Program-made: the position numbers and the translations under genes
Source: Alphaproteobacteria bacterium
Lineage (GTDB): Bacteria; Pseudomonadota; Alphaproteobacteria; RF32; CAG-239
DNA: 64,000 nucleotides
Assembly: GCA_017464685.1 (NCBI GenBank)
Contig: JAFTYO010000004.1
Location: 1,306 to 65,305, forward strand
Reading direction: 5' to 3'
Shown: piece after piece, positions 1 to 64,000 of the stretch
How positions within the stretch are numbered: position 1 is the first letter of the stretch
Layout: every line of letters starts with the position of its first letter
The notes under the pieces: model-generated
Told to the model about the DNA's origin: nothing
The model's input: the letters and a program-made list of their open reading frames with translations, nothing else
Databases searched by the model: none

Positions 1-7633: not shown

Positions 7634-9438
7634 TATATATTCAACTCCAATGCTTTTTGCAAAATTTTTGAGGCAATCGGAGCTGCAGCTCCCGAACCGG
7701 AAGAACCATGCTCAACTATCACAGCAACAGCATATTTGGGTTTATCATGAGGAGTAAACCCGACAAATAATGCATGACTGCGTAAACTCCACGGCAAATC
7801 CTCATCTTTTTTTATACCGTTTTGCCTCTCTTTTAAACTAATTCTACGAACTTGTGTCGTGCCGGTCTTACCGCTCATCTTAATGCCGTTAATGTTAAAT
7901 GAGGACGACGCAGCCGTTCCTCTTTCACCATTTACTACCTCAAACATTCCTTGCTTTACAATTTCTATATTTTTATTTGAAATCGGTAATTTCTTGATTT
8001 TTGCCTTGTCTTTTAAACTAAGTTTTGTAAATGACGGATATATTTCATATCCCCCGTTTGCCACCCTTGCCGTCATAATTGCAAGTTGTAACGGAGTGAC
8101 TTGAACATAGCCCTGACCTATGCCGGCAATAATCGTTTCACCTTGTTGCCACTTTTCACCATATCTTTTTAACTTCCATTCTTTATCAGGAATTATTCCT
8201 TTTTGTTCATTTTCAAGTGTAACACCTGTTAAATTACCTAATCCTAAAATTCTTGCCATATCAGCAATTTTTTCTATTCCAAGTAACATTGCAACTTCAT
8301 AAAAATATATATCACAAGAATTTTTTATGGCCTCAACAACATTTTGATAACCATGTCCCGAATGCTTCCAACAATGAAATTTATGATTACCCAAAGTCAT
8401 TGCACCACCGCAATAAAAACTCTTATCTTTACTCACAATATTGTTTTCAAGAGCAGCCAAAGCAACCGCTATTTTAAATGTTGACCCCGGAGAATATCTC
8501 CCTGTAACCGCTTTATTAACAAGCGGATTTCTTTCATTATAAAGAAGCTTATTCCACTCTTCATGTGAAAGACCTTTGGTGAACAAATTCGGATCAAATG
8601 AAGGTACCGAAACAAACGCCAAAATCTCTCCGCTGTGAACATCTAAAACAACCGCCGCCCCGCTATGTTCACCAAAAGTATCTTGAGCATATTTTTGCAA
8701 ATTCGCATCAACGGTTAAACGAAGAGCCTCACCTTCTTGTCCATTATTACGTTCAATTTCTTTCATGATTCTACCATAGGCATTTACTTCAAATTTAACA
8801 TTACCGCTAATTCCTCGTAATTTATTCTCAAAAAATTTTTCCAATCCTGATTTCCCGACTTTAAATCCGGGAACCATCAATAAAGGATCATCATTTTTTT
8901 CTTTTTCATCAACACTTCCTACATAACCCAAAAAATGAGCAGTATATTGCCCCATCGGATAAAATCTGTTTACACCTTGATCAATTATAATTCCAGGCAT
9001 AGAAGATGTATTTAATTGCAAGGATGAAACCTCTTCCCAACTCAAATTATCCTTTAATTTCACAGGGACAAACTTACGATGATTTTTTATTTCTTTTCTG
9101 ATTTTTTGTTCTTCTTTATCATTTATATCAATATATTTTTTAAATTCTGCTATTGTAGCATCAATGCTTGGAGCTTGTTCAGCGACAATCATTGCTGATA
9201 AATTTTGCTCATTATCAGCTAGGACAATACCATTCCTATCAAATATTGTACCACGTATCGGCATTAATATTCTGGTAGAAATTCTGTTCTCATCGGCAAG
9301 AGTTTTATATTTTAATGCATCAACAACTTGCAAATAATAAAGTCGAGCTATCAATATAAACAATAAAAAAAAGTTTACAATAGCCATTAGCATTGTACGA
9401 GAAAGCAAAATTTTTCCTTTATCGTTATCTCTGTTCAT
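7633..9438 (-). CDS. mrdA: Penicillin-binding protein 2 (elongasome transpeptidase)
   Basis: N-terminal TM segment. The motifs RG.I.DRNG, the STFK active-site serine motif (GSTFK), SCD (SxN-type position) and KTGT are present. Located in the mreBCD-mrdA-rodA operon. Confidence 0.93.
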   Translation of the reverse strand: MNRDNDKGKILLSRTMLMAIVNFFLLFILIARLYYLQVVDALKYKTLADENRISTRILMPIRGTIFDRNGIVLADNEQNLSAMIVAEQAPSIDATIAEFKKYIDINDKEEQKIRKEIKNHRKFVPVKLKDNLSWEEVSSLQLNTSSMPGIIIDQGVNRFYPMGQYTAHFLGYVGSVDEKEKNDDPLLMVPGFKVGKSGLEKFFENKLRGISGNVKFEVNAYGRIMKEIERNNGQEGEALRLTVDANLQKYAQDTFGEHSGAAVVLDVHSGEILAFVSVPSFDPNLFTKGLSHEEWNKLLYNERNPLVNKAVTGRYSPGSTFKIAVALAALENNIVSKDKSFYCGGAMTLGNHKFHCWKHSGHGYQNVVEAIKNSCDIYFYEVAMLLGIEKIADMARILGLGNLTGVTLENEQKGIIPDKEWKLKRYGEKWQQGETIIAGIGQGYVQVTPLQLAIMTARVANGGYEIYPSFTKLSLKDKAKIKKLPISNKNIEIVKQGMFEVVNGERGTAASSSFNINGIKMSGKTGTTQVRRISLKERQNGIKKDEDLPWSLRSHALFVGFTPHDKPKYAVAVIVEHGSSGSGAAAPIASKILQKALELNI

Positions 9439-9961
9439 ATATTACCTCATCACTGGCTAAAAACTTATTTTGAACAAAGATATTTAATCTCGCAATTAAA
9501 GGATATATCAACACCGTTACAATATAGCCGGAAAAAATTCCGAGAACAGATAAAAAACAGCTATAATAAATTGACATCAAGAACCACTTAACAACAAAAG
9601 CGGCAAATGATATTACGGCAAAACCAGTCCAACTGACAGCAAACGGTTTGGTGTTTACAAACCAACCATAACTGATTGACATAACATAAATAACAACAAA
9701 AACAAATATGTTAACTCCCAATGGTACCAACCCTAAGCTATCCGCAACAACACCCAAAAAAGCTACCGAAAACAAACCAAATAAATCTCTTCGATATAAT
9801 GTCCAAAAATATATACATATCATTGCAACATCAGGACGCAAAAATTTTGACAATGGAAAATGAAATGGGGTATACATCAATAAAATTAATACTATTGTAC
9901 ATAACAATGGTAACATTTTTTTTAGTTGATAACAGATTATATCGGACAAAGAATCATCCAT
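9425..9961 (-). CDS. mreD: Rod shape-determining protein MreD
   Basis: Small polytopic membrane protein between mreC and mrdA, overlapping mrdA by 14 nt. The call rests on position and hydrophobicity. Confidence 0.8.
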   Translation of the reverse strand: MDDSLSDIICYQLKKMLPLLCTIVLILLMYTPFHFPLSKFLRPDVAMICIYFWTLYRRDLFGLFSVAFLGVVADSLGLVPLGVNIFVFVVIYVMSISYGWFVNTKPFAVSWTGFAVISFAAFVVKWFLMSIYYSCFLSVLGIFSGYIVTVLIYPLIARLNIFVQNKFLASDEVIYEQR

Positions 9962-9962
9962 A

Positions 9963-10832
9963 TTATTTTTCCTTGTTTTCTTGTGAAAAATTCATAACAT
10001 CATGATAAATACCATAATCAACAATTTTTACAAATTCTAATCGTTCAATATCTGCCATTGGTACAATCTCTATTTTTTCTTTTGATATATTTTTTACCGT
10101 TCCTATCGGCAATCCTACCGGAAACACTCCGGCAACACCTGATGTTACCACAATATCTCCCTCTTTAATATCTGTACTCAATGATGTATATAAAAGTTTT
10201 GGTATCAACGTATTATCACCGGAAAGTATAGCTCTTTCTCTGTTCCTTTCAATAATTATCGGTATTTTTGAATTAATATCAGTAATTAAAATTACTCTGG
10301 CATATTTTCCGTTCACATTTTCAACTCTACCCACAACACTTTCATCACTCATAACCACTTGGTCTTTATATACTCTGTTTTCGTCACCGACATATACAAT
10401 TAAGGAATGAGAAAAGCCATCTCCCTCTTCTGCCACAACTTTTGCTGTAATATATGCAGCTTCCGGCAAAGAAATATAATTTAACATTTCACCCAAAAGA
10501 CGATTTTCAGCCTCAAGAGTACGCACTTTATTTTTCAGTATCATAAGTTTTATATTTTCTTCTCGCAGCTGTTTATTTTGTGAATACACTTTTATTATAT
10601 CACGAGCTTTTTCATACCCAAGATACACCATTTGAGCCGGAAATTGCATAATTCTTATGATAGGGCTTAATGTTGCTGAAATCATACCTGTCGTTTTATT
10701 TAAAACGTATGTATCCGCCTTACTTAACATCATAAGCATTAAAGCGGACACAAAAACCAAAGCAATTAAAACTTTCTTGATAAAAAGCTTAAACTGGCTC
10801 AACTTAATGAACAGAATACGGCGATGTTTCAA
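9963..10832 (-). CDS. mreC: Rod shape-determining protein MreC
   Basis: N-terminal TM segment, then a coiled coil (LREENIKL...LEAENRLL), then a beta-rich domain (VVGRV..V....ARV.LITD, P.GLPIG.V). It follows mreB. Confidence 0.9.
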   Translation of the reverse strand: MKHRRILFIKLSQFKLFIKKVLIALVFVSALMLMMLSKADTYVLNKTTGMISATLSPIIRIMQFPAQMVYLGYEKARDIIKVYSQNKQLREENIKLMILKNKVRTLEAENRLLGEMLNYISLPEAAYITAKVVAEEGDGFSHSLIVYVGDENRVYKDQVVMSDESVVGRVENVNGKYARVILITDINSKIPIIIERNRERAILSGDNTLIPKLLYTSLSTDIKEGDIVVTSGVAGVFPVGLPIGTVKNISKEKIEIVPMADIERLEFVKIVDYGIYHDVMNFSQENKEK

Positions 10833-10858
10833 CCTTTATCTCCCAAAACAAACGCCGT

Positions 10859-11902
<1,044 letters not shown>

Positions 11903-12001
11903 TCATTTTCTCCGAAAAAATTAACCTTTTGATAACTTTTAATACTTTCTCACAATTAAAGCAATATTTTTTTGATAATTTTTAATATCATCAACAATTT
12001 T

Positions 12002-12730
12002 TTAATAAAAGCTTTGTTTTATCGGATGTTTTTCATACTCCGGTATTTGTCGTACTGCAACAACTTTCTGATACATTTTCCCGAAATATGTTTTTTTACG
12101 CCATGTAAAATGAGATTTTTCTTTGGCATAATTTTCAATGTTTTGCTCCCACATACTTTCAGCAAACGGTTGATAAAGCCTATTAAATGGTTTGATTAAA
12201 AAACGCAACAAATTCCATTTTGATGGTTTATGATAATCAATAAATATTACTTTTCCACCTTCTTCAACGGAGTTTAAAGCATTATTAATTACTTTCGCTT
12301 TTGTTATCGGTGGCAGTTCATGCAAAAGCATATAACAAATCACAGTATCAAATTTTTCACTAAAGGCTTTGCTTACATCTTGAAAAATAAAATTAATTTT
12401 TTGATAAACGGTTTTACTTTTACAACGTTCTATTTGCATCGGAGTCACATCTGCAACAACATAACGTCCATAGGCTCCAACTTTTTCCGCCGTTGCCTCA
12501 ATCTGTCGTCCAAATGTACACCCCATTTGTAATACTGAGCTGTTTGTAGAAATTTCCTTTATTACATCATTAACTAATTTATGTTGCTGAAAACATGTCA
12601 AAAATGAAACTATACGCTCATCATCTAAAAAACGAGAAAGTTTTTCATTTTCGTACACATTCCCATAAATTTCCTTAACATAGGTCGGTGTTTTTACAAC
12701 CTTTGAAGCCTTTACAATATTATATTTCAT
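12002..12730 (-). CDS. rquA: Class I methyltransferase-fold protein with atypical motif I; tentatively the RquA-like rhodoquinone biosynthesis enzyme
   Basis: Rossmann MTase layout with motif I reading VLQMGCTFG (Gln where Asp/Glu is expected, Phe-Gly instead of G-x-G). Other features are YVVADVTP, VICYMLLHELP, GGKVIFIDYH and C-terminal WRKKTYFG.MYQK. From memory, the Q substitution and the C-terminal motifs are RquA hallmarks. The methyltransferase fold is firm; the RquA assignment is tentative. Confidence 0.5.
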   Translation of the reverse strand: MKYNIVKASKVVKTPTYVKEIYGNVYENEKLSRFLDDERIVSFLTCFQQHKLVNDVIKEISTNSSVLQMGCTFGRQIEATAEKVGAYGRYVVADVTPMQIERCKSKTVYQKINFIFQDVSKAFSEKFDTVICYMLLHELPPITKAKVINNALNSVEEGGKVIFIDYHKPSKWNLLRFLIKPFNRLYQPFAESMWEQNIENYAKEKSHFTWRKKTYFGKMYQKVVAVRQIPEYEKHPIKQSFY

Positions 12731-12740
12731 TGTCTATTCC

Positions 12741-13427
12741 TTACAAATATACATCATTCCTATCGATATAGCCTTGTTTTACAGCCTCAATTACAGCTGC
12801 TGTTCTGTTTGTTACTCCCAAAATTTTTAAGATAACCGTAATATGTACTTTAACAGTTCCTTCTGTTAATCCCAACTGATAAGCTATCAATTTGTTTGAC
12901 AACCCCTTGCCTATCGCTTTTATAACCTCAATTTGACGAGGTGTAAGTTTTTTATCAGTTTTGATATTTTCATTTTCGCTTAAACTTTTCAATTTATTAA
13001 TTTCTTGTGAAACTTCCTTATTTTCAGTTTTTTCTGAAAGCAATTCTTTTGGAAGATATACTCCTCCTGCCAATACCAAATTTATTGCACCAAGCATCAC
13101 TGCATTTGATGACGATTTTGGTATATATCCCGACACCCCAACTTCTAAAGTTTTTTGCAAAATTTCCTTATCAAATACGGCAGATATAATAATAATCTGA
13201 GTATCCTTAGCCAATCCGTGAATTTTTTCCAATGCATCCAGCCAATTAGCCCCCGGCATTGCTAAATCAGTTATAATAAGATCAAAATCATTTTGCTTTT
13301 GCAATTGTTCAAAAATCTCAACATAATTTTTAACCGTTATAATTTGCGAATCATCAAATTCGGCACTTAGAACAAATTCAAGTCCTTTTAAAAACAATTC
13401 GTGGTCATCTGCAATCAATATCTTCAT
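12741..13427 (-). CDS. Response regulator, NarL/FixJ (LuxR-type HTH) family; no cognate kinase in window
   Basis: The receiver domain has the acidic pair ADDH, the phospho-acceptor context LIITDLAMPG and the conserved YIPKS. A long linker leads to the C-terminal LuxR HTH (LTPRQIEVIK..GKGLSNKLIAYQLGLTEGTVKVH). Confidence 0.9.
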   Translation of the reverse strand: MKILIADDHELFLKGLEFVLSAEFDDSQIITVKNYVEIFEQLQKQNDFDLIITDLAMPGANWLDALEKIHGLAKDTQIIIISAVFDKEILQKTLEVGVSGYIPKSSSNAVMLGAINLVLAGGVYLPKELLSEKTENKEVSQEINKLKSLSENENIKTDKKLTPRQIEVIKAIGKGLSNKLIAYQLGLTEGTVKVHITVILKILGVTNRTAAVIEAVKQGYIDRNDVYL

Positions 13428-13439
13428 AATTTTTCCTTT

Positions 13440-14171
13440 TTATTGCCAATTACCTGCCAATGCCTGCCAAAGAGAAAGCGCCGCAACGACTGCGGTTTCT
13501 GCTCTTAAAATGGTTTTTCCGAGAGAAACACCATAACTATAATCTAAACTTCTTAAAATTTCTAGCTCTTTTTGTGAAAATCCGCCTTCAGGTCCCACCA
13601 AAATTGCCACCGGCGGTTCGCATTTCGGCATTTGCTCAATTGCCGATTTTGAACCCAAGCTTTCATCAAGATATATCAACTTGCGTGATTTATCCCACAT
13701 TTTAAGCAACTCTTTAAAGGTTATACATTCTGCCACTTGCGGCAAATCTTGGCGACGAGCTTGTTCACTAGCTTCTGTAACCAAAGTTTTTAATCGTTCC
13801 GTTCGTGGTTTTGAATTTGAGGTATAATCCGTAACTACGGGTACAATTTTTTTAACCCCGATTTCCGTTGCTTTTTCCACCACAAAGTCGGTATTATCTT
13901 TTTTTAAGATTGCAAACAACAGCCACAAATCCTGACTTTCAAAAAAATCGCAAAATTTTTGTTCAATTCTTAATACGCAGTTTTTCTTGCCAACACTTAC
14001 AATACGGCAACAAAACTCACCGTTTTTACCATCAAAAGCATAAACTTCATCACCGATTTTTAAGCGCATTACATTCAGCAAATAATGAGCTTGTTTTTCA
14101 TCACAAACGACTTTTATATTTTCTTTTAAGTCAGTTTCCACATAAATTCTGATACGATTTTTCTTACTCAC
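13440..14171 (-). CDS. rsmE: 16S rRNA (uracil1498-N3)-methyltransferase RsmE
   Basis: N-terminal PUA-like region (R.YV......HLLNVMRLK.GDEV..FDG) and C-terminal SPOUT knot (ILVGPEGGFS..E, LG..ILRAETA). Confidence 0.88.
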   Translation of the reverse strand: MSKKNRIRIYVETDLKENIKVVCDEKQAHYLLNVMRLKIGDEVYAFDGKNGEFCCRIVSVGKKNCVLRIEQKFCDFFESQDLWLLFAILKKDNTDFVVEKATEIGVKKIVPVVTDYTSNSKPRTERLKTLVTEASEQARRQDLPQVAECITFKELLKMWDKSRKLIYLDESLGSKSAIEQMPKCEPPVAILVGPEGGFSQKELEILRSLDYSYGVSLGKTILRAETAVVAALSLWQALAGNWQ

Positions 14172-14277
14172 TTATCACACCTTTAAAAACTTTGGCATAA
14201 AATTAAATATCCGACTGCATTATAACAAAATATATGTTAATGAATAAATAACATTAACCAAATAAAACGGAAAAAAG

Positions 14278-14943
14278 ATGATTATCACAATTGATGGTCC
14301 TGCCGCTGCAGGAAAAGGAACTCTTTGTTCATATTTATCAAAACATTATCAACTGGCTTATTTTGATACCGGTATGGTTTATCGTGCGGTCGGACTTGAT
14401 ATGGTTTTGCAAAATCTTAATCTTCAAGATGAGGAAACAGCCGAAAAAATCGCCCAAAACCTGACTTTTGAAAAAATGATGATGCTATCCAAACACCCTG
14501 ATTTTCGTTCAGATGTCGGAGGGATTGCCGCATCAAAAGTGTCTGCTTTGCCCAAAGTCAGAGCCGCTTTGTTAAAAATGCAGCAAGATTTTGCACTAAA
14601 TCCTGTTTTTGCCGATGGAACACCTGCTAATGGTGTGATTTACGACGGCAGAGATACCGGCACCGTTGTTTGCCCCAATGCTGATATCAAACTTTTTGTA
14701 ACAGCATCTTCCGAGGTCAGAGCCAAAAGACGCTTTGATGAATTTATATCCAAAGGTATTAACACAACCTATGACAAAGTATTAGAAGATATGATTGCTC
14801 GTGACAAACGAGACCAAGAACGAGCATCAGCTCCTCTAAAACCGGCCGACGATGCTATTGTATTTGATACCTCTGATATGACCGCTCAAGAAGAAATCAA
14901 CAAAGCCATTGAAATTATTGAAACAAAGAAAAAATCTTTGTAA
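14278..14943 (+). CDS. cmk: Cytidylate kinase
   Basis: ITIDGPAAAGKGT P-loop, FDTG.VYRAV, DGRDTGTVV, and the R...D..RD lid region. Confidence 0.93.
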   Translation: MIITIDGPAAAGKGTLCSYLSKHYQLAYFDTGMVYRAVGLDMVLQNLNLQDEETAEKIAQNLTFEKMMMLSKHPDFRSDVGGIAASKVSALPKVRAALLKMQQDFALNPVFADGTPANGVIYDGRDTGTVVCPNADIKLFVTASSEVRAKRRFDEFISKGINTTYDKVLEDMIARDKRDQERASAPLKPADDAIVFDTSDMTAQEEINKAIEIIETKKKSL

Positions 14944-14991
14944 TTGGTCGCACATTTATTACAAACAACTTCCAAAAATCATACTTAAAAT

Positions 14992-15028
14992 AAACAAAGC
15001 TAATATAATTTTTATATTAGCTTTGTTT
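14992..15028. terminator. Bidirectional terminator: perfect 16-bp hairpin between convergent cmk and ORF 15032-15640
   Basis: aaacaaagctaatata (14992-15007), a 5-nt loop, then tatattagctttgttt (15013-15028). A/T runs flank both sides. Confidence 0.7.
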
Positions 15029-15031
15029 ATT

Positions 15032-15640
15032 TTAATAAGTTCCAAAACTGCGAGTTCGAGTACCTGTTATTACTTCTTGTAAATATACATCTTTACTCTT
15101 AAGCGATTTTTGAATACGATGCCTGTTCATAGCTTCAGTTATACGCTCACCTTCCCTAAAAGATATTGTAGCATCATTTAATTTTTTAAATCCGCTTTCC
15201 GGTTGCATTTGCATCAAAGTCATTAACGGCGAATCGTTCAAAACAAGTAACTCCACAATGCGATGAGTTTCATCCTCACAAAAAACCTTAGCCGCTCCGA
15301 CAGAAACATTGTTTTGATCAATGACATCAACATAATACGCCCCATTTTGCGTTTCAGATGACATATTCAATGAATAACCATTTTCTTCTAAAAACTTTTT
15401 TGCACCTTTTCTTATAGGAGTATAATTTGTAGTTTTATGTTTTGTTTCTTGCGCAGACAAATCAGCTAATTCTTTTATCTCTCCTTCTACCTCTTTTTGG
15501 TGATGTTTCACAACCATTTTGGGACCAGCTAGAGCAGCTATACCTAGCGTAACACCTGCCAAATTTGCAGCAACTCTAAGCGCACGGCGATGGCGAATTT
15601 TTTTTCTTACATTATCTATTTCTTGTTTAGTATCTGGCAT
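15032..15640 (-). CDS. Hypothetical membrane-anchored protein (202 aa)
   Basis: Basic N-terminus followed by one hydrophobic segment (LRVAANLAGVTLGIAALAG). No recognisable motif. Confidence 0.55.
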   Translation of the reverse strand: MPDTKQEIDNVRKKIRHRRALRVAANLAGVTLGIAALAGPKMVVKHHQKEVEGEIKELADLSAQETKHKTTNYTPIRKGAKKFLEENGYSLNMSSETQNGAYYVDVIDQNNVSVGAAKVFCEDETHRIVELLVLNDSPLMTLMQMQPESGFKKLNDATISFREGERITEAMNRHRIQKSLKSKDVYLQEVITGTRTRSFGTY

Positions 15641-15704
15641 CCGAATTATCCTTACAGAATCTCTTACATTTTAATGATATCACTTTTTTACAAATCGGTC
15701 AATA

Positions 15705-16916
15705 TTATTTTAAACTTTTTTTCATCATACAAAAAAAGAAACCATCTGTATTGGTTACAAGCGGTGAGAGCTTTACATAATCTGAACTGTTACACGGATA
15801 CAAAGTATCAATTTTTTCTTCCCACAAATTTTTATGATTTACAAAAACCATATCCTGATGTTTTTGCTTAAAAGCACTTACAATATTTTCGTTTTCATCT
15901 TGTAAAACAGAACAAGTCATATAAACAATATATCCGCCCTTTTTAGTGCTTTTATATGCGGTTTCTAAAATTTCAAGCTGAGTTTCATTTAATTCTTCTA
16001 TGTGTTTTGCGCTCAATCTGAATTTTGAGTCGGGAGCTCGTCTTAATGTTCCGCTACCCGAACACGGAGCATCAATTATAAACCTGTCATAACTGCTATC
16101 ATCAAGTATGCGTACAATTTTAATATTCCGGATTCCAAGCCTTAATGCTCTGTCTTTTATAACATCCATACGATTAAAATTAGCATCATGAGCATATATA
16201 ACACCCTCATTACGGTTTATTGCCGCAATTGCCAAACTCTTACCTCCGGCACCGGCGCAATAATCAATCACTTTTTCATCAGGCGACACATCACATAAAA
16301 TGGCGGCAATTTGTGAAGATTCATCTTGCACATCAACCAGTCCCTCGTGATAAGCGATGCAATTGTTTAAGTTTACTCTCTCAGATGAACGCAAACCATA
16401 CGGCGAATATGTAGTCGGGGTAAAAAACAAACCTTCACTTTCCAAACGCTTTTTCACCATTGTTCGCTCTGCCATATTTACCCTTAAATCTGCCGGAGCG
16501 CTCATATTTAAGGCTTGTACCATCGAAAGTGAATTGATTTTTTCAAAAAGCCATTTCGGGCATTCATTTTCGACATATTCGGGATAAACCTCATCACTAA
16601 GATTTTTCAACCACTTTTTTTCTTCACTGCTAAGCGGTGCAAAACCATATTGCCCGCCGGTTATAATGTCAAAATCTTCATCTTTAAGATACACAAGCAA
16701 AACTTTTCTGACATCTTTGCTTTTTGCATCAAATTCCAAACGCATACGATGTCTTATAATATCCCATACGGTTTCAACAATAAACCTGCGGTCTTTTGAG
16801 CCGATATATTTTCTTTTACGAACATAATCGTTGATTATAACATCTGCCGGTTTTTTATCTTCAAAAACCTTGCTTATCAGCTCAAAAACCGCTTGATATC
16901 TAGCAGCTATTTGCAT
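15705..16916 (-). CDS. rsmB: 16S rRNA (cytosine-C5)-methyltransferase RsmB/Sun family
   Basis: N-terminal NusB-like region, SAM site DYCAGAGGKS, catalytic DAPCSGSGTLRR and TCS motifs. ATG at 16916; the track starts 3 nt earlier at TTG. Confidence 0.88.
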   Translation of the reverse strand: MQIAARYQAVFELISKVFEDKKPADVIINDYVRKRKYIGSKDRRFIVETVWDIIRHRMRLEFDAKSKDVRKVLLVYLKDEDFDIITGGQYGFAPLSSEEKKWLKNLSDEVYPEYVENECPKWLFEKINSLSMVQALNMSAPADLRVNMAERTMVKKRLESEGLFFTPTTYSPYGLRSSERVNLNNCIAYHEGLVDVQDESSQIAAILCDVSPDEKVIDYCAGAGGKSLAIAAINRNEGVIYAHDANFNRMDVIKDRALRLGIRNIKIVRILDDSSYDRFIIDAPCSGSGTLRRAPDSKFRLSAKHIEELNETQLEILETAYKSTKKGGYIVYMTCSVLQDENENIVSAFKQKHQDMVFVNHKNLWEEKIDTLYPCNSSDYVKLSPLVTNTDGFFFCMMKKSLK

Positions 16917-16940
16917 CAACTCACCTTCTTGACCGTTTTA

Positions 16941-18308
16941 TCAGCTCAAAAAATATTCTCTTAAGTAGTTAGGCAAATCAGCAATATTAACCCTAACCTG
17001 CTCCATTGTATCTCTGTCTCTGACCGTAACAGATGCCGGCTCTTGCTCAATGGTTTCAAAATCAACGGTTAAACAAAGAGGTGTTCCGATTTCATCGTGC
17101 CTGCGATATGCTTTACCGATATTTCCGGTATTTTCCAATGCCACACGACCAATACCGAGTTTTAGCAAATTGTTCTTAATTTCATAACATTTTTGCATAA
17201 TCTGTTCATTGTTTTTCTTTAACGGAATTACCGCAACCTTAATCGGAGCTAAATGTTTTTTAAGTTTTAATACAATGCGAGAGTTACCATCACCCAAATC
17301 TTCTTCGGTATAAGCTTCGGTCATAACCGCCAACACCCCTCTATCCACACCCATAGAGGGCTCAATCACATACGGGATTACCCATTTATTGTTCTCATCA
17401 TCTCTTATACAAAGTTTTGTAGTAGATTCGGTGTTTTCGTGACAATGAGCCTCGAGTTCAAACTCATCTTGCGCTTTGGTATGATTACCCAAGTCATAAT
17501 CTCGACGATTGGCAATTCCTTCCAATTCTTCCATACCGTGCGGAAAACGATATTCAATATCGTAACAAGCTTTGGCATAATGCGCCAAATCATCTTTTGG
17601 TGTGGTATAAATGTTTATATTTTCTTTTTTCAAGCCCTGCTCTTCCCACCATTTAATACGAGTTTCTTTCCACATTTCGTGCCATTTTTCATCTTCGCCC
17701 GGAGCTACAAAAAACTCCAATTCAGCCTGCTCAAATTCACGAACTCTAAAAATAAAATTACGAGGTGTAATTTCATTTCTGAATGATTTTCCGATTTGAG
17801 CAATACCGAACGGAAGTTTTCTTGAAGTAGAATCAACCACATTTTTAAACTGAACAAATATGGCCTGTGCTGTTTCAGGACGCAAATATGCCAAATTTTC
17901 ATCATTTTCAACCGGACCGGTTTGAGTTTTAAACATCAAATTAAACGGTCTTGGATCTGTTAAATCAGTCGAACCACAAAGAGGACATTTACCATCAGTA
18001 AGATGGTCTGCTCTAAAGCGGCCCTTACATTTTTTGCAATCTACCATCGGGTCCGAAAATGTATCTTCGTGACCGGAATATTTCAAAACTTTACGATTCG
18101 TCAAAATTGCGGCATCTAAGCCTTCCACATCATCTCTTTCATAGACCATGGAGCGACACCAAGCCGCTTTTAAGTTATTTTTAAGCTCAACACCTAACGG
18201 ACCGTAATCATAGACACCTTGCATACCACCGTAAATATCGGCATTTTGAAAAATAAAACCTCTTCTTTTACACAACGATACAAGTTGTTCCATAGTAGTT
18301 GCAGACAT
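16941..18308 (-). CDS. glyQS: Glycine--tRNA ligase, homodimeric (alpha2, GlyQS) type
   Basis: Single 455-aa class II aaRS: [54 protein letters not shown], and C-terminal anticodon-binding domain. Confidence 0.93.
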
Positions 18309-18396
18309 TTTTTATTTCCTTATTCATATTGATTAAATTTTAACTCTTAAGGTTTATATTATCTTTAATAAAAAAGCAAGAGGAGAGTATAAAATT

Positions 18397-19245
18397 ATGA
18401 AAAAAACCAAAGTAGCACTTGTTTATGACTTTGATGAAACCTTAAGTACAACTTATATGCAAGATTATGTTTTAATTCCGGAGCTTGGTATGAAACCCGA
18501 AACCTTTTGGAAAAAAGCAAATCAATGGTCTGTTGATAACTGTGCCGACCAAGTAACCGGAAGTATGTACTATTTTACCAAAATCGCTCGTGAAAAAAAG
18601 ATTAAACTGACAAGAGAAAATTTGTTTTGTTGCGGTGCCTTGATAGAATATTATGAAGGTGTGCAAACTTGGTTTGACCGAATTAATGCCTATGGTAAAT
18701 ATCTGGACTTAGACATAGAGCACTACATAATTTCATCAGGTTATGAAGAAATTATTGAAGGTTGTTCTATAAGAAAATATTTTAAAGATGTTTTCGGTTG
18801 CTCCTTTGCTTTTGATGAAGAAGGCTATCCGGTTTGGCCGGCAAGAGTAATCAACTATTCAACCAAAGTGCAATATATATCAAAAATCAATAAAGGTCTC
18901 AAAAAAACCGATGATAAAGCCGTCAATGAATATACCCCTGATGACAAACGACGCATTCCATACCGCCGAATTATATATTTCGGTGACGGACTAACCGACA
19001 TTCCTTCAATGAAAATGGTAAAAGATAGAAACGGAAATGCCATTGCTGTTTACAGACCCAAAAGTCGTCAAAAAGATAAAGCAATTAAATTGTTAAAAGA
19101 TAATCGTGTAAATTTTGCACTTCCGGCGGACTATTCTGAAGGCAAAGAAATTGATACGGTTGTTAAAACAATCTTAAACAAAATTGCCACTGAACGAGAT
19201 TTGGAACTTTTAAAAGCCAAAGAAGAAAAAAAGAAACAAAGCTAA
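18397..19245 (+). CDS. HAD-superfamily hydrolase (paralog 2 of 2)
   Basis: Motif I is YDFDETL, motif II is ISSG, and motif IV is FGDGLTDIPSM. Collinear with ORF 5576-6415. Confidence 0.8.
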   Translation: MKKTKVALVYDFDETLSTTYMQDYVLIPELGMKPETFWKKANQWSVDNCADQVTGSMYYFTKIAREKKIKLTRENLFCCGALIEYYEGVQTWFDRINAYGKYLDLDIEHYIISSGYEEIIEGCSIRKYFKDVFGCSFAFDEEGYPVWPARVINYSTKVQYISKINKGLKKTDDKAVNEYTPDDKRRIPYRRIIYFGDGLTDIPSMKMVKDRNGNAIAVYRPKSRQKDKAIKLLKDNRVNFALPADYSEGKEIDTVVKTILNKIATERDLELLKAKEEKKKQS

Positions 19246-19275
19246 AAAAATGCACCTTTCAAGGTGCATTTTTTT
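19244..19275. terminator. Bidirectional Rho-independent terminator
   Basis: An A7 run, hairpin tgcacct-ttca-aggtgca (19251-19268) and a T7 run sit between convergent genes. Confidence 0.75.
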
Positions 19276-20242
19276 ATTTTCTGAAAATAGCTTTTTTGAT
19301 GTATCCATGCTGTAACAACCACAACCTCGGCACTTTCAATTTATGAGCTCTTTTAATTGCTGCTTTCGGGTCAAGTTCATACCATTTGTACCAATCATCA
19401 AGAGTGAAATACTCTTTAGCACATTGATGAACTCGCTGATAACCGATAGAGCCAAGTTCTTTTGCCTTTTCTCGCATCGACTCATCTTCAAACAAATCAT
19501 ACAGACACACCGAAGATGAAGCTATAAAGTACTTTAGCCCACCGGCATTCGCAACCTTGAACAGCTTTTCATGAAAATCTTCTCTATCATAATAAAAGCC
19601 ACACTCAATCATATAAGCTGCCGCATACAGCTGACCAATTTTGAGTAAACATTCAACATCAAAATATTTCAGCCATGCTTCATATCGAGGCTCAGGACGA
19701 AATATGTTTCCGGAAAACTCGACAAACGAAAGTAACTTATGCTCAAACAAATCATCGCACACAACCTGACTTCCATAGTGCTCAACAACAAGCTCCATCA
19801 ACTCCACTCGAATCACGGCTTCTTGAAATTTGCTGAGTTCGACATAAAAGCTTTTTGAACGCTCGCCATACTGTTTTATCAGCAAAGAAAGCTCTTTTTC
19901 GAGCATCTCCTTGTGAGCATTTTCTCTTTCCTCTTCCATGAATTCCTGCTTTTTAAGATTGTCATCCATAACTTTTTTCAAAGCAGCCTCATCAAGAGTC
20001 TCATTCAAGAAAAGAAGAACATCTTCATGCTCACCATCTGATAGGTCTTCATTGCTGGCATTTACCGCTCTAATCACGGAAGATGTTCCATACAAACGAT
20101 AAAGCATCTCCAACAAGTCCAAGTTCAGCTGATATCCGTCTTGAAGCATATCACAAACCGCTTGCATTTTACCGCCAATAACAGCTACCTGCATAATGTC
20201 CCATTCTGTTTCACAGGACACTTTTGATAAATAATTTTTCAT
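19274..20242 (-). CDS. Hypothetical protein (322 aa), acidic, no signal peptide
   Basis: Long ORF with a plausible upstream promoter (TTGACA-17-TAATTC on the minus strand, around 20305-20331). No motif recognised. Confidence 0.55.
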   Translation of the reverse strand: MKNYLSKVSCETEWDIMQVAVIGGKMQAVCDMLQDGYQLNLDLLEMLYRLYGTSSVIRAVNASNEDLSDGEHEDVLLFLNETLDEAALKKVMDDNLKKQEFMEEERENAHKEMLEKELSLLIKQYGERSKSFYVELSKFQEAVIRVELMELVVEHYGSQVVCDDLFEHKLLSFVEFSGNIFRPEPRYEAWLKYFDVECLLKIGQLYAAAYMIECGFYYDREDFHEKLFKVANAGGLKYFIASSSVCLYDLFEDESMREKAKELGSIGYQRVHQCAKEYFTLDDWYKWYELDPKAAIKRAHKLKVPRLWLLQHGYIKKAIFRK

Positions 20243-20388
20243 AATAAAAATATTTTTTAGTTGTTAGACATCATAATTTTTTAATGTCCGAAGAATTAGC
20301 ATTTTTTACCTTATTTGTCAAGTATCATTAAAGCTAAGAGCCATCTTATTTGCAAAAAGTTTTATAATGCATCTTGAAAAGTAAATTT

Positions 20389-21462
20389 TTACACCCTATC
20401 AAAATTTATTCTCGGATCAACCAAAGAATAGGTTATATCGCTTACAAGTTTTAGTACCAAGCCCAAAAGCGCAAAGATATAAAGTGTGCCGAATATCACG
20501 GGATAATCACGCGTCATAATAGCCTCATAACCCAACAAACCCAATCCGTTTAACGAAAATACAACTTCAATCAGAAGCGAGCCCGTAAACAACATTTTTA
20601 TCAACAAAGAAGGAAATCCGGCAATGATAATCAACATTGCATTTCTAAACACATGCTTGTACAAAATTTGTTTTTCGCTCAAGCCCTTTGACCTTGCAGT
20701 TAAAACATATTGTTTGCTGATTTCATCAAGAAACGAATTTTTTGTAAGCATGGTCAGGGTGGCAAATCCGCCAATTACAATGGACAATACAGGCAAAGCA
20801 ATGTGATGAAAGTAATCAAATATTTTTTGCAAAAGGCTTATATCTTCAAAATTATCCGAAGTTAAGCCTCTCAGCGGAAACCATTGAAAATATGTTCCTC
20901 CGGCAAAAAACACAATCAAAAACACCGCAAACAAAAATACCGGTATGGCCGAGCCGAAGATAACCGCAAAAGATGTCATTACATCAAATTTTGAACCGTC
21001 GTATAAGGCTTTTTTAATCCCTAAAGGAATAGAAATTAAATATATAATTAGGGTTGACCACAAGCCTAACGATATTGAAACAGGCATTCTTTCCACAATG
21101 AGTTCACCTACGGTTTTGTCTTTATAATAGCTTTTACCGAAATCAAACTTGGCATAATCGGTTATCATCTTATAAAACCTTTCATACCAAGGTTTATCAA
21201 AGCCAAATTGTTTTTTTAATTCTTCAACCAAATCTTCCGGAACGCCTTGTGCACCGCGATATTGCATTTGTGATGAAGTGTTTTTTACATTTGCAACTGC
21301 CGTAAACTGAGCCTTAGAATCAATATTCATGCCCTGATATTTTGCCAACATATATTCCACCGGGCCACCGGGAGAAAGCTGTATGATACAAAAATTGATG
21401 GTCAAAATACCCAACAACGTCAGAGGAATTAAAAACAATCTCTTAATGATATAATTTCTCAA
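20389..21462 (-). CDS. ABC transporter permease, peptide/opine family (YejB/OppB-like)
   Basis: Six predicted TM segments and the EAA loop [20 protein letters not shown]. Overlaps the upstream binding-protein gene by 4 nt. Confidence 0.88.
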
Positions 21463-23261
21463 TTGTTAACCTCCAAGCTCTTATCCCACCACAAAAACGG
21501 CTGATATCCGATTTTTAACTTTGTATCAGGTAACCCGAATTTGTTACGATAGCCCACTCTATTTACTCCCGAATACCATTGAAAAATCAAATAATATTGA
21601 CTTAATAACACTCTGTCCAAAGCCTTAACATATGCTTCATATTCGGTTTTTGTTTGTGCCGATACCACTTTTTCAATGAGTTTATCAACCACCTCATTTT
21701 TTATACCCATAATGTTATAGCTTCCTTTAACATCAGCCGAATTTGAACCGAACATTTCTTTAAGCTCATTTCCGGGCATTTGACTCATGCGATACGACAT
21801 TATGGCCACATCAAAATCAAAATTATCTATTCGATTTTTAAATATATTCACCTCAATTGTTCTAAAACTTGCCTCAATGCCGATTTTTTTCAAATTGGCA
21901 ATAAACGGCAACATAACCCTTGTAAATGTGGCTCCGTTAGCCGAATTGCTCAAAATTTCAAATTTTAGGGGTTCTCCGGTTTTAAGATTGGTCATTTTAC
22001 CGCCAACAAAATCAAAACCGGCCGCTTGTAACAAATTAACCGCTTGTCTTAAGTTTTCTCTTAATTTTGGTGCTGATGAATTATCCGCAAGCAAAAACTC
22101 TTGTGTAAACACACTTTCATCAAGTTTATCTTTATATTTTGTTAAAATATCCAACTCCAATCCTTGCGGTAAACCGTAAGCTTCCATACCGGAGTTTGTA
22201 AAATAGCTGTTTAAACGTTTATATTGATTATAAAACAATTTATTATTCGCCCACTCAAAATTAAAAGCCAAATCAATAGCTCGGCGAACTCGTTTATCCT
22301 TAAATTTATCTTTGCGCAAATTAAAAGCAAAGTGTTGTAAAACTGCCGGTTCATTGTTTTCAAATGCTTGTTTGATGACGGTTTGATTTTTAATTTGCTC
22401 ATTATCATAACCCGTTGCCCAAATTTTAGCGATATATTCTTCCCTCACATCAATATTGCCGGCAAACAATGCCTGCAATGTAACAGTTGTATCCTGATAA
22501 TAATCAATCCGAATTTCATCAAAATTAAAATATCCTTTTCTTGACGGCAAATTTACGGCCCAATAGTTTTTATCTCTTTCTAATACAATATATTTTCCGG
22601 CCTCAAATTTTTTAATTTTATATGGTCCGTTCCCGAGCGGGATGTCAAGACTGGGTTTAGAGAAATCTTTATTTTGCCAATATTTTTTTGAAAATATTTT
22701 AAGCTGAGATAAAATCAATGGCAATTCTTTATTGTTTGAGCCTTTCTTAAAATAAAATCTTACATGTGTATCACTAAGTTTTTCAACCCTTTCAACATCA
22801 GAATAATAAACCTTATGAATCGGAGCTCCTTTTTCGATTAGGGCATTAAAACTGTATATAACATCATCAGCCACAATTTTTGAGCCATCGGCAAACTTGG
22901 CTCGTTCATCTAAAATAAAACCGACATAATTTTTTTCATATTCAAATTCTTTTGCAATTAGAGGATATACGGCTGCAATGTCGTCTGCGGGTGAAAAACC
23001 CAAACTGTCCCATATCAGACCGGCAACCGTTCCTGATGCCGAACCCTTGAAAATAAACGGATTAAAGTTGTCAAATCCGCCATATTCAGGTATAACAATT
23101 TTCCCGCCTTTGGGTGCATTCGGATTTACATATTCAAAGTGTGAAAATGCATTGCCATATTTTGGTGCATTGTACAAAGATATATTTTTTTGTGCCGCAT
23201 TTACGGCAAATGCAAAAAAACACACCAATACGGTTACACTATTTTTTATAATTTTCTTCAT
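21459..23261 (-). CDS. ABC transporter periplasmic substrate-binding protein, family 5 (YejA/OppA-like)
   Basis: Signal peptide [22 protein letters not shown]. The ~600-aa size and composition fit SBP_bac_5. First gene of the operon with the YejB-like permease. Confidence 0.85.
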
Positions 23262-24432
23262 TTACCCAACCGCCGAACGGATATGCAAAATTATTGTCTT
23301 GTTCCTCATCATTTTGACTGTTTTCATTTTCTGTAATATCGATTGTCTCAAGTTCAATATACGGCTCAAATTTATCTTCTTCCATTCCCATCTGTAACAT
23401 TGGCATTGGAACATTTTCCTTTTCAGAATCGGTATGCATATCAAAACGAGGAAAATCTTTCTCTTGTATATCCGTATCTGCATTAACAATAAAATTCTGA
23501 TGGGTCTCTTCGGGAGTATTCATACTTCTTTCTAAAGCATTAAAAAAATCATCATCAGAAGCATTATCAATATTTCTAACATAATTTATTTTAGTTTTCT
23601 TAAACGGATTCAGTTTTTTCCAGACAGACATAGTTTCTTGCATATTTTCAGGTTCCTTCATCTCTAAAATTCTAGGTGAAACATCTAGCTCACTATCTGT
23701 AACATCATCTTGCTTAATATCCTCATCAACCGAAAAATTTGTAGCATCGGCAACGGGTGCCAATATAGAATATACCTTACCCATTACGCCAGTTTCCAAA
23801 ATAGTAATAAAAACCCTGTCTCTATCGTGTTTTTCCAATAGTGCTGTCAAATTTTGATAGCGATAACAAAACTCTAACAACGTGCCTTTAAACACTTTGT
23901 CTTTTTGTGATTTCTGAGCCAAATAGGAAGCAAAATCATCATGATTTTTTGATGTTTCAACTAAAGTTTTAGCAATAGCCCAACGTTCTCCATTTTTAAC
24001 TTTTGCCCACAATTGTTCCATCTGCAAAGATGAAGCAACATTACATCTTTGCACAATATCCGCCAAAATTTCGTTCATGTCGGCAACAAACACATCAAAT
24101 TTATTAACGACAAACCCGTCTTTAATTTCATGTTCAGCATCAAGCATCACTCTGACCACTAAATCAGTATAATCTTGATTTTTTTTCATCTGATTAAATA
24201 ATTGAAGCAATTTCTTTTCAGTTTGCGTACTTGATTTATAAGTACTTATTAAACCAAAAATTTGCCACAAAGCCCAAACAGGAACAATTATTAACCCGAC
24301 ATAAAGAGCAATATCTATCACCGGCTGTGAGCTCAAATCATTCCCAGCCAGATTGGCAACAACATATAAAGATATATATATCACCCATGTAACAGATGAA
24401 AATACTGATACAAAAAACAAAAATGCTAACAA
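23239..24432 (-). CDS. Hypothetical membrane protein (397 aa): two N-terminal TM helices and an acidic C-terminal half
   Basis: Hydrophobic N-terminus (LAFLFFVSVFSSVTWVIYISLYVV; ALYVGLIIVPVWALWQIFGLI). TTG start as given by the ORF track. Overlaps the SBP gene start by 23 nt. Confidence 0.5.
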   Translation of the reverse strand: MLAFLFFVSVFSSVTWVIYISLYVVANLAGNDLSSQPVIDIALYVGLIIVPVWALWQIFGLISTYKSSTQTEKKLLQLFNQMKKNQDYTDLVVRVMLDAEHEIKDGFVVNKFDVFVADMNEILADIVQRCNVASSLQMEQLWAKVKNGERWAIAKTLVETSKNHDDFASYLAQKSQKDKVFKGTLLEFCYRYQNLTALLEKHDRDRVFITILETGVMGKVYSILAPVADATNFSVDEDIKQDDVTDSELDVSPRILEMKEPENMQETMSVWKKLNPFKKTKINYVRNIDNASDDDFFNALERSMNTPEETHQNFIVNADTDIQEKDFPRFDMHTDSEKENVPMPMLQMGMEEDKFEPYIELETIDITENENSQNDEEQDNNFAYPFGGWVNEENYKK

Positions 24433-24607
24433 TTATCCACTCCGATTATTCTACAAATTTTTCTTATAATATTTAAGTTTATGCTTGTTTTCAATGAAAA
24501 TCATTACATATTTGACAAGAAAAATTAACAGGTATAAAAAATTACTGATGAAAAATAAAAAAAAAGATGATAAAACTTCCTTAAGTTTAATTTTTAACGA
24601 GGGAAAA

Positions 24608-25591
24608 ATGACTGACAGCAATCAAGTTGTATTGGATTTTGAAAAAAACATTGTTGAAATTGAAGAAAAACTCGAACACCTCAAGGCTCTTGCAAAAGAT
24701 GAGGATATTGATATTTTATCCGAAATTAAAAGGCTTGAACAAAAGTTGAATAAATCTTTGACATCGGTTTATCAAAACCTTACAGCATGGCAAAAAGCCC
24801 AAATTGCTCGTCACCCCCAAAGGCCGCACTGTCTTGATTACATCGATGCTTTGATTGATGATTTTGTTTTGCTTTGCGGTGACAGAGGTTTTGCCGATGA
24901 TGAAGCAATGGTTGCCGGCATCGGTAAGTTTGATGGGGTTTCCGTTGTAGTTATCGGACAGGAAAAAGGAAATTCAATTGAAACTCGTATGAAATATAAT
25001 TTCGGTATGGCCAAACCTGAGGGTTACAGAAAAGCACAAAGATTGATGGATATGGCCTCTCGTTTTAATATGCCGGTTTTATCCTTTGTAGATACTGCCG
25101 GAGCTTATCCCGGAGTTGATGCTGAAGCCAGAGGACAAGCCGAAGCCATTGCATCTTCAATTGAAAAATGTTTTCAAGTTAAAGCTCCCATCATTTCAAC
25201 CGTTATCGGTGAAGGTGGATCAGGCGGAGCAATTGCTGTTGCAACCGCAAATATAATTTTGATGCTTGAACATTCGATATATTCGGTTATTTCTCCCGAG
25301 GGATGTGCTTCCATTTTATGGCGCAGTGCCGAAAAAACCAAAGAAGCAACCGAGGCTCTTAAGCTCACAGCACAAGATTTAAAATCTTTTGGTATAATTG
25401 ATGAAATTGTTCCCGAACCAATTGGCGGAGCTCATCGCAATCCGCAAGCTGTGTTTGAAAATTTGCGCAAAGTATTGCAAAAACATATTAGTAATTTGAG
25501 CAAATTTGATGGGGAAGAACTCAAAAAACAGCGGACAGACAAATTTTATGCAATGACACGCAATTTAGAAAAAAACATTTCTAAAAAATAG
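24608..25591 (+). CDS. accA: Acetyl-CoA carboxylase carboxyltransferase subunit alpha
   Basis: LDFEKNI.E.E.K...L, ARHPQRP, FGMAKPEGYRKA.R.M, TAGAYPG..AE.RGQ.EAIA. The start is trimmed to the ATG at 24608, which has a gaggga RBS. The longer track ORF adds a non-homologous extension. Confidence 0.92.
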   Translation: MTDSNQVVLDFEKNIVEIEEKLEHLKALAKDEDIDILSEIKRLEQKLNKSLTSVYQNLTAWQKAQIARHPQRPHCLDYIDALIDDFVLLCGDRGFADDEAMVAGIGKFDGVSVVVIGQEKGNSIETRMKYNFGMAKPEGYRKAQRLMDMASRFNMPVLSFVDTAGAYPGVDAEARGQAEAIASSIEKCFQVKAPIISTVIGEGGSGGAIAVATANIILMLEHSIYSVISPEGCASILWRSAEKTKEATEALKLTAQDLKSFGIIDEIVPEPIGGAHRNPQAVFENLRKVLQKHISNLSKFDGEELKKQRTDKFYAMTRNLEKNISKK

Positions 25592-25660
25592 AATTTGCTT
25601 TGAATGGTCTGAAGCGAATATGCCCCTAGCTCATCAACACACGATGGGCTAAAATTTTTA

Positions 25661-27103
25661 TTATTTTTTCCAGAAAGATTTTGTAAACACAACTAACACA
25701 GTAATAATTTCCAATCGACCCAAAAGCATTGCCATACATAAAACATATTTTGCCGGCGTACTGAAAAAAGCATAATTACCCATTACACCAATTGAAGTTG
25801 TTATCCCCGGACCAGTATTCGTAACACTTGCAATAGCCGCTGACACTGATGTTGTAAAATCATAGCCCATAAAATTTAAAATAACAGCTGTTATCCCCAT
25901 TGTTACAAAGAACAAAAACACATATACAAACACCGAATTTATTACTCCATCATTTACAGATACATCTCCCACCTTAATCGGTACAACCCGATTAGGCTCA
26001 ATTGACGTAACTATCATCTTATGAAAATAAGATTTCAATACTTGCCAACGCATAACTTTGATGGAGCCTGTGGTTGAACCGTTACAACCACCATGCATTG
26101 AAAGTATGGTAAAAAATACAGCAGTCCAAATTCCCCAATCGAGAAAATCTGTTGACCCCATTCCGGTTGTGGTAATTACGGAAATAATATTAAAGGAGCT
26201 ATATCTAAAAGCTGTAAAAAAGTTCATATTACTTTGAAAACTAAGCCATATCGCCACAAAAAACGAAAGATACAATATGGTTTTTAAGAAATATCTTATT
26301 TGTCCGACATGAAAAGGATCAAATTCTTTGTTTTTTATGAGCATAATATAAAACGTCATCGGCAAAGCCCCAAGTAACATAAACGTTGCCAATATAAGTT
26401 CAATTATATTGCTGTTAAAATAAGCAATAGAATTATTTTTCGTAGAAAATCCTGCTGTTGCTACTGCCGATATTGCGTGATTTACAGCATCAAATTTACC
26501 CATACCTCCTAAGTACAACAATGTTGCACATAAAAGCACTAACCCGATATAAACTATCAAAATCCATTTAGCCATATCCACAAATTTAGGCATCAACTTG
26601 TCATTTGCGTTTGCATTTTCTCTAGCAAACATCTGCATTCCGCCCACTCCCAAAAAAGGAAGCATAGCCACCGCAAAAATCACAATTCCGATACCACCTA
26701 ACCCATTTAGCATTGAACGCCAAAACAAAACAGAACGTGACATTTTTTCAACATCAGGCAAAATTGTTGCACCTGTTCCGGTAACACCGGATACACTTTC
26801 AAAAATAGCTGAAGCAAAATCTGTAATTGAACCGCTTATGATAAAAGGAATCGCTGAAAACAATGAAACACTTATCCAACATAAAATTGTCACCAAATAA
26901 CCTTGTTTCAAAGTTATTTGCATAATTTTTACTCTATTGGATAAAAATAATGATACACCGATAAACATCGTTATCAACATTGAAGTCATAAAATCTGACC
27001 AGTTCGTATCATTGTCATATATATCAATGAATGCAGGGAAAAGCATACTTAATCCCAACACAAACAGAATAAATCCGTTAATCATTAATACCGGTTGCCA
27101 CAT
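25661..27103 (-). CDS. trkH: Trk-type potassium uptake protein TrkH
   Basis: 480-aa polytopic protein with repeated TrkH/KtrB-type pore-loop motifs (GVTGTGAT, TAGFST, TTTGMGS, VTNTGPG). Confidence 0.88.
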   Translation of the reverse strand: MWQPVLMINGFILFVLGLSMLFPAFIDIYDNDTNWSDFMTSMLITMFIGVSLFLSNRVKIMQITLKQGYLVTILCWISVSLFSAIPFIISGSITDFASAIFESVSGVTGTGATILPDVEKMSRSVLFWRSMLNGLGGIGIVIFAVAMLPFLGVGGMQMFARENANANDKLMPKFVDMAKWILIVYIGLVLLCATLLYLGGMGKFDAVNHAISAVATAGFSTKNNSIAYFNSNIIELILATFMLLGALPMTFYIMLIKNKEFDPFHVGQIRYFLKTILYLSFFVAIWLSFQSNMNFFTAFRYSSFNIISVITTTGMGSTDFLDWGIWTAVFFTILSMHGGCNGSTTGSIKVMRWQVLKSYFHKMIVTSIEPNRVVPIKVGDVSVNDGVINSVFVYVFLFFVTMGITAVILNFMGYDFTTSVSAAIASVTNTGPGITTSIGVMGNYAFFSTPAKYVLCMAMLLGRLEIITVLVVFTKSFWKK

Positions 27104-27110
27104 TTTACAC

Positions 27111-28019
27111 CTATAATGCTATATTATCAGCAAAGCCGGCATCAACTAAGTTTTGATTTATACTCTTACCATCAATAAAACAAACTGCAGTAGCATAATG
27201 CTGATATGTATATGCAACAATATCACATTCTACCTCTTTTTTATCGGCTAAATCTTTAAGATATTCAAATGCACCTTTTGCATCATATTTTTTTTCATCG
27301 GTATAAATACCATATAAAATAATATATCTGTCACCCACCGATAAATCATTGGCGCTAAATACTAATGCTTTACCCTTAATATGTTCAGGCTTTTCTTCAT
27401 AAGTAAGCTCTAAGGTATCTATTTTACGATATATAAGTTCATCTTTTACTTTAGGCATTGCAACAATTTCTACAGCCTGATTTTCAATTAAAGGTTCTGA
27501 AACCGATTCAACTGATACCATAGTTTTTACATTATGTTTCTCCTTTATAATATCTTTCTTTTTAGTCCATGTATTTTTAACATTAACGTGACGAAACGGA
27601 GATGTTTTCAATTTAAATGTTTTACGCTTAATTTTTTTAGAGGCTTTTACAGACTTCTGATTTTCAAAATCTTGTTTAGAGTAAACGGTAAGCGAATTAT
27701 TCTTTGATTGAGCCTTTCTAAGCTTTAACTCCTTTTTATAACTATTTTTAAGCTTTCTTTCAACCGGTTCAGGTTTTTGCTGTAAGACTTCACTCTTGTC
27801 GTTTTTTACTTCATCATATCGCAACATATACCAGTCAAACACATGTTTGTAACTTACTCCTTGTATCATTGGAATTGCTGCAAATAGAACAATTCCTACA
27901 ACCAAAAATCCTAAAAATTTAAAGCTGTGTCTAAACGGATAAGTTATCATTAAGAAAAACTTATGTATCGATTTTGCAATTCCTTGCAGACGAATACCTT
28001 TTAAGCTCTCAAATTTCAT
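27111..28019 (-). CDS. Membrane-anchored Lys-rich protein with C-terminal thermonuclease (SNase)-like domain lacking canonical catalytic residues
   Basis: One TM segment (FLGFLVVGIVLFAAIPMI). The C-terminus YIILYGIYTDE...VECDIVAYTYQHYATAVCFIDGKSINQNLVDAGFA resembles the SNase pattern RL.GIDAPE...C....DRYGR.VA.C...G.D.N..LV..G.A. The start overlaps the metG stop (TAATG). Confidence 0.5.
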   Translation of the reverse strand: MKFESLKGIRLQGIAKSIHKFFLMITYPFRHSFKFLGFLVVGIVLFAAIPMIQGVSYKHVFDWYMLRYDEVKNDKSEVLQQKPEPVERKLKNSYKKELKLRKAQSKNNSLTVYSKQDFENQKSVKASKKIKRKTFKLKTSPFRHVNVKNTWTKKKDIIKEKHNVKTMVSVESVSEPLIENQAVEIVAMPKVKDELIYRKIDTLELTYEEKPEHIKGKALVFSANDLSVGDRYIILYGIYTDEKKYDAKGAFEYLKDLADKKEVECDIVAYTYQHYATAVCFIDGKSINQNLVDAGFADNIAL

Positions 28020-29716
28020 TATTTTTTGCTCCCGTATTTTGTTTTTAACTCTTCCACTCGTTCAGGTAAGATGCGTTCAAAAAGCATATCCCCGACTTCA
28101 AAAGGTTGACCGGCTTTGATGAACTCAATTTCTTTTTTAACATCAAAATCTTTTAAGCTTGGAATATCATCAACACCTAAACCGAGTTTGGCAAGCATTT
28201 TTTCTGCAGTTTTCGGCATAATCGGGGCGCTTAAAATGGCAAAAATTCGGATAAGGTTGATACAAGTTCTTAAAATCATGGCCGCTTTGGCTTGGTCTTC
28301 TTTAATCACCGTCCAAGGCTCTGCCTCTGAAATGTAGTTGTTTCCTTCTACCCAAATAGCTCTCAATTCGGCAAAAGCCTTTCTAAACTCTAATTCATTC
28401 ATATATTTGAAATAGTTTTTAATGCTCAATTGCAAATTTTCAATGAGTTTTTGCTCCAACTCACCAAGCTGTCCGCCTTCGGGAACAGTGTCGCCGATTT
28501 TGGAAGATGTCATTTTTAACACTCTTGAGACAAAATTACCTAAGACACCATTTAAATCTTTGTTGACAACAGAAGCAAACAAATCAAAAGTAAAACTTGT
28601 GTCAGAGCCTTCGGGAATGTTGCTCATCAGCCAATAGCGCCAATAATCAGCCTCAAATTCCTTAATTGCATCTTCGGCAAACACACCTCTGTTTTCCGAT
28701 TTTGAAAATTTGCCGCCCTCAAATGTTAAGTAGCTGACGCCTTTTAAGTAATCAACCTGTGTCCAAGGTTCTTTGGTGCCCAGTAATGTTGCCGGAAATG
28801 TAATTGAGTGATACGGAACATTGTCTTTTGCCATAAACTCAATATGACGAACATCTTTGACATCATACCACCAATCTTTCCAGTTGCGTTCATCGGGTTT
28901 TTCATCGGCCCATTGTTTTGTAATGCCGATATAACCGATTGGCGCATCAAACCAAACATAAAAAACTTTATCTTCAAAACCTTCTTTATTGACCGGAAAG
29001 CCCCATTTTAGGTCACGAGTGATGCATCTTGCCTGCAAACCTTCTTTGAGCCATTTTTGCGCAATCGAATAAGCAACCTCCGGCCAAAAAGCCTCTTTTG
29101 TTTTAAGCCATTGTTGTAAAATAGGCTCAATTTTGGGCAAATTCAAAAACAAATGTTTCGTTTCACGCACTTCTAAATTTTTGCTTCCCGAAATGGTACT
29201 TCCGGCATCAATTAAGTCAGTCGGTTCCAACACTTTTGTACAATTTTCACATTGGTCGCCTCTGGCCTTTTCGTATCCGCAATGCGGACAAGTTCCGGTA
29301 ATGTAGCGGTCAGCCAAAAACATTTTATCATCAATCGAATATACTTGTTTCATGGTTCTTTCTTCAATAAAACCATTTTTATCAAGCTGTTCAAAAATGT
29401 GATATGTCATTTCTTTATTTTGTTCAGATGATGTACGACCGAAACAATCAAAAGAAAGTCCGAAATCTTTATAAGTGTTATAATGTCTTTTGTGATTCAT
29501 ATCACAATATTCCTGAACATCGAGCCCTGCTTTTAGAGCTCCGACCTCAGAGGTTGTTCCGTGTTCATCTGTTCCGACAATATACAAAACATCATTATCC
29601 ATCATACGCATATATCTGGCATAGACATCTGAGGGCAACAAACAACCCACCATATGTCCCAAATGAGGTATGCCGTTTATATATGGTAATGCAGAGGTAA
29701 TAAGCACTTTTGACAT
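28019..29716 (-). CDS. metG: Methionine--tRNA ligase
   Basis: HIGH-type motif PYINGIPHLGH, zinc knuckle CPHCG...CENC, KMSKS-type motif KFSKS, and anticodon-binding helices. Confidence 0.95.
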   Translation of the reverse strand: MSKVLITSALPYINGIPHLGHMVGCLLPSDVYARYMRMMDNDVLYIVGTDEHGTTSEVGALKAGLDVQEYCDMNHKRHYNTYKDFGLSFDCFGRTSSEQNKEMTYHIFEQLDKNGFIEERTMKQVYSIDDKMFLADRYITGTCPHCGYEKARGDQCENCTKVLEPTDLIDAGSTISGSKNLEVRETKHLFLNLPKIEPILQQWLKTKEAFWPEVAYSIAQKWLKEGLQARCITRDLKWGFPVNKEGFEDKVFYVWFDAPIGYIGITKQWADEKPDERNWKDWWYDVKDVRHIEFMAKDNVPYHSITFPATLLGTKEPWTQVDYLKGVSYLTFEGGKFSKSENRGVFAEDAIKEFEADYWRYWLMSNIPEGSDTSFTFDLFASVVNKDLNGVLGNFVSRVLKMTSSKIGDTVPEGGQLGELEQKLIENLQLSIKNYFKYMNELEFRKAFAELRAIWVEGNNYISEAEPWTVIKEDQAKAAMILRTCINLIRIFAILSAPIMPKTAEKMLAKLGLGVDDIPSLKDFDVKKEIEFIKAGQPFEVGDMLFERILPERVEELKTKYGSKK

Positions 29717-29882
29717 TTTATATATTCTCCAAAAATATTTTATCCAAAATCGGGATTGATTTTATGATACTTAATCAAAAACTTCAAGCATTATAAACAA
29801 TTATAACAAAAAAATATTTACTTTTAAATTCAATTATTTTACCATCACAGACAGTATTAAAAATTCTTTTATGGAGAAAAAT

Positions 29883-30548
29883 ATGGCTATTAAAAATATT
29901 TTCTGGGATGTAGATGGTGTTCTTGCAAACTTGAACTATGCATATTATAATTTTTTAACCAAACACCCTAAATATGCTCCTATATACGGAAACATTACTT
30001 GGGAACAACTGCCTGAGGTGTTGCCGATTGTACCTAAATATGGTGCTTTAGAGCTTAAAACTCACCCCACTCTCGGTAAAGAATTAGATTATGATTTCTG
30101 CCATTCTCCTGAGTTTTTCACCAATCGTCCGTTATATCCAGGAGTTATTGAAACTTTAAAAGAACTCAATTCTTTGGGTTACAGACAGTTTACAATGTCG
30201 GCAACTTTTGATGTTGAAACCAAGAAAAGATTTTTAAACAATTTACTCGCCGAAGTTAAGGACTTTTTGGTGATAGAATGTGTGCAACACGGAAAGTTTA
30301 TGCACGATACAGCAAAAGAAGATATGCTTAAATCTTGTTTTGAACAATATGGTCTAAAAGCCGAAGAAACGGTTTTGGTTGATGACCGAATTTATAACCA
30401 AGCCGCAGCCATCAATGTCGGTGCTCAACCGATACGATACAGATGCGAATTTACAACTGACTTACCGGAAGACCTTAAATGGATTCCTGAAATGCACAGT
30501 TTGGAAGAGTTCAAACAATGGTTGTTTAAGCAAAATAACAGTAAATAA
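29883..30548 (+). CDS. HAD-superfamily phosphatase, 5'(3')-deoxyribonucleotidase (NT5C)-like
   Basis: Motif I is WDVDGVLANL, with MSAT and VDDR downstream. The ATG at 29883 has a ggaga RBS 5 nt upstream. The track ORF starts at 29871. Confidence 0.6.
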   Translation: MAIKNIFWDVDGVLANLNYAYYNFLTKHPKYAPIYGNITWEQLPEVLPIVPKYGALELKTHPTLGKELDYDFCHSPEFFTNRPLYPGVIETLKELNSLGYRQFTMSATFDVETKKRFLNNLLAEVKDFLVIECVQHGKFMHDTAKEDMLKSCFEQYGLKAEETVLVDDRIYNQAAAINVGAQPIRYRCEFTTDLPEDLKWIPEMHSLEEFKQWLFKQNNSK

Positions 30549-30656
30549 TTGCAATTAAAATAAATTATATAGAAAGGGGGAACCCTTTCTTTTTTTTTAT
30601 TGATAAATATTATACTTATGATAATATTTGTCGAGTAAGTACTTTTGAGGTTTGTT

Positions 30657-31934
30657 ATGTATAGAATAATCGGAAATATGACAGGAAATTCTATGGATGC
30701 CATTGACTTGGTGCTAACTGAGTTTGATGGTAATAAAATGACCGATCTCTACACCTTTTCTCGTCCATACACAAAAAATATGCAGAACCGCATCGAAAAG
30801 TTACGCACTCAAGTTTTTAATAAAACTTCAAATGAAATTGAAACCTTGCCGGAATTTTTAGATATACATAACGATTACATCAAACAAATTGCTGATTGTA
30901 TCAATGAGATGTGTCTGATAAATGGCATAGATAAATCAACTGTTGATGCAATTGGTTTTCATGGAAAAACACTTGACCATAATCCGCCATCTAAGGCCAA
31001 AACAGATAACACCGAGCCATATACTTTACAAATAGGTTCGGGACAAATGTTAGCCGACTTAACAGACATTGATGTTGTTTACGACTTTCGTTCGGATCCG
31101 GTAATGAATGATTTTGATGGAGCACCGTTGGTGCCAGTTCACAATGCACATATTTGTTGTTCTCAAGGAGATGGCATTTACTATAATGGAGGAAATACTT
31201 CCAATTTTGCCATAATCATCAATGGTAAAGCAATATTAGGAACAGATTCCGGACCATTTAATGAATATACGGATAATTATATTCGTATGCTATCTGATTA
31301 CAGTTTTGATAAAGATGGAATTTTTGGGCAAAATGGAAAATTAGATATACCATTATTGCAAAAAATTTTTCAATACGGGCGTTCTTTTTATGAAGCACCA
31401 TTACCAAAATCCGGAGATCCGGCATATTATCATAAAGATAAAATTTTTCAATATGTACAGCTTAACAGAATTAAATTTGAAGATGCTGTACATACTTTTG
31501 AATATGCAGCAGCATATATTGCTGCGCAAGCCTTAACTTTAATACCTGATAACATTGATATACCTAATCAATTCGTTTTGTTCGGAGGAGGTTGGAAAAA
31601 CCCTATTGTGCGTAAAAGTTTTGATAATATATTGTCAGGTAACGGTTTAATTTTATCGGAACATCAAGAAATTTTTACCAAATTGTGTTCAAGATTAAAA
31701 AATAATCTTCTAATAAAACAATCAAAATTTTCAGATTATATGGAAGCCCGCTTATTTGCTGATTTAGCACGATATAAATTAGAAAACAGAGCTTGGGAAA
31801 TTCCTGAAATTATTAATGCCGGCAAAAAAATTGTTTGCGGGGTCATCGCCAAACCACAAAACACCAATGGGAAATATAGCGATTATATTAATCGTGCAGC
31901 AAAAGGATGGCAAGACAAAACAACATTAAAATAA
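30657..31934 (+). CDS. anmK: Anhydro-N-acetylmuramic acid kinase
   Basis: N-terminal IGNMTGNSMDAIDLVL matches the AnmK pattern G.MSGTS.DG.D. Also FHGKTL.H, the GGN pocket and C-terminal GGG.KN. The ATG at 30657 is preceded by gagg. Confidence 0.82.
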   Translation: MYRIIGNMTGNSMDAIDLVLTEFDGNKMTDLYTFSRPYTKNMQNRIEKLRTQVFNKTSNEIETLPEFLDIHNDYIKQIADCINEMCLINGIDKSTVDAIGFHGKTLDHNPPSKAKTDNTEPYTLQIGSGQMLADLTDIDVVYDFRSDPVMNDFDGAPLVPVHNAHICCSQGDGIYYNGGNTSNFAIIINGKAILGTDSGPFNEYTDNYIRMLSDYSFDKDGIFGQNGKLDIPLLQKIFQYGRSFYEAPLPKSGDPAYYHKDKIFQYVQLNRIKFEDAVHTFEYAAAYIAAQALTLIPDNIDIPNQFVLFGGGWKNPIVRKSFDNILSGNGLILSEHQEIFTKLCSRLKNNLLIKQSKFSDYMEARLFADLARYKLENRAWEIPEIINAGKKIVCGVIAKPQNTNGKYSDYINRAAKGWQDKTTLK

Positions 31935-31960
31935 ATAATTTACATATACGAGAAATAAAA

Positions 31961-32773
31961 ATGGCAACAATTCATTTAATAGTAGGATTTATCGGGTTTG
32001 GCAAAACAACCATTGCAAAACAACTGGAACAAGAGTTATCAGCCGTACGTTTCACTCATGATGAAATTATGGTTAATCGCTATGGATCCAATCCGACCAA
32101 TTTTGAAACAAAATATGACATTGTTGACAACTATATAAAAAAACAAACTAAGCATCATATAGCTAAGAACATAGATGTTATCCTCGATTATGGTTTTTGG
32201 AATGATACAAAACGCCAAGAATATTATAATTGGGCAAAAAATTTAACTGAAAATGTAGTATTTCATGTTGTTGAATGTGATTTAATTGAAGCAAAACAAC
32301 GAACTTTAGAACGTACTAAAAAAGATAAAAACTCTCTTTTTGTTGATGAAGTCATATTTGACTCTCTTTTACAGCATTATCAACCATGGAGTTTGAATGA
32401 TAATTATCCGGTTGTTTTTCATAATGCTCCACCCCAAAAATATATAGGAAACCTTGTTCAAGTTAAAGTTGATCGACCTAAAGGCAGTAAACACCCCAAA
32501 TATGGTTTTGAATATCCGGTAAATTACGGATATGTGCCATTTACAAAATCGGGGGATGGTGAAGAATTAGATGCTTATGTTTTGGTGGAAAACAAACCTT
32601 TACAAAATTATGTCGGTCGATGTATCGGAGTTGTACATCGCTTAAATGACGATGATGACAAACTGATTGTTGTCCCTGAATCATTTGACTTAGACGATGA
32701 AGATATTGAAGCAAATATTGAGTTTCAAGAAAAATGGTTTGAGCATATTCTTATCAGAGATTCTGATATTTAA
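31961..32773 (+). CDS. Fusion protein: N-terminal P-loop kinase (AAA_33/zeta-like NTPase fold) plus C-terminal short family-I inorganic pyrophosphatase-like domain
   Basis: Walker A VGFIGFGKTTIAKQL with D..(F/W) downstream. The C-terminal VDRPKGSKHPKYGFEYPVNYGYVPFT..GDGEELDAYVL....GVVHRLNDDDDKLIVVP parallels the PPase motifs YP.NYGFIP.T...DGDP.D.LVL and D..G.D.K..AV. Confidence 0.65.
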   Translation: MATIHLIVGFIGFGKTTIAKQLEQELSAVRFTHDEIMVNRYGSNPTNFETKYDIVDNYIKKQTKHHIAKNIDVILDYGFWNDTKRQEYYNWAKNLTENVVFHVVECDLIEAKQRTLERTKKDKNSLFVDEVIFDSLLQHYQPWSLNDNYPVVFHNAPPQKYIGNLVQVKVDRPKGSKHPKYGFEYPVNYGYVPFTKSGDGEELDAYVLVENKPLQNYVGRCIGVVHRLNDDDDKLIVVPESFDLDDEDIEANIEFQEKWFEHILIRDSDI

Positions 32774-32854
32774 TATTTTGTTTTAATTATTTAATTTGTT
32801 TTTTTATAAAGAGACATAACCGGAATAAATTTTTTAATATTTTCACTACATTCC

Positions 32855-32990
32855 ACCTCAAATTTGATTTAAATTCACATTAAGACTCTTTTTACTTGCA
32901 AAAAAAAAAAACGGTTTAAGATACGACCTGAGAGGTAAGTTTTTGACCTTTCAAATTAAGTTTAACTATTTTTATAAAGGATTTAAAATT
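32855..32990 (+). promoter_or_regulatory. Conserved promoter + 5' UTR element, copy A (repeat of 41428-41565)
   Basis: The 68-nt core 32855-32922 matches 41428-41495 at 66 of 68 positions. It contains TTGCAA, an A12-containing spacer and TAAGAT (TATGAT in copy B). The UTR stem-loop is t-gagagg (32929-32935) paired with cctttc-a (32947-32953). The leader and RBS (aaaggatttaaaattATG) are also similar. Confidence 0.6.
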
Positions 32991-33446
32991 ATGAGAAAAT
33001 ATTTTCTTCTTACTGCTACGGCTCTTTTGAGCGCAACAAATGTTATGGCTGAAAGCAATGCTTATTCAGAATTATCTGTTAACGCTACCATTGCACATGC
33101 TAATGAAATTACATGTTCTGATGTAAATTTTGGCACTATTTATTTAAAAGCTAATCATGGTGATTTAGTTGTCGATTTAGTCGATGATCTTGTGTTAGAA
33201 TCTAACAGTAGCGATTATGTAAGCTCAACTGACACAGCATCAGCTTACTGTGAGTTAAATGAAGATTCTGAGATGCTTTTTTCATCTGAAACTGTAACAC
33301 TGAGCGCCGAAGGAGAATCAAAAGTTTTAACATTCAAACCTGAACAATGGTCTAGATCATCTATTAATGGAACTTTATCTATTCCTGCCGGTGTAACTCC
33401 AACAAGTTATACAGGTTCATTTGAGGTAACATTCCTTAACCTATAA
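32991..33446 (+). CDS. Small secreted beta-sandwich protein, DUF4402/spore-coat-U (SCPU)-like, paralog A
   Basis: Signal peptide MRKYFLLTATALLSATNVMA followed by ES. It has ITC..(V)NFG.I near the N-terminus, a second conserved Cys, and the C-terminal G.L.I......SYTGSFEVTF pattern typical of that family. The start is trimmed from the track ORF (32943) to the ATG with an RBS. Confidence 0.65.
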   Translation: MRKYFLLTATALLSATNVMAESNAYSELSVNATIAHANEITCSDVNFGTIYLKANHGDLVVDLVDDLVLESNSSDYVSSTDTASAYCELNEDSEMLFSSETVTLSAEGESKVLTFKPEQWSRSSINGTLSIPAGVTPTSYTGSFEVTFLNL

Positions 33447-33450
33447 ACTT

Positions 33451-33485
33451 AATACCGCCTCCTTTAAAGGAGGCGGTATTTTTGT
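33451..33485. terminator. Rho-independent terminator (30-nt perfect palindrome), shares its stem with the terminator at 42118
   Basis: aataccgcctccttt/aaaggaggcggtatt followed by a T run, between the convergent paralog A and fabZ. Confidence 0.8.
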
Positions 33486-33488
33486 TTC

Positions 33489-33941
33489 TTACTGATTTAT
33501 AATCATTGCGGAAAATTCGGCTTCGGATACAACTTGTCCATCAACCGTACATTGTCCCTTAAACACATATATATTGCGGCGCTCTTTGATTTTTTCAACA
33601 TGCATACGAAGTTGGTCGCCCGGTTTTACCGGCTTTCTGAACTTTACGCCATCAACCGACATAAACAATACACCTACTTTTTTATTAGCATAATCTTCAT
33701 CTTTTGCGGTTACGATAGCACCTGCCGTTTGAGCCATTGCCTCAATTTGCAACACACCGGGCATTACCGGATTGTTCGGAAAGTGTCCTTGAAAAAATTC
33801 TTCATTCATGGTTACATTTTTTATACCCACACCTTTTTCACCTGCGACCTCAACTTCCAATCTGTCAATGAGTAAAAACGGATAACGATGAGGTAACAAT
33901 TTTAATATTTCTTCAATCGGATATACTTTAATTTCTGACAT
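33489..33941 (-). CDS. fabZ: 3-hydroxyacyl-ACP dehydratase FabZ
   Basis: LPHRYPFLLIDR, FF.GHFP..PVMPGVL.IEAMAQ, F.G...VDG. Confidence 0.95.
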   Translation of the reverse strand: MSEIKVYPIEEILKLLPHRYPFLLIDRLEVEVAGEKGVGIKNVTMNEEFFQGHFPNNPVMPGVLQIEAMAQTAGAIVTAKDEDYANKKVGVLFMSVDGVKFRKPVKPGDQLRMHVEKIKERRNIYVFKGQCTVDGQVVSEAEFSAMIINQ

Positions 33942-33966
33942 ATTTTTTTCCTTCTTTTAATATTAA

Positions 33967-34980
33967 TTATTTTTTACTGTTTCTTTGTAAAAACGATACT
34001 TGGCGCATAAAATCTTTAAACGGTACTGCCGGTGTTCCCATAACAACCGTTTGAGCTTCAACATCACGCATAATGCCCGATTGCGCACCGATTTGAGCTC
34101 CACTGCCAACCGTTAAATGGTCGGCAAATCCGGTCTGTCCGCCACAAACAACATAATCACCGAATGTACAACTTCCGGCAATTCCGGTTTGTGAAACAAT
34201 GATACACCCCCTGCCCATTTTATCATTATGTGCAATTTGTACCAAGTTATCAATACGGCAACCGTCACCGATTATGGTATCATCTAATGCCCCTCGGTCA
34301 ATACAACTGTTTGCGCCGACTTCAACATCATTACCGATAATAAGTCTTCCTACTTGCGGTATGCGAATATGTTTACCTCCAATAGTGTTAAAGCCAAAAC
34401 CGTCCGCACCGAGTTTGGCACCGGCATAAATATAACAATCGTTACCCATAATGGTATAAGTCACATATGCACCGACACCGATACGGCAATTATTACCGAT
34501 TTTACAACCTTTTCCGATATAACAATTTGCTTCCAATCGGCAATTATCCCCTATAAGCGCATCATCTTCTATCACAACATTGGCACCGATATAACAATTT
34601 TGCCCGACTTTTGCGGTTTTAGCAATTGTGGCGCTTTCATGAACCATATTTTCAGGAACATATTCGGCATACATTGCCTGATTTAATTTTAAAAATGCAA
34701 GTTTCGGATTGTCAACAACCAAAACACTTATCCCGTAGGGAATCCAACTTTGCAAATCCTGATTGGTAACACAAGCCTTTGCTTTAATATTTACCGCTTT
34801 TTCTTTTGCCTTTCTGTCATAGAAAAAACAAATTTCATTACTGCCGGCTTTTTCCATCGTGGCAATATCATAAATTTTATCTTTCGGATTACACGAATCT
34901 GTAAACTCTGCACCAATTATTTTTGCAATTTGCTCTAGTGTAAACGGTCCGTTGTTTTTAAAAAATGCAGTATCAACCAT
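33967..34980 (-). CDS. lpxD: UDP-3-O-acylglucosamine N-acyltransferase
   Basis: N-terminal LpxD domain followed by many hexapeptide (left-handed beta-helix) repeats and the HN catalytic context (QIAHND). Sits between bamA and fabZ. Confidence 0.93.
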
Positions 34981-34994
34981 ATATTTTCTCCTTA

Positions 34995-37256
34995 TTACAA
35001 ACTTGTACCAAAGTTAAGACGAAATACTTCTTTTTGGTCGTAGTCTTCTTTTACAATCGGGAAACCGAAATCGATATCAATTTTTCCCATCGGTGAATAC
35101 CATTCAAATCCGAAACCGACCGAAACTCTCGGTTTTGAAGAATATTCAACATATTTTGAATCTATATCATCAGGTTTGCCGATAACACCGGCATCAACAA
35201 AGGTACGACCCCTGATACCAAGTTCATCAAGCCCTAACGGGAACATCAATTCGGCACCACCATAAATAACCCAATTTCCACCTAAGGCATCATCCGTATA
35301 TATATCTCTTGCACCAACTCCGCTATATTCAAAACCACGAAGTGTATTTCCGCCTAAATAATAGCGCTTGGATAAACGAACATCTTCATCACCATAACTG
35401 GTAACATATCCGCCGTTGATGTGGGTTTTTAATGTCCAATAGTCATTAAAAGTAACAAATTTATATGCTTTAACATCAAATTTGAAATATTTTTCATCAC
35501 CGCCAAGACCCGAAATATCATTGCCGAATGACAAATAATATCCGTCTTTTGTTCTCAAAGCATTGTCACGTTTATCGTACACTAATGTTTGTCCGATAAC
35601 AGAATCTGTGCTTTTGCCCTCTTCTCTTTTAATATATATTGAAGCAAAATCTTTAACATCTTTAATTTCATCACGACTTAATGTATACCGAACAGTTTGA
35701 TATAAATTATCAGTGTAATTCCAACCTAAACGAATTCTGCCACCGACACTTGCACTGTCATATGAGCTTTCATCTTGATAACTTTCATCATTGTAAAAAA
35801 CATCAGCTCCGGCACTTAACCGCCTGCCCAAAAAGTATGGCTCGGTAAAACTCATTGAATAATCTTTTGAACGCTCGGATACACTTGCATCAACACTAAG
35901 CCTTTGCCCTTTACCCATAAAATTATTTTCGGTTACACCTGCTTGTACCAAAGCTCCGTTTACGGTAGAATATCCGATGCCCACATTAAAATATCCCGTT
36001 GATTTTTCTTCAACTTCAACATTAATATCCGCTTTTGAATTATCCAAAGGTACCGGATTAATTTCAACCTTACTGAAATAATTTAAGTTTTCAATATTAC
36101 GTCTGGAATCACCAATCTTTGATACATTAAAAGCATCACCTTCATCTAGTCGAAACTCTCTTCTGATTACTTCATCAAGTGTTCTGGTATTGCCCATAAT
36201 ATTAATACGATTTACAAAAGTTCTTTCACCCTCTAATATATCAAAAACAATTTCCATCTTATTATTCTGCATATCTTTATTAAATTTGGGCACAACATCT
36301 ACAAACACAAAACCTTTTTTTCCCAACTCTTCAGTAATGCGTGAGACAGAATTTTCAATTTTATTTGCATTATACCAATCTCCTTTAGAGAAAGTAACAT
36401 AATTTAAAAAGTCTTCTGTTTTAATTTCTTTAATTGCCGAGTTTATTTTAATATCACTAATTTCATATCTCGGTCCTTCATCTAAAGAAAAATTCAAAAT
36501 AAACGACTTTTTATTCGGCGCTAATTCTGCAATTGCAGATATAACCTGAAAATCGGCATAACCATGCTCGGTATAAAAACGGCGCAAAAGTTCTTTATCA
36601 TAATTCATTTTCTCAGCATCATATGTTTCTGAACTGGAAAAAATTCTATACCAACGGCTTTCTTTACTCATAATTTCTTCTTGTAAATCAGAGGAAGAAT
36701 AATGCGTATTTCCTAAAAAATTGATTTTATCAATTTTAGCTGCTGGCCCTTCATCAATTTCAAAAATTAAATCAACACGATTATCATCTCGCTCAATCAA
36801 CTTAGGTTCAACTTCAACCGAATAGCGACCTGAACGTTTATATATTTCTAAAATTCGTTGAACATCTTGTTGAACTTTTGCTTTACTGTATAATGAGTTT
36901 GGCACACTTTGAACTTCATCTTCCAAAATTTTATCATCAAGTTTTTTGTTGCCGTCAAAGGCCCTTTGACCAATAACCGGATTTTCTTCCAATTTAACAA
37001 GCAACACCCCACCTGACTTATTTTCCATCTGGATATCTGAAAACAGTCCGGTAGCATACAAATTTTTCAAAGCTCCATCTAGTTTACTTTGCGTAACATT
37101 ATGTCCTTTTTTAAGTCCCAAATACGCCAAAACAGTTTCTTCTTCAACTCGTTTAAGTCCTTCAATTTCTATATTGCCGATATAATAGTTTGCAGCCAAA
37201 ACATCTGAAATTGCAAATCCGACCATCAATATAGATACAAACAACGCTTTTTTCAT
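34995..37256 (-). CDS. bamA: Outer membrane protein assembly factor BamA
   Basis: Signal peptide, five POTRA-like repeats (I..I.IEG..RV....), and a C-terminal Omp85 barrel ending ...FRLNFGTSL. Confidence 0.95.
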
Positions 37257-37274
37257 CTTTAATTTCCTTATTTT

Positions 37275-38411
37275 TTAAGAATTAAACCAACGATTGAATA
37301 AATGTACAATATCATTATAAGTAGCAAAAACCATCAATGCGAGTAACAACGCAAATCCGGCACGAAACAAATAATCTTTTACTTTTTCATTAAGTTCACG
37401 TCCTGTAACAATTTCAATAGTATAAAAAACAACATGACCACCATCTAAAACCGGTATCGGAAATAAATTTATTAAGCCCAAATTCACTGACAACAATGCC
37501 ATAAACACTATAAAATTTAAGATACTGTGACTTTTTGAAATATCACCTGTCATCTCAGCAATACGAATAATACCTCCGATATCATCGCTTCCTCTGTCGC
37601 CTTTTATCATTTGTGCAACACCACGCAAAGTGGTGGCGGTAACATCATATACCTCCTCAACGGCATAGACAAATGCCTTGTGTAGCGGTGTTTTTTCATC
37701 TGATGTTTCAATCTCGCTAATCGATTTTACACCAAGCATATGTCTTTTTTCTTTTGTTCCATTGGCATCATCTGTTTCAATTTCGGTTAAAAGAATGTCA
37801 AAATTTAACACATCTTCACCACGTTTAACTTCAATTTTGGTCTTATAATCAGCTGCCATAGAAACTTCACGGGCTATATCGGCAAATTCTTCTATTTTTA
37901 CACCATTTATGCTTAATATCCTATCACCTTTTTCAATACCGGCATCATAAGCAGCGCTGTTTTCTAGAACTTCACCAACAATCGGTGGAAAAGTGATTTT
38001 TCCCAAACAAGCAAACAGACAAGTGTAAATCAAAACTGCAAACAAATAGTTGAAACCAGGACCAGCCAACACTATTGCAAGTTTTTTATAAGGACTCTGA
38101 AATGCAAAAGCTCTTTTTTTCTGTTCATCGGTAAGTTTTGATATATCAGATGTGGAAGATGAAGCTTCCTCATCTCCCAGAAATTGACAATATCCACCCA
38201 AGGGAATAGCAGATATTTTCCAAACTGTACCTTTTTTATCTGTTCTAGACCATATAACTTTGCCGAATCCTATTGAAAATGCACTAACCTCCACACCTGA
38301 AATTCTGGCAACGATAAAATGACCAAATTCATGTACAAACACTAATATTCCAAGTAAAATTATAAACGGAATTATATAGTGCACTATATTGAAAATAATT
38401 TCCATATTCAA
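37275..38411 (-). CDS. rseP: RIP site-2 metalloprotease RseP
   Basis: HEFGHF zinc motif in TM1, a central PDZ domain (AA..AGI..GD.IL.ING) and NLFPIP.LDGGH in the C-terminal TM. Confidence 0.93.
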   Translation of the reverse strand: MNMEIIFNIVHYIIPFIILLGILVFVHEFGHFIVARISGVEVSAFSIGFGKVIWSRTDKKGTVWKISAIPLGGYCQFLGDEEASSSTSDISKLTDEQKKRAFAFQSPYKKLAIVLAGPGFNYLFAVLIYTCLFACLGKITFPPIVGEVLENSAAYDAGIEKGDRILSINGVKIEEFADIAREVSMAADYKTKIEVKRGEDVLNFDILLTEIETDDANGTKEKRHMLGVKSISEIETSDEKTPLHKAFVYAVEEVYDVTATTLRGVAQMIKGDRGSDDIGGIIRIAEMTGDISKSHSILNFIVFMALLSVNLGLINLFPIPVLDGGHVVFYTIEIVTGRELNEKVKDYLFRAGFALLLALMVFATYNDIVHLFNRWFNS

Positions 38412-38427
38412 AAACCACCTTTATCTT

Positions 38428-39270
38428 TTATAAACCATATGCAAATAACCAATACACAAACGGAGCTGCAAAAATTAAGCCATCAACTCTGTCGAAAACA
38501 CCGCCATGCCCCGGAATTAAAGAACTTGAGTCTTTAACTCCCAATTTACGTTTAATTGCCGATTCGATCAAATCACCAATCTGAGAAACCGCTGCAATAA
38601 TACCACCTAACACAACAAAAAATGTCTGTGTATTATTATCTATTTTAATTACAGAAAACTCAGCTAAAATCCAAATGTATATATAACTTGCAGCCATTGC
38701 AAAAACAATTCCGCCAATTAAACCGGACCATGTTTTATTAGGACTGATTTTAGGAGCAAGTTTTGGTCCCTTTACATTGCAACCTACAATAAAACCACCT
38801 ATATCCATTGCCCAAACCATTATAAAAAACCACAGTGTCATATAAAAATTATACGGATGATGAACTAACACACCATGATAAATCCACAACAAAGATCCAA
38901 CGCCGATTGAAATGTATGAAACACCCAATGTCAACAAATTACGATGTTCTTCACTCTTTGCCTTAAACCATACAAAAAAACTTACCAAAACAATTGTTGA
39001 TATAATCATTGGGGTATCATACACAAACAGTGAAACAGCAAGCGATGTTATATATGCAGCCAAATATGTCGAAGATGACTTGCTGGGCATCATATTCGAC
39101 CATTCCCAAGCCAGAAGAACACCAACTATAAGTGCCAACACATCAACAAAAGGATACCCTCCCCATAATGCCCCTATTGCAACCGGTAACATCACTAACG
39201 CTGTCAAAATTCTTTTTGCCAACGAACCAAATTTTTTGGCTGTTTTCTTTTTTGTTTTAGGCCTTGCCAT
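38428..39270 (-). CDS. cdsA: Phosphatidate cytidylyltransferase
   Basis: Polytopic protein with the C-terminal signature S..KR..GVKDSS.LIPGHGGV.DR.D. The start is trimmed to the ATG at 39270 (MARPKTKKK). The track ORF extends 34 codons into uppS. Confidence 0.9.
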   Translation of the reverse strand: MARPKTKKKTAKKFGSLAKRILTALVMLPVAIGALWGGYPFVDVLALIVGVLLAWEWSNMMPSKSSSTYLAAYITSLAVSLFVYDTPMIISTIVLVSFFVWFKAKSEEHRNLLTLGVSYISIGVGSLLWIYHGVLVHHPYNFYMTLWFFIMVWAMDIGGFIVGCNVKGPKLAPKISPNKTWSGLIGGIVFAMAASYIYIWILAEFSVIKIDNNTQTFFVVLGGIIAAVSQIGDLIESAIKRKLGVKDSSSLIPGHGGVFDRVDGLIFAAPFVYWLFAYGL

Positions 39271-39961
39271 ATCTTCTCTCCCTTGTTTTAAAATTTTCAA
39301 CAATATTAATAAGTTCTTTTTCCGTAAAATCCGGCCATAACGTATTTGTAAAAAACAACTCCGAATACGCAATCTGCCACAATAAATAATTACTTATTCT
39401 TTGTTCTCCACTTGTGCGAATAACTAAATCAGGATCTGGAATATCTGAGGTGTACAAAAGCTTTGAAAACATATTTTCATTTATATCCTCTGGCATAATA
39501 TCGCCTTTAGCAACAAGCTCCGCTGCTTTTTTTGCCGCATGAACAATTTCTTGACGAGAGCCATAACTTAAGGCAACCTGCAAAGTCATGCCTTTATTCT
39601 TTCGAGTTTCTTGTTCTAAAGCATCCATTTTTGCCACAATATCTGCATCAAGCATATACTTTTCACCGATAAAAATTATGCGAATATCATTTTTTTTCAG
39701 GTCTTCAAAATTTTTATCCAAATATTCTCTCAACAAATTCATCAAGCCTGAAATTTCTTCATCACTTCGCTTCCAGTTTTCGGTTGAAAAAGCATAAACC
39801 GTTAAATATTTCACTCCTGTGTTTTTAGCCGCTTTTGCAATTTCAAGTAAGGTTTGAGCCCCTTTTTTATGCCCTGCATTACGGACAAGGCCTTGTTTTT
39901 TTGCCCACCTACCGTTACCATCCATAATTATGGCAATATGTTCCAAAGTTTTATCAGCCAC
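39257..39961 (-). CDS. uppS: Undecaprenyl diphosphate synthase
   Basis: HIAIIMDGNGRWA, YAFSTENW.R, IRTSGE.R.SN.LLWQ.AY.E. Confidence 0.95.
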   Translation of the reverse strand: MADKTLEHIAIIMDGNGRWAKKQGLVRNAGHKKGAQTLLEIAKAAKNTGVKYLTVYAFSTENWKRSDEEISGLMNLLREYLDKNFEDLKKNDIRIIFIGEKYMLDADIVAKMDALEQETRKNKGMTLQVALSYGSRQEIVHAAKKAAELVAKGDIMPEDINENMFSKLLYTSDIPDPDLVIRTSGEQRISNYLLWQIAYSELFFTNTLWPDFTEKELINIVENFKTRERRYGKA

Positions 39962-39972
39962 TGCACAAAACC

Positions 39973-40536
39973 CTAAACTTGCATAATATCTTTTTCTTTT
40001 TGAGCCTGCAAATCATCAACTTTTTTAACAGCATCATCTGTAATTTTTTGAATATCAGTTTCAGCCTTTTTTTCTTCATCCTCCGAAATTAAATTATCTT
40101 TTTTAAGTTTTTTAACCTCATCAAGGGCATCACGACGAATGTTTCTGATTGCAACTTTGTTTTGTTCGGCATATTTACCGGCAACTCTTACAAGCTCTTT
40201 TCTGCGTTCTTCACTAAGTGGCGGTATAGGTACCCTGATTAACGTTCCATCCGACACCGGATTTAATCCTAAATCGCTTTCTCTTAAAGCCTTTTCAACA
40301 CTTTTTGCAATCGACTTATCCCAAACACTAACCGACAGTGTTCTGGCATCAGGGACACTAACCGTTCCGACCTGAGAAATCGGAGTTAAAGAGCCATATG
40401 CTTCAACCATAATACCATCAAGCAAGCTTGCATGAGCACGACCTGCACGCAACCCGCCGAAATCAACCTTTAACGATTCCAAAGTTTTATCCATACGAGT
40501 TCTCGCATCATTTTTAATATTGTTAATATCAGACAT
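39973..40536 (-). CDS. frr: Ribosome recycling factor
   Basis: 187 aa with RTGRA-like GLRAGRA, P.TEERRKELVK-like PPLSEERRKELVR, and RNIRRDA. Confidence 0.95.
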   Translation of the reverse strand: MSDINNIKNDARTRMDKTLESLKVDFGGLRAGRAHASLLDGIMVEAYGSLTPISQVGTVSVPDARTLSVSVWDKSIAKSVEKALRESDLGLNPVSDGTLIRVPIPPLSEERRKELVRVAGKYAEQNKVAIRNIRRDALDEVKKLKKDNLISEDEEKKAETDIQKITDDAVKKVDDLQAQKEKDIMQV

Positions 40537-40537
40537 T

Positions 40538-41257
40538 TTAACCTCTATTTTTAATTACTGTAAATTTTCCTTTAGCACATACGGCATCTACTATTGAATT
40601 TTCTGATTGTTGTGAAAACACCACAATTGAAATATTATTTTCTTGAGCCATTGTTATGGCTGTTAAATCCATGACCCTAAGTTGTTTTTGCACAACTTCT
40701 TCAAAAGATATTTCATCAAAACGTTTAGCCATAGAATTTGTCTTCGGATCAGAATCATACACCCCATCAACCTGAGTAGACTTTAATATGGCATCGCAAC
40801 CCATTTCACAAGCACGCAATGCAGCTCCGGTATCTGTTGTAAAATACGGATTTCCGGTACCTCCGGCAAAAATTATGACCTTGCCATCACCAAGGTTTTT
40901 TATAGCCCTGCGATATATATACGTTTCACACACCTGAGGTATTCTCAAACCTGACATAACAACAACTCTCAAACCTTGCTTTTGTAAAGCATCTTGCAAA
41001 AACATAGCATTCATAACTGTTGCCATCATACCGATTTGATCAGCAACACTTCTGTTCATACCGGATGCCGCTTCCTTAGCTCCTCTAAAAATATTGCCTC
41101 CACCTATAACTAAACATACACCAACTCCCATACTATGTATAGATTTAATTTGTTTAGCAATATTTAGAACAATATTACCATCCACACCGAAAGACTTATC
41201 ACCCATAAGACCTTCGCCGGATAATTTTATTAAAACTCTTCTATAAGCAGGTTGCAT
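40538..41257 (-). CDS. pyrH: UMP kinase
   Basis: YRRVLIKLSGE, VIGGGNIFRG, FAGGTGNPYFTTDT, VDGVY.DP. The start is trimmed to the ATG at 41257, which has an aaggtg RBS. Confidence 0.93.
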   Translation of the reverse strand: MQPAYRRVLIKLSGEGLMGDKSFGVDGNIVLNIAKQIKSIHSMGVGVCLVIGGGNIFRGAKEAASGMNRSVADQIGMMATVMNAMFLQDALQKQGLRVVVMSGLRIPQVCETYIYRRAIKNLGDGKVIIFAGGTGNPYFTTDTGAALRACEMGCDAILKSTQVDGVYDSDPKTNSMAKRFDEISFEEVVQKQLRVMDLTAITMAQENNISIVVFSQQSENSIVDAVCAKGKFTVIKNRG

Positions 41258-41427
41258 AAAAACACCTTTCCATTTTGTTTTTTCCATATTAACGACTTTA
41301 TAGCAATTGTCACACCATTTTTCCACGATGTTAACAATTTATAAACATTAATTGTTTTTTATAAATTTTTTCACGCTTTAAAATAACTGCATATCGATTT
41401 ATCAACAATATATTATATTTTCATTTT

Positions 41428-41565
41428 ACCTCAAATTTGATTTAAATCCACATTAAGACTCTTTTTACTTGCAAAAAAAAAAAACGGTTTATGATGTGAT
41501 GTAAGAGGTCAAAATTGCCCTCTTAAAACTTAAAGTTAAACTGTTTTTAATAAGGATTAAAAATT
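41428..41565 (+). promoter_or_regulatory. Conserved promoter + 5' UTR element, copy B (repeat of 32855-32990)
   Basis: Core 41428-41495, containing TTGCAA, a spacer and TATGAT. The UTR stem-loop is t-aagagg (41502-41508) paired with cctctt-a (41519-41525). The leader is taaggattaaaaattATG. Confidence 0.6.
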
Positions 41566-42051
41566 ATGAGAACATATTTTCTTCTTGGTGCTGTGGCAAT
41601 GTTAATGACAACCACCGCCAACGCAACAAATCCGATAGCGGCAGGTGCTTTTCTAGCACAAGCGGCAATTGTTATGGCGGATTCTATAACTTGTAATGAA
41701 GATTTAACTATGGTGGCTGTTACAGATGATTCAAAATCAATTAATGTAACTATTAATCCTGACGGAAGTATTGAACGCAGTGCTCATCTTATACATATAG
41801 AAGGCACACCGGCCAAATGCACAATATCAAATGGAGTATTTACAAATATAGACAATTTTTCTGTTTCTCAAGAAACTGTTGTTTTTGAACCATCTTCTGA
41901 ATCTGATACGGCTCCAACTCTTTCAGATTTTACTTTTGCAATTGCTAATGATGGAACATCAGTATCTATCGGAGGCAATTTCTACATAGACAGTCCAACA
42001 TCATCAAGCACCTACACTTCTATTGTTTCTGTTATGTATTCATATGAATAA
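41566..42051 (+). CDS. Small secreted beta-sandwich protein, DUF4402/SCPU-like, paralog B
   Basis: Signal peptide MRTYFLLGAVAMLMTTTANA. The ITC motif and second Cys are conserved with paralog A. The C-terminus reads IGGNFYI....SSTYTSIVSVMY. Confidence 0.65.
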   Translation: MRTYFLLGAVAMLMTTTANATNPIAAGAFLAQAAIVMADSITCNEDLTMVAVTDDSKSINVTINPDGSIERSAHLIHIEGTPAKCTISNGVFTNIDNFSVSQETVVFEPSSESDTAPTLSDFTFAIANDGTSVSIGGNFYIDSPTSSSTYTSIVSVMYSYE

Positions 42052-42117
42052 TCTTGAAACTAAAAAATCGTATAAAATAACTTACCGTAACTTATTCTTA
42101 CTAATTCATCAAAATTT

Positions 42118-42145
42118 TACCGCCTCGTTAGAGGCGGTATTTTTA
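42118..42145. terminator. Rho-independent terminator sharing its stem sequence with 33451-33485
   Basis: taccgcctc-gtta-gaggcggta followed by T5, between the convergent paralog B and clpX. Confidence 0.8.
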
Positions 42146-42160
42146 CATTACAAACAGCTT

Positions 42161-43414
42161 TTAAGCGCTTTTACTTTCGGTTGACCTCACCAAAATCGGC
42201 TCACCGTTTCCGTTGACTGCCTTATCGGTAATAACAACTTCGGTAACATCTTTTGTATCCGGAATTTGATACATCAAATCTAAAAGCAATCCTTCCATAA
42301 TTGCTCTCAAGCCACGAGCTCCCGTTTTGCGCTCAATCGCTTTTTTCGCAATAGCCCTTAAAGCCTCATCATTTACGGTCAGTTTTACATCTTCCATATC
42401 AAACAAGGTGGTATATTGTTTCAAAAGTGCGTTTTTAGGCTCGGTTAAAACCTTAATTAAAGCATCTTCGTCCAAATCATTTAATGTAGCAATAATCGGA
42501 AGTCGGCCGATAAACTCCGGAATTAAACCGAATTTTAGCAAATCTTCGGGCTGAACATCTTTTAAAATTTCGCCGATTCCCCTATCTTCTTTTGAGGCAA
42601 CTTTAGCGCCAAACCCGATAGATGTATCTTTTCCTCTTGAACTGACAATTTTTTCCAGACCGGCAAAAGCACCTCCGCAAATAAACAAAATATTTGATGT
42701 ATCAACATGCAAAAATTCTTGCTGAGGGTGTTTTCTGCCACCTTGCGGCGGAACATTGGCAATGGTACCCTCAATGATTTTTAACAAAGCTTGTTGAACA
42801 CCCTCACCCGAAACATCTCGTGTAATTGACGGGCCATCGGTTTTTCTGGTGATTTTATCAATTTCATCAATATAAACAATACCTCTTTCGGCTTTTTCAA
42901 TATCATAATTTGCCGCTTGTACCAATTTTAAGATAATATTTTCAACATCTTCACCGACATATCCGGCTTCAGTTAAAGTTGTGGCATCGGCAATGGCAAA
43001 CGGAACATCTAAAATTTTTGCCAAAGTTTGCGCAAGCAAAGTTTTGCCCGAACCGGTTGAACCGATTAAGATGACATTAGATTTTGAAACATCAACATCT
43101 TTGTTATCTTTTTTGCAATTAAGTCTTTTATAGTGGTTATAAACCGAAACGGAAAGCACTTTTTTAGCTAAATCCTGCCCGATAACATATTGGTCAAGAA
43201 ACTCTTTGATTTTTGAAGGTGTCGGCAGATTTTCCGAAAAACTTCCGGTTTCTGATTGTTTTTCGTTATGAAGTTCATCCGATACAATATTGATACAAAC
43301 ATCAATACATTCATCACAAATATAAACACCTCGACCGGCAACAAGTTTTTTTACTTCATTTTGACTTTTGCCGCAAAAAGAACAATGTAAAACTTCATCT
43401 TTAGTATCACTCAT
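42161..43414 (-). CDS. clpX: ATP-dependent Clp protease ATP-binding subunit ClpX
   Basis: N-terminal zinc finger CSFCGK...C..C, Walker A GSTGSGKT, Walker [10 protein letters not shown], and GARGLR sensor. Confidence 0.97.
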
Positions 43415-43423
43415 AAAAAGCTC

Positions 43424-44053
43424 CTATTTTACAATTTCCAACCTATTGGTGACAATTTCATCTATGAGGCCAAATTCTTTAGCTTCCACCGGTGTCATAA
43501 AATTATCTCTATCCATAGCTTTTTCAATGACCGATAGTTTTTGCCCCGTATTTTGCGCATAAATTGTATTTAACCGTTTTCTTAAATCTAAAATAAGTTT
43601 TGCCTGAATTTCAATATCGGTTGCCTGACCCTTGGCGCCGCCTGAAGGCTGATGAATCATAATTTGTGAGTTTGGAAGCGAAAATCTTTTACCTTTAGCA
43701 CCGCCGGCAAGTAAAAACGATCCCATTGAACAAGCCTGACCGATACAAAGTGTGGAAACATCGCAAGAAATATATTGCATGGTATCATACATAGCAAGGC
43801 CGGAAGTCACCACACCGCCGGGGGAATTGATGTATAAATAGATGTCTTTTTTCGGGTCTTCGGATTCCAAAAACAATAACTGAGCACAGACAAGAGCCGA
43901 AACTTCATCATTAACTTCACCGGTTAAAAATATAATTCTTTCTTTTAACAATCTTGAAAAAATATCAAAAGAGCGCTCACCTCTTGATGTTTGCTCAACA
44001 ACCATCGGCACCAAGCTTGAGTTAAACACATCAACTATGTTCCTATTCATCAC
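43424..44053 (-). CDS. clpP: ATP-dependent Clp protease proteolytic subunit ClpP
   Basis: [18 protein letters not shown], the active-site context [11 protein letters not shown], and IMIHQP. Confidence 0.97.
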
Positions 44054-44216
44054 TTTTTTCCTTAAAAAATTACAAAATATTAATGATTATAGTTTACATT
44101 TAATCAACAAATGGTAAACAAAAAAGTATTTAAAGCTTAAAAATCTTAATTTTAGGTGTTTACAGTAAAATAAAATTTTGTTAAGCTCTAAGAAAATATT
44201 TTAAGGAGACAACCTT

Positions 44217-44675
44217 ATGTTTGGGCCTAAAACCCTCGATAAATTACCGCCGACGGCACCGGAAGTATACAGAAACAAACTTCGTTTGGAAGAATTAAGC
44301 GAATTTGATCCTTTTGTTATGACTGATTTAGGAGGTTTACAAGTTCTTCAAAATCCGGATTTTGAAGATTTCTATAAAGTTTTAAAGTCATTGCGTATCA
44401 CTGATGATAATGGTGTATATCTTCCTCGTCAAACCCAAGATTTGTATTTTGACTTGGTAAAAACATCTAAACAAGAAACTTTCTTGGAGCTTTTATATAA
44501 TTTTGCCATTCCGGATAAAGACTTATACATTGAGACATTAAAAGAAAAACTGATGATAAATATGGTAAATTTGGTTATTGACCCTGAAATTCCAACTGAC
44601 AGAGCATTGAGTGGCCCTGAGGTTTTTCAAGTGAAAGACACATTTAAAAATATGTTAGCATCTGCTCAAATGTAA
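44217..44675 (+). CDS. Hypothetical protein (152 aa)
   Basis: ORF with a good RBS (aaggaga 7 nt upstream). No recognisable motif. Confidence 0.55.
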   Translation: MFGPKTLDKLPPTAPEVYRNKLRLEELSEFDPFVMTDLGGLQVLQNPDFEDFYKVLKSLRITDDNGVYLPRQTQDLYFDLVKTSKQETFLELLYNFAIPDKDLYIETLKEKLMINMVNLVIDPEIPTDRALSGPEVFQVKDTFKNMLASAQM

Positions 44676-44699
44676 CTAAAAGATACATCTGATTTTTTG

Positions 44700-44724
44700 T
44701 TATCCCCGTTATCCACAGGGATAA
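44700..44724 (+). promoter_or_regulatory. Cluster of DnaA-box-like sequences embedded in a terminator-like hairpin upstream of dnaB
   Basis: TTATCCCCG (44700-44708), a perfect TTATCCACA (44709-44717), and a reverse-strand TTATCCCTG overlapping 44716-44724. TTATCCC/GGGATAA also form a 7-bp stem followed by T7. Confidence 0.45.
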
Positions 44725-44766
44725 TTTTTTTAAAGCTGATTTTAAATTAAAAATATATCAAAACAT

Positions 44767-46275
44767 ATGATAAAAGAAACACCCATATTTTACGGACTTA
44801 AAATGGAAAATATCGACACTTCAAATTTACCCAAAAACATCGAGGCCGAACAGGCTCTTATCGGCGCAATTCTTTCAAACAATAAAGCTTTTGAAAAAGT
44901 TTCCGAGTTTTTAAAACCTCAGCATTTTGCCGATTCCGTTCATGCAAAAATTTTTGAAATAATGTCAAAGCTGATTTTAAGGGGACATACGGCTGATGTC
45001 ATCACCTTAAAAAACTATTTTGAACAAGAAGGAATTTTATCAGATGTCGGCGGGGCAAATTATCTTATAAAACTTGCCGATAGCGCATCGGTTATGACCA
45101 ATGTGGAATATTATGCTCAATTTGTTTATGATAAATATTTGCGTCGTGAACTTATCAATACCGGTTCGGAAATTATTAATAATGCATTTAAAGAAAGTGC
45201 TGATTTATCCGCAACCGAACAAATTGAGGCGGCTGAACAACAGCTTTTTAATCTTTCCGATCAAGGTGAAACTCAAGGCGGATTTGTTGATTTTTCAACT
45301 GCTTTAACATCATCACTGGGCTACATTGAACAAGCATTTCAAAAAGAAGGAAAAATATCCGGACTTCCGACCGGTCTTGAAAAGTTGGATTATAAAACCG
45401 GCGGACTTAATAATTCGGACTTGATTATTATTGCCGGCCGTCCGGCTATGGGCAAAACCGCTCTTGCCACAAATATGGCTTACAATGTAGCCGAATATAT
45501 GAGCCGTGCCAAAAATATGGATTCGCACGATAAAGGTGTAGCTTTTTTTTCACTCGAGATGTCAGCCGACCAATTGGCCTCTCGTATATTGTCAACCGTT
45601 ACACAAACTGCCGGTAACAAAATGCGTACCGGCGAACTCGATAATGCCGAATTTACTCGCATTGCCGCTGCTGTTAGAGAACTTGAAACCATACCGTTAT
45701 ATATTGATGACACCCCCGGTGTAACCATAAATGCGATTCGCACTCGTGCAAGACGCTTAAAAAGAACTAAAGGTTTGGGTTTGATTGTTATAGACTACAT
45801 TCAACTTATTACCGGAAGCTCAAACAAAAAAAATGAAGGCAATCGTGTACAAGAGTTATCTGAAATTTCGAGAGGCTTAAAAATTATGGCCAAAGAACTG
45901 AAAGTTCCCGTAATTGCCCTTTCGCAATTAAATCGTGGTGTTGAACAAAGAGACGACAAACGCCCCTTAATGTCAGACTTAAGAGAATCCGGCTCTATTG
46001 AGCAAGATGCCGACATTGTAATGTTTGTTTACAGAGAAAACTATTATCTTAAAAACGAGGAGCCCAAACAAAAGGCTAGCGAGACACCGGATAAGTTCCA
46101 ACAACGCATTGAAGAATGGAAAAAAAGAGACAGAGAAACCGCCAATTTGGCCGAAGTTATCATCGGAAAACAACGTCACGGTCCCACAGGTACGGTAAAA
46201 CTTTTCTGGAATGGTGATTATGCTCAATTCGGCAATTTGGCAAATGAAGAACATTTACCTGAGCAGATAGGATAA
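44767..46275 (+). CDS. dnaB: Replicative DNA helicase DnaB
   Basis: IEAEQALIGAIL, Walker A AGRPAMGKTA, Walker B LIVIDYIQL, SQLNR, and IIGKQRHGPTG. The start could instead be the Met at 44803. Confidence 0.95.
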   Translation: MIKETPIFYGLKMENIDTSNLPKNIEAEQALIGAILSNNKAFEKVSEFLKPQHFADSVHAKIFEIMSKLILRGHTADVITLKNYFEQEGILSDVGGANYLIKLADSASVMTNVEYYAQFVYDKYLRRELINTGSEIINNAFKESADLSATEQIEAAEQQLFNLSDQGETQGGFVDFSTALTSSLGYIEQAFQKEGKISGLPTGLEKLDYKTGGLNNSDLIIIAGRPAMGKTALATNMAYNVAEYMSRAKNMDSHDKGVAFFSLEMSADQLASRILSTVTQTAGNKMRTGELDNAEFTRIAAAVRELETIPLYIDDTPGVTINAIRTRARRLKRTKGLGLIVIDYIQLITGSSNKKNEGNRVQELSEISRGLKIMAKELKVPVIALSQLNRGVEQRDDKRPLMSDLRESGSIEQDADIVMFVYRENYYLKNEEPKQKASETPDKFQQRIEEWKKRDRETANLAEVIIGKQRHGPTGTVKLFWNGDYAQFGNLANEEHLPEQIG

Positions 46276-46278
46276 AAA

Positions 46279-46656
46279 ATGAAAAAGATTGAAGATTATA
46301 CCGAAGATGAATGGGAAGATATCTGTATAAACTGCGGTAAATGTTGCCTGATAAAGTTGCAAGACGAAGAAACCGATGAAATTTATTATACCAATGTCGT
46401 TTGCAAATATTTTAATCAGGAAACTTGTAAATGCACCGTGTATCAAAACCGGTGCGAACTTGTGCCCGAATGTTTAAAACTGACCAAAGACAATGTCAAT
46501 AATATCAAGTGGATGCCAAAAACTTGCGCATACCGCAAATTGTTTGAGAATACTCCTGAAATTAAAACAAAATCCGTTAAAGGAAGATGTATATCCGAAA
46601 CCTTGATAAATCCGGAAAACATTGAAGACTATATTGTTGATTGGGAAGACCTATGA
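46279..46656 (+). CDS. YcgN/UPF0260-family Cys-rich protein, short paralog
   Basis: EWE..C..CGKCCL.K, TDEIYYTNV.C, C.C..Y..R...VP.C..L, W.PKTCAYR. Ends DYIVDWEDL. Confidence 0.75.
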   Translation: MKKIEDYTEDEWEDICINCGKCCLIKLQDEETDEIYYTNVVCKYFNQETCKCTVYQNRCELVPECLKLTKDNVNNIKWMPKTCAYRKLFENTPEIKTKSVKGRCISETLINPENIEDYIVDWEDL

Positions 46657-47159
46657 GCAAAAAAGAGCTAAATTTGGAGAATGAATATTCTCCGCAAGAC
46701 CGATACGATGATTTAAATGGTATTGAGCCAAATTTTTGGAAAACCAAAAAGCTTGAAGATATGAACAAAACCGAATGGGAACTTTTGTGTGACGGTTGCG
46801 GTAAGTGTTGTTTAAACAAACTGGAAATTAAAGGAAAAGTCAAATTTACCAATACGCATTGCCGATTCTTAAACTGTAAAAATTGTTTGTGCAAAATTTA
46901 TTATCACCGATTCGAAGTTGTACCCGATTGTCGAGATATTGACTTAAACGCAGTTCGTGAAAAGCCGAGATGGTTGCCTAAAACTTGCGCTTATTGGCTT
47001 TTGGACAACGGCTATGATTTGCCCGATTGGCACCCGTTAATAACAGGTAAGGCTTCAAGTGTCCATGAACAAGGCTATTCACTTGTCGGCAGAGAACTTG
47101 TAAATGAATCTGAGGTTGACGATTATGAAAATTACATTGTTGACTGGGAAGACCTTTGA
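46653..47159 (+). CDS. YcgN/UPF0260-family Cys-rich protein, full-length paralog
   Basis: FWKTKKLEDMNKTEWELLCDGCGKCCLNK..., WLPKTCAYWLL..G.DLPDWHPLITG closely parallels E. coli YcgN as I remember it. ATGA overlap with the preceding paralog. Ends NYIVDWEDL. Confidence 0.8.
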   Translation: MSKKELNLENEYSPQDRYDDLNGIEPNFWKTKKLEDMNKTEWELLCDGCGKCCLNKLEIKGKVKFTNTHCRFLNCKNCLCKIYYHRFEVVPDCRDIDLNAVREKPRWLPKTCAYWLLDNGYDLPDWHPLITGKASSVHEQGYSLVGRELVNESEVDDYENYIVDWEDL

Positions 47160-56838: not shown

Positions 56839-57957
56839 AACGAACAGCCTTATTTTTACGACATCTTGTCCAAAAACATGGGTTATCAAACAACAACAGA
56901 TAAACACAAGAAACTAACGGTATTAAACAATTTGCATATAAAAGAGGTAAAAAACATAATGAACGACCGGCAAGATTTGTAATGATCAAGTCTCCACCCT
57001 GTACCAAAATCATAGCCGTAACTGATAAAAATATAATCTTACCTTGTCCTCGACGATTAAAATTACCGATTAATAATCCCGTACAAGCCAATAGTGCAAA
57101 TACCAAATTATACCATGAGTAATCAAACGCCTGTGACCTTCAACAATGTATTTTCTTTTATCTTCATCATCCAATGAACTATCCGAATCTGCATTTAACA
57201 ATTGCCACAAAGACTTTTCACGGGCAGATGCCGGTTTAATAGCTTTACCGCCCATGACTCCAAAATCCACTGAATAACGTTCAAATTGCAAAGAAGAAAA
57301 CTGCCCCCCATTTCTACTTATTTCTTGCCGTTCCCCCTTAATAAGCAATATTTTTGGTCCGCTTTGCGTATATACGATACGTCCTCTTTCTGCAGATAGT
57401 GTAACCTTCTTATCAGGATTTGTTTCATCATGGAGTAAAATACCCGAAACCGAACCATCATCTTCATGAGATGAAATAAAAACAGTCATATTGCTCTTAA
57501 TAGTATTAAACTCACCTTCTCGAAACATAAGATGTGAAACATTATTTCTAATTTCCCATTCAAGATTTCGGAAAGAATTTTCAGCAGAAGGTATACCCAC
57601 ATTTTGCACATATACGCTAAACAGCGCTAAAATAAACCCGACATATATAGCAGCTCGGGCATTTTTCCACGGGCTGATACCTGCCGCTTGCATAATCACA
57701 AGTTCCCTATCTGCAAGCATACGATTATACACAAACATCACCGAAGCAAACAATGCAATTGGTGACAAAATAGAAAATAGGCGAGGCATCAACAAAGAAG
57801 TCAGTTCAACAAAAAGTCTTAAAGGTAACCCTTTATTGGTAACCATTTCGACAAACCTCAACGATTGCGTAAGCCATAACATCGACAACAGCGAAAACGC
57901 AACTAAGAAAAAGCCCAACCATATTTGGCGGAAAATATATGAGTTTAATTTATTCAT
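56831..57957 (-). pseudogene. lptF: LPS export permease LptF/LptG family gene, interrupted by a frameshift (two ORFs: 57070-57957 and 56831-57139)
   Basis: The 5' ORF matches LptF through ...IVEGHRRL, then stops at 57070. The remaining TM segments (LVFALLACTGLLIGNFNRRGQGKIIFLSVTAMILVQ..., compare E. coli LVFTVFMMALMVVPLSVVNPRQGRVLSMLPAMLLY) are in the -1 frame, which is open from 57139. Confidence 0.7.
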
Positions 57958-58101
57958 AGAGCGAAGTATAAACAAATTATTAAAATATTAAAACTATATT
58001 TTAAATATACTTCACAGTTTTATTTCTACGTTTACACACTTTTCAAAAATAATTTTTTAACTCTTTATTATCATTATAGTGATAATATCCTCTCATACAT
58101 T

Positions 58102-59181
58102 ATGGGGGATACTGTTATGTCACGTGCGGAAGATATTTTTCAAAAACTTATTTATTTTGGGGAAGATGCTATTGATGAGTTTATTTTAACCCTTCAGACC
58201 GAGGAGTTATTTTTAGATTTTAAACAAGCCGTATCCACCGGAAAAAATTTCAACACTTTACATCGTGATGACAGAAAAAATCTTGCCAAAGCCATATCCG
58301 GATTCGGCAACTCTGAAGGAGGCGTTATTGTTTGGGGAGTAGAATGTTCCAGAGATCACGAAATCGGCGATGTGGCAAAAGCAAAAGTTAAAGTAAAAAA
58401 TGTCCATCGTTTTTTAAGTTGGCTGGAAGGCGCAATATCCGGTTGCACAATTCCAAGCCATAACAAGGTCAGAAATCATATTATAAGCTGTGACAAAAAC
58501 GGTGATGGCTTCATCGCAACCTATATTCCGAAATCTGAAATCACTCCTTTAATGAGTACAATCGGCAGTACAATATACATTCGCTCCGGTTCAAACAATG
58601 TCCCTGCCCCATATGCCGTAATTGCCGGAATGTTCGGCAAGCGCCCGCAACCAAACATCGAATTGATATTTGAAGATAAATGTTTGGAAATTTTGCAAAA
58701 TACGGATGAAGATATGTTATATCCGCATACCATTGATAATCCGCCGGAAAAATATGTAAAAATCGGCTTTACCGTTCAGGCTCACAACGAAAGCAACGCA
58801 ATCGCCAGAGAAATATATTTTTCCTGTACAACTCAAAATCTGGCAAGCGAATATAACAAAGTAAGATTTTCAAACTATAACCAGATGGATTCCTTAAATG
58901 CAATTTCCGGTCATATTAACCTGATTACAAAACCTGATTTGCGCTTACCTCCAAGAGGTATGCTAAAATTTGCCAACATACAAATAATATTATCTCCGTA
59001 TGTTGAAGATGACTTTTGCCTAAATGGAGTAATCGGAGCCGATAACGCCGCACCTAAAGATTTCAGGATTTATATTCCCAAAAATCAACTGCGCTCATTT
59101 GTAGCCAAAGCTCTAAGGGACGAAGACAACTCCGAACAATTGTGTGCTGAATTTTTCAATCAATTTTTGATGAGGTCTTAA
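58102..59181 (+). CDS. AlbA_2 (Schlafen-like, divergent-AAA N-terminal) domain protein with an uncharacterised C-terminal half
   Basis: EELFLDFKQAV......RKNLAKAISGFGNSEGGVIVWGVE matches the AlbA_2 pattern E...EFK.......i.k.i.AfAN..GG.l..Gv. The start may be the ATG at 58117, which has a ggggga RBS. Confidence 0.55.
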   Translation: MGDTVMSRAEDIFQKLIYFGEDAIDEFILTLQTEELFLDFKQAVSTGKNFNTLHRDDRKNLAKAISGFGNSEGGVIVWGVECSRDHEIGDVAKAKVKVKNVHRFLSWLEGAISGCTIPSHNKVRNHIISCDKNGDGFIATYIPKSEITPLMSTIGSTIYIRSGSNNVPAPYAVIAGMFGKRPQPNIELIFEDKCLEILQNTDEDMLYPHTIDNPPEKYVKIGFTVQAHNESNAIAREIYFSCTTQNLASEYNKVRFSNYNQMDSLNAISGHINLITKPDLRLPPRGMLKFANIQIILSPYVEDDFCLNGVIGADNAAPKDFRIYIPKNQLRSFVAKALRDEDNSEQLCAEFFNQFLMRS

Positions 59182-59184
59182 ATT

Positions 59185-59634
59185 ATGACAGCTCGAATTG
59201 AAATATTTACCGATGGTGCCTGTTCCGGAAACCCCGGAATTGGTGGTTGGGGTGTTCTTTTAAGATATAAAGATATTGAAAAAGAATTAAGTGGTGGGGA
59301 GCTTGAAACCACCAACAATCGCATGGAGTTAACCGCCGTAATTGAAGCCTTAAAAGCTCTTAAAACCGTTTGTAACATAACCCTTTACACTGACAGCAAA
59401 TATGTTATGTGCGGCATTACCGAATGGCTTGAAAATTGGAAGAAAAACGGCTGGAAAACGTCAAACAAAAAAAATGATGTAAAAAATGTGGATTTATGGC
59501 AACAACTTGATGAACTTATTAAACATCACGAAATCAGATGGATTTGGGTTAAAGGTCATAATGGACATCTTGAAAATGAAAGAGTTGATACCCTTGCTCG
59601 CAATGAAGTGACAAAATTGAAAAACAATCAATAA
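59185..59634 (+). CDS. rnhA: Ribonuclease HI
   Basis: IFTDGAC.GNPG.GGWG, TNNRMEL.A.IEAL, YTDS.Y, W.WVKGH.GH..NE..D.LA. Confidence 0.95.
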
Positions 59635-59737
59635 AATTTCGTTAAGCCAACTATTTTCTCACTTGACATTTTTGACAAATAGTATATGATAAGTCATCAA
59701 TTCTAATTTTTATTACTAATTTTTAAAACTCATAATT

Positions 59738-60379
59738 ATGGAAACAAAAACTAAAAAGAACATCAGTTCTGTTGTTTACTATGTCCTTGCGGCACTTTGT
59801 GTTATCGGGGCTTTGGTGATTGCCTGCTTTCACGAATCGACAATGGGAAATCTGTCCATGCCTCTCATCATATTCTCATACCTTCCGTATATATTGTATT
59901 TTACGATTGAGGATAACACTGAAAATATGAACAAACCGTTATTATGGTTTTTAACAGGGTTATCGTATCTTGCTCTTATGGGTTTGATAACATGGGTACT
60001 GCCTGACGGATTGTGGTTTATGCTTTTAGGAGCATTGTTACCGATATTGTTTATGGCTACGGTGTTTTTATATTGTGTTCTAAAATATAAAACGCCGGCT
60101 AAGTTGGTTATCATCGGTATTGTTGTGCAATTTAGTTTTGTTGCTATCGGAATTAATATTATCGACGCCACTTATCAAAAACAACAACTGATTGATAACA
60201 CAAAACCGATTACAACAACGGTTGATGGTATTTATCAGCGGGGTAACATACATATCGTACACTTTGATGATTACGGTTCGTATGAAATACCTGAAAGTTT
60301 TGCCAACAATCTTAAATCAGGCGACACGGTGCTTGTAAAAATCGTAAAAGACAAGGTTTATACCTTGGAAAGAAAGTAA
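59738..60379 (+). CDS. Hypothetical integral membrane protein (213 aa)
   Basis: About five hydrophobic helices followed by a short soluble C-terminal domain. No known motif. Confidence 0.55.
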   Translation: METKTKKNISSVVYYVLAALCVIGALVIACFHESTMGNLSMPLIIFSYLPYILYFTIEDNTENMNKPLLWFLTGLSYLALMGLITWVLPDGLWFMLLGALLPILFMATVFLYCVLKYKTPAKLVIIGIVVQFSFVAIGINIIDATYQKQQLIDNTKPITTTVDGIYQRGNIHIVHFDDYGSYEIPESFANNLKSGDTVLVKIVKDKVYTLERK

Positions 60380-60380
60380 A

Positions 60381-60414
60381 ATTTAAGCCACCATTAACGG
60401 TGGCTTAAATTTAT
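60381..60414 (+). terminator. Rho-independent terminator
   Basis: 12-bp stem atttaagccacc / ggtggcttaaat with a 6-nt loop and a T-rich tail. Confidence 0.7.
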
Positions 60415-60492
60415 AATACAATATAATATTTTTATTGACAATAGAATACAAAAAAGATAATATAATCGGCATAAATCAATTTTTTTTAAATT

Positions 60493-61614
60493 ATGAACAG
60501 ATTACAAAAACTAGCGGAAAATGTCATGCGCAATTCCGTAAACCTCGTTTCTGGAGAAAAGGTCTTTATTGACGCAAAAGGACTAAAAGCTACCCCGTTG
60601 TTTGAAGCATTTATTGAAGCAACCGTTAAGCTTGGCGGCGTTCCGTTCTATTTTTTGAACGACATTCGTTTTACCAACGCAATGCTGAAATATGCCACCA
60701 AAGAGCAGATAGATGAACATTGCAAACTTCATCTGGACCTGATGAAACAGATGGATATTTACATCGGCTTTTCAAGTATGACAAATCCGTACGATGCCGC
60801 CGATGTATCCGATGAAAGTCAGGCTGAATATAGCCAGAGCTATGCACAAGTTCTGCGCTATCGAGTAGATAACACTCGTTGGTGCGTGCTTCGTTACCCT
60901 AACGATGTGATGGCTTATGAGGCCGGTATGTCAACCAAGCAGTTTACAGACTTTTTGTTTGATGCTTGTTTGCTTGACTACTCAAAGATGGAGCCTTCCA
61001 TGAACAAACTGGCTGAACTGATGAAGAAAACCGACAAGGTCAGAATCGTAGGTCCTGAAACGGACATTTCGTTTTCCATCAAAAACATCGGTACGGTTGT
61101 TTGCTCGGGCCACAAGAACATTCCGGACGGAGAAGTATATTCTGCTCCGATAAGAGATTCAATCAACGGTGTTATCCGTTTCAATACCTCAAGCCATATG
61201 GACGGAAAGAAATTCTCCAACATCAAGCTGTGGTTTGAAAACGGAAAAATCGTCAACTGTGAACACTCCGGCAACAAGGAAGACCTCGAGAACATATTCA
61301 ACAAAGATGCAGGCTCTCGCTATGTCGGCGAGTTTGCTTTAGGTGTCAATCCGTTCATCACCAAAGATATTTGTAATATCTTGTTTGATGAAAAAATTGC
61401 CGGCTCACTTCATATAGCAATCGGCAACTGCTATAAAGCAACACCTAACGGCAACTCCTCCGAAATCCACTGGGATTTGGTTCTTATCCAGACCCCTGAA
61501 TATGGCGGCGGTCAGATTTATTTTGACGATGTTCTCATCCGTGACAACGGCTTGTTTGTGATTGATGAGCTCAAATGCCTTAATCCCGATGAACTCAAGA
61601 TTTCAGCTAAGTAA
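60493..61614 (+). CDS. Aminopeptidase, M29 (AmpS/PepS/aminopeptidase T) family
   Basis: The ~370-aa length, an N-terminus of the type L..LA...V..S..L..GEKV.I, E.YSAP, GEFA.G.NP and H.D.V fit the M29 thermophilic metalloprotease family. Confidence 0.75.
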   Translation: MNRLQKLAENVMRNSVNLVSGEKVFIDAKGLKATPLFEAFIEATVKLGGVPFYFLNDIRFTNAMLKYATKEQIDEHCKLHLDLMKQMDIYIGFSSMTNPYDAADVSDESQAEYSQSYAQVLRYRVDNTRWCVLRYPNDVMAYEAGMSTKQFTDFLFDACLLDYSKMEPSMNKLAELMKKTDKVRIVGPETDISFSIKNIGTVVCSGHKNIPDGEVYSAPIRDSINGVIRFNTSSHMDGKKFSNIKLWFENGKIVNCEHSGNKEDLENIFNKDAGSRYVGEFALGVNPFITKDICNILFDEKIAGSLHIAIGNCYKATPNGNSSEIHWDLVLIQTPEYGGGQIYFDDVLIRDNGLFVIDELKCLNPDELKISAK

Positions 61615-61620
61615 AAATTT

Positions 61621-61654
61621 CCCTTCGTTGTTACATATCAACGAAGGGTTTTTT
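61621..61654. terminator. Bidirectional Rho-independent terminator between the aminopeptidase gene and rpoH
   Basis: cccttcgttg - ttacatat - caacgaaggg followed by T6, with an A5 run upstream. Confidence 0.75.
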
Positions 61655-61694
61655 ATATAAAAACAACCAGATTTTTAATCAAAACTAAATTTTA

Positions 61695-62570
61695 TTATTG
61701 TATCATACCGACAGCTTTGGTAATTTTTTTAATAGAATTAAGTTCAATTTGCCTTACTCGTTCTTTTGAAATATGATAAGTTTTACTCAAATCATCAAGT
61801 GTCGCCGATTTTTCGGCCAAACGTCGCTTAAACAAGATATCTTTTTCTCGCGGATTTAACACCACCAAAGCTTCATTGAAAAGTTTTCTTCTGTAACGCA
61901 TGGTTTCGGAATGTGCAAAACATTCTTCCTGATTGGGTTTGTTGTCCGAAATAAAATCCATCCATTCGGAAGTGCCGTCAGATGAAGAATCTAAAACCGC
62001 ATTTAATGAGCCGTCGTGAGCTTTAAGTCTGGTGTTCATATCGGTCACTTCTTGTACCGAAACATCTAAACTTTTGGCGATTTTACTCAAAATTTGCTCG
62101 GACATATCTCTGTCATCTACCAAATTTAATTTGTTTTTGATTTTTCTTAAATTGAAAAACAATTTTTTTTGGGCGGCGGTTGTCCCTAATTTTACTAAAG
62201 ACCACGAATTTAAAATATATTTTTGTACCGAAGCCTTAATCCACCACAGAGCATATGTGGAAAATCTGAAACCTTTTTCCGGCTCAAATTTTTCAATGGC
62301 ATATAAAAGCCCTAAGTTTCCCTCCGATATCATTTCGCTTAAAGGGAGACCGTAGCCTTTGTATTTTGATACAACCTTAACCACTAATCTTAAATGTGAT
62401 GTGATTAGTTTGTAAGCAATGTTTTTATCTTTTGTTTTTTGATAGTCCACAGCCAGATTATATTCTTCCTCGGGTTCTAAAATCGGATATTTACGAATGT
62501 CTTGCAAATATTTTGAAAGATTGTTCTCTGGCGAAAAGTCAAGTCCGGTAAGCTTAGGCGTATTGTCCAT
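61695..62570 (-). CDS. rpoH: RNA polymerase sigma-32 factor RpoH
   Basis: Sigma-70 regions 2-4 (LRLVV, EGN.GL..A...F.P..G.RFSTYA.WWI) and the RpoH box QKKLFFNLRK. Confidence 0.93.
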   Translation of the reverse strand: MDNTPKLTGLDFSPENNLSKYLQDIRKYPILEPEEEYNLAVDYQKTKDKNIAYKLITSHLRLVVKVVSKYKGYGLPLSEMISEGNLGLLYAIEKFEPEKGFRFSTYALWWIKASVQKYILNSWSLVKLGTTAAQKKLFFNLRKIKNKLNLVDDRDMSEQILSKIAKSLDVSVQEVTDMNTRLKAHDGSLNAVLDSSSDGTSEWMDFISDNKPNQEECFAHSETMRYRRKLFNEALVVLNPREKDILFKRRLAEKSATLDDLSKTYHISKERVRQIELNSIKKITKAVGMIQ

Positions 62571-62662
62571 AGTCTATCTCCTTTTACATTGACCTAGGCA
62601 ATAATAAGAAAAAGATGATAAACATCAATATAACAATAAGTTTTAATTTTTAGTTTATGCAA

Positions 62663-63643
62663 CTATAAGTTGCTAAGATTATCTAAAAGATTTTGAAAAT
62701 CATTAGGAAAAATAGACGAAAAAGACATTTGTTTACCGCTGACGGGGTGAATAAAGCCAAGAGTGGTGGCATGAAGCGCATGACGAGGAAAAGTATTGAT
62801 GAGATTTTTTGCCGATTCGGGAATTTTTAAAGCTGATTTATGGCTTTTTTCGTACACTTTATCACCAATGAGTGCACAACCTTTTGAGGACAAATGCACT
62901 CTGATTTGATGAGTGCGACCGGTTTCTAAATTGCATTGAACAAGCGAGGCAAATGTGCCGTATGTCTTCACGGTTTTGTAATGTGTAATTGCACGTTTGC
63001 CGCCCGATTGGACTAACGTCATTTTTTTGCGGTCAAAATTTGAACGAGCAATGTTACCAGTAATAGTTCCATTGAGCGGATTCAAAATTGAATAGGTGAC
63101 GGCAAAATATGTTCTTTCAATGCTATGATTAAAAAATTGTTCAGATAACCCCTGATGGGCAATATCATTTTTTGCAACCACCAGCAAACCGCTTGTTTCC
63201 TTATCAATGCGATGTACAATCCCAGGTCTTTTAACCCCGCCGACACCGGATAAATTGTCTTTACAATGGTACAAAAGGGCATTAACAAGAGTTCCATCAT
63301 AAGCACCGGCAGCAGGATGGACGGTCATTCCCGAAGGTTTGTTAACAACAATTATATCATAATCTTCATACACAATATCCAAAGGTATGTTTTGCGGCTT
63401 AGGTTCAGCCTCAACTAAAGGCGGAATCTCAATTGAAAAGCAATCACCGACCTTGACTTTATATGAACAATCAATAATTTCATTTTCTTCTAACGTCACA
63501 CAACCTGTTTTAATTAATCGTTGAATTTGATTTCTGGAAAGCTCACATTCGGGCAAATTTGATAAAAATTTATCAAGCCTGAAATTTTTATGCTCTATTT
63601 GAGCCGGATTTGTAAAAAAAATGTTGCTTTCTTGGTCAATCAT
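62663..63643 (-). CDS. rluD: 23S rRNA pseudouridine synthase, RluD/RluA family
   Basis: N-terminal S4 domain (RLDKFL....SR..IQ.LI), catalytic HRIDKETSGLLVVAK, Y.A.........G.I, and GRTHQIRVHL. Confidence 0.9.
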   Translation of the reverse strand: MIDQESNIFFTNPAQIEHKNFRLDKFLSNLPECELSRNQIQRLIKTGCVTLEENEIIDCSYKVKVGDCFSIEIPPLVEAEPKPQNIPLDIVYEDYDIIVVNKPSGMTVHPAAGAYDGTLVNALLYHCKDNLSGVGGVKRPGIVHRIDKETSGLLVVAKNDIAHQGLSEQFFNHSIERTYFAVTYSILNPLNGTITGNIARSNFDRKKMTLVQSGGKRAITHYKTVKTYGTFASLVQCNLETGRTHQIRVHLSSKGCALIGDKVYEKSHKSALKIPESAKNLINTFPRHALHATTLGFIHPVSGKQMSFSSIFPNDFQNLLDNLSNL

Positions 63644-63720
63644 GTCATAAAATTAAGTATATTTTAGATATTTTAAGGTATCAATAAAGCAAAACCTTAA
63701 AAAAAGCAAGGGAAGATTTG

Positions 63721-63987
63721 ATGGATAAACTCAAAATTATCAAAACGACAGTTTTTGTTCTAACTTTTTTTGTGTTTTTTGTGCTTTGTTTATTGGTCGG
63801 CAAAGTCTTAGAAAAGAAAACAGCTAAGCCGTTTGAAATTCAAGTCAAAAATGTTGCGGGAGCACAAATTGACAATATAAAAGCAGTTGCCGATTATGTT
63901 TATGTGCAATCATCAAATCAGGTACATGTTGTTGATGTCAAAAATGGTACTTATAAAGGGGTAATTTTTGTAACGGAGGAAAAGTAA
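63721..63987 (+). CDS. Small hypothetical membrane-anchored protein (88 aa)
   Basis: The ATG has a gggaag RBS. One TM segment (TTVFVLTFFVFFVLCLLVG). Confidence 0.45.
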   Translation: MDKLKIIKTTVFVLTFFVFFVLCLLVGKVLEKKTAKPFEIQVKNVAGAQIDNIKAVADYVYVQSSNQVHVVDVKNGTYKGVIFVTEEK

Positions 63988-64000
63988 TTATGGCAAAAAA

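What the first reader, a model, noticed from the sequence alone, without database searches (positions are those of the whole stretch)
12002..13427. Putative RquA (rhodoquinone biosynthesis) gene co-oriented with an orphan FixJ/NarL-type response regulator
Seen: the 242-aa methyltransferase-fold protein has VLQMGCTFG where class I SAM enzymes have (V/L)LD(V/L)GCG.G. Asp is replaced by Gln and the glycine-rich loop is altered. It also has FIDYH.P and a C-terminal WRKKTYFG.MYQK. Established knowledge (from memory, not searched): RquA, which converts ubiquinone to rhodoquinone using SAM as amino donor, is distinguished from UbiE/UbiG by exactly such a Gln substitution and a degenerate motif I. The gene lies 10 nt downstream of a response regulator with an intact phospho-acceptor site, and behind rsmE (12-nt gap), so the three are probably one transcript. 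Inference: the organism may run fumarate-reductase-based anaerobic respiration, and RquA expression may be under two-component (for example oxygen or redox) control. That would be notable for a reduced host-associated bacterium.
Basis: partly seen in the sequence, partly recalled or inferred. Interest (0 to 1): 0.6.

Follow-up and report, generated by a model that had tools for sequence, protein, structure and literature searches.

The report
Orphan rhodoquinone gene in gut fermenter
The gene belongs to the RquA family, whose enzymes turn ubiquinone into rhodoquinone, but this small-genome gut bacterium and its whole family cannot make ubiquinone and lack fumarate reductase and every other quinone-using enzyme I tested, so what the conserved gene does here is an open, testable question.

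Summary
On the minus strand, rsmE (13440-14171), a NarL/FixJ-type response regulator (12741-13427) and a 242-aa methyltransferase-fold gene (12002-12730) lie 12 and 10 nt apart, and every quoted motif is present.

The 242-aa protein is an RquA. It scores 211.9 bits against a cutoff of 175 on NCBIfam's RquA equivalog model. It has Gln68 where methyltransferases have Asp, keeps the RquA-specific residues, and has dN/dS of about 0.06-0.12.

The genome is an uncultured gut alphaproteobacterial MAG of the 'MAG Azo/Aceto' clade, where RquA was already reported by Stairs et al. in 2018.

The physiological inference fails. This genome and its family's complete genomes have no UbiA/MenA prenyltransferase, SdhA/FrdA, NuoH (complex I), cytochrome bd, DsbB or dihydroorotate dehydrogenase. 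E. coli queries also found no UbiE, UbiD, UbiH/I, long-chain prenyl synthase, NDH-2 or GlpD in this genome. Classical RquA-bearing Alphaproteobacteria, searched the same way, have UbiA and SdhA/FrdA.

The rsmE-RR-rquA order is ancestral: the RR is present in 64 of 80 loci. It was lost at least four times while rquA stayed.

The best reading is that RquA converts scavenged ubiquinone to rhodoquinone for an unidentified use. The main rival is a changed substrate.

The parts
12002..12730 (-). rquA: 242-aa RquA-family protein with a class I SAM-methyltransferase fold. Characterised family members are SAM- and Mn2+-dependent ubiquinone-to-rhodoquinone aminotransferases.
   Evidence: NCBIfam NF038261 equivalog, 211.9 bits against a cutoff of 175, covering model positions 2-217 of 218. 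Motif I is VLQMGCTFG with Q68. RquA-specific residues are conserved. The AF2 model has pTM 0.78 and a Rossmann methyltransferase fold. dN/dS is 0.06-0.12.
12741..13427 (-). NarL/FixJ-family response regulator (REC plus GerE/LuxR HTH), with no adjacent kinase.
   Evidence: Pfam PF00072 at 68.8 bits and PF00196 at 58.4 bits. D7, D8, D54, S82 and K104 are intact. It does not reach the cutoff of any named NCBIfam regulator; the best is ErdR at 127 bits against 390. It lies between rsmE and rquA in 64 of 80 related loci.
13440..14171 (-). rsmE: 16S rRNA (uracil1498-N3)-methyltransferase, the first gene of the co-oriented array.
   Evidence: NCBIfam NF008696, 273.9 bits against a cutoff of 234. It lies upstream of rquA in 78 of 80 related loci.
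14172..14277 (.). 106-nt divergent intergenic region between rsmE and cmk, the probable promoter region for the rsmE-RR-rquA array (inferred).
   Evidence: Gap computed. The divergent cmk is conserved in 76 of 80 loci. The promoter scan is no better than shuffles, so this rests on inference only.
14278..14943 (+). cmk (cytidylate kinase), a divergently transcribed conserved neighbour.
   Evidence: ORF. Homologues lie at the same relative position in 76 of 80 loci. The name comes from sequence similarity to the family and was not scanned separately.
10859..11899 (-). mreB, 102 nt downstream of rquA. This context is shared only with the nearest relatives.
   Evidence: ORF. It lies downstream of rquA in only 7 of 80 loci, and no other downstream gene is conserved in more than 15 of 80.

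Best explanation
The 242-aa gene encodes a functional RquA-family enzyme in an uncultured, small-genome, strictly fermentative gut alphaproteobacterium of the 'MAG Azo/Aceto' clade. The cell has no quinone ring prenyltransferase, so it cannot make ubiquinone or menaquinone. The most likely substrate is therefore ubiquinone picked up from the gut (host cells, diet or neighbouring Proteobacteria) and held in the membrane. RquA would convert it to the low-potential rhodoquinone using SAM as amino donor, as shown or proposed for rquA-bearing protists and sponges that lack ubiquinone synthesis. What uses the rhodoquinone is unknown, because no known quinone-dependent enzyme is encoded. The gene sits in an ancestral rsmE-response regulator-rquA array and is probably transcribed with it. 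Shown here: family membership, purifying selection, conserved synteny, and the absence of ubiquinone synthesis and of the quinone-dependent enzymes tested. Inferred: the substrate, its exogenous origin, co-transcription, and any control by the regulator.
For: Family: NF038261 at 211.9 bits against 175. A homologue 87% identical is named RquA by NCBI. The protein falls in an RquA clade separate from E. coli UbiE/UbiG. Residues conserved in classical RquA and different in UbiE/UbiG are kept: Y17, Y22, Y26, Q68, D94, H137, E138, D165, Y166, Q221. Selection: dN/dS is 0.06-0.12, similar to the neighbouring regulator and lower than rsmE. RquA is present in all but one of the sampled genomes of the family and in 131 confirmed relatives among one-per-species genomes. 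No quinone synthesis: no hit to E. coli UbiA/C/D/E/B/H/I or MenA. Pfam UbiA gives 0 hits in this genome and in 11 of 13 relatives that are at least 99% complete, and the few hits are decaprenyl-phosphate phosphoribosyltransferase-like. The only trans-prenyl synthase is an FPP synthase, and the U32 proteins score best as TrhP, not UbiU/V. No users: SdhA/FrdA absent, NuoH absent in the family, cytochrome bd 0 of 16, DsbB 0 of 16, DHODH of any class absent in the family, no NDH-2 or GlpD. The only FAD-Rossmann proteins found in this genome are MnmG, TrmFO and TrxB. Sister genera have Rnf, not Nqr. Method control: classical RquA-positive Alphaproteobacteria searched the same way have UbiA (E <= 1e-50) and SdhA/FrdA at about 800 bits; two of them (G070, G172) and the intermediate G027 were also checked for class 2 DHODH and have it. 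Precedent: rquA-bearing protists without UQ synthesis (PMC5953543); sponges convert labelled UQ8 from E. coli they are fed into RQ8 (bioRxiv 10.64898/2026.04.08.717022); quinone cross-feeding occurs in the gut (PMC5738691). The lineage is described as strictly anaerobic and lacking all terminal oxidases (PMC6431628).
Against: No quinone reductase or quinol oxidase was found, so rhodoquinone would have no known partner. The protists and sponges used as precedent do keep quinone-using enzymes. The orphan RquAs lie outside the well-supported clade that holds every RquA from a UbiA-bearing genome. They have their own motif I variant (VLQxGxTFG against VLQxAxVYG) and score lower on the RquA model (140-225 bits against 250-313), with a few clade members below the cutoff. 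That pattern would also fit a changed substrate. No activity, quinone or transcript data exist for this organism. This genome is only 85% complete, although complete relatives agree. A novel, unrecognised quinone pathway or user cannot be excluded by homology searches.
Confidence: 0.5

Rival explanations
1. Changed substrate. The gut-clade enzyme keeps RquA's SAM-dependent chemistry but acts on something other than ubiquinone, for example another methoxylated quinone or aromatic compound from the gut, or has a non-respiratory role linked to the neighbouring regulator.
For: There is no endogenous substrate and no enzyme to use the product. The orphan RquAs fall outside the clade of RquAs from UbiA-bearing genomes. 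They have clade-specific conserved residues, G70 and E191, and the T72-F73 variant of motif I. Their scores on the RquA model are lower, and some relatives fall below the cutoff.
Against: The protein passes the equivalog cutoff. Of 32 columns at least 90% conserved in classical RquA, 19 are equally conserved in the orphans, including the RquA-specific ones. According to Stairs et al. 2018 (PMC5953543), this clade's RquA groups with eukaryotic RquAs, a set that includes euglenids. In vitro, R. rubrum RquA did not accept the alternative substrates tested (PMC9814641).
Confidence: 0.3
2. One reading: the bacterium makes ubiquinone, converts it to rhodoquinone, and runs fumarate-reductase-based anaerobic respiration, with rquA under oxygen or redox two-component control.
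For: The RquA family assignment. The regulator is co-oriented 10 nt upstream and this arrangement is conserved. In classical Alphaproteobacteria an frdA paralogue does sit next to rquA: G070, G172, G189.
Against: No SdhA/FrdA is found in this genome or in any sampled member of its family f1; apart from one partial 305-bit, NadB-like hit in G358, none is found in families f20, f25 and f109 either. The same search finds hits of about 800 bits in classical RquA-bearing genomes. There is no UbiA or any other Ubi enzyme and no complex I.
Confidence: 0.03
3. Relic or passenger: rquA is a decaying or neutral leftover from a respiring ancestor, kept only because it sits in the rsmE operon.
For: All other quinone genes have been lost. 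Two members of the family score below the RquA cutoff and one lacks the gene (G008, G014, G021).
Against: dN/dS is 0.06-0.12 with saturated dS. None of the matches has an internal stop. 25 residues are invariant across 62 homologues down to 43% identity. The gene is retained across several families of gut Alphaproteobacteria, and rquA stays even where the adjacent regulator was lost.
Confidence: 0.05
4. An ordinary UbiE/UbiG-type or other small-molecule methyltransferase mislabelled as RquA.
For: Generic Pfam methyltransferase domains hit, and Ubie_methyltran hits weakly at 22.8 bits. Structural neighbours are generic class I methyltransferases, including Coq5.
Against: Motif I has Gln68 where methyltransferases have the SAM-binding Asp. 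The RquA equivalog model scores 211.9 bits, against 34.5 or less for any other NCBIfam model. E. coli UbiE and UbiG are very distant outgroups in the tree.
Confidence: 0.03

Closest known systems
RquA of Rhodospirillum rubrum and verified orthologues (NCBIfam NF038261; Lonjers 2012; Neupane 2022, PMC9814641)
   Same: Class I SAM-methyltransferase fold, Gln in place of the motif I Asp, conserved aspartates at the SAM site (D94 and D118 here; inferred to correspond to R. rubrum D118 and D143), similar length, and a score above the equivalog cutoff.
   Different: The host genome has no ubiquinone pathway, no fumarate reductase and none of the quinone-dependent enzymes tested. The protein lies outside the clade of RquAs from UbiA-bearing genomes and has a TFG motif I where those have VYG. 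Its activity is untested.
RquA of the gut 'MAG Azo/Aceto' Alphaproteobacteria (Stairs et al. 2018, PMC5953543)
   Same: The same lineage and the same gene. The related loci come from gut, rumen and faecal MAGs labelled Azospirillum sp., Acetobacter sp. and Candidatus Scatocola.
   Different: In the passages I read, that paper reports the gene's presence and its affinity to eukaryotic RquA. It does not say that these bacteria lack both ubiquinone synthesis and quinone-using enzymes, and it does not describe the conserved rsmE-RR-rquA array.
rquA-bearing eukaryotes without ubiquinone synthesis (protists in PMC5953543; freshwater sponges in bioRxiv 10.64898/2026.04.08.717022)
   Same: RquA is kept although the substrate cannot be made. 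Conversion of exogenous ubiquinone to rhodoquinone was shown experimentally in the sponge.
   Different: Those organisms keep mitochondrial quinone-using enzymes such as complex II. This bacterium keeps none that can be recognised.
frdABCD-rquA modules of respiring Proteobacteria
   Same: The same enzyme family.
   Different: In G070, G172 and G189 an frdA paralogue lies next to rquA. Here the neighbours are rsmE, a response regulator and mreB, and there is no frd gene anywhere.

Membership tests
RquA (rhodoquinone biosynthesis enzyme, NCBIfam NF038261) | Scores above the curated equivalog cutoff over the full model length | tested here: met
   211.9 bits against a cutoff of 175, model positions 2-217 of 218
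RquA (rhodoquinone biosynthesis enzyme, NCBIfam NF038261) | Class I SAM-methyltransferase fold with an altered motif I: Gln replaces the SAM-binding Asp of UbiE/UbiG | tested here: met
   Pfam methyltransferase domains. AF2 Rossmann fold, pTM 0.78, with Foldseek hits to class I methyltransferases including Coq5. VLQ at residues 66-68 aligned to VLD of E. coli UbiE and UbiG, and Q68 invariant in 62 homologues.
RquA (rhodoquinone biosynthesis enzyme, NCBIfam NF038261) | The two SAM-site aspartates required for activity in R. rubrum (D118, D143; PMC9814641) | tested here: inconclusive
   D94 and D118 align with aspartates conserved in 17 of 17 and 16 of 17 classical RquAs.
RquA (rhodoquinone biosynthesis enzyme, NCBIfam NF038261) | Groups with RquA and apart from UbiE/UbiG in a phylogeny | tested here: met
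   In the ML tree of 38 RquAs plus E. coli UbiE and UbiG, the window's protein sits in a starred family clade within the RquA group, though outside the starred clade of RquAs from UbiA-bearing genomes.
RquA (rhodoquinone biosynthesis enzyme, NCBIfam NF038261) | Catalyses ubiquinone to rhodoquinone | not testable with these tools
   Needs heterologous expression and LC-MS
Rhodoquinone-dependent anaerobic respiration (RquA + ubiquinone pathway + fumarate reductase) | Endogenous ubiquinone biosynthesis (UbiA prenyltransferase and the other Ubi enzymes) | tested here: not met
   No tblastn hit to E. coli UbiA/C/D/E/B/H/I. Pfam UbiA is absent from this genome and from 11 of 13 complete relatives; the rare hits are DPPR-like. 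Classical RquA-bearing genomes all hit.
Rhodoquinone-dependent anaerobic respiration (RquA + ubiquinone pathway + fumarate reductase) | Complex II / fumarate reductase flavoprotein (SdhA/FrdA) | tested here: not met
   PF00890 gives only 30-45-residue matches to the FAD motif. TIGR01812 gives no hit in this genome or in any sampled member of its family f1, against about 800 bits in classical RquA-bearing genomes.
Rhodoquinone-dependent anaerobic respiration (RquA + ubiquinone pathway + fumarate reductase) | A quinone reductase such as complex I, NDH-2 or Nqr | tested here: not met
   No Nuo or Ndh by tblastn. NuoH is absent from the family. PF03116 is absent from this genus, and where it occurs it is Rnf.
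NarL/FixJ-type two-component response regulator | Receiver domain with phospho-acceptor Asp, plus a GerE/LuxR-type HTH output domain | tested here: met
   PF00072 and PF00196; D7, D8, D54, S82, K104
NarL/FixJ-type two-component response regulator | Cognate histidine kinase encoded next to it | tested here: not met
   The neighbours are rsmE, cmk, rquA and mreB. About five or six kinase-sized HATPase_c proteins lie elsewhere in the genome.

The most novel reading that the evidence does not exclude
Several related families of gut Alphaproteobacteria keep RquA under purifying selection although they have no quinone-based metabolism of their own. They may convert host, dietary or neighbour-derived ubiquinone into rhodoquinone for a purpose outside classical respiration. 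Possibilities are an unrecognised rhodoquinone-dependent enzyme, an extracellular or membrane redox shuttle, or a product passed to other gut organisms or to the host. The last would make them a candidate microbial source of the rhodoquinone reported in vertebrate tissues, whose origin the 2026 sponge preprint describes as unexplained by either known pathway.
Probability: 0.12. Interest if true: 0.85.

Novelty: new variant of a known kind. Interest (0 to 1): 0.6.

Why it matters
RquA is the only known bacterial route to rhodoquinone, and it has always been read as a marker of fumarate-reductase-based anaerobic respiration. Here it is conserved and under purifying selection in a whole group of common gut bacteria that have neither its substrate pathway nor any known enzyme to use its product. 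So annotating RquA does not by itself predict rhodoquinone respiration. It also points to either quinone scavenging and remodelling in the gut or a second function for this unusual SAM-dependent aminotransferase. Both are directly testable: express the gene in E. coli, and profile quinones in samples rich in this clade. The result bears on where rhodoquinone in the gut ecosystem, and possibly in host tissues, comes from.

Tried and rejected
1. Candidate ubiquinone genes in this genome were checked and dismissed. The IspB-like hit is an FPP synthase. The two UbiU-like U32 proteins score best as TrhP and far below the UbiU/V cutoffs. The weak UbiG-like hits are 573-580-aa TPR-methyltransferase fusions.

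2. The UbiA-family genes in three relatives (G005, G017, G025) are decaprenyl-phosphate phosphoribosyltransferase-like, not UbiA or MenA.

3. The PF03116 hits in sister genera could have been the quinone reductase Nqr. Gene order (C-D-G-E), the Fe-S motifs in subunit C and the NCBIfam scores show they are Rnf.

4. A search for a conserved partner gene downstream of rquA found nothing present in more than 15 of 80 loci.

5. A search for transcript evidence found only gut metagenome DNA runs that hold the locus.

6. No RquA structure exists in the PDB, and the fold search gives only generic class I methyltransferases.

7. I could not obtain the R. rubrum RquA sequence as a named anchor. As a substitute, the tree uses RquAs from genomes with full respiratory gene sets.

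8. The promoter and terminator scans are no better than shuffles, so I drew no conclusion from them.

9. Bulk annotation of the whole genome was not possible with the tools available. Absences therefore rest on targeted HMM and tblastn searches with positive controls.
Full report
OBSERVATION. The window carries three co-oriented ORFs on the minus strand, exactly as described: rsmE (13440..14171, 243 aa), a response regulator (12741..13427, 228 aa) and a 242-aa methyltransferase-fold gene (12002..12730). The gaps are 12 and 10 nt. cmk is transcribed divergently 106 nt upstream of rsmE, and mreB follows 102 nt downstream. The quoted motifs are present: VLQMGCTFG at 66-74, FIDYHKP at 163-169 and WRKKTYFGKMYQK at 210-222. 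Pfam and NCBIfam confirm RsmE (273.9 bits against 234) and a REC plus GerE/LuxR regulator. The regulator has an intact acidic pocket, phospho-acceptor D54, S82 and K104. It reaches no named regulator's cutoff; the best is ErdR at 127 against 390.

IS IT RquA? Yes, as a family member.
- NCBIfam's equivalog model NF038261 scores 211.9 bits against a curated cutoff of 175, over essentially the whole model. The next best model scores 34.5 bits.
- A homologue 87% identical is already named RquA by NCBI.
- Gln68 replaces the motif I Asp of E. coli UbiE and UbiG, and it is invariant in 62 homologues down to 43% identity.
- In an ML tree with E. coli UbiE and UbiG as distant outgroups, the protein sits among RquAs.
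- The AF2 model (pTM 0.78) is a class I methyltransferase fold with yeast Coq5 among its neighbours. No RquA structure exists in the PDB.
- Pairwise dN/dS against congeners is 0.06-0.12, close to the regulator (0.05-0.09) and below rsmE (0.14-0.22). dS is near saturation.

WHOSE GENOME? The assembly is 1.38 Mb in 52 contigs, about 34% GC and 85% complete. The locus occurs only in gut metagenome runs. The 80 related loci come from human, mouse, ruminant and poultry gut MAGs labelled Alphaproteobacteria, 'Azospirillum sp.', 'Acetobacter sp.' and Candidatus Scatocola. This is the 'MAG Azo/Aceto' clade, in which Stairs et al. 2018 already reported RquA and [FeFe]-hydrogenase genes (PMC5953543; PMC4967309). 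It was later described as lacking all terminal oxidases (PMC6431628). The presence of RquA in this lineage is therefore already known.

THE PHYSIOLOGICAL INFERENCE FAILS. With E. coli K-12 proteins as tblastn queries, the genome gave no hit at E < 1e-3 for any of these:
- ubiquinone and menaquinone synthesis: UbiA, UbiC, UbiD, UbiE, UbiB, UbiH, UbiI, MenA;
- complex II and fumarate reductase: SdhABCD, FrdABCD;
- other respiratory and quinone-linked enzymes: CydAB, most Nuo subunits, Rsx, DsbB, PyrD, Ndh.

The only Nuo hit was a ferredoxin motif inside PFOR. ATP synthase and SucCD were found.

The few candidate hits were resolved. The IspB-like protein is an FPP synthase. The two U32 proteins score best as TrhP, far below the UbiU/V cutoffs. 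The rare UbiA-family genes in three relatives are decaprenyl-phosphate phosphoribosyltransferase-like.

HMM searches of this genome and up to 15 relatives, 13 of them at least 99% complete, gave these results:

| Family searched | Result |
|---|---|
| UbiA superfamily | 0 in this genome and in 11 of 13 complete relatives |
| SdhA/FrdA | none (only 30-45-residue FAD-motif matches) |
| Cytochrome bd | 0 of 16 |
| NuoH | none in the family |
| DsbB | 0 of 16 |
| DHODH, any class | none in the family |
| PF03116 (Rnf/Nqr) | absent from this genus; Rnf where present |

A sweep of all ORFs of at least 250 aa for N-terminal dinucleotide-binding motifs found only three FAD enzymes: MnmG, TrmFO and thioredoxin reductase. 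PFOR is present.

The method is sensitive in this class. Among 401 sampled Alphaproteobacteria, the classical RquA-bearing genomes (2-5 Mb) all show UbiA-family hits at E <= 1e-50 and SdhA/FrdA at about 800 bits, and the three RquA-bearing genomes from outside the orphan families that were checked for class 2 DHODH have it (G070, G172 and the intermediate G027). In G070, G172 and G189 an frdA paralogue lies directly beside rquA. The 'orphan' state (RquA without UbiA or SdhA) covers this family and at least three other small-genome families: f20, f25 and f109.

IS THE ORPHAN RquA DIFFERENT? Partly.
- All RquAs from UbiA-bearing genomes form one well-supported clade (100/97). The orphan RquAs fall outside it, at an unresolved base.
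- Of 32 columns at least 90% conserved in classical RquA, 19 are equally conserved in the orphans. These include the RquA-specific Y17, Y22, Y26, H137-E138, D165-Y166 and Q221, and the SAM-site D94.
- Motif I reads VLQxGxTFG in place of VLQxAxVYG, and G70 and E191 are clade-specific.
- Scores on the RquA model are lower (140-225 bits against 250-313), and a few relatives fall under the cutoff.
- The most conserved loop, FNRLYQPFAE at 182-191, is modelled with low confidence and may be a mobile lid. That is my inference.

THE REGULATOR LINK. The order cmk | rsmE-RR-rquA is ancestral. rsmE lies upstream in 78 of 80 loci and the regulator lies between in 64 of 80, down to 43% RquA identity. On the RquA tree the regulator was lost from the array at least four times while rquA stayed directly behind rsmE. 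The genome has about five or six unlinked kinase-sized HATPase proteins. Nothing downstream is conserved. Conserved adjacency in vertically related genomes is weak evidence for regulation. Co-transcription is plausible from the 10-12-nt gaps, but there are no RNA data and the consensus scans are uninformative.

MECHANISM. The most likely reading (about 0.5) is that the enzyme still aminates a methoxy-benzoquinone, and that the substrate is ubiquinone taken up from the gut. There is precedent: quinone cross-feeding among gut bacteria (PMC5738691), rquA-bearing protists without ubiquinone synthesis (PMC5953543), and freshwater sponges that convert labelled UQ8 from E. coli they are fed into RQ8 (bioRxiv 10.64898/2026.04.08.717022). 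The weak point is that no rhodoquinone-using enzyme is recognisable. The main rival (about 0.3) is a changed substrate or role.

NOVELTY AND SCORE. The gene family and its presence in this lineage are known, and annotation pipelines would name it RquA. In the papers I read I found no published statement that RquA is kept under purifying selection in bacteria with no quinone synthesis and no quinone-dependent enzyme. The rsmE-RR-rquA array also appears undescribed. An earlier agent of this scan reached the same 'orphan RquA' reading on another genome (e1-5220474). I arrived at it independently and tested it here with positive controls. I rate this a new variant of a known kind, with interest 0.6.

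Noticed in passing
whole genome G000 and family f1: No dihydroorotate dehydrogenase of any class was found in this genome or in any sampled family member, although all 14 control genomes hit. The lineage probably cannot make pyrimidines de novo and relies on salvage.
   Followed up: partly
G070:C1:468826-471343; G172:C2:73906-76332; G189:C5:104742-107255: In three large-genome Alphaproteobacteria a second SdhA/FrdA paralogue (about 740-766 bits) lies directly next to rquA. This is the classical fumarate reductase-rquA pairing that is missing here.
   Followed up: partly
G000:C3:64841-65164 and G003:C30:16431-16754: A 454-aa histidine-kinase-like open frame carries one in-frame TAA at the matching place in two genomes of the genus. 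It could be a shared pseudogene, two adjacent ORFs or a read-through.
   Followed up: no
G000:C52 (580 aa, around 9982-10275) and G000:C44 (573 aa, around 16768-17040): There are two paralogous proteins with long N-terminal TPR regions fused to a C-terminal class I methyltransferase domain. They were the only weak UbiG-like hits in the genome.
   Followed up: no
L116 (G019:C16, about 74193-75137): An RnfC-D-G-E cluster is present in several sister genera (G010, G011, G017, G019, G021, G025) but absent from all six sampled genomes of the window's own genus. So membrane energy conservation differs within the family.
   Followed up: partly
window 12160-12190 (RquA residues 180-191): The most strongly conserved RquA segment, FNRLYQPFAE, is the least confidently modelled part of the AF2 structure (pLDDT < 50). 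It may be a mobile lid or a membrane- or substrate-binding loop.
   Followed up: no
L018, L019, L020 (G025, G005, G017): A few relatives carry a UbiA-superfamily gene that scores as decaprenyl-phosphate phosphoribosyltransferase. In G025 it sits next to a large multi-pass membrane protein, which suggests a cell-envelope glycan pathway and not quinone synthesis.
   Followed up: partly
G000:C20 (ORF around 23695-23955; 1185 aa): A full-length pyruvate:ferredoxin oxidoreductase is present (TIGR02176, 1792.8 bits). This genome gave no hit to NuoE or NuoF, so the HymABC-type hydrogenase module described for some members of the clade may be missing from this genus.
   Followed up: partly

Follow-up and report, generated by a model that had tools for sequence, protein, structure and literature searches.

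Nearly identical predicted promoter and hairpin leaders precede diverged DUF4402-like secreted-protein genes in a lineage of uncultured Alphaproteobacteria

In the 64,000-nucleotide stretch of alphaproteobacterial DNA analysed here (the window), two genes for poorly similar proteins are preceded by almost the same non-coding sequence, which raises the question of what could hold a 5' flank nearly constant while the coding sequence behind it changes. Positions 32855-32922 (copy A) and 41428-41495 (copy B) differed at only 2 of 68 positions (T/C at 32875/41448 and A/T at 32919/41492), and a 42-nucleotide piece of this core occurred exactly twice in the window and never in 100 shuffles. Over the 5' modules as a whole, 117 of 139 aligned positions were identical, as against 292 of 520 in the coding regions, and the two proteins (151 and 161 aa) could be aligned only over residues 1-45, their signal peptides. 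The AAGGA leader and the first eight or so codons were again alike. The preliminary description of the locus, which had reported a near-perfect duplication before diverged paralogs, weakly similar coding regions and a renewed conservation of the ribosome-binding leader, was borne out in these respects. The features of the two copies, and of a decayed third, were located as follows.

32855..32874, + strand: copy A conserved box at the upstream end, ACCTCAAATTTGATTTAAAT, roughly -74 to -55 relative to the predicted start
32875..32883, + strand: copy A short variable block, TCACATTAA, flanked by two near-invariant segments
32884..32922, + strand: copy A core promoter, GACTCTTTTTAC-TTGCAA-spacer-TAAGAT, near-invariant in at least 117 copies
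32896-32901, + strand: copy A -35-like hexamer, TTGCAA
32900..32911, + strand: copy A A12 homopolymer, within the -35/-10 interval
32917-32922, + strand: copy A -10-like hexamer, TAAGAT
32929..32953, + strand: copy A hairpin, TGAGAGGT/ACCTTTCA, beginning 6 nt past the -10
32954..32990, + strand: rest of the copy A 5' UTR, Shine-Dalgarno AAGGA at 32977-32981
32991..33446, + strand: copy A gene for a 151-aa secreted protein, signal peptide MRKYFLLTATALLSATNVMA, diverged DUF4402 member
33451..33480, + strand: copy A intrinsic terminator, 13-bp stem and T run
41428..41447, + strand: copy B upstream conserved box, same sequence as in copy A
41457..41495, + strand: copy B core promoter, TTGCAA at 41469-41474, A12 at 41473-41484, TATGAT at 41490-41495
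41502..41525, + strand: copy B hairpin, TAAGAGG/CCTCTTA
41526..41565, + strand: rest of the copy B 5' UTR, AAGGA at 41552-41556
41566..42051, + strand: copy B gene for a 161-aa secreted DUF4402-like protein
42118..42139, + strand: copy B terminator, a bidirectional hairpin in common with convergent clpX
20335..20397, + strand: decayed third copy, promoter and hairpin, TTGCAAAAAG...CATCTTGAAAAGTAAATTTTTACACCC, nhmmer E = 1.5e-4

The upstream box of copy A contains the palindromes TCAAATTTGA and ATTTAAAT. In a profile of 83 copies this box forms the abrupt 5' boundary of the element, with conservation climbing sharply at the box and then remaining high up to the ATG, and it may represent an activator or UP-like site. 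Both window genes sit among housekeeping genes, namely the pyrH-frr-uppS-cdsA-rseP-bamA-lpxD-fabZ cluster, clpX and clpP.

The two elements of the window are members of a large set and not a private duplication. An exact-pattern scan of a related MAG, Alphaproteobacteria bacterium SIG55, retrieved at least 95 stretches carrying at least 117 unique copies, and an nhmmer profile built from 49 of the SIG55 copies recovered the decayed third copy in the window, which has A5 in place of A12 and is followed by no ORF. About 95% of the SIG55 copies stand before genes of a diverged DUF4402 family whose products begin MRKYFLL..., as would be expected of the shared promoter and 5' UTR device that had been proposed. 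An MRKYFL start was present in 82 of 90 analysed downstream ORFs, which were 140-185 aa in length, and the median pairwise identity of the family proteins was 33%. The hosts of the family form a clade of AT-rich alphaproteobacteria represented so far only by metagenome assemblies, including ruminant gut samples. A scan of metagenome contigs with the element pattern returned only six chance matches, inside unrelated coding regions, and a scan of viral contigs returned no match.

The copies are scattered between housekeeping genes, some alone and some in short arrays, and contigs break within the element. Alternatively, the element could be a mobile or miniature transposable repeat in which an outward-facing promoter happens to lie, as the high copy number, the dispersal between housekeeping genes, the contig breaks and the gene-less copy at 20335-20397 might suggest. 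This explanation is extremely improbable, given that only the 5' edge of the element is sharp, that neither a conserved second end nor a terminal inverted repeat was seen, that the genes show no conservation at their 3' ends, that the SIG55 copies stand at a fixed distance and in one orientation before a secreted-protein ORF, and that viral contigs contained none. The concern that the duplication might be a generic dispersed repeat unrelated to these genes was correct as to dispersal, but the element is tied to a gene family. A conserved 3' module was also considered and rejected, because the genes end in terminators of their own, with no relationship among the 3' flanks; of the flanks named in the preliminary description, it is the 5' one alone that is conserved. 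A stem of the ACCGCCTC/GAGGCGGT type is used by many of the differing terminators.

The promoter half of the element, with either A12 or A10, was also found alone before the gene for a 242-aa Cys-rich secreted protein and before type-IV-pilin-like ORFs. Diverged versions of the element before these other gene classes retained TTGC and TAnnAT, and the cross-class homology stopped right after the -10 (TAGAAT/TATGAT). An end to the homology among three gene classes just past the -10 is what a promoter module would show. The assignment of the -35-like and -10-like hexamers is supported by this boundary together with the conservation of the hexamers across the three classes. The A12 tract overlaps the last two bases of TTGCAA, so the spacer between TTGCAA and TAAGAT in copy A is 15 nt, not 17. 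The proposed sigma70-like promoter with A12 in its spacer gains from its near-invariance in at least 117 copies, but the spacer is shorter than the 16-17 nt that had been implied, and a simple sigma-70 scan of the window did not call the pair (8 of 12 matches, 15-nt spacer). In a crude census of spacing, promoter-like pairs in this organism peaked weakly at 16-17 nt, so that A12 could be either the active or the low state. By eye, none of the sigma-54, ECF and sigma-28 consensus sequences fitted, nor did a promoter on the opposite strand; TTGCA resembles the -12 element of sigma-54 promoters, but GG at -24 is missing.

Immediately downstream, both 7-bp stems were present exactly where the preliminary description had placed them. 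In copy A, TGAGAGG (32929-32935) pairs with CCTTTCA (32947-32953), and in copy B, TAAGAGG (41502-41508) pairs with CCTCTTA (41519-41525). Pair 2 is G-C in copy A and A-U in copy B, changed on both sides and so compensatory, while pair 4 is G.U in copy A and G-C in copy B. Relative to the family consensus, TGAAAGG/CCTTTCA, copy B has two base pairs altered on both sides. The comparison with about 120 further copies gave additional support to the stem. The 7-bp basal stem was intact in 99 of 100 sequence variants, and one-sided changes comprised 43 G.U and no A.C pairs when read on the sense strand. Covariation was evident at pair 8 (UA, UG, CG and GC), and 96.6% of cells were paired, as against 29-65% when the partners were slid as a control. 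The anchored stem count (99/100; 43 against 0) includes the two compensatory pairs of copy B; a MAFFT alignment (A4) had moved the 3' arm of copy B by one column, so that the pairing count of the tool loses them.

One-sided changes that are all G.U on the sense strand point to an RNA structure, and on this comparative evidence the hairpin is conserved as a sense-strand RNA structure. The stem is 7-11 bp long and AU-rich (-5 to -18 kcal/mol), and closes a loop of 3-12 nt. It begins 6 nt past the -10 hexamer in all copies, with a predicted unpaired tail of 0-3 nt, which would make the hairpin 5'-terminal in the mRNA. Folded as a single sequence, the copy A leader had an unexceptional energy (z = -0.5). 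No Rfam family was found for the leader in scans run with gathering and with relaxed thresholds on the element, a SIG55 locus and the window; tRNA-Lys was the only Rfam family in the window, and the relaxed scans of the element gave chance-level matches.

The same inverted repeat could instead be read as a DNA operator for a dimeric repressor, since it overlaps predicted positions +1 to +25, which is a typical operator position, and its half-sites TGAAAGG/CCTTTCA are highly conserved. An operator is nevertheless highly improbable here. The distance between the arms is variable (the span is mostly 24-26 nt), the upper stem alters its sequence yet remains paired, both half-sites of copy B have changed in a complementary manner, and the asymmetry between G.U and A.C is specific to the sense strand.

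No long homopolymer other than the A tract of the promoter occurs in these genomes, and the tract differs in length between copies. The only A/T runs of at least 10 in the 64-kb window were the A12 tracts of copies A and B. In the SIG55 loci, 122 runs of at least 11 lay in the exact element context, and the seven runs of at least 10 beyond that context all belonged to copies of this promoter that were variant, diverged or truncated by a contig end. The tract lengths in SIG55 were 9 (n = 2), 11 (n = 14), 12 (n = 98) and 13 (n = 3), those in the species of the window were 9, 10 and 12, and A14 was carried by none of the 117 SIG55 copies or the window-species copies. When the same locus was compared across consensus assemblies, the tract had the modal length in 31 of 36 cases and deviated in five. 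Several of the deviant tracts came from the ends of contigs in low-coverage assemblies, likely places for homopolymer errors and for misassembly caused by repeats. The same-locus differences between samples were A12 against A11 at two loci, and A12 against A13 and A10 at a third.

A homopolymer placed between -35-like and -10-like hexamers has the layout of promoter-spacer repeat loci of the vlp or fim type, and the tract is compatible with putative phase variation through the promoter spacer, as described for Mycoplasma vlp and Bordetella fim. The sharp A12 mode fits equally well with a fixed structural spacer and with a switch. Both the scale of the family and this possible meaning of A12 go beyond the preliminary description.

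On one interpretation of these data, phase variation is absent and the module is the promoter of a shared regulon, in which one transcription factor or sigma factor recognises the palindromic box and the core and co-regulates the family, the pilin-like genes and the Cys-rich genes. In this case, A12 would be a fixed rigid spacer and the length variants would be sequencing noise or slightly deleterious mutations. The strong A12 mode (98 of 117 copies), the tract and flanks that are never interrupted, the conserved upstream box with its palindromes, the promoter half common to three unrelated classes of secreted protein and the same-locus tracts unchanged in 31 of 36 comparisons all agree with such a regulon. 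Set against them are the intrinsic proneness of A12 to slippage and its position in the -35/-10 interval, the classical contingency layout (PMC2268961, PMC1891110); the different tract lengths in about 16% of paralogs and in some same-locus pairs; the absence of long homopolymers elsewhere in these genomes; and the lack of an obvious rationale for expressing more than 100 divergent paralogs simultaneously. On balance, a regulon of this kind is possible, if somewhat doubtful.

Between species, the 5' module is more conserved than housekeeping genes, while the mature proteins are about 33% identical. The window core was identical to SIG55 copies at a median of 94% and at best 98.5% of positions, the core of copy B matching the SIG55 copy in L034 at 67 of 68, whereas syntenic housekeeping DNA from the same pair of genomes was 80-91% identical. 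No alignment of the family coding sequence was possible at the orthologous site flanking fabZ. Within the element, the short variable block occurred in 28 variants among 96 SIG55 copies, the UTR of copy A is one of about four interchangeable variants, and nearly all pairwise combinations of variable block, discriminator and UTR variant were present. Copy A and its closest protein paralog, P0004 (75% identical), differ in their UTR variant, whereas copies A and B, though distant, have one in common. Three copies from the window's species carried the block variant CACATTAAG, which is not among the SIG55 variants listed. A core identity above the housekeeping level together with reassorted blocks is read here as purifying selection plus recombination, in keeping with the earlier suggestion that the element is kept by function, gene conversion or both. 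Cases in which identical proteins had different upstream flanks across samples were not counted as evidence of recombination, because assemblers can cross the 170-nt repeat chimerically.

It could also be that concerted evolution is neutral throughout, with gene conversion homogenising the 5' ends and neither the sequence nor the hairpin having a function of its own. The free reassortment of polymorphic blocks, the UTR variants of copy A, P0004 and copy B, and the CACATTAAG variant in the window's species would all follow from such a process. Conversion within a genome, by contrast, cannot fix a consensus between species, as the core identities of 94-98.5% over a housekeeping background of 80-91% would demand; moreover, the 43 G.U to 0 A.C ratio argues for selection on RNA structure, and the homology between gene classes halts exactly past the -10. 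Neutral homogenisation on its own is very unlikely.

The proteins encoded downstream carry signal peptides and highly divergent mature regions, and their surface location is putative. They are not lipoproteins and have no internal tandem repeats. A first protein query with copy B recovered no sequence but its own, and a profile was required to reach the family. The scores of copies A and B against DUF4402 (PF14352) were 18.7 and 24.6 bits, both under the gathering threshold of 25.2 bits, while 101 of 117 relatives matched the Pfam DUF4402 model at E <= 0.01 (best 4.5e-10). By transitive homology, the window proteins are taken to be diverged members of a DUF4402-related subfamily. An AF2 model (pLDDT 84) predicted a beta-sandwich over residues 41-151 behind a disordered N-terminal segment of 40 residues, which is conserved and has alternating hydrophobic residues (TTDYAEVTAKATIEVA). 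The best Foldseek matches, the chaperone-usher fibre subunits Caf1 and CsuA/B, were non-significant (E 0.2-0.6, TM up to 0.51), and it is on these matches that a tentative pilin-like nature of the proteins rests. A PDB sequence search gave no match, and no chaperone or usher gene was present among the immediate neighbours of either window gene, all of which are housekeeping.

Taken together, the element is probably a common 5' expression module of a large, fast-diversifying family of DUF4402-type proteins that are small and secreted. In 5'-to-3' order, this module would comprise the upstream box with its two palindromes, the variable block, a sigma-70-type promoter (TTGCAA-15 nt-TA(A/T)GAT, the spacer mostly pure A12), the hairpin, the AU-rich AAGGA leader and the start of the signal peptide. 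The module would drive transcription, the hairpin would shield the mRNA 5' end from RNase E/RppH-type decay, as in ompA and papA, and purifying selection with short-tract gene conversion would keep the module uniform. Slippage in the A tract would alter the -35/-10 spacing of individual copies, so that paralogs could be tuned or switched independently, as are M. hyorhinis vlp and Bordetella fim2/fim3/fimX. With more than 100 copies in a related gut alphaproteobacterium, the whole looks like a surface-variation system in which switching is putative.

A bolder version, which is possible if somewhat doubtful, is that the clade carries an outsized contingency system of more than 100 dispersed genes for alternative fibre- or pilin-like surface subunits, each with the same promoter and poly-A slippage within it. 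The 15-nt spacer given by A12 would be sub-optimal, so that most copies idle low and rare +1 or +2 slips turn single copies on, and the shared 5' hairpin would lend high mRNA stability to whichever copy is on. The result would be variation of an antigen or phage receptor in the manner of Mycoplasma Vlp, but in a Gram-negative gut bacterium and near the scale of the surface antigens of eukaryotic parasites.

If the expression module works as we infer, an uncultured gut alphaproteobacterial lineage has a very large set of variable secreted proteins that has yet to be described, and the 35-40-nt core is a simple sequence handle with which to find every member. DUF4402 was mentioned in no paper within the literature searched. 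The family would also be a natural experiment in how promoter sequence, mutable spacer and 5' mRNA hairpin can stay the same even as the coding sequence nears saturation with changes. As assemblies break inside the element, MAGs of this lineage under-count these genes and may mis-join them.

Among known systems, the closest in layout are the variable surface lipoprotein genes vlp of Mycoplasma hyorhinis, maa2 of M. arthritidis and vmm of M. mycoides, in which indels in a spacer repeat tract turn transcription on and off (PMC2268961). As in these systems, there are several paralogs, each with its own promoter; as in vlp, a conserved promoter, leader and signal peptide are joined to a divergent mature region, and a repeat tract lies between the -35 and -10 with lengths that differ among copies. 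The vlp tract is reportedly also poly-A. Unlike vlp, the present family resides in a Gram-negative alphaproteobacterium; its proteins are non-lipoproteins without internal tandem repeats, more than 100 copies are dispersed among housekeeping genes and not gathered in one cluster of few genes, the modal spacer is 15 nt, a conserved 5' hairpin is added, and switching is putative.

In Bordetella, a fim box and C-stretch are common to unlinked fimbrial subunit genes, and the homopolymer, which is 10-18 nt long and polymorphic between strains, alters transcript abundance (PMC1891110). The likeness to fim2, fim3 and fimX lies in unlinked paralogous genes with a common homopolymer-bearing promoter, a fibre-subunit nature being putative for the family described here. 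The fim tract is poly-C between the BvgA activator site and the -10, whereas here poly-A lies between the -35-like and -10-like hexamers; Bordetella has three or four such genes, as against more than 100; and the fim subunits belong to the classical chaperone-usher pilins and their assembly operon is known, whereas here both the pilin class and any assembly operon are putative.

For the hairpin, the nearest parallels are the 5' stem-loops reported by Belasco and colleagues to stabilise the ompA and papA mRNAs (cited in PMC3997798). Like the 5' UTRs of E. coli ompA and papA, whose abundant transcripts encode envelope or pilin proteins, the present leader has a short hairpin at the predicted mRNA 5' end; its stem is 7-11 bp and AU-rich, and by analogy it may be stabilising. 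For the proteins themselves, the likeness is to DUF4402 and, more distantly, to Caf1 and CsuA/B, as indicated by the Pfam matches of 101 of 117 relatives, the beta-sandwich model and the non-significant Foldseek ranks.

The element upstream of these genes is, with high confidence, a promoter/5′-UTR module under selection. It is nearly perfectly duplicated in the window, as the preliminary description had claimed: positions 32855-32922 (copy A) and 41428-41495 (copy B) mismatch at 2 of 68 positions, and a 42-nt piece of this core has exactly two occurrences in the window, against none in 100 shuffles. The stem-loop described downstream is present in both copies (arms 32929-32935 and 32947-32953 in copy A, 41502-41508 and 41519-41525 in copy B), with pair 2 altered on both sides (G-C vs A-U) and pair 4 changed from G.U in copy A to G-C in copy B, and in each case the AAGGA leader then runs into an ATG. 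The ORFs that follow (copy A, 32991-33446, 151 aa; copy B, 41566-42051, 161 aa) both encode an N-terminal signal peptide (MRKYFLL and MRTYFLL). Their products can be aligned only over residues 1-45, in keeping with the weak coding similarity noted by eye; copies A and B are identical at 117/139 aligned positions of the 5′ modules and 292/520 of the coding regions. The proposed sigma70-like hexamers held up in part, TTGCAA and a −10-like sequence being present, but the spacer is 15 nt, because the A12 run takes in the final two bases of TTGCAA, and a generic promoter scan gives no call. Similarly, the conservation ascribed to the flanks applies to the 5′ flank, which is common to both copies, but not to the 3′ side, where each gene has its own terminator. 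The terminators at 33451-33480 and 42118-42139, and those of many family genes in the related MAG Alphaproteobacteria bacterium SIG55 (SUUV01), resemble one another in their G+C-rich stems, which follow the type ACCGCCTC(C)...(G)GAGGCGGT; despite this the 3′ regions of family genes are otherwise unrelated, as are the intrinsic terminators there.

The genes of copies A and B bracket a conserved minus-strand pyrH-frr-uppS-cdsA-rseP-bamA-lpxD-fabZ cluster (33489-41326), with clpX and clpP beyond copy B. Just upstream of copy A, a plus-strand gene (31907-32773) encodes both an AAA_33 kinase-like domain and part of an inorganic-pyrophosphatase domain (profile positions 31-107 of 153), an unusual pairing. 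Elsewhere, a 134-nt direct repeat (50204-50337 and 51752-51885; 81% identity, 1548 nt apart) sits in a 1038-aa minus-strand ORF without a Pfam match (about 48874-51990) and probably reflects an internal protein repeat. The source MAG (35% G+C, IJ019_ locus tags) was repeatedly recovered from one metagenome set, the sample labels of which (XIEF21-1) agree with a ruminant gastrointestinal MAG study (PMC8199421), a putative link.

The idea of a regulatory device shared by two genes proved essentially right, but understated its scale, as the module serves a very large family. The pattern GACTCTNTTTACTTGCAAAAAA-N(0-12)-CGGTTTA, scanned in one genome per species, matched at least 95 stretches, all of the matches listed coming from SIG55; these stretches contain 117 distinct copies, a lower bound for that genome. 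Extra copies are found on other contigs of the window's species (tracts A10, A12, and A9), and a third MAG, GCA_017408505.1, carries the element with A12. A profile search of the window itself returned one more copy:

20335-20397, plus strand: decayed third copy, promoter and hairpin (TTGCAAAAAG...CATCTTGAAAAGTAAATTTTTACACCC)

This copy has A5 instead of A12, is intergenic between two minus-strand genes with no ORF or gene downstream, and is probably what remains of a family member since lost. Near the syntenic spot in SIG55 (locus L035) an intact element lies on the opposite strand. The module is unusual in how many copies there are and in their scatter among housekeeping genes.

In other assemblies of the window's population, contigs end inside the element, which is the usual signature of a repeat. 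Contigs start or end inside it, at the A tract, hairpin loop or UTR, in many samples (fetched loci L003-L007, L106, L115-L117, L119, L124-L126, L138-L139, L147-L149, and L153-L154); MAGs of the lineage therefore probably under-count and fragment the family. A second conserved repeat of ~160 nt (...CCTCATACTTTGCAAC..CCTCCTAACTGTCACTCCGGCACTTGATGCCGGAGTCC..GGATACCGGTGTCTATTCCAAGCTAAAGCTTGGGCACCGGTATGAC..GAGAGACACCTCTAC, with 1-4 tandem 38-nt units inside) lies directly 5′ of 36/90 SIG55 element copies among the matches listed, for example in L048 (~5700-6100, minus strand), L076, and L016 (6460-6904). By nhmmer it has 81 matches in the SIG55 DNA that was fetched, against none for the window; its consensus has a folding energy of −63.6 kcal/mol and apparent covariation (CCAAGC/GCTTGG vs CCGAAC/GTTCGG), and matched no Rfam family.

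Among the matches listed, 82 of the 90 ORFs downstream of SIG55 copies with enough flanking DNA start with MRKYFL, and six more belong to the family, either starting with MKKYFL or MSKYFL or having been called from an in-frame ATG further upstream. The family ORFs listed from SIG55 are 140-185 aa long, and median pairwise identity is 33% across the 84 listed proteins starting M(R/K/S)KYFL. Three parts are conserved: the signal peptide, the ~30 residues that follow it (TTDYAEVTAKATIEVA...C..DFGTIVVK), and a C-terminal strand (IPA.V.AG.YTGSFTVT). Profile searches returned 185 relatives via a word index and 484 cluster representatives when exhaustive, the named matches all being from 'Alphaproteobacteria bacterium' MAGs with IJ019, E7016 or IJF12 locus tags. 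Pfam DUF4402 was matched by 101/117 relatives; the literature searched contained no mention of DUF4402 and no description of this family. AlphaFold2, using a 117-sequence alignment, predicted a confident beta-sandwich (pLDDT 84, residues 41-151) after 40 disordered N-terminal residues. The top PDB fold matches, Caf1 and CsuA/B, were not significant (E 0.2-0.6, TM up to 0.51), and a PDB sequence search found nothing. Caf1 and CsuA/B are chaperone-usher fibre subunits. The N-terminal segment, conserved and with alternating hydrophobic residues, would be suitable as a donor strand, which is a lead rather than a result. The neighbours of the window genes include neither a chaperone nor an usher gene.

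In a profile of about 100 copies, conservation sets in sharply at TACCTCA(W)(W)TTTGATTTAAAT, falls within a variable block of ~10 nt, and is near-complete from GACTCTTTTTACTTGC-A(n)-CGGTTTATGATG through hairpin, leader, ATG, and signal peptide, part of the core being invariant by construction as the search pattern, before decaying within the mature coding region. Lacking the hairpin leader, the promoter half is also present 5′ of a 242-aa Cys-rich secreted protein (MIKMFLFVLLVFPLVSEATTC...; L029 3604 and L073 4384, both plus strand, and L045) and, in diverged form with A12 or A10, 5′ of ORFs with a type-IV-pilin-like N terminus (MRKICEIGRSMVEMLGVLAIIGV; L060 ~325, plus strand, and L067, minus strand). 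In both classes homology ends directly after TAGAAT, and the positions kept are TTGC...TAnnAT. The reading as a promoter, with a predicted transcription start a few bases downstream, draws its best support from these kept positions and from the break just past the −10.

Among the matches listed, a stem-loop beginning 6 nt past the −10 was found in 100 of 100 distinct variants. With the arms anchored, the seven basal pairs are standard in 99 of these, and one-sided changes comprise 43 G.U and no A.C; pair 8 occurs as UA, UG, CG, and GC, while the upper stem and the loop differ between variants both in sequence and in length (loop 3-12 nt; span 24-26 nt in most). By the counting tool, 96.6% of cells are paired vs 29-65% with slid partners, and the covariation score lies above all 500 shuffles, in an alignment that displaces copy B by one column and so leaves its two compensatory pairs uncounted. 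The single-sequence folding energy of copy A is unremarkable, and the element matched no Rfam family. A protein-binding DNA palindrome is disfavoured by the G.U-only pattern, workable on the sense strand only, and by the variable arm spacing; both argue for an RNA hairpin. From its position, this RNA hairpin is predicted to form the 5′-terminal stem-loop of the mRNA. Such stem-loops shield the E. coli ompA and papA mRNAs from 5′-end-dependent decay, according to work cited in PMC3997798, and by analogy it is plausible that the hairpin would stabilise the transcript.

Housekeeping DNA of the window and SIG55 is syntenic at 80-91% identity (86% for the fabZ-to-frr block). A family gene with its element also lies at the orthologous site beside fabZ in SIG55, where the family coding sequences cannot be aligned with those of the window. 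Among the matches listed, the 68-nt cores of the window and SIG55 are 94% identical at the median and 98.5% at best, which equals the closeness of copies A and B to each other. Gene conversion within a genome could not by itself keep a consensus fixed across species, so purifying selection on the core sequence is indicated. Recombination among copies is likewise evident, as almost all pairwise combinations of variable block, 6-nt discriminator, and UTR variants occur; copy A and family protein P0004 are the closest protein paralogs (75% identical) but differ in UTR variant, and copies A and B, distant as they are, have the same one. Selection and recombination are both indicated. Proteins that are 100% identical are preceded by different variable blocks, hairpin variants or whole upstream flanks depending on the sample (P0030, L118-L123), with the same pattern for P0018 (L140-L146) and P0006 (L133-L137); strains may have undergone real recombination or translocation, or assembly may have been chimeric where it crosses the ~170-nt repeat.

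The only A/T runs of at least 10 nt in the window are the two A12 runs of the element. SIG55 loci totalling 673 kb contain 122 runs of at least 11 nt in exact element context, and the seven runs of at least 10 nt outside it all belong to copies of this promoter that are variant, diverged or truncated at a contig end. No tract is interrupted. Lengths among the SIG55 matches listed are 9 (2 copies), 11 (14), 12 (98), and 13 (3), and in the window's species 12, 12, 12, 12, 10, and 9; no A14 copy was seen. When seven loci were compared across independent assemblies, 31 tracts had the modal length of their locus and five deviated, several at contig ends: A11 at the P0017 and P0018 loci and, at the P0030 locus, A13 in two tracts and A10 in one. 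Note that these are consensus assemblies of low coverage (about 2.8x for SIG55). The 15-nt spacer at A12 compares with a weak peak at 16-17 nt in a rough count of promoter-like pairs across these genomes. The A tract may be a phase-variation switch, which on circumstantial grounds is possible but less likely than not.

Indels in the −35/−10 spacer switch transcription of vlp, maa2, and vmm (PMC2268961), and the unlinked genes for fimbrial subunits of Bordetella have a 'fim box' and a C-stretch in common, transcript levels changing with the length of the stretch, which varies (PMC1891110). In layout the module resembles these vlp and fim promoter-spacer contingency loci, the family promoter being conserved and its spacer tract mutable, and it resembles ompA and papA in its 5′ stem-loop leader; a third known device found in it is that the 5′ ends of a surface-protein family evolve in concert.

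Follow-up and report, generated by a model that had tools for sequence, protein, structure and literature searches.

In Bordetella, a chaperone, an usher and a tip adhesin are encoded together as fimBCD, and the subunit genes fim2, fim3, fimX and fimN are unlinked (PMC4447244, PMC1891110). The promoters of these subunit genes share a 'fim box' and a stretch of C residues, the length of which affects transcription (PMC4447244, PMC1891110). SCPU subunits make up the archaic (sigma) chaperone-usher pili, such as Csu in Acinetobacter and CupE in Pseudomonas (PMC4654587, PMC9452303, PMC10104325).

The window analyzed here is a 64,000-nucleotide stretch of DNA that corresponds to contig C25 of its genome of origin (G000; 1.38 Mb in 52 contigs, 85% complete). 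It carries two genes for small exported proteins, ORF A and ORF B, which a preliminary description made from the window had taken for secreted paralogs of the DUF4402 or SCPU type, with a conserved promoter, leader and terminator around a fast-evolving body. ORFs A and B both belong to a lineage-specific multigene family of DUF4402 β-sandwich proteins whose genes are scattered over the genome. We propose, with a probability of about 65%, that the members of this family are interchangeable major pilins polymerized by the single chaperone-usher machine of the genome. If so, the closest analogue among known arrangements would be that of Bordetella fim2, fim3 and fimX with fimBCD.

The gene family and its upstream module

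Both ORFs, with their MR(K/T)YFLL starts and lengths of 151 and 161 amino acids, lie where the preliminary description had placed them (Table 1), and most of the resemblances it listed are there as well: an ITC motif (residues 40-42 in ORF A and 41-43 in ORF B), a second Cys (C87 in ORF A and C85 in ORF B) and a similar C-terminal strand (SYTGSFEVTF in ORF A and TYTSIVSVMY in ORF B). The L.FG.I motif that it gave to both is found in ORF A (as VNFGTI) and in the consensus of the family. ORF B lacks it; in the family tree, this protein belongs to a divergent sub-clade without the FG motif and may serve a different function, for example as a minor subunit. The bodies are indeed poorly alignable; a BLASTP alignment of the two proteins covers only residues 1-45, at 40% identity, and the remainder is about 24% identical.

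Table 1. Positions of the features of the two family genes in the window (position 1 is its first nucleotide)
Feature	Position	Strand	Details
Copy A promoter module (putative)	32855-32922	+	Upstream box ACCTCAAATTTGATTTAAAT; GACTCTTTTTACTTGC; A12 at 32900-32911; -10-like TAAGAT at 32917-32922
Copy A 5′ UTR hairpin	32929-32953	+	TGAGAGGT paired with ACCTTTCA
Copy A Shine-Dalgarno-like AAAGGA	32976-32981	+	9 nt 5′ of ATG; conserved in the family alignment
ORF A	32991-33446	+	151 aa, MRKYFLL start, DUF4402-family pilin-like protein
ORF A signal peptide			Predicted by sequence inspection to be cleaved after VMA (residue 20)
ORF A donor-strand-like segment and cysteines			Residues 28-36; Cys42 and Cys87
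Terminator A	33453-33478	.	TACCGCCTCC-TTTAAA-GGAGGCGGTA and T run; between convergent ORF A and fabZ
Copy B promoter module (putative)	41428-41495	+	Upstream box; GACTCTTTTTACTTGC; A12 at 41473-41484; -10-like TATGAT at 41490-41495
Copy B 5′ UTR hairpin	41502-41525	+	TAAGAGG paired with CCTCTTA
Copy B Shine-Dalgarno-like AAGGA	41552-41556	+	From the family alignment
ORF B	41566-42051	+	161 aa, MRTYFLL start, DUF4402-family pilin-like protein
ORF B signal peptide			Predicted by sequence inspection to be cleaved after ANA (residue 20)
ORF B donor-strand-like segment and cysteines			Residues 29-37; Cys43 and Cys85
Terminator B	42118-42139	.	TACCGCCTC-GTTA-GAGGCGGTA and T run; between convergent ORF B and clpX

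An iterative HMM search of G000 recovered 46 ORFs, 41 of them full length with an MRKYF start. The family thus has at least 41 intact genes in this genome (about 50 in all), and we counted at least 104 in G003 (Alphaproteobacteria bacterium isolate SIG55), which belongs to the same genus but a different species. Each gene is its own expression unit, consisting of the upstream module, a 5′ UTR hairpin, a Shine-Dalgarno site, a signal peptide, the body and a terminator. Given the HMM, BLAST and depth counts, this is a genome-wide, dispersed family of self-contained units and not a two-copy cassette. Many divergent copies with conserved ends would also be expected of silent donor cassettes supplying one expression locus, like those of Neisseria pilS/pilE or Anaplasma msp2. 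However, each copy comes with a full set of promoter module, Shine-Dalgarno site, ATG, signal peptide and terminator and an intact reading frame, and fragments are few, making this reading extremely improbable. Since all copies are complete expression units, we rejected silent-cassette antigenic variation of the pilE/pilS, msp2 or vlsE kind.

The strongest signal at the locus is in the upstream DNA, which the preliminary description overlooked. Pairwise alignment shows that the approximately 140 nt 5′ of the ATG form a direct repeat, 82-86% identical between copies A and B, with a near-identical 70-nt core. The core has the layout ACCTCAAATTTGATTTAAAT..GACTCTTTTTACTTGC(A)12CGGTTTA(A/T)GAT and is followed by the leader hairpin and the Shine-Dalgarno site. 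By consensus only, we assign this module as the putative promoter. In the family alignment, conservation sets in sharply about 140 nt 5′ of the ATG and continues through the signal peptide. The module has more than 50 BLAST matches in the genome, many of them at contig ends, and it interrupts assembly: in four metagenome runs, word depth was 270-1165 on the module versus 8-20 on its flanks. A 5′ UTR stem of at least 6 bp is present in 121 of 122 unique leaders from the two species (shuffled leaders: mean 61, maximum 75). The consensus of this hairpin is UGAAAGG/CCUUUCA, and copy B differs from it by two compensatory double changes. No Rfam family matched positions 32700-42300 or an upstream GC-rich element. 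Family-wide sequence comparison bears out the picture of an exported family in which promoter, leader and signal peptide are conserved and the body diverges.

How might the expression of these genes be controlled? In 130 units, an unbroken tract of 6 to 14 A residues lies between a -35-like TTGCAA and a -10-like TATGAT. One possibility is that slipped-strand changes in the tract turn on one or a few genes at a time, resulting in antigenic variation of the kind linked to the Bordetella fim C-stretch or the Mycoplasma hyorhinis vlp poly(A), a reading that is compatible with the products being pilins. The presence of the tract in every unit is consistent with such phase variation, as are its variable length across paralogs (6-14 in G000, 8-13 in G003) and a difference of A8 versus A12 in one of seven best-matching G000/G003 pairs (67-94% identical), six of which carry the tract. 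Moreover, the TTGCAA-to-TATGAT spacer with A12 is only 15 nt, and changes in length should alter promoter strength. This short spacer also explains why a sigma-70 consensus scan called no promoter at the copy B module. However, the length distribution peaks sharply at A12 (24 of 34 units in G000 and 80 of 96 in G003), which looks like selection for one geometry rather than free slippage. The tract is also A12 in all five independent assemblies that span it at the two window loci, although assembled contigs hide minority lengths. Since the tract is 12 in every assembly checked at these loci, phase variation is not shown, and we regard it as unlikely. The ORF B coding sequence is identical in DNA runs X1-X4, as read from assembled contigs of one study that break inside the repeat. 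Scans of JGI metagenomes with the promoter core and the clpX-side flank gave no matches, and none of the RNA runs searched contains the locus.

DUF4402 proteins and a chaperone-usher machine

The assignment of the two proteins to DUF4402 (Pfam PF14352; gathering cut-off 25.2 bits) holds at the level of the family. PF14352 matches 33 of the 41 paralogs at E ≤ 1, with a best E value of 1.4e-9, and a six-frame search of the genome gave 39 matches (best 89 bits), 21 of which were flagged as above the cut-off, three of these only when summed with in-frame neighbors. ORF B is borderline (24.6 bits with hmmscan and 25.5 bits in the six-frame search, covering profile positions 3-129 of 129). ORF A, with 18.7 bits, is below the cut-off on its own and scores 151 bits on the family profile.

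The SCPU half of the original assignment did not stand. No match to PF05229 was found at E ≤ 10 for ORFs A and B or at E ≤ 1 for the 41 paralogs, and no Csu or CupE chain is among the best 50 PDB matches in a Foldseek search with a model of ORF B; we therefore rejected membership in the archaic, Csu-type group. The Pfam Fimbrial HMM matched no family member, NCBIfam gave no match for ORF A or ORF B, and a sequence search of the PDB with the family profile found none. Since a literature search for 'DUF4402' found no paper in the library covered, the label 'pilin' rests on context.

What features do the proteins share with usher-assembled subunits? Among 142 family proteins from the two species, positions -14, -12, -10, -8 and -6 relative to the first Cys are hydrophobic in 100, 99, 94, 100 and 79% of sequences, and the polar positions between them are hydrophobic in 4-13%. 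This alternating strand at the N terminus of the mature proteins is, judging from its pattern, a putative donor-strand-like amphipathic strand. Exactly two Cys residues are present in 36 of 41 proteins in G000 and 91 of 104 in G003, with a median spacing of 45. The pair resembles the disulfide of FimA and PapA. As judged by sequence inspection, the signal peptide starts with MRK, followed by a core of hydrophobic residues, and its cleavage site is of the A-x-A type, reading VMA|E in ORF A and, in 78 of 145 proteins, ANA|T. The proteins have neither a lipobox Cys nor internal repeats.

An AlphaFold2 model of ORF B, with the paralog alignment as input, is all-β (pLDDT 85.4) and leaves the N-terminal segment unpacked in the monomer. 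In a Foldseek search of the PDB with this model, the matches of highest probability were the usher-assembled subunits Caf1 (0.85; TM 0.44/0.51) and FimA (0.60). None of the matches was significant (best E 0.12; Caf1 and FimA at E 0.12-0.6, TM 0.3-0.5). Amphipathic N-terminal strands and Cys pairs are also not unique to pilins, which counts against the pilin reading. The best Foldseek E value, the position of ORFs A and B below or on the Pfam cut-off and the lack of linkage between the genes and the machine likewise speak against it.

The preliminary description had noted that no usher or chaperone gene is adjacent. This is correct within the window, but elsewhere in the genome, on contig C18, there is one chaperone-usher operon, and it was its location on another contig that made the missing neighbors misleading. 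The operon consists of three overlapping genes. The first protein contains two DUF4402 domains (317 aa, 106 bits). The second is a PapD-like chaperone of 266 aa (PapD_N, 29.8 bits versus a cut-off of 23), with a weak match to the fimbrial chaperone TcfA (E 4e-7). The third is an outer-membrane protein of 947 aa, whose sole Pfam match is a C-terminal CarboxypepD_reg domain. Although this protein does not itself match Pfam Usher (PF00577), 4 of its 35 homologs do, and its AlphaFold2 model (pLDDT 78.6) matches the ushers FimD and PapC at E 9e-29 to 2e-24 over 690-920 columns. The usher of the predicted DUF4402 pilus is thus too divergent for the Pfam Usher model. Sequence searches of the PDB with the usher and chaperone gave nothing useful, and no second PapD-like chaperone was found in the genome. 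In G000, the C18 operon lacks a gene for a single-domain subunit and the family genes are unlinked to it.

To what extent do the family and the machine occur together? In a set of 41 genomes, comprising G000 and its relatives, a full-length usher is present in seven (G000, G001, G003, G004, G011, G016 and G019), all of which have family matches. The 34 genomes without a full-length usher yielded only one family match, a single weak one in G015. In the relatives G004, G011 and G019, DUF4402 genes adjoin the usher gene. Within this set, the large expansion is confined to G000, with about 50 genes, and G003, with at least 104.

These observations bear on the possibility that the family proteins are secreted or outer-membrane-associated β-sandwich antigens that do not polymerize and are independent of the machine. 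Such proteins might serve as surface decoys or be exported as cargo of type II secretion, in which case co-occurrence with the usher could reflect only shared DUF4402 ancestry. The absence of a significant pilin match in Foldseek fits this view, as does the distance between the genes and the machine operon. It would also account for the finding that the same promoter core precedes other exported proteins, namely prepilin-like proteins and a Cys-rich protein of 229 aa. However, the presence and absence of usher and family are tightly correlated across the 41 genomes, single-domain DUF4402 genes lie beside the usher in relatives, the C18 operon has no major subunit gene of its own and the donor-strand-like alternation is conserved in 142 proteins. 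On this evidence, we consider antigens of this kind improbable.

In the pilin reading, the family genes would encode Sec-exported β-sandwich subunits, and the C18 operon would supply the machine for all of them, with the two-domain DUF4402 protein as a tip-like component beside chaperone and usher. Parts that all subunits need alike would be conserved, namely the promoter and leader, the signal peptide, the N-terminal strand as putative donor strand, the Cys pair and the C-terminal strand as putative acceptor edge, and the exposed body would be free to vary. We infer that polymerization is by donor-strand exchange. The biological role may be variable adhesion or evasion of antibody or phage.

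A further step, which is speculative and in our judgment unlikely, is that most of the 50-100 genes are co-expressed and their products co-polymerized on the single usher into mosaic pili, with slot-wise replacement of cassettes renewing the repertoire. Co-expression of most genes is suggested by the near-identical promoters and by the A12 geometry of 70-83% of units, and co-polymerization by what would be one universal donor strand and acceptor edge. If so, the fiber surface would be a 'polyclonal' mix of dozens of subunits, suited to broad adhesion or to evasion of antibody or phage, and it would set these pili apart from all known variable pili, which use one subunit at a time.

Slot occupants, selection and terminator hairpins

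The preliminary description had suggested either interchangeable variants or diversifying selection. The first idea fits the finding that non-orthologous members of the family occupy the same chromosomal slots in a sister species. The flanking genes are close to identical between G000 and G003 (ClpX 99%, FabZ 95%), and G003 carries a family gene at both window slots. Neither of these genes is orthologous to ORF A or ORF B. The best G003 match of ORF B is 40% identical and located elsewhere, that of ORF A is 42% identical, and in the family tree the occupants of each slot fall in different clades. Nucleotide identity between the two genomes is 93-100% through clpX and drops to about 40% at the terminator. 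At neither window slot did the other genomes of the genus have a family gene. A counterpart in G003 with at least 80% identity exists for only 4 of the 41 genes of G000, and four near-identical genes (74-91% nucleotide identity) have different flanks in the two species. In the pilin reading, this would amount to fast turnover of the subunit repertoire, with unrelated family members occupying the same slots in the sister species.

As to diversifying selection, comparison of ORF A with its closest paralog, C3_58185 (76% identical), did not support it: the ends of the gene gave dN/dS values of 0.14-0.17 and residues 55-97 a value of 0.49, and no window exceeds 1. For paralogs in general, whole-gene dN/dS is uninformative because dS is saturated at 0.7-2.5. 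In near-clonal assemblies from other samples, four of six SNPs in 5.45 kb are within ORF A and all four are nonsynonymous (A83E, A85D, S105N and G134D), and ORF B has none. This is suggestive and the only hint of diversifying selection, but the numbers are small. In 21 of 25 close paralog pairs, dS is lower in signal-peptide codons than in the mature part, typically 2-5 fold, which could result from gene conversion or from constraint on the 5′ block at the level of RNA.

The stem TACCGCCTC/GAGGCGGTA is present in both terminator hairpins of the window, as first described. Terminator A is probably bidirectional, given its position between the convergent ORF A and fabZ, and terminator B was called as a terminator on both strands. 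The genome contains six CCGCCTC..GAGGCGG hairpins, of which four are directly 3′ of family genes and one follows a family remnant, and in 315 kb of G003, 13 of 14 such hairpins follow family genes. With five of the six hairpins in G000 linked to the family, we rejected a chance origin of the shared stem. The terminator is not a regular part of the cassette, as had been proposed, since the stem is confined to about 12% of units and unrelated terminators serve the others; the idea that it belongs to every cassette was therefore also rejected. At the syntenic terminator A site, G003 has the same stem with a different loop, and at the other slot homology with G003 resumes at the terminator B hairpin. 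The stems are identical in both species at both slots, and the loops differ.

It is also possible that the unit from promoter to terminator is a recombining or mobile cassette, which would explain the non-orthologous occupants and is compatible with the proteins being pilins. Exchange would proceed by gene conversion via the conserved 5′ module of about 170 nt or by some unknown recombination at the ACCGCCTC hairpin. In addition to the occupants of the two slots, the break in homology at hairpins that keep their stems and change their loops is consistent with such a cassette, as are the four near-identical genes in different flanks. Between ORF A and C3_58185, the duplicated unit has its two ends precisely at the start of the module and at the terminator, nearly all occurrences of the stem are 3′ of family genes, and reduced dS in the signal peptide is expected of conversion at the 5′ end. 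However, few units carry the stem, and its 9-12 bp are too short for RecA-dependent exchange. We saw no recombinase and no target duplications, and found no terminal inverted repeats or common left-end structure flanking the module. Moreover, allelic replacement by homologous recombination through the housekeeping flanks explains the slots equally well, and RNA-level selection could account for the low dS. We therefore think a dedicated cassette mechanism quite unlikely.

Comparison with described systems

If the family proteins are pilins, the uncharacterized DUF4402 gains a concrete, testable function, namely that of subunit domain in a chaperone-usher pilus. From gene counts, about 3% of the genes of G000 and about 7% of those of its sister species appear to encode alternative pilus subunits. 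The fixed slots, with unrelated occupants between flanks that are 93-100% identical, offer a natural system for examining how a repertoire of surface proteins is renewed, and the shared 140-nt module could serve as a probe for capturing whole repertoires from metagenomes.

With the classical and alternative subunits, represented by FimA, PapA, Caf1 and the CFA/I class, the family shares a Sec signal, an N-terminal strand of alternating hydrophobic residues, a Cys pair near the start of the fold and a conserved C-terminal strand, along with a PapD-like chaperone, an usher with the FimD/PapC fold and a two-domain, tip-like protein. It differs from them in that Pfam Fimbrial does not match, the fold matches are non-significant (E 0.12-0.6) and the genes are dispersed. 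As in the Csu and CupE systems, the subunits are small β-sandwich proteins and the proposed assembly is by a non-classical chaperone-usher pathway, but PF05229 matches none of the 41 members and these pili are not among the listed Foldseek matches.

A similar gene design is known outside the pili. The vlp genes of Mycoplasma hyorhinis reportedly share a highly conserved 5′ region, a conserved signal peptide and a promoter that contains a poly(A) tract. These genes are clustered, their lipoprotein products contain internal repeats, and switching has been proven for them; vsp and vsa are similar lipoprotein families. Like vlp, the genes described here are a multigene family with a near-identical block of promoter, leader and signal peptide, a promoter poly(A) tract and a divergent, exposed body. 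Unlike vlp, they are dispersed, encode non-lipoproteins without internal repeats and have a tract that is nearly always 12.

The likeness is greatest to Bordetella fim. In both cases, one machine operon with a tip protein depends on scattered subunit genes, and these genes have a conserved promoter element containing a homopolymeric tract and encode alternative subunits. However, the tract is poly-A instead of poly-C, and switching by changes in its length is not demonstrated here. The subunits are DUF4402 proteins and not Pfam Fimbrial, and the usher is divergent, with a C-terminal CarboxypepD_reg domain and without a Pfam Usher match. The bacterium itself is an uncultured alphaproteobacterium of the gut whose genome measures 1.4-1.6 Mb. 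Finally, every family gene carries the same promoter cassette, and with 41-104 genes as opposed to 3-5, the system would extend the Bordetella fim paradigm to 10-30 times its scale.

Sequence variation at ORF A and ORF B

When near-clonal assemblies from other samples were compared across 5.45 kb, four of the six SNPs lay inside ORF A, one of the two DUF4402-family paralogs in the window. All four are nonsynonymous and three create an acidic residue. ORF B, the second paralog, had no SNPs in the same comparison. A single C>A difference at window position 41510, within the loop of the ORF B leader hairpin, was present in three of four metagenome runs.

Positions of the features described in this part
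Feature	Location	Strand	Source
ORF A SNPs	window 33238, 33244, 33304, 33391		near-clonal assemblies, other samples
288-aa ORF, upstream of ORF A	window 31907-32773	+	Pfam annotation, public contig
1038-aa ORF, internally duplicated	window 48874-51990	-	
Non-family genes with promoter core	source genome (G000) C18:11701-12360, C27, C28, C13:6031; outside window		
GC-rich structured element	G000 contigs C3, C20 (two copies), C22, C45, outside window; loci L212, L213		

Other reading frames in the window

According to the public contig's Pfam annotation, the 288-aa ORF joins an AAA_33/KTI12-like kinase domain to an inorganic pyrophosphatase domain. The 1038-aa ORF contains a DNA repeat (50204-50337 versus 51752-51885, 81% identical), both copies of which encode ..PMAAQNQN.ER..DDGHKIEM.VQE..NRDNA.TIDFYQA.S.

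Elements associated with the family promoter

Directly upstream of at least six family promoter modules lies a GC-rich structured element (..ACCGGTRTCTATTCCRARCTAAAGYTYGGGCACCGGTATGA..), which had no match in an Rfam search and whose inner hairpin covaries (CCGAACT/AGTTCGG versus CCAAGCT/AGCTTGG). In the source genome this promoter core, carrying A11-12, is found as well in front of genes for exported proteins outside the family, namely prepilin-like proteins that start MRKxCExGRSMVEMLG and a Cys-rich 229-aa protein. This arrangement suggests that surface structures belong to a common regulon.
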